From assembly GCA_963701855.1 (NCBI GenBank), contig CAVPBK010000005.1, positions 128,001 to 192,000 on the forward strand: a stretch of DNA of 64,000 bases. The letters are read 5' to 3'. Positions 1 to 64,000 of this stretch are shown here, piece after piece. Position numbers and translations under genes: made by a program. This DNA is from Nitrospirota bacterium. Its GTDB lineage: Bacteria > Nitrospirota > Nitrospiria > Nitrospirales > Nitrospiraceae. Below the pieces are notes generated by a model. It was given only the letters and a program-made list of their open reading frames with translations. It had not been told where the DNA came from and did not search any database. The first letter of the stretch is position 1. Every line of letters starts with the position of its first letter.

Positions 1-140
1 CCATCGAATATCTGATTCTTTGAGTGGCCGAAGTGGAAGGACCGGTATTGAAAAACTTGTACACTCTCGATAGAGTAACGCACAGTCGATTTTTCAAGCA
101 CGACCACGCATAGTTTTCTAGATAGAAAGGAGACACACCA

Positions 141-860
141 GTGAAACATCTCATGACACTCACACTTGCCGCTACGGCGTTGTTTGCTGTCTTAGTCGGA
201 ACCGCTGCCGCCGAAACTTCATTTGAGGGACGGAAGAAATGTAGTAATTGTCACAAGAGTGAGGCCGATTCATGGCTCAAGACCGCCCATGCCAAAGCGG
301 TCGACTCGCTCAAAGCCGACAGGAATAAGGAAAAGAATGCAGCCATGGTCAAGGCAAAGCTTGACCCTAAAAAGGACTTTAGCAAGGACAAGGATTGCAT
401 CGGCTGCCATGTGACTGGATTCGGGGTAGAAGGTGGGTATGAAATTTCGGAGCCGGACAAGTTCTTGATCGGTGTAGGTTGTGAATCCTGCCATGGGGCC
501 GGTCCAGATTACCGCAAGATTCACCGTAAGGCAGGCGAGGCCTTTGAAAAGTCGAAAAAGGTCACGCCGCGCGAGTCCCTCGCGGAAGCCGGACAAGAGT
601 TTGAGTTCATTGAGAAGTGCAGCTCGTGCCACCTGAACTACGAGGGCTCTGGGTGGAAAGGGACTAAGAAACCCTACACGCCTTTCACCCCCACTGTAGA
701 CAAGAAGTATACGTTCGACTTTGAGAAGATGGTGCGGAACAACAAGGCCATGCATGAACACTTTAAGCTAGCGGGCACGTTTGAAGGTCCGCCTACCCCA
801 AAGTTCCATGAAGAGTTCCAAAAAGATGCCAAGCCGGCTGAAATCGGTAAGGAGGAGTAA
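141..860 (+). CDS. cycA: Tetraheme cytochrome c554 (electron acceptor of hydroxylamine dehydrogenase)
   Basis: Signal peptide; four CxxCH motifs (CSNCH, CIGCH, CESCH, CSSCH); c554-like PYTPFTP..D.KY.F segment; AAGGAG RBS; stop overlaps the cycB start. Confidence 0.93.
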   Translation: MKHLMTLTLAATALFAVLVGTAAAETSFEGRKKCSNCHKSEADSWLKTAHAKAVDSLKADRNKEKNAAMVKAKLDPKKDFSKDKDCIGCHVTGFGVEGGYEISEPDKFLIGVGCESCHGAGPDYRKIHRKAGEAFEKSKKVTPRESLAEAGQEFEFIEKCSSCHLNYEGSGWKGTKKPYTPFTPTVDKKYTFDFEKMVRNNKAMHEHFKLAGTFEGPPTPKFHEEFQKDAKPAEIGKEE

Positions 861-1447
861 TGGCAGAGTGGGGTAGAGTTTCGATCGGTGCCCTGATTCT
901 TGGCGCAGCGATTGGCGTCGGAACTATTGCGGTGGTATTCGGAGGTGAAGCGGCCATATCCAGGACCGAGTTCTGCGTGAGCTGCCACTCCGAGACCTAC
1001 CCGTATGAGGAACTGAAGAAGTCCTCGCATTGGGGCGCGCTCGGTTCAGACCCTGGCTGTAAAAACTGCCATGTCCCGCAGGGTTTCCAGAACTTCCATC
1101 TGGCGTTGTGGACACATATCGTGGATGGACTGCCGTTCCTGATAGAAGAGTTCACCGTTGATTACTCGACGATCGAAAAGTTCAATGAGCGGCGGCCGGA
1201 GGCAGCCTACAGGGCACGGATGAAGCTGAAGGGGTGGGACAGCATGACCTGCCGGGCCTGCCACAGTAATCCAAAGCCGCCAGGTGCATCCGCCAAAGCT
1301 GCGCATAAGAAGATGGAGACGGAGGGTGCAACCTGCATCGATTGCCACCAGAATCTTGTGCATAAAAAAGTCCCAGAGACGGATCTCAATGCCAGTCTGG
1401 CTCAAGGCAAGATGGTGTTGAAGGAAGAGAAGAAAGAGAAAGACTGA
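860..1447 (+). CDS. cycB: Membrane-anchored tetraheme cytochrome cm552 (NapC/NirT family)
   Basis: N-terminal TM helix; CVSCH, CKNCH, CRACH, CIDCH motifs; follows cycA as in hao-cycAB clusters. Confidence 0.92.
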   Translation: MAEWGRVSIGALILGAAIGVGTIAVVFGGEAAISRTEFCVSCHSETYPYEELKKSSHWGALGSDPGCKNCHVPQGFQNFHLALWTHIVDGLPFLIEEFTVDYSTIEKFNERRPEAAYRARMKLKGWDSMTCRACHSNPKPPGASAKAAHKKMETEGATCIDCHQNLVHKKVPETDLNASLAQGKMVLKEEKKEKD

Positions 1448-1491
1448 TCCACGGAGTTCTCTTCTCGAATTGTTATCCGACTTTGTCATTC

Positions 1492-1540
1492 TTGGCGGGA
1501 AGCTGCATACAACGGCAGTTCTCCCGCCAATCTCTTATTT
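1492..1540 (+). terminator. Probable intrinsic terminator after cycB
   Basis: Stem TTGGCGGGA...TCCCGCCAA followed by a T-rich tract. Confidence 0.6.
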
Positions 1541-1581
1541 GCCAACAATCCAGTAACTTCTGTAATGCATGTGGCTCGTTC

Positions 1582-1610
1582 TTGATCGTCTGATCGTGAA
1601 GGGGTATCCT
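1582..1610 (+). promoter_or_regulatory. Putative sigma-70 promoter
   Basis: TTGATC-17 nt-TATCCT upstream of the 1829 ORF. Confidence 0.35.
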
Positions 1611-1828
1611 TGCTTGCGTAAAACCACCGTAGCCGAGTGACTCGTGGTTTTGACTGATCCCTGCTGAGTTGACGTGAGGTCGGCTACAGGTTAGATTTCG
1701 ACCACAGGAGAATCCGCAGCCTATCCCGTGGCATCAGACGTACTCTATGATGGGCCCTGTTTCCTATCGCGTATTCAAGTGCTCAACAATTGAGCGTAAG
1801 TAACAGATTCATGAGAGGTTGAAATTCG

Positions 1829-2743
1829 ATGAGGTCGAGTTTGCTACGCCATTTCCCTGAGATTGATGCCGCCTATACGCATAGGAAAAGGGACTACACC
1901 ATAGCGGCGGTCACGTTTGCTTCTGTTGCGATCTGTATGGCGTTTGAAGTAAGCGGGAGTGTGTGGAAACAATATGCCCTAGGGTGTATCGCGTTGGTAT
2001 GTCTGATTGGGTTCTTGCGGGGTGAGACGAGAGAAGTACGATTGCAGGTTGCAGTGGCAGTCGCGTTTACGACAATCGGTGAATATGTGGCGTCTGTCTG
2101 TATGGGTGGCTACACCTATCGCTTCGACAATGTGCCGGCCTATGTGCCACTCGGTCACGGAATGGTGTATTTAACTTCCATTGCGTTGGCGCGTTCCGGG
2201 CTGTTTATTAAATATGCAAGAGTAATTACCACAACAGTGATTGTGATGTGCGGAGCATGGTCGATTTGGGGGATCAGCGGGATCCCAGAACAGGGTGATG
2301 TAGGAGGGGCGGTGCTCTTCTCTGTGTTTTTGATCTGTCTGTTTAGAGGTCGCTCGCCATTGGTGTACCTCGCGGCATTCTTTATTACAACTTGGCTGGA
2401 GATACTCGGCACAGCAGCTGGGGCCTGGAAATGGGCCTTGGTAGACCCTGTGTTTGGTTTGGCCCAGGGAAACCCTCCAAGTGGGGTTGCTGTCTGGTAT
2501 TGCCTTGTTGATGCGGTGGCCCTCACTGGAGGGCCTCTATTATCGCGCGGCCTGGAGAATGCCAGCGGATGGCTTACATCTAAGGGCTATTATCCTGAAC
2601 GAGTGGGGAGACTGTCAGATCTTCTAGGTTTCCGAGGTCATGTACGTGAGGATATTCAAACGCAGATACACCGCACCTCGCAGGCCATCAGTACATCGTT
2701 AAAGAACCCCGATCTTGCCGTCGAGCCTCTCGACAAAACCTAA
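1829..2743 (+). CDS. Hypothetical polytopic membrane protein
   Basis: 304 aa; several hydrophobic helices; GGYTYRFDNVPAYVPLGHG motif; GAGG RBS. Confidence 0.8.
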   Translation: MRSSLLRHFPEIDAAYTHRKRDYTIAAVTFASVAICMAFEVSGSVWKQYALGCIALVCLIGFLRGETREVRLQVAVAVAFTTIGEYVASVCMGGYTYRFDNVPAYVPLGHGMVYLTSIALARSGLFIKYARVITTTVIVMCGAWSIWGISGIPEQGDVGGAVLFSVFLICLFRGRSPLVYLAAFFITTWLEILGTAAGAWKWALVDPVFGLAQGNPPSGVAVWYCLVDAVALTGGPLLSRGLENASGWLTSKGYYPERVGRLSDLLGFRGHVREDIQTQIHRTSQAISTSLKNPDLAVEPLDKT

Positions 2744-3014
2744 TTCCACGCCACACCTGGACGAGGCTCATCCCAATTCTCCAACCACAGGACTACATCG
2801 TGATGGCGCTCAAGAGTGCAGGCCGACACCCTCCGTTTGCCCATATTCCCGCCCTGCTCACCAGGGCTCAACCCAGTCAAGCACCGCTGGGGTGACCTGC
2901 GCGAGAAACCCCTTCACAAAATGATTTTCAGTAGCGATGCCCGTAACGGGCCAGGAGTAGAAAGTGTTCAGCCGTCAGCGTGAAGCTAATCTATGAATCA
3001 CCGTGGAACGAGCA

Positions 3015-3034
3015 GGGGGGGCGTACGCCCCCCC
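3015..3034. terminator. Perfect GC hairpin between convergent genes (likely terminator)
   Basis: GGGGGGGCGTACGCCCCCCC palindrome downstream of the DUF1566 gene. Confidence 0.5.
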
Positions 3035-3069
3035 TTAATCACCCAATGACCTAAGACTCACTTCTGAGT

Positions 3070-3585
3070 CTACTTCGCGTCATCGCGCACACACCAGACA
3101 TAGTTCGTGTTGGTCTTAAAATCGTTGCCTACGAGGCCATAGTCGAAGTTTACGTCCCACGCGCTCATCGTATAGTCTTCATGCTCCGTCGACGTCCAAT
3201 AGCCAAAAAACTCGATGTTGGAAAATGGATGGCCAGGCGGGAGGGCAGGGGGAGGATATATCGTGTGATCCGCCAGGGTCGCCAACTCTTTGACTGCGGG
3301 CAAGCGCCAGCCCTTTTTGCCACCGACGGTCTTTTTCGCACAGATACCGGCGGCATTTTTCCAAACCGTCCTCGCTCTCGTCGGTATTGTCTCCCATACC
3401 AGCCCCGTCTCATTATCCAGCACCCCCTCATTATTCATGGCCTCTAGCACGACAAACCGCGCGCTCTGCGACTCAGCTGCTTCAGCAGGGGTGGCTCCTG
3501 AGCCGAAACCAGCCAGCGCCAGGCATACAACAGCCAGCCCCACAGCCCCGATGCGGCTCACCCATTTGGTTCTACTGCTTTTCAT
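3070..3585 (-). CDS. Secreted DUF1566 (Lcl C-terminal-like) domain protein
   Basis: Signal peptide; V.D.ETGLVWE, C....VGG..GWRLP..KEL, YWTST and VWCVR motifs. Confidence 0.85.
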   Translation of the reverse strand: MKSSRTKWVSRIGAVGLAVVCLALAGFGSGATPAEAAESQSARFVVLEAMNNEGVLDNETGLVWETIPTRARTVWKNAAGICAKKTVGGKKGWRLPAVKELATLADHTIYPPPALPPGHPFSNIEFFGYWTSTEHEDYTMSAWDVNFDYGLVGNDFKTNTNYVWCVRDDAK

Positions 3586-3704
3586 GTCGACCCTCCCCGT
3601 CTAATGTTACTCTGGTGCGACCCTTACGGCAGTGATGCCATGAGCACTACTGCTATTGAGGCCGCTGTGTCTTGCCATCATCCCAATCATTTCCCTGCAG
3701 GTTA

Positions 3705-4709
3705 CTACAGCCCTTTGAAAAGGCTAGGATTGGTTGGACCATCTATCTTGAGCAGGCCGAGGGCGCCTTTTTCGGTGCGGAAGATCGAATGGTCAACCGA
3801 AACAAACGTGCCGGGCATTTCGCCTTTAAATTCTCCTATGGTCGCTTCACCTGGCGGCACCAGGGTGCTTTGGATACTCTCATATGGCGCTTTTGCCACG
3901 TTACCTCCTGGCCACACCCGATCTAACATCTCGCCGATGACGTGCCACGAAGAATCAAAGTTGACTCCTGCATTGCCAAAGAACCATCGATCGGTCTCTC
4001 CCACTTTAGATCGTAGCGGAACTTTGACCAGCGCGGTCATATGGCCGTTATGCACTATATAAGAAGCATCCGCATCTGTCACCTTTTGATTCGAAAAAAC
4101 CAGGGTATCATTCTTCTTGCCATCCTTCATGTAAAATTCGCTCTGCATGACATAGAATTCTTTTTCGACAGGCTTCAGCCCACCAACCGGCTCAACTAAG
4201 ATCAAGCCGTACATGCCACTCAAAAGGTGTTGTATGTTGGCTGGCGCTGCAGTGGAGGACTGATAGACAAAGAGACCTTGGTTGGTGGCCTTAAATGTTA
4301 TCTGAGCTTCCTTCCCGGGCTCCGCATTGACCAGGGCGGCTCCGCCACTGGCCTTATTGAAGTCAAGATTGTGACTCTGCTTGCTGTCCTTCTTGTTCTT
4401 CAAATGGACTTCAACCGTATCGCCCACCATGACGCGGATCATGGGCCCTGGCACCATTCCATTAACACCCCAGAACTCATAATTGTTATCGTCGCTAATC
4501 GGACCGACCCACTCGGACGCTTCCAGGTTGACCACGACGGTGGCGGGCTGGGTTCGTGTGATGGGAGGGGGAACATTGGGTGCCTTCGTCAGTTGGGCTT
4601 GGATGGTTTCCGCCGACACCACGCCTGCATTGATGGCAAGACAGGGAGCCATGACCAATGCGCTGATCAATCCGGCATGACGCACGCTACGCAAAAAACT
4701 CTTGGACAT
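3705..4709 (-). CDS. NirK-like two-cupredoxin protein, paralog B (no T1Cu Cys or domain-1 T2Cu His; keeps His_cat and the domain-2 T2Cu His)
   Basis: AniA/NirK-like sequence (PGPMIRVMVGD, GMYGLILVEP, FYVMQSEFY); HNLDFNK and VYQSS replace HNIDFH and YHC; SSWHVIGE and VDHSIFR retained. Confidence 0.9.
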   Translation of the reverse strand: MSKSFLRSVRHAGLISALVMAPCLAINAGVVSAETIQAQLTKAPNVPPPITRTQPATVVVNLEASEWVGPISDDNNYEFWGVNGMVPGPMIRVMVGDTVEVHLKNKKDSKQSHNLDFNKASGGAALVNAEPGKEAQITFKATNQGLFVYQSSTAAPANIQHLLSGMYGLILVEPVGGLKPVEKEFYVMQSEFYMKDGKKNDTLVFSNQKVTDADASYIVHNGHMTALVKVPLRSKVGETDRWFFGNAGVNFDSSWHVIGEMLDRVWPGGNVAKAPYESIQSTLVPPGEATIGEFKGEMPGTFVSVDHSIFRTEKGALGLLKIDGPTNPSLFKGL

Positions 4710-4822
4710 GACGCCTCCTTTAATTTTGGATTAACTCTGTGCGGCCATCATCCTGATCACCTGCCTGCAGAGTACTTAAGGCCTTTGTAGATGGCCTAGC
4801 TGGCGGATTCTCTAGACTACCT

Positions 4823-5800
4823 TCAGTCTACCTTCAGCAGGCCAAGGGCGCCTTTGTCCTTTCGATCCTTCACTGGGTCAACGATAGTATAGGTGCCCGC
4901 CTTGACTTTAAACTCTACCATGACAGCGCCACCTGTAGGAATCCTGGTAACCTTGACATTCTCCGCCGGAGGTGAGGTCAAAGAACCCTCGGTGTACACC
5001 CTGTCCATCGTCTGTTCGAGGATCTGCAAAGACGAGACAAAGTTGGGTCCTGAGTTGGTTAAGAAAATCCGAACTGTGTCTCCGGCCTTGGCTCGAAGAG
5101 GATTTTTGACCAGCGAGCTCGCATTGCCGTTATATACAACATGGGAGGGGCGCTCGTCCAACCCATTTTCGTACGAAAACTCCAAGGTCTCGCCCTTGCC
5201 GCCCTCTTTCGAGTAAAACTCGCTTTCCATGATCTGGAATTCTTTTTCGACAGGCTTCAGCCCACCGACTGGCTCAACTATGATCGTGCCGTACATGCCA
5301 TTCGAAATGTGCTCGGGAATGGATGGCGATGCGGTGGCGCAGTGATACAAAAAGACGCCAGGAATGATCATCTTAAACTTTCCCCCGCTCTCCTGCCCTG
5401 GCTCGCTATTGAGCAGGCTAGCCCCGCCGCCTGGTCCCGTGATCGCATGGAAGTCAATATTATGAGATTCCTTGCTGTCCTTATGGTTCTTCAAACGGAT
5501 TTCAACCGTATCGCCCACCATGACGCGGATCATGGGCCCTGGCACGTTTTTATTAAAACCCCAAAACTCATAGTTGTTATCGTCGCTAAGCGGACCGACC
5601 CACTCGTTCGATTCCAGGTTGACCACGACGGTGGCGGGCTGGGTTCGTGTGATGGGAGGAGGAACATTGGGTGCGATCGCCAGTTGGGCTTTGATGGTCT
5701 CCGCCGACACCACGCCTGCGTTGATGGCAAGACACGGAGCCATGACCAATGCGCTGATCAATCCGGCATGACGCACATTACGCGAAAAACTTTTGGACAT
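4823..5800 (-). CDS. NirK-like two-cupredoxin protein, paralog A (intact T1Cu site and domain-1 T2Cu ligands; lacks His_cat and the domain-2 T2Cu His)
   Basis: HNIDFH and YHC...H....M retained; SSLQILEQ replaces SSFHVIGE; IVDPVKD replaces VDHS; ends at LLKVD without the C-terminal arm. Confidence 0.9.
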   Translation of the reverse strand: MSKSFSRNVRHAGLISALVMAPCLAINAGVVSAETIKAQLAIAPNVPPPITRTQPATVVVNLESNEWVGPLSDDNNYEFWGFNKNVPGPMIRVMVGDTVEIRLKNHKDSKESHNIDFHAITGPGGGASLLNSEPGQESGGKFKMIIPGVFLYHCATASPSIPEHISNGMYGTIIVEPVGGLKPVEKEFQIMESEFYSKEGGKGETLEFSYENGLDERPSHVVYNGNASSLVKNPLRAKAGDTVRIFLTNSGPNFVSSLQILEQTMDRVYTEGSLTSPPAENVKVTRIPTGGAVMVEFKVKAGTYTIVDPVKDRKDKGALGLLKVD

Positions 5801-5908
5801 GACGCCTCCTTTGATTTTGGACTGCCCTGACGGTTTCTTCTCTCATACGACGTGGGACGAACCGAATGGTTTCAGCCCCGGTTCAGGGCATTGTCATTAC
5901 CCGCCTGC

Positions 5909-6370
5909 TTAAGGTTTGTAACATGAGTGGTCGTGCGGCTTGCCCCCGTTCGAGAACTGGTTCTCAAACGCCATCACATGCCAGATCTGCTCCTCCGACA
6001 GCATGCTCTTCCAGGCTTTCATCTTCGTCTTCGGGATACCTTCCGAAATTCGCCAGTACCAGAAGCTGTCGGACCAACGGCAGATATTTTTAGGATCACG
6101 CATATCCCGCGCACCCTTTTTTACGGGTTGACCATCCTTACCATGGCAGCTGCCACAGTTGACCTGCGGATTAGCCTCGCCGCTGTAAATCAGCGCTCCA
6201 TCTTCGATAGCCTTAGGATCCGTCCACCCTCCAGCCGGCATTTTTTTGTCTGCATACTCGGCTGGAACCGGGGGCAAAGGGGGTTCATCTTCAGCGAAGG
6301 CCATGCCCCCTGACAGAATCAGAGCGCTCCCCAGCATCATGATCGACATACCGAAATACCTTCCCGTCAT
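5909..6370 (-). CDS. Periplasmic monoheme class I cytochrome c
   Basis: Signal peptide (AFA); one CGSCH motif; probable distal Met in KTKMKAW; AGGAGG RBS; first gene of the NirK-like operon. Confidence 0.88.
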   Translation of the reverse strand: MTGRYFGMSIMMLGSALILSGGMAFAEDEPPLPPVPAEYADKKMPAGGWTDPKAIEDGALIYSGEANPQVNCGSCHGKDGQPVKKGARDMRDPKNICRWSDSFWYWRISEGIPKTKMKAWKSMLSEEQIWHVMAFENQFSNGGKPHDHSCYKP

Positions 6371-6717
6371 TCCCGCCTCCTATTTCTTTAAATGGTGAGT
6401 CTGGTCAATCGACGAGGTCCTGCCTCATGGGGTACATTCAGTAGTGCTCCCCTTTGGGCCACCACATTGGAGATAATCCAGTCCTGCCACACCAACGGCA
6501 GCAGGGACCGTCTAGGCACAACCACAGGCCGGGAAAGTTGTCTACCATGGCGCCCTTCTCTCGATCTGTGGCGGCAATTTAATATACAAATTACCTAGTG
6601 TCAAGAGGTCGTATAGCGCTGTCAACCCAATTTTTCTGTGGGTCATCACTACGGCCTGTATGACATGTCGCATCGCGTATCGGGTCGTCATATCCATGGC
6701 GATCATTTGATGGCTCC

Positions 6718-8367
6718 TTAGTGTCGCAACAGTCCTTTGAGCAGGTCTTGGCCCTGTTGCGTTAAGTCTTCCGGTTTCGTCGTCCCTTTCAGCAGCCCAT
6801 CAACCGCTTCCTCAACTTTCTTCTGCACCTGTTCCTGAACTTTCCCGGTTAGGCCCTTCATATCTAATCCATACGATGGCGCCTGTGTTGTTCCGGTAAT
6901 CACCAGCGGGAGACTTATGCGACCTTCTTTCATCGAGAGCTTGGCGACAGGCGATGAACGTGCAATCTTCTGACTTATGTCCTGCGACAGGTTGAGGTTT
7001 ATGGTGAGGTTCAGCGTCTGATCGAATCCGATGGTGCCGCCTCCTGTGGCCCGAAAGTCGTGGCTATCCATCAAGAGCCGTTGGACATGGACGGTCCCTT
7101 GCTTAACGGCGAGATCGGTCTCGATCGTGGAAAAAACCGTTGCCTTGGCGTTATCGAGTGAGAGACCCGCAACGTTGAGAATGGAGATAGCCTCCTGAAG
7201 CAAATTCACACCTTCGATCTTGCCGTCTGTCACCGCTACGTGCCCCGTGCCTTCCAGAGATTTTGTGAGGTCCGGCATAGACAATCCACGGCCTTGCGCG
7301 TTGAAGTCGGCTTCTGCCGTTCCACTGATCGACACCTGGGTAGTTGCCAGAGCGTTGAGCGCCGGAAAGAGTTGTATCCCTTGAATTGTCATTTTGCCAG
7401 TGAACGGTTGTGTATCGGGGCCGGATGTGACTTTTCCTTGTGCTGTCACCTGTCCATCGAAGAGCTGGAAAGAGAGGTTCTGTAACAGCACGTCTTGGCC
7501 TTGTACTTCAGCTGAAATCTGGAGATTTTTCACATCGACGGGTCTCTGGAACGGAAAGATGATCGGCAGATTGGCTGTATTGATGACCGGTGCACTGATA
7601 TTCAGGCTGGCATTTTGCCAGGCCGTTTTCCCGGTGATGATGAAGTCAGTTTTTCCCAATGCGAGCTGGAGATTGATTGCATCAATGTCTGTGGATTCTT
7701 TCAAAGGGCCAAATGTGCCGTTGAGCCTCGCCGGCAGGTTCAACGGTTGGATGAGCATCCCAATGTGGAGGCTCGGGGATTGGCCGAGCCTCACCGATTG
7801 AAGGAGTATCTCCATATCCTGCAAGACATACTCGGTCGGCTTGGCAACTGACAGATCACTATAGATGAGTTTCCCGCCCGCAATGGAGACTCGATCCACG
7901 GCCAGCAGTGCCAGGATTTTGAGCGGGCCTTCGGTCGATGGTACGGGTGCCCGTGAAGGAGTTTTAGGCAGTTCAACGCCTGTACGGCCGACGGTCGAGA
8001 CATTCAGAACGCCGTTCTTGTTCTTGATAACCGTGATGACAGGATTACGGAGTGTGATGTCTTCGACTTCTACCTTGCCGGTGAGCAACGGCAAGAGTTT
8101 GACCCCCACATCCAGCGACGTGAGAGAGGTAAAGGGGCTTGAGCCAAAGGCTGGATCGTCCAGTACGGCAACCCCGGCCACCCTGGCGCCGATCCGCGGC
8201 CAGATAGTCAGGCGGATGTCTTGCACCTGAACCTTGCGGTTGAGTGCGTCCTCGATGAGCGGCTTGTATTGGTCTTTATACTTGTTGAGGTCGATCAGGA
8301 AGGGAAGCGCCAGGATGCCTCCTAGCACCAGGGCGACGACAATAAGTAGACCTATGACAATTTTCAT
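6718..8367 (-). CDS. AsmA family protein
   Basis: N-terminal TM anchor followed by D.N.YK..; beta-rich repeats; C-terminal P..ITGT...PSY segment. Confidence 0.85.
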   Translation of the reverse strand: MKIVIGLLIVVALVLGGILALPFLIDLNKYKDQYKPLIEDALNRKVQVQDIRLTIWPRIGARVAGVAVLDDPAFGSSPFTSLTSLDVGVKLLPLLTGKVEVEDITLRNPVITVIKNKNGVLNVSTVGRTGVELPKTPSRAPVPSTEGPLKILALLAVDRVSIAGGKLIYSDLSVAKPTEYVLQDMEILLQSVRLGQSPSLHIGMLIQPLNLPARLNGTFGPLKESTDIDAINLQLALGKTDFIITGKTAWQNASLNISAPVINTANLPIIFPFQRPVDVKNLQISAEVQGQDVLLQNLSFQLFDGQVTAQGKVTSGPDTQPFTGKMTIQGIQLFPALNALATTQVSISGTAEADFNAQGRGLSMPDLTKSLEGTGHVAVTDGKIEGVNLLQEAISILNVAGLSLDNAKATVFSTIETDLAVKQGTVHVQRLLMDSHDFRATGGGTIGFDQTLNLTINLNLSQDISQKIARSSPVAKLSMKEGRISLPLVITGTTQAPSYGLDMKGLTGKVQEQVQKKVEEAVDGLLKGTTKPEDLTQQGQDLLKGLLRH

Positions 8368-8668
8368 CAGCGTATCTCTGTACAAACTTCTTCCAGTATA
8401 GGAAAGGGTCAGACCACGGTCAATGTGAGTTAGTTAGTTCCTGGAAACCTAATGGAGACAGAATATGCTCTCACTCCACGTGCGACACTTCAGACCCAAT
8501 TTGGCTACGGTGGTGCAGGTGAAGCTAGAACTCAAGGGTTGAAAGGATCTGTACGAATAGATTGACCGTAACACTATTCGGTCACATCATCGGGGTGTTA
8601 TCCAGGTGTTGCCCGATGATGCAGATAGTGAGCATTACGAGGGCATGGGAGGGGCTTGGTCGATCGGT

Positions 8669-9085
8669 CTAGATGGAAGCAGGAGGCGTGACGGTCGATA
8701 CTTCATCTGAGCAGGCGCTTTCTATACCGTTATAGGCACTGACCGTAAAGTAGTAGACGGTATTAGGATCAAGATCTGTGACCGTGGCAGACACGGCTGT
8801 GGCCATGTCTGTTGGGGGTGCAACGTGTTTGGAACTTTCGTATGTGCAGCTACCTGGTTGACCTGGTGATTGACGGCCGTAATGGACAAAATAGGCAGTG
8901 ATTGAAGTATCTTTAACCGGACTCCATGCGAGAGACGCAGTGGCTCCTACCGGTGCCGCTGATGGTGCGCTGCCGGTCTCTCCTCCTCCCCCTCCGCCGC
9001 ATCCGGTCAGTAGAAGGGGCATTATCATAAGAAGACCCGCAACGATGGCGGACAGGCGTGGTGGTATATAAGCGGTTTCTGTCAT
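8669..9085 (-). CDS. Lipoprotein with fibronectin type III-like domain
   Basis: Lipobox LLTGC and Gly linker; LAWSP...Y.VHYG...TVTDL.PNTVYYFTVSAYN..ES..S motif. Confidence 0.8.
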   Translation of the reverse strand: MTETAYIPPRLSAIVAGLLMIMPLLLTGCGGGGGGETGSAPSAAPVGATASLAWSPVKDTSITAYFVHYGRQSPGQPGSCTYESSKHVAPPTDMATAVSATVTDLDPNTVYYFTVSAYNGIESACSDEVSTVTPPASI

Positions 9086-9226
9086 TCTAGCTAGTCCGAG
9101 GGAAGGATTGTTTCTTGGTCAAACCGCTCATGTGCTGCTCTAGGGGGCGGGCATGGTTGTCCTGATTTAGGTTCGGTCAACTTCGTGCGTGATACTGGGC
9201 AAGAAGATGAGTGTGATTAAACCATC

Positions 9227-9242
9227 AGCAAAGCGTGTGCCA
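9227..9242 (-). promoter_or_regulatory. Sigma-54 (-24/-12) promoter for the FN3 lipoprotein gene
   Basis: Minus strand reads TGGCACACGCTTTGCT, matching TGGCAC-N5-TTGC; an IHF-like AATCAAtcgtTTA lies at 9256-9268. Confidence 0.65.
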
Positions 9243-9399
9243 TGGCGCGACATTTTAAACGATTGATTTATTGATATAATTTTACGATGGCGTAGTTGAT
9301 TGAAAATGTTGGAGTTGTAGAGCCTGAAGGGGAGACCGTACAGATTCTGTCCGGCTCGGAGAGCGTCGCTCCATCCCGTTCTCCGCTTATTTATCCAGC

Positions 9400-10407
9400 T
9401 ATGACTCTCTCCAAGTTGGGAGAGGGCTCGATATCAAACGACTCAAGGAGTTGGCGCACGAGCACAGCAATCTGAAACGCCTCTATGCCGACATGGCGTT
9501 GGAGAATGCGGCGCTGAAGAATGTCCTCGCACAAAAGATCTACGGCTTGTTGAGCGGCAGGAGATGGTGATCCACCTGGCCACGCAAGGCGGCCTTTCGT
9601 TCAGCAGGCCTGTCAGGCTGTGGGACTCAGCCGGGCCCACCTACTATCGTCCCCTGGTGGATTGGGCATGCCGTGATGCGGCGGTGATAGAGGTACTGAC
9701 CACGTTGGGTACCACGAAACCCCGCCGGGGGTTTTGGAAATACGTGGACCAGTTGTGGCTTACCGGGTATCGCTGGAACCATAAGCGCTTGTGGCGGGTG
9801 TACTGCCGACTCCGACTCGATCTGCCGCGACGAACCAAGAAGCGGCTGCCGGTATGGCCAGTTGCACCCGATGGCCCTGATCCCACAGCCCAATGTCGTG
9901 TGGGTACTCGACTACATGGGTGAGACGTTGTAGGGCGGGCGGCGGTTCCGGACCTTGAATATTCTGAATGACGGGGTGCGAGAAGCCTTGGCGATCGAAG
10001 TGGACACGTCGTTGCCCGCCGAACGCGTGATTCTGGTGCTGGAGCTCGTAACAGCCTGGCGGGGCAACCGCAGGCCCTTCGGCGCGACAACGGCCAAGAA
10101 TTCCTCGCCGATCGTGTTGCAATCTGGTGTGCGGATCGTGGGATCGCGCTCCGGTGTATTCAGTCGGGCAAGCCCAATCAGAATGCCTTCATTGAAGGGT
10201 TCAATCGGACGGGGCGACATGCGGTGCTCGATGCGTATGTCTTCGAGTCTCTCGATCAGGTGTGAGACATCAGTGCGCAGTGGATGCAGGAGTACAATGA
10301 GGAGCGCCCCCATGACACCTTGGAGCGGGTGCCACTGTCCCTGTTCAGCGCCTGACAAACCGCCGGAAGTTCTTCTTTGAAACTATCTTCTTGACGGAGA
10401 AGCTTAC
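9400..10407 (+). mobile_element. Degenerate IS3-family element (OrfA C-terminus and OrfB with stops and frameshifts)
   Basis: OrfA-like DIKRLKEL...LKRLYADMALEN; OrfB pieces NHKR..RVY, W..DY, RTLNI.ND, DNG.EF, GKPNQNAFIE.FN, YNEERPH; IS3-like right end TTGACGGAGAAGCTTAC; left end uncertain. Confidence 0.85.
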
Positions 10408-11227
10408 GAAATGCCTCGGCTACATCGCGTACGTGGTGTCGGTCGATGAGGGCCGACAGGGTTCTCGATCCAGACCGTTTCATTGGGGACAATGATTTCG
10501 TAAGGACGGTGGTTTTTGATATGTGGGAGCAACTCGTTTTCGTAGGTGACGATCACGTCTCCCACTCCGCGCTCGAAAGTCGTGACCGATTCGCGCCCCC
10601 TCTTGTCCATCACCTTCACGTTTTTCTGGATGTGCTTCAACAACCCTACGGCAACGGCTTCTGCCGATTCGGCACTCGGTTTCTTTCCGGCACCTGCCTG
10701 CTGCTCGGCAAGTTTCAGCCCAGCTCCATAGATCGTGAGATCGCGACCGCATCCCACATCGCTCCGCCCGGCGTCTTGGGATTTGGATAGAGGACTTCTA
10801 TGCCGGGTCTGGCGAGATCCTCCCGGACCTTGATCCCCTTCGGATTTCCCTTCCGCACCCCGAGTGCGACGACTGAGGCGGAGATCATCCCTTTGTGCGG
10901 TCCTGTCCGCCAGTCATGAGAAATCAATCCCGCCTTGGCGATCTGGTCGAGATCACCCTCCAGTGAGAGCGCTGCCACGTCGGCGTCGAACCCTCCGATG
11001 ATCGCCCTAGCCTGGGCACCAGATGCTCCGTACGAACTTCGGATACGAACGTCTTGTCCCGTCCGTTGTTTCCAGCTCCGCTGGAACGCAGGTATGATCG
11101 TGCGTTCGTAGGCTTCCTTTGGCATGCTATAGACCGCCAGCACCAACTCCTTGGTCTCTCCGGCTATGACGGAACTGGAGAATGCTACTCACGCTAGCAA
11201 GACAGGAAATAGGATTGAGACAAACAT
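10408..11227 (-). pseudogene. sbp: Sulfate ABC transporter substrate-binding protein, disrupted
   Basis: SYGASGAQARAI..G..ADV, VRKGNPKGI, PNPKT.GGA and GDVIVTYENE motifs; TGA in the signal peptide, frameshift near 10750, 3' end cut by the IS3 remnant. Confidence 0.85.
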
Positions 11228-11262
11228 AATGACTTTTCTCCGATCGGACGATGACAGCAAGG

Positions 11263-11706
11263 TTAATTCACACGCTTCGCCGGCTTTGCCATGGCAAACT
11301 GGCTCAGCGTGTAATGATCCAGAATATCGGCGATGGCATTGCGAACTTCACCCATCGCATCTTGCAACGGACAGTACGGCTTCGTTGCATAGGGGCAGTC
11401 GCTACACTTTTGATAGGCGGTTTTGCTCACACAGGAAATAGGCGCGAGTGGCCCATCCAAGATGCGGATCACTTGGCCCAAGGTGATTTCGTCGGGCGAC
11501 TTGATCAGCGTATAGCCGCCCTTCACTCCGCGACGACTTGAGAGGAGGCCGGCTCGTTTCAGTGCCAGGAGGATCTGCTCAAGAAATTCAACTGGAATAT
11601 GTTGGCGCGTCGCAATCTGGTGGCGCTGTAGCGTCAGCTTACCATGGGCAAGGGCGAGCTCAAGCAGTGCGCGGAGTCCGTACTCGCTCTTTTTTGAAAG
11701 CTTCAC
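11263..11706 (-). CDS. Rrf2-family transcriptional regulator (upstream of the sulfate uptake gene)
   Basis: MKLSKKSEYGLRAL, FLEQIL..LKRAGL..SRRG..GGY and GPLAPISC motifs; four C-terminal Cys. Confidence 0.9.
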   Translation of the reverse strand: MKLSKKSEYGLRALLELALAHGKLTLQRHQIATRQHIPVEFLEQILLALKRAGLLSSRRGVKGGYTLIKSPDEITLGQVIRILDGPLAPISCVSKTAYQKCSDCPYATKPYCPLQDAMGEVRNAIADILDHYTLSQFAMAKPAKRVN

Positions 11707-11982
11707 AGAGGGGCAGGCCTAATTATGAGTGAGTTAGTTAAGATGTAGAACAATAGGGTACCGCGCTACTCCCGTCAAGTGTCGATCTGAAAAAATGAGC
11801 GGAATAATTCAAGATCTCCAATCCATGGTGCTCATCAATTTCATAGAGACAATGTGCTGCAACTTGTTGATCCTAGAGGGGTTGTGCCTTGACAGGCTCT
11901 GCAAATTCCTGTTAGCTTCTCTGCTCATTTCAACGCGCCTAGCGTAAGAGTTCAGGCTTCTATCACAACGACTGGACTGTTC

Positions 11983-12924
11983 GTGACCTTCCAGGATCTC
12001 ATTCTCACATTGCATCAGTACTGGGCCGAGCAAGGCTGCGTCCTACACCAACCCTATGATTTGGAAATGGGGGCAGGCACCTTTCATCCAGCCACATTTC
12101 TCAGGTCCCTTGGCCCGGAGCCCTGGCGGGCCGCCTATCCCCAACCATGTCGGCGTCCCACGGATGGACGATACGGAGAGAACCCCAATCGCATGCAGCA
12201 CTACTATCAGTATCAGGTTGTGTTGAAGCCGGCGCCGGACAACATTCAAGCATTGTATTTGGAGAGTCTGGCTCAATTGGGGATTAACCCGAAGCAGCAC
12301 GACATCCGGTTTATTCAAGACGATTGGGAATCACCTACGTTGGGCGCTTGGGGTCTGGGCTGGGAGGTGCGCCTTGATGGAATGGAGATTACCCAGTTCA
12401 CCTACTTCCAAGAAATCGGCGGGATCGAACTGAATCCCATTACCGTCGAAATCACCTATGGGACTGAACGCATCGCGATGTATCTGCAGCAGGTAAATAA
12501 CGTCTTCGACCTCGCTTGGAACGATTCCGTCACGTATGGCGATATCCATCATGAAACCGAAGTGCAATTCTCCACCTACAATTTTGAAGAGGGCGATGTG
12601 GCGATGCTCATGGCCACGTTTCAATCGTTCGAGGGAGAATGCAAGAGGCTGTTGGCGAATCGCGACAAACGGTTGACGCTCCCGGCCTACGAATTCTGTA
12701 TAAAATCATCGCACCTCTTCAATCTGCTCGATGCCAGGGGGGCGATCAGCGTGGCGGAGCGCACCGGCTATATCGCCAGGGTTCGAGCGCTTGCGCGCCA
12801 ATGTGCCGAACGCTACATCGAGGAGCGGGCGGCGATGGGGCATCCACTGCTCAATCGCGGGATGGGGCGTGATGGAGCGAAAACATCACGTATTCGTTCC
12901 AAGGCTGTGGCCCGCCGCTCATAA
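11983..12924 (+). CDS. glyQ: Glycine-tRNA ligase alpha subunit
   Basis: [42 protein letters not shown]. Confidence 0.98.
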
Positions 12925-12941
12925 GAACCGCAGAAGGATTC

Positions 12942-15131
12942 ATGCCAAAGAATCAGAAACCTCGCCGTACTGCTCCTCCTGCGAAGAAGGGGAATCGCCC
13001 GTCTTCAGTGACCGTTGCCGAGTTGTTGCTGGAGATCGGCGTCGAAGAACTTCCCTACCAGTTCATCGCTCCTGCCATGGCTGCTTTCAAAGATTCGACT
13101 GAGCAGCTGTTGAAAGACCAATGTCTTGCATTTCAATCAGCCCGTACGTTGGGAACTCCACGGCGGTTGACCCTGGTGGTTGAGGGCCTTGCGACGCAGC
13201 AAACCTCCATGGTCAAGGAAGCGATGGGACCTTCGAAGGCGGTGGCGTTTGATCAAGCCGGCCAGCCGACCAAAGCAGCGATAGGATTTGCCACAGGACA
13301 AGGAGTCTCTGTTCAAGAGCTACAGATTCGCCGGACTTCAAAGGGAGAATATCTTTTTGCGGTGAAGCAGGAACAGGGTCGGCCCGCCAACGTGGTCCTG
13401 AAAGAACTCCTTCCGCAGTTGGTCGCGAAACTATCTTTTCCGAAAGCGATGAAGTGGAATAGCACAGGTGCCCGGTTTGCGCGACCGGTGCGGTGGCTGG
13501 TGGCCTTGTATGGAGGGGCTACATTGCCGATCGAAGTAGCGGGGATTACTGCCGGGAATAAGACCGAAGGTCATCGCGTGTTAGGGAGCGCCAAGGGACT
13601 TGTGATTCGAGATGCCGAGTCCTATCTGAAGGGGCTTGAACGTCAAGGGGTCATTCCCGATCCGGAGCGCCGCCGTCGTATGATCGAAGAACAGATCGCG
13701 GCATTGTGTAAGAAGACCGGCTTCATGTTGAATCTGGACGGAGACTTATTGGATCAGGCGGTCTATACGACCGAATGCCCCAACGCCATTATCGGATCTT
13801 TCAAGCCAGCTTATCTGGAGGTGCCGCAAGAGATTTTGATCACCTCCATGAAAGAGCATCAAGGATTCTTTTCTTTGCGGCACAAAGAGACCGGGAAGCT
13901 CGTGCCCCATTTCATTGCGGTGGCGAATAATCGAGCCAAAGATATGGGATTGATTCGTGAAGGCAACGAGCGCGTCTTAGCGGCGCGTCTGGCCGATGCC
14001 AAGTTTTTCTTTGACGAAGATCGGAAGGTCAAGCTCGGGAAACGTGTGACAAAACTTTCCGGGGTCACGTTCCACCAGAAACTCGGGACCATGGAGAAGA
14101 AGCAGCAACGGGTCAGGAGGCTGGCTGGCTTTATTGCCGCGAGTGTGCGACCTAAGGACGACGAATTGAAACAGGCTTGCGAGCGGGCTGCGGATCTCTG
14201 CAAGGCAGACTTGCTCACTGGTGTGGTTGGAGAATTTCCAGAACTGCAGGGCATCATGGGGGGCGAGTACGCGAAATATGACGGTGAGTCTGAGGCGGTC
14301 AGTCAAGCCATCAGAGAGCAATATCTTCCTCGATCGATTGAAGGTGAGTTGCCCAAGACTATCGCGGGTCAAGTGCTGTCGTTGGCCGACCGGCTGGATT
14401 CGGTCGCGGCTTTCTTTTATGTGGGCCTCGTACCAACCGGTTCGGAGGACCCCTTTGCGTTGCGCAGGAATGCCACGGCCATTGTCCGGATTATTTTGGA
14501 GGGACACCTCCAAATGAATCTTGCGAAATATATCGATAACGCGATCAACAATATTCACGATGATGGATTCAAGGGAACTCAGGGCTTTGAGCTACAAGGT
14601 CGTCGACAAGTCACGGAATTCATTTTTGAGCGTGTTCGACATTACGCCAGGATCGTTCATGCCTTGCGGGACGATGTCATTGAGGCGGTGCTTAAGCAAG
14701 CGCACGACAAGGCGCTGGATCTCGTGGATCTCGTGCAGAGAATGAAGGCACTGGAATCCGTGACGACGAAGCCTGAATTCGATCCTCTGATCGTCGGGTT
14801 CAAGCGGGCGCACAGGCTCGTTGAGAAAGAACAGTGGGATCGCAAACCGGTCGATAGGGCGCGGTTCGAGCATCCCACGGAGTCGGCACTCTGCCAAGCC
14901 ACGGTGGATGAGCGGGAGAAGATGACATCTGCGATGAACCGCGGGGAGTATGGCCAAGCCCTGGATGCACTGGTCCGTCTGAAGCCTGCCATTGATGCGT
15001 TCTTCACAGCGGTCATGGTGAATGCGGAGGATCAGGCCGTCCGAAGCAACCGTTTGTCATTGCTTAAGGAAGTGGACGACTTCTTCAACTCATTCGCGGA
15101 CTTTTCGCAGATTGTGGTACAAGGGAGTTAG
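12942..15131 (+). CDS. glyS: Glycine-tRNA ligase beta subunit
   Basis: LLLEIGVEELP, TPRRL, GNERVLAARLADA.FFF, GEFPELQGIMG, GSEDPFALRR. Confidence 0.97.
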   Translation: MPKNQKPRRTAPPAKKGNRPSSVTVAELLLEIGVEELPYQFIAPAMAAFKDSTEQLLKDQCLAFQSARTLGTPRRLTLVVEGLATQQTSMVKEAMGPSKAVAFDQAGQPTKAAIGFATGQGVSVQELQIRRTSKGEYLFAVKQEQGRPANVVLKELLPQLVAKLSFPKAMKWNSTGARFARPVRWLVALYGGATLPIEVAGITAGNKTEGHRVLGSAKGLVIRDAESYLKGLERQGVIPDPERRRRMIEEQIAALCKKTGFMLNLDGDLLDQAVYTTECPNAIIGSFKPAYLEVPQEILITSMKEHQGFFSLRHKETGKLVPHFIAVANNRAKDMGLIREGNERVLAARLADAKFFFDEDRKVKLGKRVTKLSGVTFHQKLGTMEKKQQRVRRLAGFIAASVRPKDDELKQACERAADLCKADLLTGVVGEFPELQGIMGGEYAKYDGESEAVSQAIREQYLPRSIEGELPKTIAGQVLSLADRLDSVAAFFYVGLVPTGSEDPFALRRNATAIVRIILEGHLQMNLAKYIDNAINNIHDDGFKGTQGFELQGRRQVTEFIFERVRHYARIVHALRDDVIEAVLKQAHDKALDLVDLVQRMKALESVTTKPEFDPLIVGFKRAHRLVEKEQWDRKPVDRARFEHPTESALCQATVDEREKMTSAMNRGEYGQALDALVRLKPAIDAFFTAVMVNAEDQAVRSNRLSLLKEVDDFFNSFADFSQIVVQGS

Positions 15132-15146
15132 ACAGGATATGTAACC

Positions 15147-15665
15147 ATGGCACAACATCCTCCCATGGATGCCGCGATCACAGTGACCGGTGATGTTGAG
15201 TCACGCCAGGCGCTGGTTCGGCGATTCGCCAGGGTGGTGTCTCTCGCCATGATTATTCTCTGCAATACGATCGTGTTGGTTGGGTTATGGGCCAGTGGGA
15301 TTAATCTCGATGAACTGGTAGCGACCCCCGATGTGTTCAACTCCAAACAGGATATTTGTCTGCGGCTCGGCTGGCAGCCCGTTACGGGAGCGGTGGACCC
15401 GGTGCCTCTCTGCTCGGAATGGATCCATCTGTCCGATCCGTCCGGCAAGACTCATCAGTTGCAACGGGACACCAAGTTTCGGCAAGGACAGGACGGGCAG
15501 TATTATGTAGATCGGCCAGGGCACGCCGATTATCGGTTACTTATATTGGTGCTGGTTGTCATGGCAGTCATTGCGTTCGGGCTGGTGGCGAAATGGTATC
15601 TGGTCGGCTGGTATCGGCTGCGTCTCGAATCCGCCTCCGGCCATGGGGCGTCGCTTGTCCATTGA
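15147..15665 (+). CDS. Hypothetical membrane protein (two TM helices)
   Basis: ORF in operon context between glyS and ppdK. Confidence 0.7.
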   Translation: MAQHPPMDAAITVTGDVESRQALVRRFARVVSLAMIILCNTIVLVGLWASGINLDELVATPDVFNSKQDICLRLGWQPVTGAVDPVPLCSEWIHLSDPSGKTHQLQRDTKFRQGQDGQYYVDRPGHADYRLLILVLVVMAVIAFGLVAKWYLVGWYRLRLESASGHGASLVH

Positions 15666-15699
15666 ATTGAACTGAAGTCAACGCGAAGGAGAGGGCAGC

Positions 15700-18534
15700 G
15701 TGGCAAAGAAATATGTGTACTACTTCGGTGACGGCGTGGCCGAAGGGACGTCCAACATGAAAGAACTTCTTGGCGGGAAGGGTGCCGGACTTGCCGAAAT
15801 GACGAATCTCGGCATCTCCGTTCCGCCCGGCTTCACGATCTCCACCGAGGCCTGCGTTGAATATTACAAGAACGGGAAAGAGTATCCTCCCGGCATGTGG
15901 GACGCGGCGTTGAAATCGCTCAAGCAGGTCGAGCGGTCAATGGGCATGGGGTTCGGCGATCCTGAGCGGCCGCTGCTGGTTTCCGTCCGATCCGGCGCCC
16001 GGGCCTCGATGCCTGGCATGATGGACACGGTGTTGAACGTCGGTCTGACGACCAAGACGGTTGAAGGGCTGGCGGTAAAAACACGCAACGATCGGTTTGC
16101 CCAGGACAGCTATCGTCGCTTTGTGTCCATGTACGGCAGTATCGTCATGGGCGTACCCCGCGAACATTTCGAAGCGATCCTCAAGCACAAGAAGGCCGAG
16201 GTGGGTGTTGCGCACGAAACCCATCTCGATGCGCGGCATCTCCGGGAATTGGTCTCCAGCTTTAAGGCGCTCATCAAGGAAGAGACGAAGAAAGAGTTCC
16301 CCGATGAGCCGCTTGAACAGCTTCGATTGGCCGTCAACGCCGTCTTTTCATCCTGGTTCGGGGCGCGAGCCGTCACCTATCGGCGTCTCTATGGGATTCC
16401 CGACTCGTGGGGCACGGCCATTAATGTGGTGGCAATGGTATTCGGCAATATGGGGGAGACAAGTGGTACTGGTGTGGCCTTCACGCGTAATCCTGCAACT
16501 GGCGACAAACACTTTTTCGGCGAGTGCTTGATGAATGCCCAAGGCGAGGATGTCGTAGCCGGCATTAGGACCCCGCTTCCGGTCAATGCGCTGGCCAAGA
16601 ATGTGCCGGAGGCTTACAAGGAACTGGAGCACACCTACAAGAAGCTCGAAAAACATTACCGGGATATGCTCGATTTGGAATTTACGATCCAAGAGGGCAA
16701 ACTCTACATGTTGCAAACCCGAGTCGGCAAACGGACCGGAATTGCCGCCGTCAAGATTGCGGTCGATATGGTCAGAGAGGGTCTTATTTCGAACCGGGAG
16801 GCGGTGCAGCGGATCGGACCGGAGCAGTTGTCGCAATATCTTTATCCGATTTTCGATACGAAAGAAGAGGCAAAATCTAATCCGCTGGGCAAGGGCCTCC
16901 CAGCCGGTCCTGGCGCTGCAGCTGGGAAGATCGCTCTCACTCCTGATCGGGCCGTGACGATGAAGACGGCTGGTACTCGTGTGGTGTTGGTCAGACAGGA
17001 AACCAGCCCAGACGACATTCATGGGATGAACGCCGCAGCAGGATTTTTGACGGCACGGGGCGGAATGACATCCCATGCTGCGGTGGTCGCACGGCAAATG
17101 GGCAAGGTCTGCGTAGCCGGCTGCGAAGCGGTGGAAGTACTGGACGGCCAGTCCGTTCGCATCGGGGCCAAAGTGTTCCGCGAGGGGGATTATCTTTCGA
17201 TCAACGGTTCGACCGGCAATGTGTACGAAGGGGACCTGCCCGTCGTTGAATCTGAAATCATTCAAGTCATCCAGGGCAAGTTGGATGCGAAGAAGTCAGA
17301 TAAGTATCAGCGCTTCGCGATGATTCTGTCATGGGCCGACCGTGTACGGAAGCTGCGCGTCCGCGCCAATGCGGATGTGCCGGATCAGGCGAAAATCGCG
17401 CGTGGTTTCGGTGCGGAAGGGATTGGGCTCTGTCGGACGGAGCATATGTTCTTCGCCGAGGATCGCATTCCGATCATGCAGAAGATGATCTTGGCGCGGA
17501 CCAAAGAGGAGCGAGAAAAGTTTCTCGATCAGCTTCTGCCGCTGCAAAGGCAGGATTTCATCGGGCTCTATCGCGAGATGGCGGGCTATCCAGTCACTAT
17601 TCGTCTGCTTGATCCGCCGTTGCACGAATTTCTGCCAAAGCGTGAAGACCTGATGGTGGAGATTGCGCAGTTGGAGCTGACCGGGCGCGATGGAGCCAGG
17701 CTGGAAGAAAAGCGCCGCTTGCTGGCCCGTGTCGAGGAACTCCACGAATTCAATCCCATGCTCGGGTTGCGCGGGTGTCGACTCGGGATTACGATGCCGG
17801 AGATTACCCGCATGCAGGCGCGGGCTATTATGGAAGCCGCGTGTGAGCTGGCCAAGGAAGGGAAGAAGATCGTCCCCGAGATCATGATCCCGCTGGTGGG
17901 GATGGTCTCGGAAATGAAGGCGCAGAAAGATTTGATTCGCGAGGCGGCGCAGGAGACGATGAAGCGGTACAACGTGAAGCTCTCCTATCTTGTGGGCACC
18001 ATGATCGAGCTGCCGCGTGCCGCAGTGACGGCCGATCGCATTGCGACAGAGGCGGAGTTCTTTTCATTTGGGACGAACGACCTCACCCAGACCACATTCG
18101 GTTTTTCCCGTGACGATGCGGCAAAGTTCATCGATTTTTATCGAACGGCGAACATTCTTGAGTCCGACCCGTTTGCTGTGCTCGATCGAGAGGGAGTGGG
18201 GGCCTTGATGAGGCAGGCCATTGCCGGAGGCCGGAAGACACGTCCTGGGATTAAACTCGGCATCTGCGGTGAGCATGGCGGCGATCCCAGTTCCGTGGAG
18301 TTCTGTCATGAGCTCGGATTGGACTACGTGAGCTGCTCACCGTATCGCGTTCCCATTGCAAGGCTTGCCGCAGCCCACGGGGCTTTGGCTGAAGCCGAAT
18401 CGAGCGGTTCACGCCTTACGCGCAAGGTGTCAGGGTCTCGTGCGAAGGCGAAGAAGGCAACGATGAAGACTACGAAGACGAAGTCGGCTCAGCGGCCTCG
18501 CAGCCGATCGCGCATCACGCGCAAGACACGGTGA
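15700..18534 (+). CDS. ppdK: Pyruvate, phosphate dikinase
   Basis: LLGGKGAGLAEM, SVRSGARASMPGMMDT, GGMTSHAAVVAR, GIGLCRTEHMF, SFGTNDLTQ, GICGEHGG. Confidence 0.98.
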   Translation: MAKKYVYYFGDGVAEGTSNMKELLGGKGAGLAEMTNLGISVPPGFTISTEACVEYYKNGKEYPPGMWDAALKSLKQVERSMGMGFGDPERPLLVSVRSGARASMPGMMDTVLNVGLTTKTVEGLAVKTRNDRFAQDSYRRFVSMYGSIVMGVPREHFEAILKHKKAEVGVAHETHLDARHLRELVSSFKALIKEETKKEFPDEPLEQLRLAVNAVFSSWFGARAVTYRRLYGIPDSWGTAINVVAMVFGNMGETSGTGVAFTRNPATGDKHFFGECLMNAQGEDVVAGIRTPLPVNALAKNVPEAYKELEHTYKKLEKHYRDMLDLEFTIQEGKLYMLQTRVGKRTGIAAVKIAVDMVREGLISNREAVQRIGPEQLSQYLYPIFDTKEEAKSNPLGKGLPAGPGAAAGKIALTPDRAVTMKTAGTRVVLVRQETSPDDIHGMNAAAGFLTARGGMTSHAAVVARQMGKVCVAGCEAVEVLDGQSVRIGAKVFREGDYLSINGSTGNVYEGDLPVVESEIIQVIQGKLDAKKSDKYQRFAMILSWADRVRKLRVRANADVPDQAKIARGFGAEGIGLCRTEHMFFAEDRIPIMQKMILARTKEEREKFLDQLLPLQRQDFIGLYREMAGYPVTIRLLDPPLHEFLPKREDLMVEIAQLELTGRDGARLEEKRRLLARVEELHEFNPMLGLRGCRLGITMPEITRMQARAIMEAACELAKEGKKIVPEIMIPLVGMVSEMKAQKDLIREAAQETMKRYNVKLSYLVGTMIELPRAAVTADRIATEAEFFSFGTNDLTQTTFGFSRDDAAKFIDFYRTANILESDPFAVLDREGVGALMRQAIAGGRKTRPGIKLGICGEHGGDPSSVEFCHELGLDYVSCSPYRVPIARLAAAHGALAEAESSGSRLTRKVSGSRAKAKKATMKTTKTKSAQRPRSRSRITRKTR

Positions 18535-19649
18535 CCGTCGCCACACCGCACTGCCACTTCATGGCCCTGGCACTCCGTCTCGCGGCGAAGGGCCGGGGCA
18601 GGACCAGCCCGAATCCCATGGTCGGTGCCCTCGTGGTCAAGAACGGCCGCATCGTGGGCCGCGGATACCATCACGGTCCAGGGCAACCTCACGCAGAAAT
18701 TCTTGCGCTCAAGCAAGCAGGGCCACGCGCTCGTGGCGCAACGCTTTACGTTACGCTCGAACCCTGTTGCCACCTCCTCAAACGAACCCCCCCTTGCGTC
18801 CCGGCAGTGGTTCAATCCGGTGTACAACAAGTGGTGGTGGCGATGACTGACCCCAATCCCATGGTCAAAGGCCGAGGGATTGTTGCCTTACGTCGAGCTG
18901 GGATCACGGTGACAACGGGTATCGTCCAAGAGGAAGCGGCGCAGTTGAATCGTGTCTATCTCCATTGGGTGAGGATTGGTCGTCCCTATGTGATCTTGAA
19001 GGCCGGGATGACGTTGGATGGGAAAGTGGCGACAGCAAAGGGGGAGTCTCGATGGATTACTGGTCCGCGTGCGCGGCAAGATGCGCACCGGCTCCGGAGT
19101 CAGGTGGATGCGGTGGTCGTTGGGGTGGGTACCGTCATTCACGATAATCCTACGCTGACGGCGCGACTGTCCGATCGCCCACTTAAGCTGGCGCCTCGGC
19201 AACCATTGCGTGTCGTGCTTGATAGCCGACTTAGGACTCCACCCACTGCGACGGTCTGTGCCAAGCAGGACCAAGCGAAGACGTTGATCGTGACCACAAG
19301 CCGTGCATCTCGGTCACGGCGCCGCCCATTTGAACGGGCAGGGGTGGAGGTCCGGTCCCTCTCGGCAAAGAACGGGCATGTCTCGCTTTCGGCGCTGATG
19401 ACGATGCTGGGCAAGCGCGGGATTACGTCCGTGCTCATCGAGGGAGGCAGCACCGTCAATGCCGCAGCATTACGCGAGAAACTGGTCAATCACGTCGTGC
19501 TCTATCTTGCGCCGACTCTTATGGGAGGGCAGGACGCCAAGGCAATGATCGGCGATCGCAGCCCGAAGCGCTTGGACCAAGCGCTGCCATTACGTCATGT
19601 CACGGTCCGCCGCATCGGGAAAGATTTTGTTGTGGAAGGAGATGTGTGA
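18531..19649 (+). CDS. ribD: Bifunctional riboflavin biosynthesis deaminase/reductase
   Basis: TSPNPMVGA, HAE, TLEPC.H...TPPC, TLDGK.AT, LIEGG. Confidence 0.96.
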   Translation: MTVATPHCHFMALALRLAAKGRGRTSPNPMVGALVVKNGRIVGRGYHHGPGQPHAEILALKQAGPRARGATLYVTLEPCCHLLKRTPPCVPAVVQSGVQQVVVAMTDPNPMVKGRGIVALRRAGITVTTGIVQEEAAQLNRVYLHWVRIGRPYVILKAGMTLDGKVATAKGESRWITGPRARQDAHRLRSQVDAVVVGVGTVIHDNPTLTARLSDRPLKLAPRQPLRVVLDSRLRTPPTATVCAKQDQAKTLIVTTSRASRSRRRPFERAGVEVRSLSAKNGHVSLSALMTMLGKRGITSVLIEGGSTVNAAALREKLVNHVVLYLAPTLMGGQDAKAMIGDRSPKRLDQALPLRHVTVRRIGKDFVVEGDV

Positions 19650-20935
19650 CGCGCTGGCTGCTCTCAGGCGTCCTGGTTGTAATCTTTGCGGGTTTCGCCG
19701 ACCGCGAAGTGAATGCGGCTAGTGCAGCTCCCTCTGCTGAGATGAAGACACAGGTCTTCCGCTACCTGGACAGTACGGATACAGACGAAGCAGCCCGCAT
19801 CCTTCAAGCAATTCTCTCCGATCCAAATGCCACAATTGACCAGACAATAGGGATCATTCAAACCGGGCGGGACTATGCCCCTCAGCCGACCGGGACCATT
19901 CACGACGAACGAATCGATGTGCAGGGGCGTGCCTATAACCTGGCGCTTTCCGTTCCCCCGACCTATCACCCGGCGAAGAACTACGGTCTGGTCGTGTGTC
20001 TGCATGGCGCGGGATTTACCGGTGAGGCCTACCTGGAACGCTGGCAGGTTCGATTGGGGGATGACTATGTTTTGGCTTGTCCAACTACTCCGATGGGCGC
20101 CTGGTTTACGAGAGACGCGGAGGAACTGGTGCTGGCGACGATTCGTTCCGTGCAACGGCGCTACCACATCGATCCTGACCGGATCTTTCTTACCGGCATG
20201 TCCAACGGCGGGATCGGCGCCTGGGTGATCGGTATGCACGATGCGCCCCTGTTCGCCGGCATTGCCCCCATGGCGAGCGGCCTCGATAATGTGCTGCTGC
20301 CGTTTCTGGCTAACTTGCGCTCCACGCCGATCTACATCATTCACGGAGCCAAGGATCAGGTGATGCCGGTGGAACTCAGCCGCACGATAACGAAAGAATT
20401 GACCAGGCTGGGCTATCCCTTTGTCTATCGAGAACATGATCGTGAGCATCCCATGGCAGGCGGGCATTATTTTCCCAGGGAAGAATTGCCTGAGCTGGTG
20501 GCCTGGCTTAACGCCCAACGGCGCAATCCTTTGCCAACGAGCGTGACGGTAGTGCGTGAGGCGAGTCATTTTCAACCGTTTGGATGGGTGCGCATCGACG
20601 CGACCGATCTCATTGCCGCGTTTTCCGAAGATCTAGTCAGCAAGCGAGACGATCTGATCAAGCGGCGGCAATATGCGAGGCTGGATGCCTCCATTGTGGC
20701 GCCGAATCGCATTGAAGTCCTGGTCGAGCGAGTCCAACGATATAGCCTCTTCCTGAACGAACAGCTTGTCGATCCTACCAAACCGCTCGTCGTGCTCACC
20801 AATGGGCAGGTGTCCTTCGAAGGTTCCGTGACTCCGTCGCTTGAGACCTTGCTGAGACAGGCGCACCTGCGCCAAGATTCAGGACAACTCTTTCCCATAC
20901 ATCTCGCCATCCAGGTTCGAAAGCAGCCGTCATGA
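19646..20935 (+). CDS. Secreted alpha/beta hydrolase (esterase/peptidase-like)
   Basis: Signal peptide; LHGAG, GMSNGG nucleophile elbow, HGAKD, GGH. Confidence 0.8.
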   Translation: MTRWLLSGVLVVIFAGFADREVNAASAAPSAEMKTQVFRYLDSTDTDEAARILQAILSDPNATIDQTIGIIQTGRDYAPQPTGTIHDERIDVQGRAYNLALSVPPTYHPAKNYGLVVCLHGAGFTGEAYLERWQVRLGDDYVLACPTTPMGAWFTRDAEELVLATIRSVQRRYHIDPDRIFLTGMSNGGIGAWVIGMHDAPLFAGIAPMASGLDNVLLPFLANLRSTPIYIIHGAKDQVMPVELSRTITKELTRLGYPFVYREHDREHPMAGGHYFPREELPELVAWLNAQRRNPLPTSVTVVREASHFQPFGWVRIDATDLIAAFSEDLVSKRDDLIKRRQYARLDASIVAPNRIEVLVERVQRYSLFLNEQLVDPTKPLVVLTNGQVSFEGSVTPSLETLLRQAHLRQDSGQLFPIHLAIQVRKQPS

Positions 20936-21747
20936 TCTCCGGGTGGTTGTGCGCGCGGAGGGCCGGCCTGCTGGCAATGCTCGTCGTGATCGGGCTGAGT
21001 ACGACCATCTATTCAGGCTTGGCCAATTCGGAGACCTGCTCCTTACCGTCCGAGCATGCAGGGATGGCCTTTCCGATTGAACAGGTCGATCAAGACTGGG
21101 CTTGTCGACTGTATCCGATTGTCGACAACTACACCACGATCAGCAAGGTCGGCCCAATCCGAAGCGGTTTACCAGAATCGCTATACCATCAACTACTGGA
21201 TCGTCCACCTCTGGCAGCGGCCTTGATCAATCGCCTGGAACTTGGTTTGTATAAATCGGAGGCGAGAGGCCCAGGTCGGTTCTGGGGGAACGATGGTGAG
21301 GGGACTGGGGGGATCGTGCAGCTCATCTACCAGGACCGCAACTCTCGAATTTATTATCTCGAAGGATCACACGACGGCCGGTTCCTTCCGCACATCACTG
21401 GCAAGGCGGTCGTGTTTCTGAGGATGAATCCGGTGAAAGACACCGACGGGATGGAAGCGATGGACAGCACCATGGTCTCCTATGCAAGGTTGGACAATCG
21501 CATCCTTTCCGGAGTGGTCACCTTGCTGCGCCCGTTTATCGGGGGGACTATTAAAAGGAAGTTGAGTAAAGGAGCGGAGACCGTCAATCAATTGAGTCTC
21601 CTCATGCGGCAACACCCCGACCGTGTACTATTTGAAGTCATGAACCCGCCTGCCTTCCCGGACGATGAGGTGGCCTTTGTGAAGCAGGCGTTGGAGAGTC
21701 TTTCTCATTCCAGCGATCTGACCCCATCCAGGACACCGTCACCATGA
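20932..21747 (+). CDS. Hypothetical exported protein
   Basis: Start and stop overlap both neighbours; N-terminal hydrophobic segment. Confidence 0.7.
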   Translation: MISGWLCARRAGLLAMLVVIGLSTTIYSGLANSETCSLPSEHAGMAFPIEQVDQDWACRLYPIVDNYTTISKVGPIRSGLPESLYHQLLDRPPLAAALINRLELGLYKSEARGPGRFWGNDGEGTGGIVQLIYQDRNSRIYYLEGSHDGRFLPHITGKAVVFLRMNPVKDTDGMEAMDSTMVSYARLDNRILSGVVTLLRPFIGGTIKRKLSKGAETVNQLSLLMRQHPDRVLFEVMNPPAFPDDEVAFVKQALESLSHSSDLTPSRTPSP

Positions 21748-22910
21748 CGACGTCGCGCAGCTTTACGTTGCTCTGCACAGTCGGCGTGTTCTGCTTTATC
21801 AGCTACAACATGGTGCGGATGCCGGTGTTGGCGCTGTTCGCTGAATCTCTGGGGGCCAGTCCTGAGCGCATCGGGTTCATCGTGTCGGTGTCCACTCTGA
21901 CCGGGGTTTTCCTCAAGTTACCGTCCGGCGCACTGTCTGACATCTACGGTCGGCGGTTTCTGCTGCGGATCGGCGTGGTGGCGTTCGGGCTGCCTCCGTT
22001 TCTCTACCCCTGGGTGACAGATCTCGATGCACTGACCGCCTTACGCTTTTTCCACGGACTTGCCACCGCCATCTTTGCGCCAAGTGCATTGGCAACTGTG
22101 GCCGATCTCTATCGAGAACGGCGGGGCGCCGCGCTTGGCACCTACACGGCCTCGACCCAATCCGGCGCATTGCTCGGGCCGTTTATCGGTGGCTACCTGA
22201 TCTATGTGTCGGGGTTCTCCTCTGCCTTTGTCACGGCCGGCATTTTTGGCTGCATCGCCATTGCTATTTTCTATAGCCTGCACCTCACACCGCCTCCCCC
22301 GCGTATTCAAGAGAAGGGGATGGCCCCGTTGTTGGCCGAGATGTGGAAGGGCTTCAGGGTGGTTGCCAAGAATCGCAAGGTTCTCATTACTAGTTCGACC
22401 GATGCCGCTAAGATGATCGCGAACGGGGCCCTGATGGCATTCCTTCCGCTCTATGGTGTCTCGGCAGGGTTGAATCCTGGAGAAGTCGGGCTGCTCTTTA
22501 CGGTCCAGGCTCTCACGTCGCTCATCTCCAAACCGATTATGGGCCGGGTGTCCGACAGCATAGGCCGTCAGCCGCTCATCGTCATCGGCCTCGTAATCTG
22601 CGCAGCGACGTTCGTCTGTATCCCACAGGTGTCGGTATTCTGGCTGTTATTGCTACTCTCGGCGGGCTTCGGATTCGGCGAAGCCGTCGTCTCCTCTTCG
22701 TCGTCCGCACTGGTCGCAGACAGTTCCGAGTTCAAGGGGCTTGGGGCTGGGATGGGTATGCAAGGGACAATCGGAGACATTGGCCATGCGAGTGGGCCGC
22801 TCCTGGCGGGGATTCTCATCTCGCACCTGAATTATGCCAACGCCTTTGCCATCATCGCAGGCCTGCAACTGCTCGCGGCGGCGGTGTTCTGGATGACGAT
22901 GAGAAGATGA
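21744..22910 (+). CDS. MFS transporter
   Basis: About 12 TM helices; GALSDIYGRR and GRVSDSIGRQ motif-A repeats. Confidence 0.92.
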   Translation: MTTSRSFTLLCTVGVFCFISYNMVRMPVLALFAESLGASPERIGFIVSVSTLTGVFLKLPSGALSDIYGRRFLLRIGVVAFGLPPFLYPWVTDLDALTALRFFHGLATAIFAPSALATVADLYRERRGAALGTYTASTQSGALLGPFIGGYLIYVSGFSSAFVTAGIFGCIAIAIFYSLHLTPPPPRIQEKGMAPLLAEMWKGFRVVAKNRKVLITSSTDAAKMIANGALMAFLPLYGVSAGLNPGEVGLLFTVQALTSLISKPIMGRVSDSIGRQPLIVIGLVICAATFVCIPQVSVFWLLLLLSAGFGFGEAVVSSSSSALVADSSEFKGLGAGMGMQGTIGDIGHASGPLLAGILISHLNYANAFAIIAGLQLLAAAVFWMTMRR

Positions 22911-23041
22911 CTCACGCGACACGGGCAAGACTGGCGGGGGAAGCTCGACGGGTAGAGACAGCACTCACATGCCCCTCGCTGCTCTACCATTTCGCGACGG
23001 ACCGTCATGAATAATGTGGACTAGTTCTATATAATGGGCCG

Positions 23042-23164
23042 ATGCTGAAGGTGATCGCGACAGAGAATATTGTTATTGGCACGTTGGCCGGCATCGGTGT
23101 GGTCGTGCTGGTTGTGATGGTTGTCTATGTAGTTCGGCTAATATTCAGCCAGAAAGGGGAATAG
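23042..23164 (+). CDS. Small single-TM protein, 40 aa (MLKVIATENIVIGTLAGIGVVVLVVMVVYVVRLIFSQKGE)
   Basis: Manual translation; strongly hydrophobic helix; too short for the ORF track. Confidence 0.5.
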   Translation: MLKVIATENIVIGTLAGIGVVVLVVMVVYVVRLIFSQKGE

Positions 23165-23184
23165 GTTCCGTGCTTGAGCTTCTC

Positions 23185-23308
23185 CAGGATATTCAAAAAG
23201 GCCTCCGGCAAGGCCGCAGCGAGCGGCTAGCCGAGGCGTACTGTCGTTAAGTACGTCGAGGCTGGGCGAGAAGCGAGAACGAAGCTGGGGGCCTTTTTCA
23301 ATATCCTG
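23185..23308. repeat. MITE-like intergenic repeat
   Basis: TIRs CAGGATATTCAAAAAGGCC / GGCCTTTTTCAATATCCTG; core GCAAGGCCGCAGCGAG...GCGAGAACGAAGCTGG shared with 38326-38449. Confidence 0.8.
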
Positions 23309-23310
23309 CT

Positions 23311-23967
23311 ATGTTTACAGGCATCGTCGAAGAACTAGGCGCCATCATCTCGATCGACAAGACTCTCGCAGGGACGAGGGTGACGATTCTGGCCTCAGCC
23401 ATGACGGGCGACCTCAAAGTTGGGGACAGCGTCAGCGTCAACGGCACCTGCCTGACCGTGGTGAACAAGAGTGAGCATAATTTTTCCGTGGAGGTTTCTC
23501 CCGAAACGCTGTCCGTGACCACCCTCGGGCAACTCACTGCCGGCACACCGCTGAATCTTGAGCGGGCGATGAAGCTCAACGAACGGCTCGGTGGGCATCT
23601 CGTGGCTGGTCATGTGGACGGCATTGGCACGGTTCGTAATCGCCAACAAGATGGGAATGCCATCCTGTTCACGATAGAAGCCCCGCCGGAGATTCTGCGC
23701 CACTGCATTGTGAAAGGGTCCGTCACCGTTGACGGCATCAGCCTGACGATCAACCAGGTGACAGATCGTGGGTTCTCCGTTTCGATTATTCCGCACACTG
23801 CGAAGGTTACCACCCTGGGCCTCAAACAAGTCGGTGATCTGGTCAATCTCGAATCGGACTTGATCGGGAAATACGTCGAACGCTTGCTGCAGGAACGGGG
23901 ACAACTTCCTGCCAAGCCTACCCCCGTTATTGATAAAGACTTCCTCCAAAAGCGCGGCCTCCTTTAA
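23311..23967 (+). CDS. ribE: Riboflavin synthase (alpha chain)
   Basis: MFTGIVEE, GDSVSVNGTCLTV, NLERA, GGHLVAGHVDG. Confidence 0.96.
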   Translation: MFTGIVEELGAIISIDKTLAGTRVTILASAMTGDLKVGDSVSVNGTCLTVVNKSEHNFSVEVSPETLSVTTLGQLTAGTPLNLERAMKLNERLGGHLVAGHVDGIGTVRNRQQDGNAILFTIEAPPEILRHCIVKGSVTVDGISLTINQVTDRGFSVSIIPHTAKVTTLGLKQVGDLVNLESDLIGKYVERLLQERGQLPAKPTPVIDKDFLQKRGLL

Positions 23968-24172
23968 TAGGATGCTGAAAAGGGGGGCGGGTAGCCTGGT
24001 CGTCCTCCTGCTCGCGGAACGCGCACGATCAGAATGTGCTCGTTCGACGCGCGCAATCGAGGATCGATCAGGCCACCCGTGAGGAGAGAGCAAGCGAGCT
24101 TGGAAGGACTATTTAGAAGGATGAGGGTTGCTCGAAGCGCGCAGTTGGGATCATCCCAGCCATCCCTTAAAA
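23968..24172. repeat. Composite intergenic repeat of the same family
   Basis: AGGATGCTGAAAA end; GCGCGCAGTTGGGATCATCCCAGCCA.CCCTTA block is the reverse complement of a block at about 40951-40985; GGGTAGCCTGGT...CAGGCCACCC block also at about 46013-46104. Confidence 0.65.
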
Positions 24173-24187
24173 ATAAAAAGGTTCAGG

Positions 24188-24928
24188 ATGGCACAGAAGG
24201 CCGCGAGATCTTCTAAACGTCTCACCGTGGATCGGCTGCTCTCGAAGCTCGGCATTGCTTCGCGTGGGACAAGCCAGGAGTGGATCAGTGCAGGGCGAGT
24301 CCGCGTCAATGGTCGAGTCGTGCGTGATCCGGCCACATGGGTCTTGTGGCCGAAAGATGCTGTCTTGATCGATGACCAACCGATTCAAGACTCGGTCAAA
24401 CGATTCTTCCTCTTTCATAAACCCAAAGGGGTCATCACGACGCATAGTGACGAACAGGGCCGTAAGACGATCTTTGATGTGCTGCCGCCGGACATGGGAT
24501 ACATGCATGCCGTCGGGAGACTCGATCAGGCGACCAGTGGGCTCCTTCTGCTCACCAACGATTCAGCACTGTCGAGCTATCTCACTGATCCGGCCCATAA
24601 AGTGATGAGGATCTACCTCGTTTCCGTGCGAGGAGAATTCACTGAGGCCCAAGCCACAGAAGCCACAGCCGGAGTGCTCGATGGTGGCGAGCGCCTCCAG
24701 TGTCACAGCGTGAAGATTCAAAAGAGTTCCGGACGCGAATCACATCTGGAAGTGGTCCTGACCCAGGGAAAAAACCGTGAAATCAGAAGACTGTTCAAGA
24801 CATTGGGGCATGAAGTGACCAGACTCAGGCGCATTCAATACGGTCCCTTCAAACTGGAAGAACTTCCGTCCGGCGCATGGCGCGAAATCCCGATTGAGGA
24901 CGTGAGGAAGATGTTTCGACTGTCCTAA
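24188..24928 (+). CDS. RsuA/RluB-family rRNA pseudouridine synthase with S4 domain
   Basis: S4 domain (LSKLGIASR...GRVRVNG); HKPKG, VGRLD, GLLLLTND, GKNREIRR. Confidence 0.92.
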   Translation: MAQKAARSSKRLTVDRLLSKLGIASRGTSQEWISAGRVRVNGRVVRDPATWVLWPKDAVLIDDQPIQDSVKRFFLFHKPKGVITTHSDEQGRKTIFDVLPPDMGYMHAVGRLDQATSGLLLLTNDSALSSYLTDPAHKVMRIYLVSVRGEFTEAQATEATAGVLDGGERLQCHSVKIQKSSGRESHLEVVLTQGKNREIRRLFKTLGHEVTRLRRIQYGPFKLEELPSGAWREIPIEDVRKMFRLS

Positions 24929-25149
24929 CTCGCCGCTTGTATCTCGTTCGAAGAGTAGAGCCCATGCGTATGGCCGATAGCAAGTGCAGGAGAAGCAGGA
25001 CTTTCTTCGTCAGTGCTATCAGCCTTTGCCATTCGCGATCAGCTTCTGCCGGGAAAATCTAGAAAACAAAATTTTACTCGTTGCTCAAACTCTGATATAC
25101 CAGACACACATCGATTAACATTTTGACATCGAAGGGGGGTGGAGTTCTC

Positions 25150-25209
25150 ATGGCAGCGAAGAAAGCAGCAGCGAAGAAGCCCGCAAAGAAGGCGGCGAAG
25201 AAGAAGTAG
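25150..25209 (+). CDS. 19-aa Lys/Ala-rich micropeptide MAAKKAAAKKPAKKAAKKK
   Basis: Manual translation; GGAG RBS 6 nt upstream; strong hairpin directly downstream. Confidence 0.6.
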   Translation: MAAKKAAAKKPAKKAAKKK

Positions 25210-25219
25210 TCGTCGCATT

Positions 25220-25262
25220 GTGAGGAGGCGACGGCCACGTCGCCTCCTCACCTTCCCTCTTC
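25220..25262 (+). terminator. Terminator-like hairpin after the micropeptide
   Basis: GTGAGGAGGCGACG-GCCA-CGTCGCCTCCTCAC followed by a pyrimidine tract. Confidence 0.65.
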
Positions 25263-25953
25263 CTCGATTTCCATCTGATCAGAACCGCATCTCACTCACG
25301 GCCGACCAATCGGGGTATTCCCCCAAAGAATTTCCTGCAGGCTCGATTGCCCGATACAAAATACGTCACATGGTAGAGGGTATATTTCTAGACCAGATCT
25401 TCATCGGTATGGGAATGAGAGTGTGTCCGGATGTAATCGGAGTAGAAGAGGCTCAGCGAGCTAAGATTACCAAAACAGGAAATCAGAGAGGTAAAAAAAT
25501 GGGGAGGTGATGGCCACATCACCTCCCCGACTTCCTCTGCGCAGGGGAGAGCCCATAGCGTGAGGAAAGCAGCGCACAAATCTTATCATGAACATTCCCG
25601 CGAAAGGAGAACTAATATTCTCATGTAGTCAACGACTTATGGGTATATCCTATCGGAGCGCTTGACGATGAAAGAAAGCAAATAGAACCGCGCAACTCAA
25701 ACCATGGGATGTTGGTGGTCGGATGACGGGAGTATTTCTTGTCTCCAGCTGTTCGTGGTGGAAAGTGTGCGAGAGGACTAGCTTGGAAGAAAGACTGCGA
25801 GTCCTCAGACTTGTCGCCGGCATTTTTATCTGGCATCAATAAAGATCACAGACCAGGTCGGTAAGGTTCTTGGTGAGCATTCTCACGAATCTGGGTGCCA
25901 TAGGGGAACACTGGTAGGGCGTGCTGCTATTGTTTTACCCCAAGGGATGCGGA

Positions 25954-26724
25954 ATGAGTGTGTATTGGAAATGGGTTCTTCAATCAGTCCCAAGTTTGGT
26001 GTGCGGGTTGCTGATGTTGCTATCGACAGTAACCCCTCGGCAAGCCCGTTCCAACGTAGAAGCCTGGTTCATCTATTTCGGTATTGAGGATGTCCCGCCA
26101 TGGCTGGCGAATAAGTCCATAGATACATGGATATATTGGCTGGCGTTTGTGGGCTTCTGTGCATGGGCTATTCACTTATATGCGCGAAGAAATATAAGGA
26201 ATGGCAAACTGTCCATTATCCTTCGTGAAGGAGAACCCTGGGTGCAGGTGAATGCAGGCGTAGATCAGCCGCAGGCAGCGCACATCAATGGATCGCGGTA
26301 CACCTATCGTATCGCATTGGTCAACAGCGATGATTCGACCATTAGGAATGTAGAAGTGAAACTGACTTCCCTGGAGAAGCAGCCGCAGAATTCCCATGCC
26401 ATTGGCAGTCACCTTAAACTAAGAAATGACCGGGCTGGGGCAACGAACTGTAACGTGTATCCCACCAAAGATCCGGAATGTATGGATGGCCTGTTCGTTG
26501 ATGTATTCAGTTTCTTCCTAGGCCCAGAAGGATATTCATCCCTCAGTGTCACGTCGTTGCCGGAGGATAGTAATCGCCGGATTCCAGTCGATACATATGA
26601 TGTGAAAATCATTGCGACAAGTGAAAGTGGAGAAATGGCCATCGCGGACATGGCGTTCATTCCCCGTGCTGATCAAATTCCAGAGTTCAGATTACTCAAA
26701 ACGCAATCATTCCCTGGACGATGA
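25954..26724 (+). CDS. Hypothetical protein with two N-terminal TM helices and a beta-rich domain
   Basis: 257-aa ORF; no family recognised. Confidence 0.65.
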   Translation: MSVYWKWVLQSVPSLVCGLLMLLSTVTPRQARSNVEAWFIYFGIEDVPPWLANKSIDTWIYWLAFVGFCAWAIHLYARRNIRNGKLSIILREGEPWVQVNAGVDQPQAAHINGSRYTYRIALVNSDDSTIRNVEVKLTSLEKQPQNSHAIGSHLKLRNDRAGATNCNVYPTKDPECMDGLFVDVFSFFLGPEGYSSLSVTSLPEDSNRRIPVDTYDVKIIATSESGEMAIADMAFIPRADQIPEFRLLKTQSFPGR

Positions 26725-27014
26725 CTGGCAATGACCTTCAGATTCAGAAAATGTGAAGGAACAGGCCCGTGTTTATTGCTTACAGGGCGCGCACAATGAA
26801 ATGGATGGGAAGGGCACCCCATTGGTCCTGTGTTCCCGGAACAGAGAAGGGGATGGCGCCTGTTGATCTCCTGTGCTCGCGCAACGCGCGGCCTCAGAAA
26901 GAAAGAGGGGAGCGGCCCGGTGCCCTTCTAAGAGAGGGAAAGTAAGCGAGCTTGGGAGGATCAATTCAGGCCTGTAGGATAGACTCCTGGTACATTTCCC
27001 ATATCTTCTCAGAA

Positions 27015-30000
27015 TCACCAGGATGATCGATAGAGACTCGCTCCTCGGTCTCCATAGGTTTCGTAGAAGTGTTCGAACACGGCGGAGCATTTCTGCTGGT
27101 AGAGGTCAGGGGAGTACGCGCGCGGGAGTCCCTGATCCAGCACCTCTTCGATGGCCAGTTTCACTTGCGAGCGCGCACTTGCCTTTTGTCGCCATTCGAG
27201 CACCAGGAGCTGCTTGAGTTTCTCCAGCAACTCTTTCGCCACCTTCTTCACCTCGGCACGCTCTTCCTGGCCCAGTTCCGGTGCAGGCCTGGTCAGAATG
27301 TCGAACACCACCAGCTCTTCTTCGGACAGACGTTCCCGTACATGGCGCTGTTGCTCATCGTTGAGGGTGCGGCTGAGGGCCAGGAGTTCGGCGAAGAGGT
27401 CCTCGATGTTCCGGCTGCCTGCGTTGTAGGACTCGATGAGCTCCTCAAACTTCGTGAGGTAGTCGGCACGAGTCCGGTTGAGGCGAATCAGCTTGTCGAG
27501 GTGGGAACGGATGGCAGCCTTCAGTTGCTCAAGGTCGATATTCTTGGTCTTCGACTTCCCAAAGCGCTTCGCGAGCGCTTCAAAATCAATCTTCGTCAGG
27601 TCGATGATGCCATGACCTTTCTTGCCCTCAGCGATGTGAAAGCCATCGGCGGCCACGGAGGCATCAAGAATCTTGTTCAGGTCGGTCATCACGGTGGAGA
27701 TGTCCGCCGGACCCTCACCCGTACGCTCTCGAATCGTCTCGGCAATCGTCGTGAGGCAAGCGACGCGTGAGGAAAACTCCAGGACAGCCGGATCTGGCTT
27801 CACGGCTTGAAAGAGCGTCCGGACCCATCGCTCCTGGGCGAGGAAGTCTTTGCGGAGCGGGTCCGGGGAAATCAGGCATTCAACGGCATCGACAATCTTC
27901 GTCAGTCGCTCCAGACTCCCGACCGATCGTCCGTTCGACCTCTTCGAGGCTGACGCCATGCTGACGACAGAACGATACGGCATCTGTTATCGCCTGCCGC
28001 AGGGTCTCCACCAACTGCTGTTTGTTGCGCACAGGATGCGCACCGCTCTGACCGACGGCATAGATGGCCAACGCTTGCTCCAGTGAAGCAAAGACGTTGG
28101 CATAATCCACAATCAACCCGCTGTGCTTGCCAGGGAAGACGCGGTTCGCCCGCGCGATCGTCTGCATCAAGGTGTGGTTCCGCATCGGCTTATCGAGATA
28201 CACCGTCGAACAGCTCGGCGCGTCAAACCCAGTCAGCCACATCGCGCAGACGAAGACCAGGCGCAACGGATCTGTCGGGTCCTTGAACTTCTCGTCGAGC
28301 GACTCGTCGTTCATCCGCTTACGGTGCGGGGCGATGTCGAGCCCTAGCCGTTTCATCTGGTCGATCTCGTTCTGGCCTGGCGACACGATCAAGGCCATGT
28401 CCGTGGTCTGAATCACATCCAGCCGCTCACGGAGTTCCCTGATGCGGTCCGGGTCGGACTTCGCCCCATAGGTCGTAAGCTTCGCCAACTCCTTCTCCAC
28501 CCGCACCCGTTCAGCCTGCCAGTGCGTCCGCACCTTGTCGTGCATGCGGAGCGCCGTGGCCTTATCGATGGAGATCACCATGGCCTTGCCTTGGAAGCCA
28601 CGTCCCAGGAAGTGCTGCACGATATCCTTTGCGACCGTCTCCAGCCGGTCGTCGCGGGTGATGAGCTGGTATTGCCGACCCAGCTCACGCTCTAACCTGG
28701 TCTCTTGCTCCTCATCCAGCTCAGCGGCTTCGATCAGGTTGTAAATATCTTCGTTGAGGTTCGGATTCTCCAGCCGCAGTTCAGGGGTACGGTTTTCGTA
28801 AAAGAGCGGCACTGTGGCACCGTCCTCGACGGACTGTTGGAAGTCATAGATGGAGACATAGTCGCCGAAGACCTCGCGCGTCCGTTCCTCGCCGACAATG
28901 AGCGGCGTACCCGTGAAGGCCAGGAAAAGCGCCCGAGGCAGCGCGGTCCGCATGTTCAGCGCCAGAGTGTCGTATTGGCTCCGGTGTGATTCGTCGGTGA
29001 GCACGATCACGTCGGGCCGGTCGCAGAGCAACTCAGGAGTCTGGAACTTGTGGATCAAGGTGAAGACATACCGGTGGTTCTCGCCGAGCAATTGCCTCAA
29101 CTGCGCGCCACTCTGTGCGTGGCACAGGTCGCTCTCCGCCTCGCTCACCGCGCCACAGGCCTTGAACGTCTTCGCAATCTGGTCATCCAGCTCTACCCGG
29201 TCCGTCACCACGACGAAGGTCCAGTTACCTGGGATCTTTCGTAGGATCTTCTGCGCAAAGAAGACCATCGCCAGACTCTTGCCAGAACCCTGGGTCTGCC
29301 AAAACACGCCGGCGCGCCCATGGCCCTGCTTCCGGGCAGCCAACGTAGCCGCAATGGCATTGTTCACGCCGAGAAACTGGTGGTTCTGTCCCAGCACTTT
29401 GACGAGCCCAGCCTTGTGCTCGGAGAAGAGCGTGAAGTTTTCGAGAAGATCGAGCAGGCGCGAAGGTTCACACGTTCCGCGCAACATCACTTCCAGAGAG
29501 ACTCGCCGCGGTTCATCTTCACGTTCGATCCGCTTCCACTCAAAGAACCGCTCCCAATCAGCCGTGAGAGAACCCACACGGCTCTCCGTGCCATTAGAGG
29601 CGATCATCAGCCCGTTGAACCAGAAGAGTTGAGGAATGTCGGACTTGTAGCAAGTGAGGTTGTCGTCGAACGCTTGCTGCGCCGGAACGCCCGGCTTCTT
29701 CAGCTCAATCACGACGATGGGTAGGCCGTTCACGAACCCGACGAGGTCAGGCCGACGGGTGTAGAGCGATCCCGTCACGCTGAACTGACTCACCAGCAGG
29801 AAGTCGTTTGCAGCAGGATTCTCCCAATCAATGACCCGAACGCGCTCGGTCTTCTGCCCGCCACCCTTGGGATCCGGAACGGAAACAGGAATCCCGTCTT
29901 TCAGAAACCCATACACCTCGCGATTCGCCGCCGCGAGACTCATCACCGAACGGTCGCGGATCAGTTGATCAATGGCTGTTGAGAGGGCTTCCGGAGGCAA

Positions 30001-30193
30001 TGAAGGGTTGAGGTGATTCAGGGCAGCGCGAAGGCGCAAGACCAAGACTAATTCAGCTTTTGTTTCGCGCCCTAGTGTGCCATGAGGTCCAACAACCTCT
30101 TCCATGGCCGAGACAGTATGCCACCCGAGTTCGGCAAGCAGTGTAGATCGCGGGCTGTTCGACAAGCTGGTCTTCAGAGTATGCGTGTGCCAT
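27015..30193 (-). pseudogene. hsdR: Type I restriction enzyme R subunit with two apparent +1 frameshifts (possibly sequencing errors)
   Basis: MAHAYSEDQLVEQPA start; RRPDLVGFVNGLP..VIELK; QTQGSGKS; DESHRSQY; FTGTP; MWLTGFDAP; QTIARANR; frame changes near 30145 and 27925. Confidence 0.9.
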
Positions 30194-30197
30194 GCGG

Positions 30198-30970
30198 CTA
30201 GGAACGTAGCGGGAGGAACTCGTCACCACTCATCGGTTCATATCCGGCAGTGAAGCGGCCTTCAAGCGCGACGAGAACACGTTGGTTGTGCGGAGCAGGA
30301 GGAGGATTCAGCTGGACGACATGAGCGGTCACGTTGCTCGGGCCACCTGCAATAGCCTTCAACACGTCAGGAATGAGATAACGAGGCGCCCAACCCAACA
30401 TGAAGTAATCATTCAAAGTCTCAAGCTGGACTGCCACGCCGGTTGCGGGGTTATTAAACTCCACCGCCACTTGCAGCGGTTCGCCGGGCCGGAGCACATT
30501 CAATCGCTCTTGTGATGGCGCATTCACATGACTGCCAGCCGTGTAAAAAGAACCGGCAAGAAAAACCGCCGTCACGACGGGCCAGAATTTTCGGAAACAC
30601 CTCTAAGTTGTCGGTCTGCCGCCCGCCTCCGCTGATCGCCAAAATCTCAAAGGGGTCCGCGTGCTCAGGAGACAAATCGAGTCGCTGGAGATATTCGGCA
30701 TAATCCTCCCGTTTCGTCGCTAATAAGCCGATTCTGAAACAGCGGGAACAGTTCTGCTGATTCATACAAGGCATCGAACTTCGGAAAGGCATCGAGGGGC
30801 TGGAAACCTACCTTGTCCCTGGCCTGCAACACACCACGGGTGTAGACAAACCGATAATGGGAATCTTCAGGTTCAACATCCAAACGGCCGATTGGAAACC
30901 ATGCACGGGTGCCGTCCACGCGATCACCGCGAAGCCGTTTGTCTTGCCAGGCTAAGAATAAGGTTTTCAT
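30198..30970 (-). pseudogene. HIRAN-domain protein partnered with the HipA-like kinase (two apparent +1 frameshifts)
   Basis: LFLAWQD...WFPIGRL...YRFVY...LFPLFQNR; GGGRQTDNLEVFP; FFLHG; C-terminal E.NNP....AV......LGWAPRYL (HIRAN-like); breaks near 30720 and 30533. Confidence 0.75.
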
Positions 30971-31896
30971 GACAGAATGTCTTTGACTCGCCGGTAGGTC
31001 ACTCGAAGCAATGCCTTCGCAAAATCACGCTGAGTCTGCACGATCGTCTCAGCCGGTACCCGGTCAACTGTAGCACAAAGGGCCTCTTCATTGACATTTT
31101 CCACGTTCGGCAACCAGGGCACAAAATAATCCGGCCATTTTCTGGCGACAATCTCAAGCAGTTTCAGAGGATTGGCTCCATGAGAATCGTCAACTCGAAG
31201 ATAAATACCTCCCTGACACCGGCTTCTCGCTGCGTACCATTCTGGCCGCCTTGGTTCAGACAGCCAGGTTGCCAATTTCTCCGGTGGCTCATTCCGCCCT
31301 AGTGAAGAAGCGTGGTCAAACGTGGGCGCCATGTCATGAGAGACCCGTCCATCTTGGTGCATGAGCCGAACGATGGCCCAATTCTCATGGTGTCGGTCCG
31401 TATTCAGAATGGTGGCATCCAGCACAAGATAGCCTGCCATCTGTCGGAAGGCCGCTGCCTGCTCCGCCGGATCAGAAAACACATGCGAGATCGCAGCCAG
31501 AATATTTTCGACCGTGTGATCGCTCTGGCGAAACTGCTTGGTCCGGTCGTATCCGAACCCGGCGCCCGCCAGCAAATCATTCCCGTGGATCAACTCTGCA
31601 CCAGGCCTGGCAAGTTCTGGGAACCGTCGGCTGATACAGCCTGGAGATCCCTCAAGTGTGGCGAGTTCCACTCGCGCATGGGGGATATGGAGCAAGCTGG
31701 CGACTTCGGCCGCGACCTTTTCGGCCCAGTGTTCACCAGTCACCTGACCATTACTGAGCCTGGCATACTTGAAGAGCCAGCGTTCGGAATCACCAGCGAC
31801 TTGCACCCACCCCTTGCGTTTACTCCCCATTTCTTCAGGAGCCAACACATCCTCATTTTTGAGAAGAATAATGGGATAGGGATCGCTGTGTGCCAT
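30967..31896 (-). CDS. HipA-like kinase
   Basis: GSKRK, WLFK, GEHWAEKVA, D..I.NTDRHHENW, APTFDHASSLG. Confidence 0.85.
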   Translation of the reverse strand: MAHSDPYPIILLKNEDVLAPEEMGSKRKGWVQVAGDSERWLFKYARLSNGQVTGEHWAEKVAAEVASLLHIPHARVELATLEGSPGCISRRFPELARPGAELIHGNDLLAGAGFGYDRTKQFRQSDHTVENILAAISHVFSDPAEQAAAFRQMAGYLVLDATILNTDRHHENWAIVRLMHQDGRVSHDMAPTFDHASSLGRNEPPEKLATWLSEPRRPEWYAARSRCQGGIYLRVDDSHGANPLKLLEIVARKWPDYFVPWLPNVENVNEEALCATVDRVPAETIVQTQRDFAKALLRVTYRRVKDILS

Positions 31897-31897
31897 T

Positions 31898-32854
31898 TCA
31901 GAGTGTGGATTGCAGGAATGGAACTTTATCCACGATCGCCGCTTGAACCTTCTCGCGCAGACACTCCTTCAAGTCTCCTTCCCGTTCAAGGAGGCGAACA
32001 ATCTCCTGCAGTGTACAAAGGCTCACTACCATTCTAGAGAGAGAGTCCTTGCAAATCGCAACAGCAGGTTCCGTGTAATCAGAATATGATATAAGAATTC
32101 CCCTGGCGCAGTTTCGATTAAAGATGCGGACCAAATGTTGCGAAACTTCCCCGGTTCCAAGAGGCTTGTCCCACCACTTCATCTCAACAAGATAGATGTC
32201 TCCATCCAACGAAATCACACCATCAATTTGCTCGACAACACCTTCCCCTGCATCTCCGACACGTTGAAAGGCTTCGCGAATAAGTATGCCGTGAAGGCCG
32301 AACAAGCGGTTGAGCACACCCTCCAACTTCCTTCCACGAAGCTGCCTATTTGTTTCAGAAAATAGAGAATAGAGATCCTGTTTTACTTCGTCGCGTTTCG
32401 AGCGTTTCTCATTCAACTCATCGACTTTTCGCTTCTCCGCCTCCATGCGCTTGTTTCGTTCTGCCTCTTGTTCCTGTCGCATCCGACCGAACGAATCTTT
32501 CACATCGATCACGCGCCGGATTTCTCCAACAAGGCCCTTCGCTTTGAGTTGGTCGTCAGGCCAACAAGTCGAGAAGTCCTCAAATTCCACTACGCGCTTC
32601 AGAACTTCACGGCGATGGCGCAGTGTTGCATCACCTCCATCGTTAATCCGTACTAGAATTTGCCTTACGATCTCGTATTTGTTGATAGTGGTTGGGGCGG
32701 CTTCAACTTTCGCACGAACATCGGCGAAGGTTGCTGGGGGCACCCCAGCTCCGTGGAAAAAAGTCAGGACATCTCTTTTGCTGCGAAACAGTAAAGGGAT
32801 TGTATCCACTAAAAGACTCATTAGTTCTGGAGGATAGTGGTGTGGAATATTCAT
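31898..32854 (-). CDS. Mrr-like (type IV) restriction endonuclease
   Basis: C-terminal EQIDG...YLVEMKW...GILIS.S.YT.PA (Mrr_cat-like PD-(D/E)xK fold); central coiled coil. Confidence 0.75.
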   Translation of the reverse strand: MNIPHHYPPELMSLLVDTIPLLFRSKRDVLTFFHGAGVPPATFADVRAKVEAAPTTINKYEIVRQILVRINDGGDATLRHRREVLKRVVEFEDFSTCWPDDQLKAKGLVGEIRRVIDVKDSFGRMRQEQEAERNKRMEAEKRKVDELNEKRSKRDEVKQDLYSLFSETNRQLRGRKLEGVLNRLFGLHGILIREAFQRVGDAGEGVVEQIDGVISLDGDIYLVEMKWWDKPLGTGEVSQHLVRIFNRNCARGILISYSDYTEPAVAICKDSLSRMVVSLCTLQEIVRLLEREGDLKECLREKVQAAIVDKVPFLQSTL

Positions 32855-32917
32855 AGGATCGTCCAATGGTGCCCCTAAAAGCCCCTACGAAAATGGATTT
32901 CCTTTACGCGTTTGGCT

Positions 32918-33748
32918 TCATGACTTCTTAGGTCGCGCACCATGTAGTGTCTTCATTCTTTCTTTGAAAGCAGTAAACTTCTCATCGTCAGTTTTCTTTC
33001 CGTTAACCACCAACAAGTCGCCCTTCAGCCAGCGGTCGATGTCATAACCTAGGCCCTTGTAATATTCGATATCGTTAGGCTCTATGTGAATCTCGTTTGG
33101 CGACAGCCAAGAAAATACTAGAGTATCGCTCCGATGGCGATATTTGAATGAAAATTTCTGACCTTTCTGAGACATTACGTCTAACAACTGATTCTGTCGA
33201 ACCTGGTAGGCGCTAACTAGTGAGTCATATGTCAGAACTTTAAAATCCTCTCTCTGTAGACCTTCGAAAGCATCCATCTTCTCTTGGTTTTTCTCAAACT
33301 CCTTGGTCCTTCCAATTACCAGAGCGTATCGAACCTTCATCTTATTACCCGCGAGAGGCTTCTTTAGCGGTGAAATCTTTTGCTCGATTATGGACGGGTT
33401 TCTCTCGATAAACGTCCTCCAATCATTGACCTGACTTATTGCCGCAGTAAGTTCTGCTGAAGGTATGGCCCTCTTTCCGAATAGCCGTTTGCTGGGATGC
33501 TCGATTTCAACAAGGACGAGCCACCAAGACGCAGAACTTTTTGTTAGATATGCAAAATCTGTCGTTAGTGAGGTATCAATCTTCAATTTCGACAATAACA
33601 GGGACAGATGTACTGAATGATTCTGTTCGAAAGGAGGGAAGAACAACTTCGTATGCTGTTCCAGATAATCCTGAAACGATTGCTCCGTTGAATCTTCAGC
33701 ATCTAATAGCTTCTTGAAATCAGGAATTATGCTTTGATGTCTCTTCAT
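32918..33748 (-). CDS. Shedu (SduA/DUF4263)-like nuclease
   Basis: E..FQ.YLE.H, TDF, LVEIE.P...LF, A.SQV.DW, LVIGR and LTYD.L motifs. Confidence 0.75.
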   Translation of the reverse strand: MKRHQSIIPDFKKLLDAEDSTEQSFQDYLEQHTKLFFPPFEQNHSVHLSLLLSKLKIDTSLTTDFAYLTKSSASWWLVLVEIEHPSKRLFGKRAIPSAELTAAISQVNDWRTFIERNPSIIEQKISPLKKPLAGNKMKVRYALVIGRTKEFEKNQEKMDAFEGLQREDFKVLTYDSLVSAYQVRQNQLLDVMSQKGQKFSFKYRHRSDTLVFSWLSPNEIHIEPNDIEYYKGLGYDIDRWLKGDLLVVNGKKTDDEKFTAFKERMKTLHGARPKKS

Positions 33749-34947
33749 GAATCGTCTCGAAACCCTGTAATCTTTCCCGAAAGCAGCCGCGGGAGCAGAA
33801 GGTCACGGGTGCGGCGGAGATTTGTGATTTGCTCGATAAGTCTCCAACAGAGTTGGGTTATCGGTTCGCCAATTTTAGCCCAAGCACCTTGGACTTCTTG
33901 GCTTGGAAGCACGATTTTGAACTGTTTAAAATCGCTTAGGATAATCCTGGGAATAGCTGCTCCAGTGACGTAATTCTTCATCCGGTCTTTGTTCTCCGGG
34001 GCGCTCAAGATGGCAGTCAGTAGATGGGGATTGATCTTCTTATTCGGACGGAGAATGGCGACAGAAGAAAGCAGAACCAATTCCAACTCGTCGCGCATGA
34101 CGAAAGTACGCTTTAGGTAATTGGCACCATCTTTTGTAATGAGTACGTCATTCTTTTGCGGTTTACAGCCATTCCTTACGAGCTGGTCAAAATCCTCTCT
34201 GCTAATGTGTCTGCACGTATCTAAGTTGAGACCCCAGGCATGCATGTCTTTCGAGGATGCCATCGGTAAGCCTTCATCGACGGACTTTGGGCTCGAGTGT
34301 GAACCGTCAGTGACCAGCTCGCAGACATCATCAATAGAGACATTATTCCAGCCCTGGGGGATGGGGCCGAGGGGGGATGGAACTATTTTGCCTTTGTCGT
34401 GGCCGGGGAAACGAAAGTGGACAAACCACTCGCGGTAGAGGGACCGGGCCATCTCTTCCAGAATCTTGATGCGCCGTTGGTTGTTCTCGATCAGCTCGTC
34501 ATAGGCGGACAGGATACCCGCAATTCGGCGTTGAGCCGAGAGCGGAGGAACTTCGATCTCTGTTTCGTTGAGAATGGTGAGCGTCAAGAATTTCGTCGCG
34601 GCACCTGTAGAGACACTGCGAAACTGTGAGAGCTTTGGTCGTAGTGCGTAGTAGAGAAACCTGGCTGTAAGAACCTGGGGGTCGCGAGTTGTTACTACAT
34701 AAGTCCGCTGATAAGCGTCAAACTTCCCGTTGAAATATTTAAGGGGATAGATGCCGTTCGCATTGTTGCCTGCAAGCAGCACACACTCGGTGTCAAAACT
34801 GTAAGTGTTGGTCCGAAGCGTCTCCTGAGAACATGTGAAAAATGGGTATTCGCCATTTGGGATAGCAGCGTTCGAATCAAGCTTACCAGTCTTGAAAGCA
34901 ACCAGCTCGCCAAGCCTCACTCTACGACATCCACTAACCATCGTCAT
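33745..34947 (-). CDS. hsdS: Type I restriction-modification specificity subunit
   Basis: Two target-recognition domains; [41 protein letters not shown]. Confidence 0.93.
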
Positions 34948-36555
34948 GATTCCAAGATCTCTACAACGTTCTGAGCGATCGTTCGCTCAAGCTCTCGGGC
35001 CTGGACGTTCAGGATTTCTAGCTCCTCGTTGAGGGTTTCGAGCTGTTGCTTGAAATCCTCGATCGCTCACATCCTCACCGGGAGCTACGCCGACATAGCG
35101 GCCTGGGTTCAAACTCCAGCCCTGCGCTTCGATCTCCTTGATCGTGGCTGTCTTGCACAGACCTGGCACATCGGCAAACTTCAGTTTCTTGCCGAAAACT
35201 TCCTTGAGCTTGGCTTCGACCTGACCACCACCAAGGGTGAAGTCAGGCTCTTCACCTCTATACAGGCGAACGACGTTAGCTAAAAATCCGATCTGGCCTT
35301 CGGTCCAGTCGCGATGCGCTCGATCTATCTGCCGATAGATATGCCGCGCATCCAGGAAGAGAACCTTATCCGCTCGCGGGCTACGGTGCTTCCCTTTATC
35401 GAGGAACCACAGCGTGCAGGGCAGCGTGACGGTGTAGAACATGTTCGGCCCGACGGCAACGATGGCATCCACCGCGCGGGCTTCGATGAGCTGCTTTCGG
35501 ATGTCCTGCTCGGAAGAGCGGGCATCGGAGGCGGAATTGGCCATGACGAATCCCGCACGGCCAGTCCCGCTCAACGTCGAGTAGAAGAGCTGAATCCAGA
35601 GGTAGTTCCCATTGTCTGTGCGCGGCAGACCAAAGGGATACCGGCGGCCTTTCCCCACCTCGGCTTCCAGCCGTTCCTTGTCGACGGCATTTACGTTGAA
35701 CGGCGGATTGGCCAGGACGAAGTCGAACCGTCCGGTGCTGTTGTGCAGATCGTGGTAGTAGGAGATGGCTTCTTTGATGTCCCCTTCGAGTCCGTGCATC
35801 GCCAAGTTCATGCGGCAGAGCTTGACGGTATCCGATACTTTCTCCTGTCCGTGAATGGCGAGTTCGGACGACGGGTTCTTCTTGTGTTCGGACACGAATC
35901 GGGCACTTTGTACGAACATGCCGCCTGAACCGCAGGCAGGGTCCAACATACGTCCATGGTACGGCTCCAACACTTCCACCAACAGACGCACGATGCTGGA
36001 TGGCGTATAGAACTCGCCGCCCTTTGATCCTTCTGTGCGGGCGAATTCGCCGAGAAAGTATTCGTAGATGCGACCGAAGGCGTCATAGTCGATGGTAGCG
36101 GGGATTTCGGAGACCCGCTTGAGGAGTTCTTTCAGCAGCGTGCCGGTGAAAATTTCGTATGTCTTGGGCAACACCCCGGCGAGTTGGACATTGTGCTTTT
36201 CAATGTCCCGCATGGCTTCGTTGATCGCCTTACCAGCATTGCTTCCCTCTGGCAGATGCAGGAGTTTCTCAAAGCGAGCGTTGGGCGTGAGATAGAGCAC
36301 CCCTTCGGCATTATAGGCGGCTGGATCGTCCATACGGGAACCGCGGCGAGACGAGGCTGCGGTCTTTTCTAGCGTCGTTCGCCGTTTGGCGAAACGAGTA
36401 TCGGCGAAGCGCAGGAAAATGAGGCCAAGGACTGGGGTAGAGTATTGCGCAGAAGTCAGGCCGCTATTGGCCCGAAGCTGATCTGCTGCGGCCCACAGGC
36501 GATTTTCCAGTGTGTCGGTGGAGATGTCTTTTTCGGAGGGAGCGATCCACTGCAT
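34944..36555 (-). CDS. hsdM: Type I restriction-modification N6-adenine methyltransferase (apparent +1 frameshift near 35063)
   Basis: [32 protein letters not shown]; removing one base restores [14 protein letters not shown]...ILES with a stop overlapping the hsdS ATG. Confidence 0.93.
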
Positions 36556-36591
36556 CCGGTGACCTCGGCAATAGACTTCTGAAGAGGCAAG

Positions 36592-36758
36592 AGAATACCC
36601 CTTTCGCCGAGAGAAATCACTCCGCCCGTTTGGGGAAGTTCTGAGTGATGAGTTCTGGGTTCTGAGTTGTCTGGTCCAGTACTGAGATGTAGGAGAAGGG
36701 CTGAGGGGGTCTGTCTGGTCTATCTTGTTTGTCTGGGTTGTTTCGTTCGTCTGGTTTG
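36592..36758. repeat. About 165-bp direct repeat, copy 1 (upstream of hsdM)
   Basis: Near-identical to 37483-37650; contains TCTGAGT-like heptamers and GTCTGGT-rich 9-mers. Confidence 0.85.
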
Positions 36759-36872
36759 CCTTGTTGGCCGGACCGGAAACCCATCAGAGGAACCAAAGAA
36801 ACCAGATGGATAAGAGAGACGTGCGCACTGCAATGGTGGGCGAAGATTATTCGTATTCTGCGCGTGGGTGGC

Positions 36873-37172
36873 TCAGCGGACGAGAGCGGGAGATTTCAGA
36901 GTCAGGGACTGAGGAGGAGCGGCGGAGCTCTTTGGCGGGAGTCCACCCCAAATCAGGACATCGGGGCAGAGGTCGGCCCCATTCGGCCAAACGACCGTCC
37001 CTGATTCGACTTTAACCTGTCGAAAAGCGAGAGGGTCTTTGCCTATGGTCTCGAACATCGGACCCGTCAGCAGATCGGCAATATCGCGCTCAACGATCGA
37101 TTCATCAGTCAGCGTAAGCCGAAGCCGAAAGCTTTCCACCGGCAGGACTTCACGAATCCGAAGCAAGGACAC
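36873..37172 (-). CDS. DUF2442 family protein (putative antitoxin)
   Basis: LRLTLTD...GPMFE...F.QV.V..GTVVWPNGADLCPDVL. Confidence 0.8.
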   Translation of the reverse strand: MSLLRIREVLPVESFRLRLTLTDESIVERDIADLLTGPMFETIGKDPLAFRQVKVESGTVVWPNGADLCPDVLIWGGLPPKSSAAPPQSLTLKSPALVR

Positions 37173-37189
37173 AGGCGAGTCTCCTCGTA

Positions 37190-37450
37190 TTACTCAAGCG
37201 GGGCGATGGGTGCGGGCGTGCGGCCACTACGTGCCAGATCCCAATCCCGCCGCAGTTCGTCCCGATGCAATACTGCCCATTCTACCACTAGAGCCAGCGC
37301 TCGGCGAGGCAATTCCCCCCGCACCACGACCAAGGTGTCAATTTCGATCAAGACTTCATCCTCTCCATAGACCGCATGAAAGTGTGGCGGATCATGGTCA
37401 TTGAAATACATCCGGATAATGATACCGAAGAAACGACAGAGTTCAGGCAT
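37190..37450 (-). CDS. DUF4160 family protein (putative toxin)
   Basis: MPELCRFFGIIIRMYFNDHDPPHFHA.Y...LV.EWA..H..EL...W...PIAPLE. Confidence 0.85.
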   Translation of the reverse strand: MPELCRFFGIIIRMYFNDHDPPHFHAVYGEDEVLIEIDTLVVVRGELPRRALALVVEWAVLHRDELRRDWDLARSGRTPAPIAPLE

Positions 37451-37482
37451 CCTCACTTCTCCGAGTCCTTCGTTGCCGCCGC

Positions 37483-37650
37483 AGAATACCCCTTTCCCTT
37501 AGAGAAAGCACCCCGCCCGTTTGGGGAAGTTCTGAGTGATGATGTTCTGGGTTCTGAGTTGTCTGGTCCAGTACTGAGATGTAGGAGAAGGACTGAGGGG
37601 GTCTGTCTGGTCTATCTTGTTTGTCTGGGTTGTTTCGTTCGTCTGGTTTG
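37483..37650. repeat. About 165-bp direct repeat, copy 2 (upstream of the DUF4160 gene)
   Basis: Near-identical to 36592-36758. Confidence 0.85.
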
Positions 37651-37740
37651 TCTAGGTTATGACCCAAGGGAACCAGATAGACCAAAGAAATCAGATGAAC
37701 AAGTACGACGGGTGGGATGGGGGAACTTGAGGCGGGAGCC

Positions 37741-38022
37741 TTAGCGACTGCCGGCCTTGATCTCGTATGTCGGGATCGGCGTTCCTGTCACACGTGCATA
37801 GAGGACAGCGGGATCGAGGTCGGCCCCGTTCGGCCAATAGATGGTGTCCAGGTCCGGATGCACGCGAAGTTCTCGGAAGCGATTGAGGTCTTTGAGGGCG
37901 GCAAAGACACCCTCAAACCGCATGGTGGCTGAGAGATCAAGTTCGCCCACCACTCCATCTTCAAATCGGAGGCGGACGTGGTAACCTTCCAGCGCGGTGG
38001 CTTCTACGATATCTCTCAGCAT
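37741..38022 (-). CDS. DUF2442 family protein, second copy
   Basis: VRLRFEDG...GVFAALKD...F...TIYWPNGADLDPAVLY. Confidence 0.8.
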   Translation of the reverse strand: MLRDIVEATALEGYHVRLRFEDGVVGELDLSATMRFEGVFAALKDLNRFRELRVHPDLDTIYWPNGADLDPAVLYARVTGTPIPTYEIKAGSR

Positions 38023-38027
38023 TCGCC

Positions 38028-38200
38028 TTACTCCAGCGGCTTGATCTTCTTGAGCGGTGCCCGTTGCTCCGCTAGTGTCCAGTCGTCTCTCAACTCGTCC
38101 TGATGACGTGCGCCCCACATAGCAACTAACCCCAATGCCCGTGGTGGCAAGTGGCCTTCTAATAGCATTAGCGAATCGATTGCCATTATAGCCTTATAGG
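38028..38200 (-). pseudogene. 5'-truncated DUF4160 gene
   Basis: Only the C-terminal half is present (LEGHLPPRALGLVAMWGARHQDELRDDW...IKPLE); the H.PPH motif is missing. Confidence 0.7.
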
Positions 38201-38325
38201 TCGGAAAACAGGGACATTCTACGTTTCCACCAGTTTCTGCGGGCGGTTGATCAGTCCGAGGCATGCATCGAGTCCCGCTCGAGGCTATCGAGGGAAAAGG
38301 GGGTAGGGGGAATATTTAGGTCGCG

Positions 38326-38449
38326 CAGGCTGCTCAAAAAGGCCTTCCAGCAAGGCCGCAGCGAGTGAAGACCGGAAGCGTACCCTCTGGGGTACGTTGA
38401 GGATCTGAACGATGCGAGAACGAAGCTGGCGGGCTTTTTCAGCAGCCTG
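38326..38449. repeat. MITE-like intergenic repeat
   Basis: TIRs CAGGCTGCTCAAAAAG / CTTTTTCAGCAGCCTG; internal GCGTACCC...GGGTACG hairpin; homologous to 23185-23308. Confidence 0.8.
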
Positions 38450-38452
38450 CCG

Positions 38453-38851
38453 TTATTGAATGCCTGCCTGGCGCTGCAGCCACCGCACATACTTCACGAT
38501 CTGATCGACATCCGCCGGAGTGACGGCGTCGATCTTCGGCATGTTGCCGAATTCCCAGTGGTGTGCCTTGACGCCGTTGGCCGCCGCCCGTTTGAAGGCC
38601 TCATCCCCGTGGTGGTTCGGCTCATAGACCTTGTGTACTAATGGAGGTCCGTGGTCGGTTCCCGCCGCTTGTTTTCCGTGACATGCCGAACAGTTCGCGT
38701 TGAATGTGGTTTCGCCCATTTGGAATTCGGCAGGCACAGGACCGCTTGCGGCTGTTGGCTTGGGGGGCTCCGAGGAATCGCAAGCCGCGAGGAGGCCCAA
38801 GCCTAGCACACACACTCCGATCTGAAGCTTTGATGTCATCCTAATCTTCAT
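38453..38851 (-). CDS. Monoheme cytochrome c lipoprotein
   Basis: Lipobox LAAC; CSACH; GPPLVHK.YEPNHH.D..F...HHW.FGNMP. Confidence 0.85.
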   Translation of the reverse strand: MKIRMTSKLQIGVCVLGLGLLAACDSSEPPKPTAASGPVPAEFQMGETTFNANCSACHGKQAAGTDHGPPLVHKVYEPNHHGDEAFKRAAANGVKAHHWEFGNMPKIDAVTPADVDQIVKYVRWLQRQAGIQ

Positions 38852-39073
38852 GGAATCAGCACCTCTGATCTTGTTCATTTGGTCTGTCCGGTTTGTTTGG
38901 TTGAACAGGCGAACCGAAACCTGAGGAGGTACCGACCGCACTCCGTGGAGCCGTTCGCCCGTACATATGGATCTTGGCGAACGGAAAAACCCCTCCAGCA
39001 CTTCCGATCTCTGAAAATCTCAATCGGTACGTTGAGGATTTCGATGAGCCGGGAACGACGCTGGCCGCCTGTT

Positions 39074-39778
39074 TCAACAGCCTGAGGTTATCGCATATGC
39101 GATGGGATCTACAACCCCCACCTTCGCAAATCCTTCGCGTCGAATCACGCAACTATCGCATCGTCCACAAGCCTGGTCTCCTAACGGATCGTAACAACTA
39201 TGGGTCAGATGAAACGGAACATGCAGGTCGATCCCTTGTCGGATGATTTCCGCTTTCGTCAGCATCAGCAAGGGGGCTTTGACATGGAGGGGGTTTCCTT
39301 CCATGCCGGCTTTCGTACCTTCCTTTACTGCCGATTCAAACGCGCGAATGAATTCAGGCCGGCAGTCTGGATAGCCTGAATAGTCGAGCACGTTCGCGCC
39401 AAAATAGATGAGAGACGCGCCCACGGCCTCCGCATGCGCTGCCGCAATCGAGAGAAAGATGAGATTCCGCCCTGGCACATAGGTGGCAGGAATGGTTCGG
39501 CTACGCTCGTTGCTTGGGCGGTCTTTGGGGACTGCCGCCGGGCCGGTAAGCGCCGACCCGCCGATGGCACGAAGATCCAGATTCATCACCAGATGGTTTG
39601 CTACCCCCAAGGCAGCTGCGACCTGCCGAGCCCGCTCCACCTCCACCGCATGGCGCTGCCCGTAGGCCATCGTGAGGAAAAAGAGCTCGCAACCATCCCG
39701 CTTGGCAATGGCCGCCGTGACGGTGGAATCCAGCCCTCCACTTGCCAAGACGACCGCTCGATTTCCTGTCGGCGTCAT
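39074..39778 (-). CDS. queC: 7-cyano-7-deazaguanine synthase
   Basis: SGGLDS, YGQRH, TYVPGRN, DYSGYPDCRPEF, SCY...CG.CDSC. Confidence 0.95.
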   Translation of the reverse strand: MTPTGNRAVVLASGGLDSTVTAAIAKRDGCELFFLTMAYGQRHAVEVERARQVAAALGVANHLVMNLDLRAIGGSALTGPAAVPKDRPSNERSRTIPATYVPGRNLIFLSIAAAHAEAVGASLIYFGANVLDYSGYPDCRPEFIRAFESAVKEGTKAGMEGNPLHVKAPLLMLTKAEIIRQGIDLHVPFHLTHSCYDPLGDQACGRCDSCVIRREGFAKVGVVDPIAYAITSGC

Positions 39779-39919
39779 CGATCCTACTCCCGTAAGTGGC
39801 ACAGGGTACCAAGTGCGGTCACAGAACACGAGCCTTGCCTGAGGAGGGAACAACCAGCAGTCAGCGAAAAAACTATTGTGGCGGGATGGAGATTCGATGG
39901 TCCGCGCGTATGGGACACG

Positions 39920-40040
39920 TCAAGTCTGTTTGGTTTATCTGATCTGTCTGGTTTGTTTTGTTGCGTGACCCCAGAGAAACCAAACAAACTAAATAAACCA
40001 AATAAACGAGACAGACCGGACAAACCAAACAGATCAGAAT
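39920..40040. repeat. Imperfect inverted array of 9-nt repeats
   Basis: TCTGTTTGG/TCTGGTTTG units facing AAACCAAAC/CAAACAGA units; similar to 36710-36820, 37600-37700 and 38864-38920. Confidence 0.6.
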
Positions 40041-40094
40041 GACGAGATGAAGACCACGTGAGGCAGGGACATGATCGATCGCGTGGAGAAATAG

Positions 40095-40661
40095 TTAGTC
40101 GCGATCTTCTTCTCGCTCGATCTTTTCCAGCAGCTCTTCTTTCGACTGACACTCGACGCAGAGTTTTGCGAATGGGACGGCTTCCAATCTCCGCTCACTG
40201 ATCTCTACGCCACATTCCGCGCAGATACCATAGGTGCCCTCGTTGAGCCTCGTCAACGCTTCATCGATGGCCTGCCGGCGGCGATTGCGCATTTCCATTA
40301 AGGAAATGCCCAGCTCGCGATCGAGATCCATGAGGGCTTGGTCGCCGACGTCGCGTGCAGATTCAAGCCGCCGCTGTTTATCTTCGATAAGGGATTGGCC
40401 CAGACTCCCCTCAATCTCTTTGATAATTTCCTGGCGCTTCCGCATCAACATCTGATGGAGGACTTGGCGCCGGCGCTCTCGGTCTTCTCGTTCCTTAGCC
40501 GATTCTTTCGGTTTGGCAGCCAGGGGAGAGACGGTCATGCTGATAGATTTCTCGGGGACCACAACTGGGGTGCGCTTTGGTTTGCTCGCTGGTTTCTCGA
40601 TCTTCGCCCGTATCTTGGCTTTCGCTGCCGGTTTTTTCTTGGCGGGGGTTTTTGTTGCCAT
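40095..40661 (-). CDS. dksA: DksA/TraR C4 zinc-finger protein with Lys-rich N-terminus
   Basis: D.GDQA coiled-coil tip; GTYGICAECG..I...RLEAVPFA.LCVECQ. Confidence 0.85.
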   Translation of the reverse strand: MATKTPAKKKPAAKAKIRAKIEKPASKPKRTPVVVPEKSISMTVSPLAAKPKESAKEREDRERRRQVLHQMLMRKRQEIIKEIEGSLGQSLIEDKQRRLESARDVGDQALMDLDRELGISLMEMRNRRRQAIDEALTRLNEGTYGICAECGVEISERRLEAVPFAKLCVECQSKEELLEKIEREEDRD

Positions 40662-40855
40662 GGCAGATACTACTCCTCTGGTGAACGTCGAATAACCGAA
40701 AAAAGTTCGGCATTCATAGCATGGCACTCTCGCATTTTACAAGCGGTTGTGGAGAAGAAGAGGCTGGGAGCCTCTAGCAGGTTGCGGGGGAAAAACTAGC
40801 ACGGCACGAGGTAACTCAACGGTCTGCATGTGTAGGACAACAGAAGAACCCTGCG

Positions 40856-41067
40856 CAGGATGCTCAAACAGGCTAGACTTCTCACCCGCCCAACCCTGGC
40901 GCGCCGAGACGCGCCTTTTCCCAAGCAAGGCCGCAGCGAACTATCACTTCCTAAGGGGTGGCTGGGATGATCCCAACTGCGCGCGTCCAACGAGGGGAGG
41001 CTGCGACCGCGCGTTGCGCGAGCAAGGGGATTGTCCCAGCCATCCCGTCCCCTTTTGCAGCATCCTG
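40856..41067. repeat. Long MITE-like repeat
   Basis: TIRs CAGGATGCTCAAA / TTTTGCAGCATCCTG; contains the GCAAGGCCGCAGCGA core. Confidence 0.7.
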
Positions 41068-41592
41068 CTAAGGATAGAGGATTGTTGAATGGATAGGGTA
41101 GCCGACTAGCTTGTCTCGACCCTTAAGGCTCTGGAGCTCCACGAGAAAGTCGAGCCCGGCAATCTCGCCTCCCAACTGTCGAACGAGAGACACCGTTGCG
41201 GCTGCCGTGCCCCCGGTGGCCAGCAAGTCGTCCACGATCAGCACCCGCTCTCCCATTGCAATCGCATCGCGGTGGATCACAAGGGAGTTCGAACCGTATT
41301 CAAGGCTGTATTTGACTTCAAAACTGTCGGCGGGCAGCTTGCCGGGCTTCCGGACTGGAACGAACCCGGCGTTCAACCGGTTTGCCAGCATACCGCCGAA
41401 AATAAACCCGCGCGATTCGATGCCGATGACTTTGGCGATCCGCTGTCCCTGATAGTAGTCAGTCAATTCATCGGCAATCGACGACAGGGAGCGGGCATCT
41501 TTGAGCAGCGTGGTGATATCGTAGAAGAGAATACCGGGCTTGGGGAAATCGGGAACCTCACGAATGAGGGCGTGATAGTTGACGGGGGGCAT
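41068..41592 (-). CDS. apt: Adenine phosphoribosyltransferase
   Basis: [39 protein letters not shown]. Confidence 0.97.
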
Positions 41593-41595
41593 CGA

Positions 41596-42564
41596 TCAGA
41601 GCAAGTCGGCTTGTGTCATGGTTCTACGCTCAATGGTATGGCGCAAACGCGCCAAGGCGGCCATTTCAATCTGCCGGACCCGCTCACGGGTCAACCCCAT
41701 TTCCCGGCCGATTTCTTCCAAGGTCTTGGCCTCACTCCCATCGAGCCCGAAGCGCGACATAATAACCGATTGCTCTTTCTCAGGCAACTCCTGTACCCAT
41801 TCCATCATTTCCGCCCGACGCATCACCCCCTCGGCCGTATCGGCAGGCGAGACAGACGAAGGATCCTCAATCACATCGCGCAAGAATGTGTCCTCGCCCT
41901 CATTGATCGGGCTGTCCAGCGAACAGGTCGTACGGACCACTTGCTTGAGATCCAACACCGTTTCGTCGGTTGTCTTCATCCGTGCCGCGACTTCCGACGC
42001 AGTCGGTTCTCGTCCGAGTTCCTGAACGAGCTGCTCGGACTTGGCAAGATAACGATTCAGCCGCTCCACCACATGCACCGGCAATCGCACAAGCTTCCCT
42101 TGATTGATAATCGCTCGTTCGATGTATTGCCGGATCCACCAGGACGCATAGGTACTGAAACGAAAGCCACGCTTATAGTTGAATTTTTCGACGGCCTTGA
42201 TCAGCCCAAGATTGCCCTCCTCGATGACATCGGAGAAGGGAAACCCTCGATGCATATACCGTTTACCGATACTGATCACCAGACGGAGATTCGATTCGAT
42301 CATTTCTTGGCGCGCCTGCTCGTCCCCTGCCATGACCCGCTTGCCCAGCAGTTGCTCTTGCTTAAACGTCAGCAAGGTCGAGTGACGGATCTCGCGCAAG
42401 TAGCACTTGAGGGTATCCAATCCTTCGGAGCGGCGACTCGGCCTTTCCTCGTCGACAGGCGACTCGTTCGCACCAGACGACGCGGTCGTGTCCTCGTCGT
42501 CATGGTCGACGACGTGTCGGCGCGCTTCGCCCAGATCGTGTAACTCCTCGCCGCCTCGCGCCAT
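41596..42564 (-). CDS. Sigma-70-family sigma factor (RpoS/group 2-like)
   Basis: [50 protein letters not shown]; lacks region 1.1. Confidence 0.92.
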
Positions 42565-42592
42565 AATGTTCAGTTGCTCCTAACCGGCTCGA

Positions 42593-42889
42593 TCAGTACC
42601 ACACTCGAAAATCTGAAAATCGCCCCGTCGCCGGACTCCACTCCACTTCAACGGCTGTCACTTGCGACGCCGGCGGCCCAGTCTTTACGTCTTCGATCAG
42701 GATCAGAATCTGGTCTTTGGAGCCTTCAACTTCAAGTTCGACTCGTCCATCATCGAGATTTCTGACACCTCCGCAGAGTCCTCGTTGTGATGCGACGCGA
42801 GCCGCGAATGCTCGGTACCCGACTCCTTGGACCTTTCCCTTCACAAACAGTTTCGCCCTGAGGGCTGCCGGTTCTAGAGGTTCGGCCAT
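42593..42889 (-). CDS. acyP: Acylphosphatase
   Basis: VKGKVQGVGYR, G.VRNLDDGRVE, GPPAS.V. Confidence 0.92.
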   Translation of the reverse strand: MAEPLEPAALRAKLFVKGKVQGVGYRAFAARVASQRGLCGGVRNLDDGRVELEVEGSKDQILILIEDVKTGPPASQVTAVEVEWSPATGRFSDFRVWY

Positions 42890-43145
42890 ACATTCAACAG
42901 ACTGCGCATTACCAACGATGCCCAATCCAACGAACGGATACTCTCATACCTCCGCAGAGGCGTCACGCGTTTTGCGATTCCGCGCGAGTGAATGTCGCAC
43001 ACCTATTCTGAAACGGGGAAAGGAAATGCTGGAAGAGATTCGATGCGTGTCCTGTTGGCGGAATCATTCCAACAGGCGTGTGCGGGAACGTCACGAATAG
43101 TGGCTGGAGAGATTGTTCCGTGTCACGGCATGAGCAAGCTCTGTA

Positions 43146-43222
<77 letters not shown>

Positions 43223-43260
43223 ACAAAATCAACAGAACCACAACGCGAGGGGCGATTGTC

Positions 43261-44364
43261 TTACATCAGGGGGTCGAAACGCAAGCCATGGGCATCGGCC
43301 ACCGCTCGACAGGTGATCGTGCCGCCGGACAGGTTCACCCCTTTCGCCAGTCCAGCGTCTGCCTGCACGGCTTCCTCCACTCCCTGCGAGGCCAGACGCA
43401 GCAGATATGGAAGCGTGGCATTCGTCAACGCGACAGTCGATGTATGCGGAACAATCCCCGGCATATTGGACACACCATAATGGAGCACTTCGTCCACCAT
43501 ATAGACCGGGTCCGAATGAGTTGTGGTCTTCGTGGTCTCGAAGCAGCCGCCTTGATCGACGGCGACATCCACCACTACCGCTCCTGGCTTCATGCGCGCG
43601 ACCAGTTCCCGCGAGACCAACTTGGGCGCTCGAGCCCCAGGAACGAGGACCGCCCCGATGACAAGGTCTGCGGTCACCACGGTTTCGTCAATCGCAGCCT
43701 GTGTGGAGGCGCGCGTCACAATTCGACCACGATACAATTCGTCGAGCGTACGGAGCCGTTCAAGGTCGAGATTGATCACCGTTACCTGAGCCCCCATCCC
43801 GACAGCAATCCGAGTCGCTGCGCTACCCACCACTCCAGCTCCCAGCACGACGACCTTCCCTGGCTCCACGCCAGGCACACCACCCAAAAGAAGCCCTCGC
43901 CCGCCTTGCGTCTTTTCCAGATAGCGCGCGCCGATCTGTACCGACATCCGCCCTGCGATTTCGCTCATCGGCTTGAGCATCGGCAACGTGCCGTCTTTTG
44001 CCTCGATCGTCTCATAGGCAATTGCGGTGATCGAAGTATCCAGGAGGGCTTTCGTGAGATCCGGCAAGGAAGCCAAGTGTAGATAGGTAAATAGGGTCTG
44101 GCCCGGACGGAAAAAGTGGCACTCGGAAAGCAGCGGCTCCTTGACCTTCACAATGAGCGTCGCCCGCTGAAACAGTTGCTCCTTGGATTCTGCCATGGTA
44201 GCGCCGGCACTTCGGTAGTCCTCATCCGAGTATCCGCTGCCGACTCCGGCCGATCGTTCGATCCAGACGTCGTGGCCGGTCTGACGCAATGCCCGTGCTC
44301 CATCGGGCGTGACACTGACACGATACTCATGATCCTTGATCTCTTTTGGGACTCCGATGACCAT
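43261..44364 (-). CDS. ald: Alanine dehydrogenase
   Basis: [54 protein letters not shown]. Confidence 0.96.
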
Positions 44365-44536
44365 GGCCGCTCTCTCCCCGCGCAATCGATTCTGAAAATC
44401 CTTCACCCATTATATACAACGTCTGTGGAAATGCACGGCAAGACTTGCAGGGGCCCTCTCACCAAGTGGACAGTGCGCGCAGGCCTGGTGTAAGATTCGC
44501 TCCCTCTTCAGTTCACGATCGACAGAGGGAGGTTCT

Positions 44537-44920
44537 ATGAATTCCGCAGCCGGGTCCTGCAATGCTTGCGGCGCCATCAGCGCCGCGCTCATGAAGTTAT
44601 CGCTCGGGAAGGACTTTTTTGGTCGGACGTACGACCGACTCTCCCCCTCGACCGATCAGAGCCCTAAATGGTATTGCGAAGGCTGTTCGATGCAGAAAAA
44701 TCTCCAACGAGACTTCCGAGACATCACCGCCGAGATCGACAAGCTTGCGGCTGGACAGGCCTCGCAACTGTCGAAATCCGATGAGTTCCAGCGTGCCGCA
44801 TTGCGAGTGAGAGAAATTGTCGCGTTGCTCGATGCTGCTCAGAACCCATCACCTCTGCTCGCGAGTAGCGAGGTCAACCGTTTACTCGAACGACTCAATA
44901 CCATCACTATTCCAGCCTAA
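44537..44920 (+). CDS. Hypothetical protein with two CxxC motifs
   Basis: CNAC and CEGC; GGAGG RBS. Confidence 0.7.
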   Translation: MNSAAGSCNACGAISAALMKLSLGKDFFGRTYDRLSPSTDQSPKWYCEGCSMQKNLQRDFRDITAEIDKLAAGQASQLSKSDEFQRAALRVREIVALLDAAQNPSPLLASSEVNRLLERLNTITIPA

Positions 44921-44933
44921 CCCATAATCAATC

Positions 44934-45284
44934 ATGTCTGGTTACAAACGCCACATCTTCGTCTGTACGAATCAGCGGAGCCCCGACGACCCCCGTGGGA
45001 GTTGCTCGAAGCTGGGATCTGAGACGCTCCACGCCCACTTCAAGCAGGAAGCAAAGCGGCTGGACTTGAAAGACGTCGTTCGCGCGAATAAGGCCGGGTG
45101 CCTCGATCATTGCGCGGAAGGGCCGAGCGTCGTGATCTATCCAGAAGGCGTGTGGTATCAAGTCAAGTCCGAAGCCGACGTGACGGAAATCATGGAGCGC
45201 CACGTCATCAAGGGCGAGGTCGTGACCCGTCTCATCATGCCCGACCACCCGGCTCCCACGATACTCCCTCCACTCACATCGTAG
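44934..45284 (+). CDS. Thioredoxin-like [2Fe-2S] ferredoxin
   Basis: HIFVCTNQR...SC...GCLDHCAEGP.VVIYPEGVWY. Confidence 0.9.
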   Translation: MSGYKRHIFVCTNQRSPDDPRGSCSKLGSETLHAHFKQEAKRLDLKDVVRANKAGCLDHCAEGPSVVIYPEGVWYQVKSEADVTEIMERHVIKGEVVTRLIMPDHPAPTILPPLTS

Positions 45285-45305
45285 CGTCGCACCACAAGGA
45301 TCCTC

Positions 45306-45719
45306 ATGGCTGTTGAAGAAAAGTGGAAAGCCAACCTGGAAAAGGTGGCCTTCATGAAACAGTTTCCTGGGCTGCTCGGCAACTGGGAGGCCCTGGCGGG
45401 AAAAACCATCAAGGCCGTCATCCCGCTCAAGGGGAAACAGGGAACCGCTGTGCTGGTTTGCACAGATGGTACCTTTACCATCTTGCCACCGATGGCGTCG
45501 GAACCGTACGAGTTGGGCGAGGCCTTGGCGGTAGCACGAGCGCTTCTTGAGCCGGCGCATCAGACGGCCTACGTGGAGTATGATCGACTGGTCAAGAAGG
45601 ACAAAGACGCCCTCAAGTCGGCTAGGGTCGAGAAGATACTCGGAGCGATTCACAACAATTTGGAGCAGCATCCGGAACTAAAAGATCGCTTGAAAGAACT
45701 CGTGAAGGAGTGGAAGTGA
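45306..45719 (+). CDS. Hypothetical protein
   Basis: 137-aa ORF with AAGGA RBS in operon context. Confidence 0.75.
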   Translation: MAVEEKWKANLEKVAFMKQFPGLLGNWEALAGKTIKAVIPLKGKQGTAVLVCTDGTFTILPPMASEPYELGEALAVARALLEPAHQTAYVEYDRLVKKDKDALKSARVEKILGAIHNNLEQHPELKDRLKELVKEWK

Positions 45720-45739
45720 GCAGCCTTCCGGATAGAAAC

Positions 45740-46018
45740 ATGTTCGAGATCTTTTCCCAAGGTCTCTTTGAAGGAGTCAAACCCATGATGGTCATTCGCG
45801 ATCACCTCATCCGCCATCCCGACCGCTGCACCCATCAAGCGATCTGTGTCCCGATCTGTCCGACCGGCGCCTGGCTCTCGACTCCTCCTTACAAGTTCGA
45901 CTCGTCCCGTTGCCTGGAAAGCTGCCGCCTCTGCTTAGATGCCTGTCCCTCTCAGGCGATTTTCGCCGTGTTCAAGAAGGGGGAGAAGTTGCTGGAGCCG
46001 CAAAAGAAGACGGGGTAG
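45740..46018 (+). CDS. 4Fe-4S ferredoxin-like protein
   Basis: C.....C...CP and C...C..C...CP Cys clusters. Confidence 0.75.
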   Translation: MFEIFSQGLFEGVKPMMVIRDHLIRHPDRCTHQAICVPICPTGAWLSTPPYKFDSSRCLESCRLCLDACPSQAIFAVFKKGEKLLEPQKKTG

Positions 46019-46354
46019 CCTGGTAAGTTCCCGTTGCTCGCAGAGCCCCCACGATAAAACGGTGGTCGCTCGATGCGCGCAGTCGGGAACCAACCAGGCC
46101 ACCCCTTGAGAAAGACGAAGAGAAAAGAAAGAACCTTTTCAGTTTCCGCTTTCTTTCTCCCCCTGACCGTCTCAGCTTCTTCGCTTCTTCGGCAAAGTCG
46201 CCTCGAAACTCTTCTCGCCAGACGTGTGGGAGAACCACGAAAGAAACTCTTAGCCCTCGTCGCGCATCCGTTCCATCCGTGACTGAAAAAGGATAGAAGG
46301 AAGGCCCTCGTTGGGCGCGTGTAGATGAAGTAGAAGAGAAAATGTGCGCGCAAT

Positions 46355-46693
46355 GTGCAGGATGGCCTAGCCGAATGGTTCTGGTACATTTTTAGGCTCC
46401 AAACTTGGTTACTCGGGTCAGGACACATCGGCGTCAACCGGGAACTACAAGAATCCGCCTGCGCGCGATACTACCTCGTGCGGGAACTTCGAAGCGGCCT
46501 GCCTGCCGAAAAAGTGGGACTCAAAGTCGGTGATAGAGTCGTTGCCTGTAATAGCGCGCTACTATCCAGCGTGTCTTCAGAGCGGGAGGCGAAACGACTC
46601 TGCTGGGGCGAAGGGGGCGGAGCGGAGGCCTGGGTTGTGAGCTCGTTGGTAGATGAGATCACGTTTGACTACCTTGTCCAACGGACCAATTGA
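46355..46693 (+). CDS. Small PDZ-like domain protein or fragment
   Basis: LVREL.SG.PAEKVGLKVGDRVVACN resembles the PDZ signature; start uncertain. Confidence 0.45.
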   Translation: MQDGLAEWFWYIFRLQTWLLGSGHIGVNRELQESACARYYLVRELRSGLPAEKVGLKVGDRVVACNSALLSSVSSEREAKRLCWGEGGGAEAWVVSSLVDEITFDYLVQRTN

Positions 46694-46823
46694 AAAATCT
46701 AAGAGGGGAGACCATTTGTGATTGATCGCAATTTCAATGAGAGAGTTCAAGAACTGGCAATGGCCATGGACAATCTCGTTGATAGAAGTGCTCCTATCGA
46801 AATAAGAAGAATCGCAGGATGGC

Positions 46824-47591
46824 ATGAATTTTTACTGGTTGCAGTTTTGGCAACTCGGACACTATATGGAACGATCACATATCTCTCGCGAGAATAAGGG
46901 CAGCAAAGATGACCTCATGCCAAAATTAGAATATGGGGTTGCATCGTCTCCGTTAGTACGATCACTTCTCGAGCTGGTATTTACGGTCATATTTATCCGA
47001 GAGCTGCCACGTACTCGCGTGAAATGGTTTCATCATTCTGGCTGGAGAGAATTGAGAGAGATGTTGGATTCTTTGCAGGGGAGGTATAGCTCAAAGCGTA
47101 AGTGGAAGACGAAACTTGTTCAGCTTGCCAATAGTGTTGAGCAGTTGCGCCTTAGCCTCCGAGTCTCAAAATGGACGGCGGGAGATCCAAAGTTCATCAA
47201 GTGGTGGCCGACAGCAATGCAGATGCTTGATCCAAAGAAAAACCATTTGAATAAACTCTCACGACGTTTCTTGGACTATTTCACCCTTCGGTATAGAACT
47301 TTATCTCAAGACCACCACTTGAGTGGTGCAGGACTTGTCAGAGTATATGCGAAGTTGCTTATCGATGAGAAGGATGCTCGCCGTGATCCCATTCTTAGGG
47401 ACTTAAAGAATAGTAATGTTATTCTGGCCCTATCAATTCTCCTTTCGATCTATACTGAAATTAACGATATATGCCGTTTCGATAGAGGGAGGGCGTTAGC
47501 CTACTGCTGGCGCATTTTGATGGAAGACAGGGATGAGGTTCGCGAGTTGTACAACCATCGTTATCGATCGATGCTTCGACGGGCAGCATAA
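46824..47591 (+). CDS. Hypothetical protein in a lower-GC islet
   Basis: 255-aa ORF; no family recognised. Confidence 0.6.
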   Translation: MNFYWLQFWQLGHYMERSHISRENKGSKDDLMPKLEYGVASSPLVRSLLELVFTVIFIRELPRTRVKWFHHSGWRELREMLDSLQGRYSSKRKWKTKLVQLANSVEQLRLSLRVSKWTAGDPKFIKWWPTAMQMLDPKKNHLNKLSRRFLDYFTLRYRTLSQDHHLSGAGLVRVYAKLLIDEKDARRDPILRDLKNSNVILALSILLSIYTEINDICRFDRGRALAYCWRILMEDRDEVRELYNHRYRSMLRRAA

Positions 47592-47609
47592 TACTCCGAG
47601 TGTATAGAG

Positions 47610-47812
47610 TTAGCTTATTAGTACCCCCGATAGGAGTTTCCCTGTATGCGACGCTTCCACTTTCGCCACTTGCTCGGGTCGGCCTTTTGCCACGATGTGT
47701 CCGCCTGCTGCGCCGCCTTCTGGGCCTAGGTCGATAATCCAATCTGCTGACTTGATGACGTCGAGGTTGTGTTCCACCACCACGGTGTTGCCGGTGTTCA
47801 CTAGTTTGTGCA
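47610..47812 (-). pseudogene. Orphan uvrA 3'-end fragment, copy 1
   Basis: [35 protein letters not shown]...HTG; closely matches 49600-49790. Confidence 0.85.
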
Positions 47813-47824
47813 GGACGGGGTCAT

Positions 47825-48259
47825 CTAGGGGGCTGCGACTTTGAGGCTCGGCACTTTGGTGGCGATACGCCGAAACTCCAACACGTTGCTTGTCACGACT
47901 GTGGCGCCGATTTCTCGTGCCGTGAGGGCAATGAGAACGTCGTTCATGGGGCCCAGACGGTCGGTCAATCCGGACGCATTCCCATATAGGGCTCGAAAAA
48001 TTTGTCCGGCATTGTCGAGGAGTGTTGGCGTAAGACCGAGGGTGCGTCCTGATCGGAATGCCTGATGGAGCCGGTCTACGGCCTTCTTGCGCTTAGGGGT
48101 ATCCGCGCCAAGCCGGAGTTCGAGCAGCGCCACAGCAGAGATGAATCGAACAACGGTACCTTGTCCGCCCAAGACCCATTCCGCATGCATCCCAGCGCGA
48201 AGAAAATCGATCAGGACATTGGTGTCGAGTAGGACCTTTCCGCCTACCGGTAAGGCCAT
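47825..48259 (-). CDS. PIN-domain (VapC-like) toxin
   Basis: [30 protein letters not shown]. Confidence 0.88.
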
Positions 48260-48447
48260 GGCCGCTCGTCGCCTTTCAAGACTCCCTTTAGGGGCCGCAA
48301 CGCCTTACTGAGTCGCTGCTCTTCGACGAGGAGCGACAGTGCCTTGTCGATCGCCTCCTGCTCAGAAACGACCCCAAAGTATCGCTTCGCAGCATTAATT
48401 TTGCGCTGGTCCAGCACGAGATGCTTGTGTTTGAGTGCGGCGCCCAT
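48244..48447 (-). CDS. Putative antitoxin (VapB-like)
   Basis: 67-aa ORF with GGAGG RBS overlapping the PIN gene start. Confidence 0.7.
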   Translation of the reverse strand: MGAALKHKHLVLDQRKINAAKRYFGVVSEQEAIDKALSLLVEEQRLSKALRPLKGVLKGDERPWPYR

Positions 48448-48534
48448 GGTGCCTCCATTATGTACAGGGCATGTACATACACTATATGCGATTATGGTCA
48501 GAAACGGCAAGAGTCCGCGCGTCGCTCAGAAGCT

Positions 48535-48805
48535 CTACTGAGCTTGTCCCGATAAGACCTTCGAGAGGAATCGTCCTATATGAGAAGCCGCTACTTTCGC
48601 TACTTGCTCCGGTCGTCCTTCTGCCACGATATGTCCGCCTGCTGCGCCGCCTTCTGGGCCTAGGTCGATAATCCAATCCGCTGACTTGATGACGTCGAGG
48701 TTGTGTTCCACCACCACCACGGTATTGCCGCTGTTTACCAGCTTCTGTAGCATCGCCAGGAGTTTCTTGATGTCTTCGACGTGCAGGCCGGTGGTCGTCG
48801 TCCAT
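48535..48805 (-). pseudogene. Orphan uvrA 3'-end fragment, copy 2
   Basis: [34 protein letters not shown]...; near-identical to 49600-49845 with a different C-terminus. Confidence 0.88.
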
Positions 48806-48888
48806 AAGGCCTCTCGTCGGAATCATTGATTCAAGTCAGACTGGTCTATATACTGGTCTGCAATGAGTTTACATGGCTGGAGGACGGC

Positions 48889-49131
48889 ATGAAGATCGAG
48901 ATTGGCTCGTATGAGGCGAAAACAAAGCTCCCTGAATTGCTGCGGCAGGTAAAAGCCGGCAAAAGCTTTACCATTACAAATCGTGGGGAAGCCATTGCGG
49001 ATCTTGTGCCTAGCGCGGGCGTGAGGGCGAAGGACAAAGTTTCAGCAGTGGAAAAATTGAAGGCCTTCATGCTGGCCGATCCGGTGAGCAGTGCCAACAT
49101 CAAGGCACTCATCGAGGAGGGGCGTGCATGA
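48889..49131 (+). CDS. Phd/YefM-family antitoxin
   Basis: IGSYEAKTKLPELLRQV..G....IT.RG..IA.LVP. Confidence 0.88.
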   Translation: MKIEIGSYEAKTKLPELLRQVKAGKSFTITNRGEAIADLVPSAGVRAKDKVSAVEKLKAFMLADPVSSANIKALIEEGRA

Positions 49132-49547
49132 GCTTCGTCCTTGATAACTCGGTGACCATGCGTTGGTTTTTTGGTGATGGCAAGCCACAAGAACTTGCCT
49201 ATGCAGGTAAAGTGCTCGATGCGATGCAAGATGCCAAAGCGCTTGTACCTATGACCTGGGGCCTAGAAGTGGCCAACGTCATCGCCAAGGCGGAAGAAAA
49301 AGCCTTGGTGACAGAAGCTCGGAGCGGGGCATTTCTTGAGATGCTGGAAGGTGTAGATATTGAGGTGGATGCAGCCACATTCGCACACGTGCTATCTGAT
49401 ACCCTTCAACTGGCGCGGCGATACAAGCTATCCGCTTACGATGCTTCTTATCTCGAACTGGCCTTACGACTAGGCATACCTTTGGCCACGCTCGACGAAG
49501 ATTTGCAGAAAGCTGCAAAGAAAGCAGGCGTGAAAAGGTTTGCGTGA
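49128..49547 (+). CDS. PIN-domain (VapC) toxin
   Basis: FVLDNSV...W, EVANV, LSAYDASYLELA, LATLD. Confidence 0.88.
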   Translation: MSFVLDNSVTMRWFFGDGKPQELAYAGKVLDAMQDAKALVPMTWGLEVANVIAKAEEKALVTEARSGAFLEMLEGVDIEVDAATFAHVLSDTLQLARRYKLSAYDASYLELALRLGIPLATLDEDLQKAAKKAGVKRFA

Positions 49548-49560
49548 AGAAGCATCGGTG

Positions 49561-52368
49561 TCAGGAACCATTGTTGTCAGTAGCTGGCATGAGCGCATCC
49601 GCTAGGAATCGTCCCGTGTAAGAAGCTGCCACTTTTGCCACTTGCTCCGGTCGGCCTTCTGCCACGATGTGTCCGCCTGCCGCGCCGCCTTCTGGGCCTA
49701 GGTCGATAATCCAATCGGCGCACTTGATGACGTCGAGATTGTGTTCCACCACCACTACGGTATTCCCGCTGTTCACTAACTTCTGCAGCATGGCCAGGAG
49801 TTTCTTGATGTCCTCGACGTGCAGCCCGGTGGTCGGTTCGTCCATGATGTAGAGCACGTTCTTCGCGGATGAATCTCTAAGTTCGGCTGCAATCTTTAAC
49901 CGTTGGGCCTCGCCGCCCGAGAGGGTCGTTGCGGATTGGCCGAGCCTGAGATAGCCGAGCCCGATGGTCGAGAGAAGGTGGAGCTTTTCAGTGAGCTTGG
50001 GTGAGCCGCTAAAAAACCCCAGCGCTTCTTCCGCCGTCATCTGCAACACATCATGGATCGTTTTCCCGCGATAGCGGATGGAGAGAACATCCGGTTTGAA
50101 TCGCTTTCCGTCACAGGCTTCGCAGGTGGCATATATGTCTTCGAAAAAATACATTTCCAGCTTTTCGACGCCGCTCCCTTCGCATCGGTCGCACCGGCCC
50201 CCGGTGGTATTGAAGGAGAAATGGCCTGGTGTGAGCCCGCGTCGGAGCGCATCGCGCTCAGAGGCGAAGAGCGTGCGAACTTCATCGAACGCTTTCAGGT
50301 AAGTGATCGGATTCGAGCGTGGCGTTCGGCCGATCGGTTCCTGATCGATGAGCTTAATGCCGGTGAGATGTTCAATTCCTTTAATCGCGCGAAATTTTCC
50401 CATCGGCAGCGACTCGACACGAAAGGCGCGGGCGAGGGCTCGGTAGAGTGTGTCTTCAACCAATGTGCTCTTGCCGGACCCTGAAACGCCGGTAATACAG
50501 ATCAACATGCCGAGCGGAATACGGACACACAGATCTTTGAGATTGTGTTCGCAGGCGCCGGCTATGACAAGAAATTTTCCGCTTCCTCTGCGCCGAGACC
50601 TGGGCGTTGAAATTTCATCTTCGCCGCGCAGGTAGCGGGCTGTGATCGAGCGCCGGTCTGCAATGAATTCTTGTTGTGGCGCTGCGCAGATTACTTCACC
50701 GCCTTTCTCGCCCGACAAGGGGCCCAGTTCGACAAGATAGTCGGCTGCCTGCATCATCTGGCGGTCGTGTTCGACGACAATCACCGTGTTGCCCTGGACT
50801 GCCAGCTCTCGCAGAATGCCGGCGAGCGTCGCGGTGTCACGCGGGTGGAGACCGATGGTCGGTTCGTCGAGGACATAGAGCGTGCCGACTAGGCGGGCGC
50901 CGAGTTGATTGGCCAAGGTTGCCCGTTGGGCTTCTCCGCCCGACAGCGTGCGGGTCTGGCGGGAGAGGGTGAGATAGCTGAGGCCCACGCGGAGGAGAAA
51001 GCCAAGCTTGGCCGTCAGTTGTCGGAGAATGTCGCGGGCGACCTGTTCCTCATAGGGAGAGAGGGAGAGAGATGTGATCCAAGCAGCAGCCTCTTCTATC
51101 GTAAGTGTAGACAGCTCATGAATATCTGTGCCCGCAATCTTCACGTAGCGGGCATCCGGTCGGAGTCGAGTCCCCTCACATGTTGGGCAGGGAACCGGTG
51201 TCCGGTAGCGGCTGAGCATCACGCGCACATGCAACTTGTAGCGCTTCCCTTCCAAGTATTCGAAAAATTGCCGCACGCCCTCCATCTTGCCTTCTCCCTG
51301 CCAGAGCATCTGCTGGACAGGCTGTGGCAGGCCCTTGTAGGGGGTGCTGAGGTCGATCCCACGCCGTTTCATGGAGAGCAACATTTGCTTCTGCCACCAA
51401 TCGCCGCTGGGCTTGCTCCAAGGTTCAATCGCGCCTTGGGCAAGTGACTTGCTGTGGTCGGGAATGACGAGGTCGGGATCGTAACGGAGAATATTGCCGA
51501 ATCCTTTGCATTCCGGGCAGGCGCCGAGCGGATGGTTGAAGGAAAAGAGGACCGGGCGAATCGGTTCGAACGTTCGGCCACATTGTTGGCAGCGAAAGTT
51601 TGTGCTGTAGGTTCGGAGGCTCTGGTCGATAACCTCCACGCGGCACAAACCCTCGCCCTCGTGGAATGCGGTTTCGATTGCTTCGACGAGACGAGATCGG
51701 TTGTCTTCTCGGATCACCAGCCGATCGAGAATCACATGAAGATGATCTGGCCTGGTTTTGGGAAGAGTGTGAGTCTCATGGAGATCGAGGATTTCTTCGC
51801 CGCACTGCACTCTGGTGAACCCGCGTAGCAACAGCGATTGGAGGAAAGCTTGATCTTGTTTCGGCGTTGGCGCTGCGACAGGAAAGAGGATCATTGCCCG
51901 TGCATCGCCGCAATGGTTCAGGAGATCATCGGCAACACTGCCGGGGTGAAAGCTGCGCGCAGCGACGGCGCAATCTGGGCAGACCGGGTGGCCCACTTTG
52001 GCGAACAGAAGTCTTAGAAGGTCGGCGATTTCAGTCGTGGTTCCAACTGTTGAGCGGGCGGTGCGGATGGGGTTCTTCTGCTCGATCGCAATGGCGGGGC
52101 GGACGTTAATCAGCCGGTCGACATCGGGTCGATTGACCTTATCGAGAAACATGCGTGCATAGGTGGAGAGCGATTCCACATAGCGCCATTGGCCTTCGGC
52201 GAACAGCGTGTCGAACGCGAGCGAGGATTTTCCCGATCCTGATACGCCTGTGATTGCTGTAACCTGATTGTGCGGAATGCGGAGCGAAATATTCTTCAGA
52301 TTGTTCTGCCGCGCACCTTCGACGATGAGGTTTGCAGACTGGTTCTGAGGCAGAGGGGTGGATTCCAC
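49561..52368 (-). CDS. uvrA: Excinuclease ABC subunit A
   Basis: Two ABC ATPase modules (GVSGSGKS, LSGGEAQR, DEPT); zinc fingers; FSFN motifs. Confidence 0.95.
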   Translation of the reverse strand: MESTPLPQNQSANLIVEGARQNNLKNISLRIPHNQVTAITGVSGSGKSSLAFDTLFAEGQWRYVESLSTYARMFLDKVNRPDVDRLINVRPAIAIEQKNPIRTARSTVGTTTEIADLLRLLFAKVGHPVCPDCAVAARSFHPGSVADDLLNHCGDARAMILFPVAAPTPKQDQAFLQSLLLRGFTRVQCGEEILDLHETHTLPKTRPDHLHVILDRLVIREDNRSRLVEAIETAFHEGEGLCRVEVIDQSLRTYSTNFRCQQCGRTFEPIRPVLFSFNHPLGACPECKGFGNILRYDPDLVIPDHSKSLAQGAIEPWSKPSGDWWQKQMLLSMKRRGIDLSTPYKGLPQPVQQMLWQGEGKMEGVRQFFEYLEGKRYKLHVRVMLSRYRTPVPCPTCEGTRLRPDARYVKIAGTDIHELSTLTIEEAAAWITSLSLSPYEEQVARDILRQLTAKLGFLLRVGLSYLTLSRQTRTLSGGEAQRATLANQLGARLVGTLYVLDEPTIGLHPRDTATLAGILRELAVQGNTVIVVEHDRQMMQAADYLVELGPLSGEKGGEVICAAPQQEFIADRRSITARYLRGEDEISTPRSRRRGSGKFLVIAGACEHNLKDLCVRIPLGMLICITGVSGSGKSTLVEDTLYRALARAFRVESLPMGKFRAIKGIEHLTGIKLIDQEPIGRTPRSNPITYLKAFDEVRTLFASERDALRRGLTPGHFSFNTTGGRCDRCEGSGVEKLEMYFFEDIYATCEACDGKRFKPDVLSIRYRGKTIHDVLQMTAEEALGFFSGSPKLTEKLHLLSTIGLGYLRLGQSATTLSGGEAQRLKIAAELRDSSAKNVLYIMDEPTTGLHVEDIKKLLAMLQKLVNSGNTVVVVEHNLDVIKCADWIIDLGPEGGAAGGHIVAEGRPEQVAKVAASYTGRFLADALMPATDNNGS

Positions 52369-52383
52369 GGCGCGCGCTCCTTG

Positions 52384-52480
52384 CAGGATGCTGAAAAAGT
52401 CCGTCAGCTCGTTCTCGCTTCGCTCAGAGGTTCAATGTACCGAAGCGTACGCCTTGCCTCTTTCGCCTCGCCACGAACGG
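52384..52480. repeat. Partial MITE-like repeat, reverse orientation
   Basis: CAGGATGCTGAAAAAG..CAGCTCGTTCTCGC matches the reverse complement of the 38326-38449 end. Confidence 0.6.
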
Positions 52481-52674
52481 CAACGTCTGGCAGGTTCCAG
52501 ACGAGACAAATGCACGATCGTAGCGCGGACCATTCGTGAATATCTACTCCAGCGTCCGGTCATCTCGTCGGCAGGGTGAGTATTATCCGGTTTTCTCGGG
52601 ATCAGGGGATTCAGCGAAAGGCTTGGCGATACCTTTCGATGGTGAGAAGATGAGGTGTCCAACGGGAGGGGAGT

Positions 52675-53001
52675 ATGATTCTATCGACAACACCCAGCAT
52701 CGACGGAAAGAAAGCGGTCAAATATTTGGGGTTGGTCTCCGGGGATGCCATCCTTGGCGCGAACATTTTTCGGGATTTTTTCGCATCGATTCGCGATATC
52801 GTTGGCGGTCGATCGGCGGCATATGAAGCCGAGCTGCGCAAGGCCAAAGACATTGCACTTGGCGAAATGCGCGAGCAGGCTCGGCATCTGGGCGCCAATG
52901 CCATTATCGGCATCGATATCGATTATGAAACGATCGGCGCCAGCGGCAGCATGTTGATGGTTAGCGCCACCGGCACGGCTGTGGTTGTGGAGCCACAATA
53001 G
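52675..53001 (+). CDS. YbjQ/UPF0145 family protein
   Basis: [29 protein letters not shown]...GANAIIG. Confidence 0.9.
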
Positions 53002-53005
53002 GATC

Positions 53006-53557
53006 ATGCAGCGCCTGCCTCCGGCAGAGTATCTCGGATTCGGCCGCCAGTTAGCCGGCCTATTAGGTTCATGTCTTGAAGGAGCGCCGGGTGACGAACT
53101 CCGGGAGCTGGATCGAGCTTACGATCCATCTGCCAACGAAGCACGTATCAGCGCCGAGGTGTTCCTCTTTCACAAATATCTGCTCATGCGAGCATGTGTC
53201 GGCGTATTCCCCGAATCGGAGGTCGACCATGTTGTCGGGGGATTGTTTGCAGCGCTCAACGAACGGGTCAGCGGGCTGGAGTTCAGTCCAGAGCGGCAGC
53301 AGCGGGCGGTGCAGTTCGACCAGCCCTTCTCGCAGGATCAAGTCGATTTTCTCGATGAGGGATCGAGGCACATCCGCTGGAAAAAGACTATTGTCCGGTT
53401 CTGTCAGAATGTGCGAGAGATCGACAACCCTCCCAACATATGGGCCGGGGCCAATGGCTCATCCCAAGCAGCAAGCCCCTCTGTCACCGCAGTCATCGAT
53501 CATATGGTGTGGGCCCTCGGCGAAATGAATCGGCTCCATTTCAGCGGAGCAGTCTGA
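53006..53557 (+). CDS. Hypothetical protein
   Basis: ORF directly after the YbjQ-like gene. Confidence 0.55.
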   Translation: MQRLPPAEYLGFGRQLAGLLGSCLEGAPGDELRELDRAYDPSANEARISAEVFLFHKYLLMRACVGVFPESEVDHVVGGLFAALNERVSGLEFSPERQQRAVQFDQPFSQDQVDFLDEGSRHIRWKKTIVRFCQNVREIDNPPNIWAGANGSSQAASPSVTAVIDHMVWALGEMNRLHFSGAV

Positions 53558-53596
53558 GCATTGAGAAAAGCAAACTGTGCTAGCGCCAACAATGAT

Positions 53597-53935
53597 TTAA
53601 TCTAACACCTTCTTTACCAGCCCCACGCAGCCAAGATACAGCACGAGCGAACCGATCATGGAGGGCCAGAAGCCGAATCGGGGGATACCCGCTATCATGA
53701 AAACGACGTAAACAATCCAGGGCGGGACGAACCACAGCAAGTTCTTTGCGTAGCTGACGATCGCATCGTTGCCACCATTCAGATAGATGAGGATGAACGT
53801 GGCGCCGGTAATGGCGGGGAAGGTGCTGGCAAAAGCGGCGAGGAACGATTTGCCTTGAGACCCGAGGTAGGTGGAGAGACTGACAATCGTTCCACCGAGA
53901 AGGAAATACAATACATACTTGCCGAATTCACTCAT
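53597..53935 (-). CDS. Small membrane protein (DUF3147/GlpM-like)
   Basis: Four TM helices; FLLGG.IV...LAAF...FP. Confidence 0.7.
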   Translation of the reverse strand: MSEFGKYVLYFLLGGTIVSLSTYLGSQGKSFLAAFASTFPAITGATFILIYLNGGNDAIVSYAKNLLWFVPPWIVYVVFMIAGIPRFGFWPSMIGSLVLYLGCVGLVKKVLD

Positions 53936-53969
53936 TACGCTGCTCCTTGTTGAGAAAGACCGGTTTTCT

Positions 53970-54683
53970 CTACGACAACGCGAATCTCACTGCGCTGTAC
54001 ATCACGATGACTTCGACCGCATGCGCGATGATCGTGATATAGAGATTGCGTGTGTGCAGATAGATGATTCCCCAGATGAGACCGTCCCAAAGCGCGATCC
54101 AATGGAGGTACTGGAAAGTATTCACCATGAAGGGGTCGAAAGCAAATATCAGCGCGCAGGTGATGAGCGCGAGAGGCGAGCGGCGTTGGGTCAAGCCGGA
54201 TCTCCATAGTCCCGATTCAAGTATAGCCAGTCGTCCGAGGAGAAAACCGCGAAAGTTCAGTTCCACGAAGAGTGCAATGCCACAGATGAACCAGGGAAGC
54301 ATGACCAAGAGAGGGAGTCTGCCATGCAGTGTGGTTTTGAGGAAATTGATGTCATAGCCCAAGTGTGGATAGGCCGAGAGAATCACGAATGTATTCAGAA
54401 AGCCGAGAAGCAGGCCGGTCAGGAGTCCCCAGCGGAGGCCATCCCGTACATTCTCTTTAACCAACCCAAGTCGAGATACGAACTTGTGGTTGTGCATGGC
54501 CCAAAAGCCTAAGGCGAGGTAAGCGACGATCTGTGGTGCGAATTGAGCCAGCGGCTGTTCTTGGAGCTGAGCGGGAAGGGCATAGTAGATAAGTGTTGCG
54601 ACGATGGGGAACAACCCGAGGCCTGCTCCCCATTCTTTGGCCTGAGTCGGTGTCTTGTGCAGACCAGGCTCAGGCGAGGTCAT
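53970..54683 (-). CDS. CPBP/CAAX-protease-like (Abi) membrane protein
   Basis: E..FRG motif (VELNFRG) and C-terminal AH; degenerate catalytic set. Confidence 0.7.
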   Translation of the reverse strand: MTSPEPGLHKTPTQAKEWGAGLGLFPIVATLIYYALPAQLQEQPLAQFAPQIVAYLALGFWAMHNHKFVSRLGLVKENVRDGLRWGLLTGLLLGFLNTFVILSAYPHLGYDINFLKTTLHGRLPLLVMLPWFICGIALFVELNFRGFLLGRLAILESGLWRSGLTQRRSPLALITCALIFAFDPFMVNTFQYLHWIALWDGLIWGIIYLHTRNLYITIIAHAVEVIVMYSAVRFALS

Positions 54684-54691
54684 GGAGGCCG

Positions 54692-56299
54692 TCAGTTGAG
54701 TTGGAGATTATAGCGATCGAGGGTGGTGGCTTTGTGCCGCGCGAGGTTAGAGAGCGATTTGTTGTAGTCGACCGTGGCGCGCAACTCGTTCCCTTGGGCC
54801 GTCGCGAGATCTCGCTGGAAGTCGAGCACAAAGCGAGTCGTGCTCAGTCCCACCTTCAAGCGCTCTTGCTCCGCCTGCAACTGCTTCTCTGCCATGATTC
54901 TGGCCGATCTGGTCGTTTCGATCCGCTTGAAATCCGTCTGGACGCGGCGGACTGCTTCGCGGATTCCCACGATGATCTGCTGCCGCACGCTCACGAGCGA
55001 CGCTTCGGCGTTCTTCTCCTCCAGTTGCCGTTTGTTGTAGGTGCTCCAGGCTGAACGGTTGCCGAGTGGGTAACTTAAGACGAGGCCTGCTCCATAATTA
55101 TAGTAATCGCCGCTGAGGTTATTGTTTACCGAGTCAGTGTAGTTTCCCGCCAGTCCCGCCATTCCCATGGTCCCCTGAAACGAGAGGGTCGGGAGAATCT
55201 GATTTTTGGCAAACTTGGTGTTGAGATCGCTCGTCTCCATATTCTTCTTCGCTTGGAAAATTTCCGGCCGTTGCTCGAAGGCGACGTCGATGGCTTCCTG
55301 CAGGCTGATGGGTTCAAGGGTCACGACCGGTTGGTCGAGCGGGGTTAAGCGTAAATCTTGACGCAGGTCCTCTTCCGCAGGATTGAGCAATCGGCGCAGT
55401 TGATCTTCCTGGTCTCGAATCGCTTTATCCGCGACCAGCACCTGCTCGACCCGTGATGCAACGGCAGCTTCGGCTTGCAAGACATCGACGACCGACATGA
55501 TGCCGGCCTTCATCTTCGCCCGGTTGCTGGCCAAGAGTTCCTGTGCCGCTTTCAAGGCGGCCTCGGCCACTTTCAGGTTCTCATTGGCAAAGACGACTTC
55601 CCAATAGGTCTGTTCCACCGTGGCCAGGACGGTGAGGACGCGATCGCGAAAGACATGTTCTTCCACAGTGGCATTGTTCTGTGCGACGCGAATGAAAGTC
55701 TTGGTGATGTCAACCCCTGCGTTGCGGAGGAGAGGTTGTGTGAACGTCAGCGCAAGGCCGCCGGTCCAGGACGGATTGAACAAAAACCCTCCTCCTCCAG
55801 TACATCCAGGAGCAGTACTCGGTTTTCCAAAACACGCCTGAGCTCCGGCTACATTAGTTCGAGAGGGGCTATAGTTCAGGTCGACATTGCCGCCGGTCAG
55901 CAAATTCGTCGTCGCATCAAACGTGACGGAGTCGGTCCGTTGGTCGAAGGTTGAGTAATCATTGAGCGCGGATTTTGAAAAGCCTAATACCGGCCGGTTG
56001 AGCGGGCTGACCGTTCGATTGAATTGACCGTTGACGCTCAGAGTCGGGTCGAACCTGGCTTGTTCGACAATAATGTCTGCTAGCCGGCTCTCCTTCGTCT
56101 GGCGGCTGATGTTGATATCCAGATTATGTTGCAGCGCGCGAATGGCCGCGTCGGCGAGGGAGATGGTCTCCCGTCGTTCCGTAGGCGTCGTCGTGCCGAT
56201 CTCCAGCCCCCAACTAAGTCCAGGCAGCAAGATTAGGCCTATGCCGACGGCATAGCTGCATGTGCGTCCCCATCCATTTGCTGCGAGACCCTGCTTCAT
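54692..56299 (-). CDS. TolC-family outer membrane protein
   Basis: Signal peptide; two OEP repeats (TQPLLRNAG, VEQTYW, LPTLSF). Confidence 0.88.
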   Translation of the reverse strand: MKQGLAANGWGRTCSYAVGIGLILLPGLSWGLEIGTTTPTERRETISLADAAIRALQHNLDINISRQTKESRLADIIVEQARFDPTLSVNGQFNRTVSPLNRPVLGFSKSALNDYSTFDQRTDSVTFDATTNLLTGGNVDLNYSPSRTNVAGAQACFGKPSTAPGCTGGGGFLFNPSWTGGLALTFTQPLLRNAGVDITKTFIRVAQNNATVEEHVFRDRVLTVLATVEQTYWEVVFANENLKVAEAALKAAQELLASNRAKMKAGIMSVVDVLQAEAAVASRVEQVLVADKAIRDQEDQLRRLLNPAEEDLRQDLRLTPLDQPVVTLEPISLQEAIDVAFEQRPEIFQAKKNMETSDLNTKFAKNQILPTLSFQGTMGMAGLAGNYTDSVNNNLSGDYYNYGAGLVLSYPLGNRSAWSTYNKRQLEEKNAEASLVSVRQQIIVGIREAVRRVQTDFKRIETTRSARIMAEKQLQAEQERLKVGLSTTRFVLDFQRDLATAQGNELRATVDYNKSLSNLARHKATTLDRYNLQLN

Positions 56300-56376
56300 A
56301 AGGCCCCCTTTGATCGACAACGAATCTTTTTCTGTACTATAATGATTCTATAGAGATCTGTCATGGATTAATTACA

Positions 56377-56823
56377 ATGAGAATTCAGGGCTATCGGGTC
56401 AAGCAAACTATCCTGTCGGTCTCGGTGTTTCCTGTGGCGCTGTCTGTGCTGGCCCTGTTCCTATTTGCACTCTCGTCGCTGAACTCGCAGGCTTGGGGCC
56501 AAACGATCTCAAGTGTTCGTTCATTCAATGGAGGGGTTACGCCACTGTTCAGTCAGCCCGGCATAGGGAATCTCTATATCGACAATCAGGGCACGCAGGG
56601 ATTTATGTACGCCCCCGGGAATAATTTCGAAACGTACAGCTTTCGGAATCCCACAACCGGTCAGTCATGGAGCGGGGCTGTGACCACGCTCGGACCGCAA
56701 CTCTCGATTGGACTGATCCAAGGTGCCAACCAGAGCGGTTCAGGGCTTGTCCTTCCCGGTCCTCCCCGCCAAACCGCGCCGTTGCCATCGATTCAGTCGA
56801 CCATTCTCGACGACATCCCCTGA
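56377..56823 (+). CDS. Hypothetical exported protein
   Basis: Signal peptide (AWG cleavage-like); Gly/Ser-rich. Confidence 0.6.
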   Translation: MRIQGYRVKQTILSVSVFPVALSVLALFLFALSSLNSQAWGQTISSVRSFNGGVTPLFSQPGIGNLYIDNQGTQGFMYAPGNNFETYSFRNPTTGQSWSGAVTTLGPQLSIGLIQGANQSGSGLVLPGPPRQTAPLPSIQSTILDDIP

Positions 56824-56940
56824 CACAATGCTGAAAAGACCGCCAGTATCGCTCCGCAAGAGCCGTGAAACGTAGGATTGTCGAGTGCTCTTCCTCCGAA
56901 ACGTTTTACGTTTTACGTTTCACGATTCACGTCTCACGGA

Positions 56941-58497
56941 TCAAGGAGCATTCGCCAGCTGCCAGGTGAGGGCAAGGACATACCGAGCTGCCATGTACAG
57001 AATCTCCGGATTGATCGTATCGGCGGTATCGGTGGGCTGATGAAAGTGTGAGTGGATACCGCCGCTGACGATGGTGATGGTTGGCACTCCAGCCTCTTTG
57101 AAGGGCACGTGATCGCCGCCAGGGAAAAATCCGTACAGGTCAAGTTTGTCCACCAAACCCGCTGCCCGTCCTGCTTCCTGTGCCGTGGTTTTTTCAAACC
57201 CCGTGACACCAACAGTTAACCGTCCGCTTCCCACTCCGGCATGGTCAATGTTGATCATGGCTTTCGTGGAGCTGAGGGGGACGATGGGTTTCGATGTGTA
57301 GAGGCGTGACCCGAGCAGATCATGTTCCTCCCCACTAAAGGAGACAAAGAGGATCGTCCGCTGGGGGCGCAGTTCAGTTTTTCCAAGAGCCCGTGCGACC
57401 TCCAGCACTACAGCTGTACCAGATGCGTTGTCATCAGCGCCTGGAAACCAGAGGCCCGCTGGGCGACCGAAATGATCACGATGGGCACCGATGACGATGG
57501 TATCCGGCCCTGTACCAGGGATCAGCCCCACCACGTTCGTCAGCAAGCCCTCCCGTATCGTGGATTTCCAATGGAGAGATGCATATTGGTTGGTTTGATG
57601 AGCGCGTGCTGATGGGGCTTTATTAAGTTGCTCTTGGAGGGTGCGAAGGCGGGCAGCGGTGGGCCCCTCACTGCCTCCGGCGAGGAGATTCCCCGCGAGG
57701 TCTGTGCTGATCCATGCGCCAGGGAGAGCTTGGTCAGGGGGCAGCTGCCCATAAAAGGCGCTGGGCCTTCCCGTAATACCGCGTCGAACTTCATATGGAT
57801 TGAGAATTGGCCCTGTCGCGGTCAGATAGGCCAAGGCACCTCGATCTCGAGCGAAGCGGACCTTGTCGGCATGGCTGATGGAGCCTTGGTAGTAGTCCGG
57901 TTTGCCACGCAGGAAGAGCACGATGCAGTTGTGTACGTCGACGTCTGCGTAATCGTCGATCCTTTGGGTGGGATCGACAATACCATAGCCGACGAAGACG
58001 ATTTGTCCTTGGAGGCCGGCAGACGGGGAATCAAAGACTGGAAGGTAGTCCTTGTGTAACTGTGCTGTGACGAACCGGTCCGCTGTTCCGGTGCGAATGA
58101 CCGGGTCTGGTGCGATGAGTGAAGTGGAGACCATTGAGGCCATGATGCCAGCTAGAGGGACTTCCTTTTCTTTACTGGAAAATGGAAAAGTGAGTGGGCT
58201 GTTGTCTATCAGCGGTAGCAGTACCCCCACCGAGGTTAATTCCCCTGCGACCCATTGTGCAGATCGCAGATCGTCTTCTGATCCTGCCTGTCTGCCATTG
58301 AATGCCGGACCGCTTAATGTGCGCACGTCGGCGAGCATTCGTTCGCTTGACAGGCTGTCGAGCGCTTGAAGCCATGCACGATGGTCTTCTTCCGATTGCG
58401 CAAAACTCTCGATTCCCAGGGGGAGCAGAACGAGAATGATTCCCAGGAGAGGGATCACAGTAAGGAAGGGAGAGCCTCTGCGCGTCGAGCCGTTCAT
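56941..58497 (-). CDS. M28-family aminopeptidase with PA domain
   Basis: GAHRDH, GADDNASG, SGEE, NID, DH.PF, H..TD. Confidence 0.88.
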   Translation of the reverse strand: MNGSTRRGSPFLTVIPLLGIILVLLPLGIESFAQSEEDHRAWLQALDSLSSERMLADVRTLSGPAFNGRQAGSEDDLRSAQWVAGELTSVGVLLPLIDNSPLTFPFSSKEKEVPLAGIMASMVSTSLIAPDPVIRTGTADRFVTAQLHKDYLPVFDSPSAGLQGQIVFVGYGIVDPTQRIDDYADVDVHNCIVLFLRGKPDYYQGSISHADKVRFARDRGALAYLTATGPILNPYEVRRGITGRPSAFYGQLPPDQALPGAWISTDLAGNLLAGGSEGPTAARLRTLQEQLNKAPSARAHQTNQYASLHWKSTIREGLLTNVVGLIPGTGPDTIVIGAHRDHFGRPAGLWFPGADDNASGTAVVLEVARALGKTELRPQRTILFVSFSGEEHDLLGSRLYTSKPIVPLSSTKAMINIDHAGVGSGRLTVGVTGFEKTTAQEAGRAAGLVDKLDLYGFFPGGDHVPFKEAGVPTITIVSGGIHSHFHQPTDTADTINPEILYMAARYVLALTWQLANAP

Positions 58498-58577
58498 GAA
58501 GTGAGCCTTTCGAAGTAGCGCAGAACTATAGCATAGACTGGCAGGTTCGTTGCAGAGCGGCTGCGGGCCAAGGTACT

Positions 58578-60668
58578 ATGTCGAATTATCAGGATGAAGG
58601 TTTGATGACAGATTCAACCACACTAGCAGATCGTTTTCCGAACCGGCTCATTACAGAAGCCAGTCCCTATCTTCGGCAGCATGCGGAGAATCCGGTGGAG
58701 TGGTATCCCTGGGGCGAGGAAGCCTTGGCGCGGGCGAAAGCAGAGGACAAGCCGATTCTGTTGTCGATCGGCTACTCGGCCTGCCACTGGTGCCATGTCA
58801 TGGCCCATGAATGTTTCGAAAATGTCGAGATTGCCGGGCTGATGAACCAGGACTTCATCAATGTGAAGGTCGATCGAGAAGAGCGCCCGGACTTGGACGA
58901 TATCTACCAAAAGTCCTCGCAGGTGTTTTTGGGACGGGGCGGTGGATGGCCCCTGACGATGTTTCTGACGCCTGATCAAGAACCATTTTACGGGGGGACA
59001 TATTTCCCGCCAGCGCCCCGCTACAACCTGCCGGGATTTCCCGAGGTCTTGCGCGGTGTCGTCGAGGCCTATCGGAATCATCGAGACGATGTCCGCAAGA
59101 ATGTGGAGAAGGTGAAAGCTGGATTGCTGCGAGTCGGAACACCTCAGCCGTCGAACGATCCCTTGACGGATCGTTTGCTCGATGAGGCAGCCAAGAACTT
59201 AGGCCAGTTTTTCGATCCGATCCACGGCGGATTCGGTGAGGGACCGAAATTTCCGACGGTTCCCCCTCTCAGTCTGTTGCTGCGCCAGACGGCTCGGACG
59301 AAAGACGTCTCCCATCAAGAGCAGGCGCTGTTACAACTGAGAACCATGGCGGCTGGAGGAATCTACGATCATCTCGGCGGGGGGTTCCACCGTTATTCGG
59401 TGGATGGCCAGTGGTTGATTCCCCATTTCGAAAAGATGCTCTACGACAACGCGCAGCTGGTGCGGATTTATCTCGATGGATGGCGTCTCACGAAAGAGAA
59501 CCGCTTTCGTGAAGTGGTGGAAGAGACGTTGGAATACGTCCGTCGTGAACTCACGCATCCGGACGGTGCGTTCTTTGCTGCGCAGGATGCCGACAGCGAT
59601 GGGCACGAGGGAAGCTATTTCGTCTGGGAACCGGGAGAGATTGCCGCAGTGCTGGGGGCCGAAATGGCAGAGGAGTTCTGCCGGCACTATGGGGTGACGG
59701 AGAACGGCAATTTTGAAGGCAAGAACGTGTTGAATCGGCTCGGTGGGATTTCGCTCGCGCCCGATGCGCAAGAGGAAATGGAGTCTTTGTTGCGGCCTGC
59801 CAGGGTGAAGTTGCTTGCCATACGAGAGCAACGGATGAATCCGCAGCGGGATGACAACATTCTCACGAGCTGGAATGGGATGATGGTGTCCGCCTATCTC
59901 GACGCCTATCACGCGTTCGGGGTTCCCGCGTATCTAGCAGCGGCGGAACGGGCGCTCACATTCCTCGTGGACTATGCGGTCGAGAACGGGCGAGTCTATC
60001 GTACGGTCAGGGAGGGGAAGGGCCGTTTGAACGGCTATCTGGACGATGCTGCCTGTCTTGCAGCCGCGTTGCTGGACGCGTTTGAGGCCACGTCACATCG
60101 GTGGTATCTGGATCAAGCCCGTGAGATGACGGACCAACTGCTGGAGCGATATTGGGATGAGGCGGCGGGTGGGTGTTTTTATACCAGCCGCGATCACGAA
60201 GCCCTCCTTCATCGCATGAAGTCCGGGACCGACAGTGCGATTCCATCCGGCAATGCCGTTGTTGCTTCAGTCTTGCTGAGGCTGTTCTCATTCACCAGAG
60301 AGCAACGATATCATGATCGGGCGGCGCAGTTGTTCCGGGTGTTCCGAAACGCGATGGAGCACAACGCCTATGGCTCATCGGCTATGCTCTGCGCGTTGGA
60401 TTGGTACCTGACGACGTCACAAGAGATTGTTGTTGTCGGGACGCGTGGCGATGCGATGACCGAATCGTTGCTCTCAACTGTCCATCGACGCTATCTGCCG
60501 AATCATACCGTGCTGGTGGTCGAAGCCTCTCGCCGTGCCGGGGAATCCGAATTGGCGCCTGCAGTAGGGAAAGTGAGTGTGAATGGGCAGCCAACGGCAT
60601 ATGTCTGTCAACATCAGACCTGTTCGCCTCCGGTAACGGAACACCACCAATTGGACTTGTTATTGTAG
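58578..60668 (+). CDS. YyaL/SSP411-like thioredoxin-domain protein (DUF255)
   Basis: [43 protein letters not shown]. Confidence 0.92.
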
Positions 60669-60678
60669 GGAGGGTGCT

Positions 60679-60933
60679 ATGGGCGCAGGTAACTCTGGTA
60701 AAGGATTATACGATCACCTCTACCGCCGATTCTTCGAGAATCGCGAGTCGCACCAGGGCTACGATTTTCAACATGCGCCTGGTGGAAGCTCTCCAACACC
60801 AGGCGTCACATTTCCGGATCGTCTTCGATGGTGGGCGTGGGGTCGATGGAAACGCCGAAAGGTCATCATGGCTGCCCGTGACCGGTTCCAACAAGACATT
60901 CTCGATATCAAAAAACGACCACTAATAAAGTAA
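60679..60933 (+). CDS. Small hypothetical protein (reading frame uncertain)
   Basis: GGAGG RBS; an overlapping open frame suggests possible frameshift errors. Confidence 0.35.
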   Translation: MGAGNSGKGLYDHLYRRFFENRESHQGYDFQHAPGGSSPTPGVTFPDRLRWWAWGRWKRRKVIMAARDRFQQDILDIKKRPLIK

Positions 60934-60948
60934 GAAAAGACTCAGAAG

Positions 60949-61756
60949 ATGGTTGCGAATAAACGCGGTATCAGCGTGAAGTCTAGGTATATCGGCAGGG
61001 TTTCTCTTGTGCTTGTGTTGGCCATAATCTCCAGTTGAGTGGAGCGTCTGTACCGAGCGGTCCCACGCGATTCAGGCAGAGAGCCGGACGGAAAAAGAAG
61101 CCAATCTGAAAGGTCAGGCCCAAGGAGGATTGTTTAATCGGTGGACCTTCGACCAACAAAAATCTGGTGAGGCTCCTGCAGGATTTTCAATGTTGGGATT
61201 TGGCGAGGGGCCGGCTGCGGACTGGATGGTCAAGGCGGATACTGATGCCCCTTCAGCGTCGAACATTCTGGCCGTAACGTCATCATGCCTGGCCGTAAGT
61301 TGTTACCGTATGATCGTTGCTGAGGGGTTTCAGTATGAATATCCGGATCTGTCGGTCAGGATGCGGTTTCCCATCGATGCTGGGGCGGGAGTGGGTGGCG
61401 TAGTATTTGGGCTAAAAGATGCCAGGCACTTCTATGCGGTGGTGGTCGATCTTGCGGCGAAGACGCTGGAAGTGATTCGGGTGGTGGATGGAACCGAGAC
61501 ACGGCTCGATCGGTCGTCGATCACGCCCAAAGCGCTTCCCTGGCATATGCTGCGGATTCAGCGGAACACCATCATCAGCAAGGACTTTATCGAAACATTC
61601 TTCGACGGGCAGCTCGCCGTGACGGTTGAGGATCAATCTCTGGCGACCGGTCAAGTCGGACTCCTGGTTCGCGGACCAAATGCGCTGGATTTCGACAGCT
61701 TGCACGCCGTTCCACTTTTTTCTCATCGCCCGCTTTCTGATCCTGCTGCCTATTAG
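60949..61756 (+). CDS. Exported beta-sandwich (ConA/lectin-like) protein, apparent +1 frameshift near 61030
   Basis: A signal-peptide-like ORF from 60949 joins the 61130-61756 frame if one base is removed; W.FD...G..P.GF and G.VGL...FD motifs. Confidence 0.65.
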
Positions 61757-62022
61757 CAGGACGCACGGCATCATGCGTGTTTGCGTTGTCGCTTGCATTT
61801 GGAGGGGCTGAGGAGTAGAGTACGGCTCGTGTGTCATCGCGAAAGGCCTGGTGGTGATACCACAGAGAGAGACAAGGCCTAAGACAGTTGTTGTTTTGGT
61901 TCTGCCCGGGAATTTGATCGGAAGCCAGCCTTGAGCCGCCATGGTGTTTGCATCTTCGGCCCACTCCTTCCTCACTTTGTTCTCGAGTCCAAGACAACAC
62001 ATATTCTCAAAGGAGGAGCCCA

Positions 62023-62334
62023 ATGGGTTCGAAGATTTATGTCGGTGGTTTGCCGTATTCTACAACTGAGCAGCAACTGAGCGATCTGTTTGCTGTGCAT
62101 GGAGCGGTGACATCATCCAGGATTATCACAGATAAGTTCACTGGCCAATCCCGCGGGTTTGGATTCGTGGAGATGTCCGGGGATTCAGAAGCGCAGGCGG
62201 CGATTACCGCGCTTAACGGCACTGAGTTGGGCGGTCGCACGTTGACCGTCAACGAAGCACGTCCCCAGGAGCCACGGACTGGCGGCGGCGGTGGTGGTCG
62301 CGGCGGTCGCGGCGGCGGTGGAGACCGGTACTAA
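62023..62334 (+). CDS. RRM RNA-binding protein with Gly/Arg tail
   Basis: RNP2 IYVGGL; RNP1 RGFGFVEM; AGGAGG RBS. Confidence 0.95.
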   Translation: MGSKIYVGGLPYSTTEQQLSDLFAVHGAVTSSRIITDKFTGQSRGFGFVEMSGDSEAQAAITALNGTELGGRTLTVNEARPQEPRTGGGGGGRGGRGGGGDRY

Positions 62335-62357
62335 GCCGTAACGAGTGGTTTACACGT

Positions 62358-62392
62358 CGGGGCTGCCTATCCGGCAGCCCCGCTATTTCCTT
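62358..62392 (+). terminator. Terminator-like hairpin
   Basis: CGGGGCTGCC-TATCC-GGCAGCCCCG followed by CTATTTCCTT. Confidence 0.65.
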
Positions 62393-62483
62393 CCTAGAAT
62401 TGCCCATCAACGTGATGTGTTTCTCGGCCCTCTACCAGGCCGGACCGTGCAGTCCCAGGAAGTGTTTCCTTACAAGGAGTCTT

Positions 62484-63821
62484 ATGTCTACGTTTGCTGA
62501 TATGAATCTACCCCAGTCCCTTGCCCAGCGCCTGATACAGGCAGGCCTAACGACACCCACGCCGGTGCAACAGGCTGCCATTCCACTAGCACTGAAAGGC
62601 CAGGACATTATGGCGCAAGCCAAAACCGGGAGTGGAAAAACACTGGCGTTTTTGCTGCCGATTATTGAGCAGGTTATGCGACGGGAGGCCTCTGCGCCCG
62701 CGCCTGGTCCCTATACCAGGTCTGGACCGAGCCACGCGTCTGGACCGAAGTTTTTGGTGCTGGCGCCCACACGGGAGTTGGCGCTTCAGATCGAAATGGA
62801 GTTACGCAAGTATGCTCCGATATCCGTGACCTCGTTGTCGGTCTACGGCGGGACGCCGATCGAGCGCCATTACCGCGCACTGCAACGACCGCCTATGGTG
62901 GTGGTCGGTACGCCAGGGCGGTTGCTCGACTTGGCTGGTTCTGGCCACTTGAAGTTGGGTGGCGTAACGTTTCTTGTGATGGACGAAGCTGATCAGATGT
63001 TGGATCGCGGGTTTCTTCGGGACATCCAACGGATTATCCGTCTACTGCCGGTTGAACGTCAGACGCTGTTGTTCTCCGCGACGTTTTCGGGGGAGATTCA
63101 AACGCTCGCGCAGACCATGCAGCGCAATCCTGCTCGTATCTCTGTCGATCCAGGGATCAGCACGCCGACCACGATCGTGCATGCCTACTATGTTGTGCCG
63201 GGAGATCAGGCGCGTACGCAACTTGTGCATACGTTGCTTCAGAGCGTGACGGGTGGGGGACGATCAATGGTGTTTTGCGATCAAAAGTATAAGGTGCGAC
63301 GGTTGGCGGCCCACTTGGGTGGAGAACCGGCTTCGGTCGGTGCGTTGACCGGCAATCACAGCCAGGCGCAGCGTGAACGGACACTCGGCGCTTTTCGGGC
63401 CGGTCGTCTCCGTTCACTCGTGGCGACCGATGTGGCAGCCAGAGGCCTCGATATTCAAGATGTGGCCCAGGTGATTCACTATGAGTTGCCGACTAATCCA
63501 AATTCTTACGTTCATCGGACGGGACGAACGGGTCGAGCAGAAAAGGAAGGGGCGACATACTTGATTCTGTCTCAGTCAGAAGAGCGAGAGTACCTGCAAA
63601 TGGTGAGGCAGTTACGAATCGAGACGAAGAAACTCGCGCTTCCGGTGTTGGTTGCCCTCCCATCTCCGGCCCCTCTATCGGTCGGCGAGCAGCAGGCTCC
63701 TCGCCACCGGCCCCGCCGAAGTGCCGAACCGTCTGGTCGGCGATTCCGCGAGGGGGAGAACCGTGGATCGGCTCATAGGCCGGGAGCATCGGTCGGTGGA
63801 ACCAGGCACTCACGATATTAA
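62484..63821 (+). CDS. DEAD-box RNA helicase
   Basis: Q motif, AKTGSGKT, PTRELA, TPGR, DEAD, SAT, ARGLD, HRTGRTGR. Confidence 0.96.
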   Translation: MSTFADMNLPQSLAQRLIQAGLTTPTPVQQAAIPLALKGQDIMAQAKTGSGKTLAFLLPIIEQVMRREASAPAPGPYTRSGPSHASGPKFLVLAPTRELALQIEMELRKYAPISVTSLSVYGGTPIERHYRALQRPPMVVVGTPGRLLDLAGSGHLKLGGVTFLVMDEADQMLDRGFLRDIQRIIRLLPVERQTLLFSATFSGEIQTLAQTMQRNPARISVDPGISTPTTIVHAYYVVPGDQARTQLVHTLLQSVTGGGRSMVFCDQKYKVRRLAAHLGGEPASVGALTGNHSQAQRERTLGAFRAGRLRSLVATDVAARGLDIQDVAQVIHYELPTNPNSYVHRTGRTGRAEKEGATYLILSQSEEREYLQMVRQLRIETKKLALPVLVALPSPAPLSVGEQQAPRHRPRRSAEPSGRRFREGENRGSAHRPGASVGGTRHSRY

Positions 63822-64000
63822 GATATTAAAGGGTCTTGACGCCACCGGGCCTGGAAATGGACCGGTGGCGTCCCACCTGCCTGTCAGAGTGTGACCTGCA
63901 CCCGCAGTTGTGCTCAGTGCTGTTTCCGATGGTAAGATAACGGCCGGAAGGTCGTCCCATGCCACCGTTTCAACTCGAAGCCCCATTCAAGCCCTGCGGA

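Follow-up and report, generated by a model that had tools for sequence, protein, structure and literature searches.

Copper nitrite reductases (CuNiRs) are among the best-studied metalloenzymes and are treated as homotrimers with three equal sites; their type-1 copper is bound by His95, Cys136, His145 and Met150. The type-2 copper site lies between monomers, and each known enzyme is built as a homotrimer in which all three sites are identical and complete, as described in the available text of PMC5571812. Can such a site also be divided between two different chains? The question is raised by a tandem pair of nirK genes, NirK-A and NirK-B, which adjoins ammonia-oxidation genes in a comammox Nitrospira genome (Nitrospiraceae). 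The window analysed here is the whole stretch of 64,000 nucleotides that contains the pair (contig CAVPBK010000005.1, positions 128,001 to 192,000). An earlier note on this DNA had proposed that the two paralogs lost copper and catalytic residues in an exactly reciprocal manner and became subunits of one hetero-oligomer. The genes at the locus, with positions counted from the first letter of the window, are these:

141-860, plus strand: cycA (c554), by profile match
860-1447, plus strand: cycB (NapC/NirT type), by profile match; end of the haoA-haoB-cycA-cycB cluster
3070..3585, minus strand: gene for a secreted Lcl_C protein (PF07603), downstream of NirK-B
3705..4709, minus strand: NirK-B, 334 aa, intact ORF (PF07732)
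4710..4822, minus strand: spacer between A and B, 113 nt, holding the ribosome-binding site of B, AAAGGAGG
4823..5800, minus strand: NirK-A, 325 aa, intact ORF (PF07732)
5909..6370, minus strand: monohaem class-I cytochrome c gene (PF13442 and PF00034), directly upstream of NirK-A

The end of NirK-B lies 2.2 kb from the haoAB-cycAB cluster, and haoA, amoA, amoC, copCD and ccm are found just upstream of the window. Both paralogs are full length and free of stops and frameshifts, as the earlier note had it. Of the expression signals that it had described, the ribosome-binding sites are present, AAAGGAGG standing 6 nt ahead of the ATG in each gene, and the signal peptides we infer from N-terminal hydrophobic leaders that are near-identical in A and B. 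The cytochrome c is likely the redox partner of the NirK pair and its gene likely the first of the operon. A homologue is located directly upstream in 13/13 pair loci and in L030, and a cytochrome c match occurs in 12/12 of the loci carrying a related single-copy nirK (L018-L029, described below), two of these matches being weak or partial. A promoter-like site (6604-6576, minus strand; consensus match only) lies upstream of the cytochrome c gene, and the spacer between A and B contains no terminator-like site in the promoter/terminator scan, whose site counts are near those of shuffled sequences (5 vs 2.9; 5 vs 3.6). An operon of cytochrome c, NirK-A and NirK-B is weakly supported. The Lcl_C gene may be its fourth member; homologues are found 3' of B in five of the six other pair loci of the same genus (absent in L015), with a short partial match in pair locus L012 of the second genus and none in the single-copy loci within the flanks compared.

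The residues that define a CuNiR could be placed by alignment of both proteins to solved structures. NirK-A aligns to 6the over residues 36-324 (E = 1.8e-83) and NirK-B over residues 35-333 (E = 1e-81). The motifs fall where they had been placed before:

5447..5464, minus strand: motif HNIDFH of A (His95, Asp98 and His100 equivalents), by structure alignment and column table
5339..5347, minus strand: motif YHC of A (His135 and Cys136 equivalents; C154 at 5339-5341), the electron bridge between both coppers
5024..5026, minus strand: Gln259 of A, in place of the catalytic His255, by structure alignment and column table
4874..4876, minus strand: Pro309 of A, where the type-2 ligand His306 would stand; A-type relatives have P, A, S, T or V here
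4356..4373, minus strand: motif HNLDFN of B (His95 and Asp98 equivalents kept, Asn at the His100 equivalent); N118 at 4356-4358
4257..4262, minus strand: Gln150-Ser151 of B, in place of His135-Cys136; Q150 at 4260-4262
3942..3944, minus strand: His256 of B, equivalent of the catalytic His255, by alignment; the interface of the complex model described below takes in B 254-256
3789..3791, minus strand: His307 of B, equivalent of the type-2 ligand His306, by alignment; the model interface takes in B 306-314

In the alignments to 6the and 2dv6 and in the column table, A keeps H113, D116, H118, H153, C154, H164 and M169, that is, all four type-1 ligands and the part of the type-2 site that domain 1 contributes. 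The contribution of domain 2 is gone, with Q259, L261 and P309 at the positions of His255, Ile257 and His306, and A ends without the C-terminal tail of about 10 residues; the earlier description of A, with its domain-1 residues kept and Gln and Pro for the two histidines, is thus accurate. In B the same comparison finds H113, D116, H161 and M166 together with H256, I258 and H307, so that the retention of His255 and His306 claimed for this paralog stands. N118, Q150 and S151 occupy the His100, His135 and Cys136 positions of B, the Cys-His bridge is lost, and GPG is deleted after the HNxDF motif; the C-terminal tail is kept. The claim that B had lost its domain-1 ligands went too far: His100, His135 and Cys136 are gone, but His95, Asp98, His145 and Met150 remain, which leaves B with three of the four type-1 ligands plus Asp98 and without the type-1 cysteine.

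Both proteins have the two cupredoxin domains of the family, as judged by full-length homology to solved CuNiRs. The four type-1 ligands are complete in A only, and neither chain unites the type-2 ligands His100, His135 and His306. Catalytic Asp98 and His255 and the capping Ile257 are all present in B, and of these A has only the Asp, with Gln and Leu at the others. Jointly, A and B supply all ten copper and catalytic residues (column table). Both miss the TIGR02376 cut-off of 296.3 bits (A 235.1, B 238.6), which the single-copy relative L018 passes with 296.9; this cut-off is a weak test of membership, because a complete NirK of another clade in the same genome also falls below it (213.9). 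In fold and length, A and B resemble the two-domain AniA-like NirK (solved relatives 6the, 2dv6, 6tfd, 2zoo and 1kbv); combined, the two chains have every type-1, type-2 and catalytic residue of that group, and a cytochrome c gene adjoins them. The difference is that known CuNiRs carry three complete sites per homotrimer, whereas neither A nor B has a complete type-2 site in its own chain.

A search of 201 Nitrospiraceae genomes found 13 tandem NirK pairs, in two genera. A and B always co-occur, with 58-117 nt between them, and the cytochrome c gene that precedes them is the one found ahead of the single-copy form. The pattern is complementary in 13/13 pairs (column table): all A orthologues have Q, L and P at the three domain-2 positions, and all B orthologues lack His135 and Cys136 and have H255, I257 and H306. 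The scattered, non-complementary loss that the earlier note had named as evidence against its proposal did not occur. All ten residues are kept in the 16 rows of single-copy relatives. Among metagenome proteins (n = 120), 19 are A-type, 36 B-type and 64 canonical; all seven domain-1 residues are retained in the 19 A-type proteins, and H255, I257 and H306 in the B-type proteins wherever covered, bar one misaligned fragment. Lost positions drift in the same proteins, position 257 being L/E/I/M/T/N and position 306 P/A/S/T/V in the A-type set, and position 100 H/Q/G/N/T/S and position 135 Q/R in the B-type set, as would be expected of dead half-sites. At position 255 every A orthologue (13/13, A included) and every A-type metagenome protein (19/19) has Gln, a fixation more suggestive of a specific role than of simple loss. 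The Cys136 position of B orthologues is Ser in 12/13 and Pro in 1/13. Losses of His135 and Cys136 are universal among relatives of B; that of His100 is not, since its equivalent is present in 21/36 B-type metagenome proteins. The reciprocity is therefore exact in this genome, as claimed, but not in the many B relatives that keep His100. Domain 1 of B may still have some role, because B keeps three type-1 ligands, Asp98 and often His100, none of which a site split between A and B would need.

Both frames are intact in 13/13 genomes of the two genera, and orthologues as distant as 80% identity carry the same substitutions. The single-copy form has a median dN/dS of 0.19, compared with 0.31 in A and 0.24 in B, which indicates purifying selection on both paralogs at ratios somewhat above that of the single-copy clade; values near 1, which the earlier note would have taken against its reading, were not found.

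In a phylogenetic tree, A and B form sister clades (each 100/100; join 96/91) with largely congruent crowns and long stems (0.23 and 0.43), and the single-copy clade is sister to both. The sequence relationships indicate that A and B arose from one tandem duplication of a two-domain CuNiR. The single-copy NirK (loci L018-L029) shares 64-68% identity with A and 56-60% with B. Like the pair, it is preceded by the cytochrome c gene; it often lies 3-10 kb from amoA and, unlike A or B, carries all ten residues in one chain. No intact single-copy gene was found in any of the 13 pair genomes, 10 of the 12 besides this one having been re-searched at E <= 0.001. This genome retains an IS-truncated and frameshifted remnant of it that covers 7 of the 10 ligand positions and keeps all 7, and genome G167 has small pieces of it left at the corresponding position next to amoA. 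The complete NirK of another clade mentioned above is found in this genome at L004 1423-2415. The two paralogs are not equally diverged along their length, as the following tract illustrates:

5456..5820, minus strand: homogenised 5' tract of A, from the ribosome-binding site to about codon 115; counterpart in B 4365-4729

Within a genome, A and B are 85-93% identical at the nucleotide level in this tract vs 52-67% over most of the rest, and dS between them is 0.11 vs 0.74. The tract stops just short of the HNxDFH motif. A second island, 92% identical, is found at A codons 169-188 (MYG...VEPVGGL...KEF).

Outside the ligands, divergence is also distributed by domain. Of 186 columns invariant in the single-copy form, 16 changed only in A, 15 of these in domain 2, and 40 changed only in B, 23 of these in domain 1 (Fisher p = 0.0007). 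A structural model of the complex, which took the A+B pair only, scored 0.95 with the best of 3 controls at 0.01, a pass that may reflect memory of solved NirK homotrimers; the 0.95 mark is reached by 116/157 solved complexes and by 2/215 mismatched pairs. Three runs differing in seed alone share at least 99% of contacts, with partner pLDDT of at least 94. The contacts (A 116 and 118-126 with B 254-256, 258-261 and 306-314) correspond to the "live" orientation, in which the Asp116/His118 face of A is set against the His256/His307 face of B. On the domain-1 face of the model, A has kept 30/38 ancestral residues vs 14/38 in B (p = 0.0004), and on the domain-2 face B has kept 19/31 vs 10/31 in A (p = 0.04). 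Each paralog thus appears to preserve the ancestral surface on the face that would meet the retained face of the other.

We consider it fairly probable, from the comparative data and the model, that A and B function only as a hetero-oligomer whose trimer holds a single complete active site. The inter-subunit site of the ancestral CuNiR would have been divided between them, A giving the type-1 copper, the Cys-His electron bridge, the type-2 ligands His118 and His153 and the catalytic Asp116, and B giving the third type-2 ligand His307, the catalytic His256 and the capping Ile258. Both proteins would be exported and would assemble with each other into an oligomer of the NirK type, which homology suggests to be a trimer and in which a complete electron-transfer and catalytic unit would arise only where domain 1 of A meets domain 2 of B; a ring of three, A2B or AB2, would have one such A-to-B interface only. 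Electrons would pass between the upstream cytochrome c and the type-1 copper of A, and the complex would interconvert nitrite and NO, replacing the single-copy enzyme in comammox lineages with the hao-linked locus. Co-assembly, copper loading, activity and stoichiometry are predicted here from sequence and model. Paralog hetero-oligomers that arose by complementary loss include trypanosomatid deoxyhypusine synthase, AdoMetDC with its "prozyme" and the Vma3/Vma11 ring of the fungal V-ATPase; the prozyme-type and Vma3/Vma11 systems resemble A and B in that a homomer was duplicated, each copy lacks a different part of the shared interface or site and both are needed, and differ in having unrelated folds and chemistry. 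The retained half-sites would be useless alone, because Asp98, His100 and His135 of A lack a third His, which a neighbour has to contribute and only B can (by extension from the available text of PMC5571812). Points that weigh against a split site include these: one site per trimer would be a threefold loss relative to the ancestor, without evident benefit, and the two diverged faces (domain 1 of B and domain 2 of A) must still close the ring.

Other readings of the same data have to be considered. That A and B are decaying, functionless duplicates and their reciprocal pattern a matter of chance is extremely improbable. Each protein does lack enzyme-defining residues, and dN/dS exceeds the single-copy value; yet we reject decay on the intact frames in 13/13 genomes of two genera and the dN/dS of 0.31 and 0.24, and both the shared substitutions down to 80% identity and the different appearance of the true pseudogene of this genome, IS-truncated and frameshifted, also contradict it. 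The earlier argument that random decay would hardly split residues so cleanly gains weight from the recurrence of the pattern in 13/13 pairs and in the 19 A-type and 36 B-type metagenome proteins. It is unlikely that each paralog forms a homo-oligomer of its own and that the two have acquired new and separate functions, complementarity being a by-product; within that reading, A would bind type-1 copper and have its second site reduced to two His (for example an electron carrier or an enzyme for another nitrogen oxide), and B would be a copper-poor protein with some other role. New specific roles would predict the near-fixation of Gln259 in A and of Ser at the Cys136 position in B; B keeps His95, His145, Met150, Asp98 and often His100; the long stems fit a burst of change; and with the complete NirK of the other clade present, nitrite reduction need not rely on A and B. 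Independence gives no account of why Asp98, His100 and His135 of A and His255, Ile257 and His306 of B are conserved in all sequences when each set is incomplete alone, and it leaves unexplained the drift at the other lost positions, the missing or broken single-copy gene wherever the pair occurs and the face-specific retention of ancestral surface.

Quite unlikely, in our estimation, is a complex of A and B in which B acts as a pseudoenzyme, a scaffold or regulator that leaves the copper site incomplete, or in which the mixed site does chemistry other than nitrite/NO interconversion, for instance HAO-linked turnover of hydroxylamine or NO. An A-B contact is backed by the complex model, the pair lies by the haoAB-cycAB cluster, amoA is present in 13/13 pair-bearing genomes, and the available text of PMC9714041 infers transfer of the HAO region between clades. 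Against this, the strict retention of His255, Ile257 and His306 in B is best explained by a classical type-2 site, and the loss of the single-copy gene where the pair is present suggests an unchanged function, not a novel one. The hetero-oligomer with a split site, and hence the subfunctionalisation claimed earlier, finds support in comparative and in silico evidence, namely the residue pattern, dN/dS, the divergence split, the single-copy loss and the fold model. A separate idea, that this NirK lineage is an essential comammox enzyme, is rejected: 15/38 of the amoA-positive genomes sampled have no member of it (query A, E <= 1e-40), so the lineage is not generally required for comammox at the threshold used.

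Two nirK genes beside the HAO cluster were reported in genomes of comammox clade A2 and some of clade B (Palomo et al. 2022, PMC9714041; 2017 preprint 10.1101/138586), and horizontal transfer of the HAO region between clades A2 and B was inferred (PMC9714041), as far as the available texts describe. Our pair is very probably that locus, which is likewise a tandem nirK pair beside haoAB-cycAB common to both comammox clades. In genera g1 and g10, amoA is >90% and about 60% identical, respectively, to that of this genome. The accessible text of PMC9714041 discusses duplicate nirK and horizontal transfer and mentions neither missing ligands nor a mixed complex; relative to it, the tandem pair is known and the reciprocal ligand loss is the new part. 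NirK phylogeny and conserved catalytic-site residues are mentioned in the part of PMC10999283 that could be consulted, with nothing on these pairs, and our literature search found no report of a heteromeric CuNiR or of reciprocal ligand loss in these genes.

If the split site is real, A and B would illustrate cleanly how gene duplication can lead to complementary loss at a metal site between subunits, and would provide a native single-site trimer for the enzymology of electron transfer and possible cross-talk between sites. Annotation would be affected as well: surveys of nirK that filter on catalytic residues probably drop both proteins, and surveys that count any nirK match score them as two working enzymes. 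We regard as speculative, and on balance improbable, the further proposal that the A/B complex and the adjacent cytochrome c, travelling with the HAO cluster, complete ammonia oxidation by the step from NO to nitrite; if true, the pair would be the first natural heteromeric CuNiR and could be the third enzyme of bacterial ammonia oxidation that has long been sought. The linkage to hao in comammox Nitrospira makes the pair a tangible candidate for what NirK does in NO handling during nitrification, a disputed role that bears on the release of NO and N2O from soils and water treatment.

The window spans G000:C5:128001-192000, and in it the tandem copper nitrite reductase (CuNiR) paralogs NirK-A (A) and NirK-B (B) are arranged as follows:

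5909-6370, minus strand, monohaem cytochrome c gene, adjoining NirK-A
4823-5800, minus strand, NirK-A, 325 aa, PF07732
113 nt, minus strand, spacer between NirK-A and NirK-B
3705-4709, minus strand, NirK-B, 334 aa, PF07732
3070-3585, minus strand, Lcl_C-domain gene, downstream of NirK-B

The two proteins are 61% identical (199/326), and the whole mature length of each aligns with solved CuNiRs, the best match being 6the (E 1.8e-83 for A, 1e-81 for B), followed by 2dv6, 6tfd, 2zoo and 1kbv. Since their hydrophobic leaders are near-identical and AAAGGAGG lies 6 nt before the ATG of both genes, we infer that both are exported. The cytochrome c gene is the same one found upstream of the single-copy form, the unduplicated NirK of this lineage in related Nitrospira. 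The Lcl_C gene encodes a predicted secreted, DUF1566-type protein and lies downstream of B in 5/6 other same-genus pair loci; no homologue of it was seen adjoining single-copy genes within the flanks covered. Between cycB and the NirK operon, 1829-2743 (plus strand) encodes a 304-aa predicted membrane protein with no match in Pfam or NCBIfam; homologues of it lie beside the pair in two further genomes (L006, L008).

In Alcaligenes/Achromobacter numbering, we take the type-1 ligands to be His95, Cys136, His145 and Met150, and His255 and His306 to be supplied by domain 2 of the neighbouring chain. Known CuNiRs, as described in PMC5571812, are homotrimers with the type-2 copper held by His100, His135 and His306 between adjacent monomers, a Cys-His bridge joining the two coppers, and a catalytic set made up of Asp98, His255 and a capping Ile, whereas here neither chain has a complete type-2 ligand set. 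Residues were called from structure alignments of A and B plus a column table of relatives. In its own numbering, A keeps H113, D116, H118, H153, C154, H164 and M169 and is altered at positions 255, 257 and 306 (Q259, L261, P309), while B keeps H113, D116, H161 and M166, plus H256, I258 and H307, and is altered at 100, 135 and 136 (N118, Q150, S151). These calls bear out the reciprocal ligand loss claimed in the earlier note, whose motif coordinates are correct. The equivalents of His95, His145 and Met150 (B residues 113, 161 and 166) are retained throughout the B-type sequences, despite Ser at the type-1 Cys position. At its 3' end (4823-4852), A is about 10 residues shorter than B and the single-copy form.

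Of 201 genomes searched in this family (E <= 1e-40), 55 had a match; one of them, G006, carries an unpublished flag, and no later result rests on it. The tandem pair occurs in 13 genomes, seven of genus g1 (this one included) and six of genus g10, with B following A by 58-117 nt in each; in one further genome (locus L030) the A gene is cut by the contig end. The earlier note had suggested looking for pairs with the same reciprocal substitutions, and the complementary pattern is present in all 13. Every A orthologue, A itself included, has Q, L and P at 255, 257 and 306 together with the seven domain-1 residues, the other 12 being 80-94% identical to A. In all 13 B orthologues H255, I257 and H306 are kept, while His135 is replaced by Q (9) or R (4) and Cys136 by S (12) or P (1); position 100 is N (1), Q (5), T (4), G (2) or H (1). 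All 10 residues are kept in 16 relatives that are single-copy or more distant. Metagenome proteins retrieved with B (120) comprised 64 canonical, 36 B-type and 19 A-type sequences and 1 fragment. Position 255 is always Gln in the A-type, with 257 (L/E/I/M/T/N) and 306 (P/A/S/T/V) variable; in the B-type, 136 is always Ser, 135 is Q or R and His100 is kept in 21/36. Thus the halves that are kept show no variation, most of the lost positions vary, and what B has lost universally is the Cys-His bridge.

A maximum-likelihood tree of 41 rows, from which partial rows L003, L030 and L031 were left out, recovers A and B as two monophyletic groups (100/100 for each) that are mutual sisters (96/91), on long stems (0.23 and 0.43) with short, largely congruent crowns. 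Eleven of the 12 single-copy rows form their sister clade, the twelfth (L027) branching below both. By pairwise Nei-Gojobori estimates, A has a median dN/dS of 0.31 over 77 pairs and B one of 0.24 over 77 pairs, the single-copy form having 0.19 over 66 pairs; neither paralog is near 1, the check proposed earlier. Within each g1 genome, A and B have been homogenised over the ribosome-binding site and the first ~115 codons: five g1 genomes have an A-B dS of 0.06-0.11 in this 5' tract, with 0.26 in L009 and 0.48 in L015, and outside it the values are 0.59-0.74, or 0.98 in L015. In the tract, A of this genome and of L010 is nearer to its own B (92-94%) than to an orthologous A (88%). A second island of high A-B identity surrounds MYG...VEPVGGL. 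The conversion ends just before the HNxDFH motif, which fits selection holding the two ligand-bearing regions apart. The single-copy clade has 186 invariant columns. A alone departs from 16 of these, 15 in domain 2 (clustered at the WHxIGE and DH motifs and the deleted C-terminal tail), and B alone from 40, 23 in domain 1 (HNxDFH, GPG deletion, YHCA, type-1 loop; Fisher p = 0.0007 for the domain split). In this sequence comparison, A/B divergence tracks the split beyond the ligand residues.

A two-chain model of mature A with mature B, built with purpose-made alignments A2 and A3, scored 0.95, against 0.01 for the best of 3 controls; 116/157 solved complexes and 2/215 mismatched pairs reach this score, counts that apply only roughly to such purpose-made alignments. 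Contact agreement between runs was at least 99% and partner pLDDT at least 94. The model places A 116 and 118-126 against B 254-256, 258-261 and 306-314, an orientation that would rebuild the full site, as expected from the A(domain 1)-B(domain 2) interface first proposed. Because CuNiR homotrimers have already been solved, the high score may reflect those structures, and what it shows is likeness, not binding. At the modelled domain-1 face A keeps 30/38 ancestral residues and B 14/38 (p = 0.0004), at the domain-2 face B keeps 19/31 and A 10/31 (p = 0.04), and off the interface A keeps 148/180 and B 132/180. The C-terminal tail of B (329-334) lies on A 141-143 in the model; A, which lacks this tail, could not touch its own neighbour in this way, and ring assembly may be biased as a result.

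The simplest account, and in our view a probable one, is that a homotrimer was subfunctionalised into an obligate A/B hetero-oligomer; the conserved reciprocal pattern, dN/dS and divergence split support this proposal of the earlier note, and the A+B model is compatible with it. The sole complete unit (type-1 copper, Cys-His bridge and type-2 copper) would sit at the interface of A domain 1 and B domain 2, of which a three-membered ring would have exactly one. Several points sit awkwardly with this account: B still carries Asp98, three of the type-1 ligands and often His100; position 255 of A is invariably Gln; the ring has to close through the two faces that have diverged; and having one site per trimer is costly. 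Rival readings are that A and B took on separate new functions, which seems unlikely, and that they assemble together but serve a non-classical role, which we find distinctly unlikely. That both genes are decaying, with the dN/dS medians and fixed residues described, is hardly credible. No heteromeric CuNiR or paper on the reciprocal ligand pattern was found in the portions of the literature covered, and the portion covered of a published account of two nirK genes by the HAO cluster (PMC9714041) does not mention ligand loss.

The source is a comammox Nitrospira, as indicated by amoA, amoC, copCD, ccm genes, haoA and haoB close upstream of the window and by cycA and cycB at its start, 2.2 kb from the end of B to cycB. 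amoA is present in 38/201 genomes and in 13/13 pair genomes, and its identity to the copy in this genome (>90% in g1, ~60% in g10) indicates that g1 and g10 represent the two comammox clades. An essential role of the lineage in comammox is counted against by 15/38 amoA-positive genomes without a member at the threshold used. Other features of this region are an IS1595-family transposase gene between amoC and copCD of the ammonia-oxidation island (L035 2487-3407, minus strand); adjacent ORFs of 143 and 117 aa at 10404-11146 (minus strand), matching PF13531 positions 10-120 and 126-184 and probably a solute-binding protein gene split by a frameshift; and, at 9564-10380, many overlapping ORFs on both strands, two of which gave no Pfam match when tested, which may be a degraded mobile-element remnant.

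This genome also has a complete NirK of another clade (L004 1423-2415; G000:C5:102716-103708, minus strand; 330 aa, 31% identical to A) with every copper and catalytic motif; of 10 other pair genomes checked, all but G155 have a counterpart, in G151 in two pieces only. Between this gene and amoA, a NirK remnant adjoins an IS3-type element that has HTH_Tnp_1 and rve ORFs (L003 299-2109; G000:C5:103896-105706). The remnant (C5:105036-105694) is of single-copy type, 5'-cut by the element and frameshifted, and still has all of the 7 of 10 ligand positions that it covers; it lies 2.8 kb from amoA, like the intact single-copy gene in G195. At the matching place in the pair genome G167, between amoA and the other-clade NirK, two small pieces (C90:3776-3965), one with a stop, are 67% identical to single-copy NirK residues 133-195 and look like a second, more decayed relic. 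No intact single-copy gene was found in pair genomes, 10/12 of the others having been re-searched at E <= 0.001. Together, the broken copy, the G167 pieces and this lack of an intact gene suggest that, with A+B present, the single-copy enzyme became redundant.
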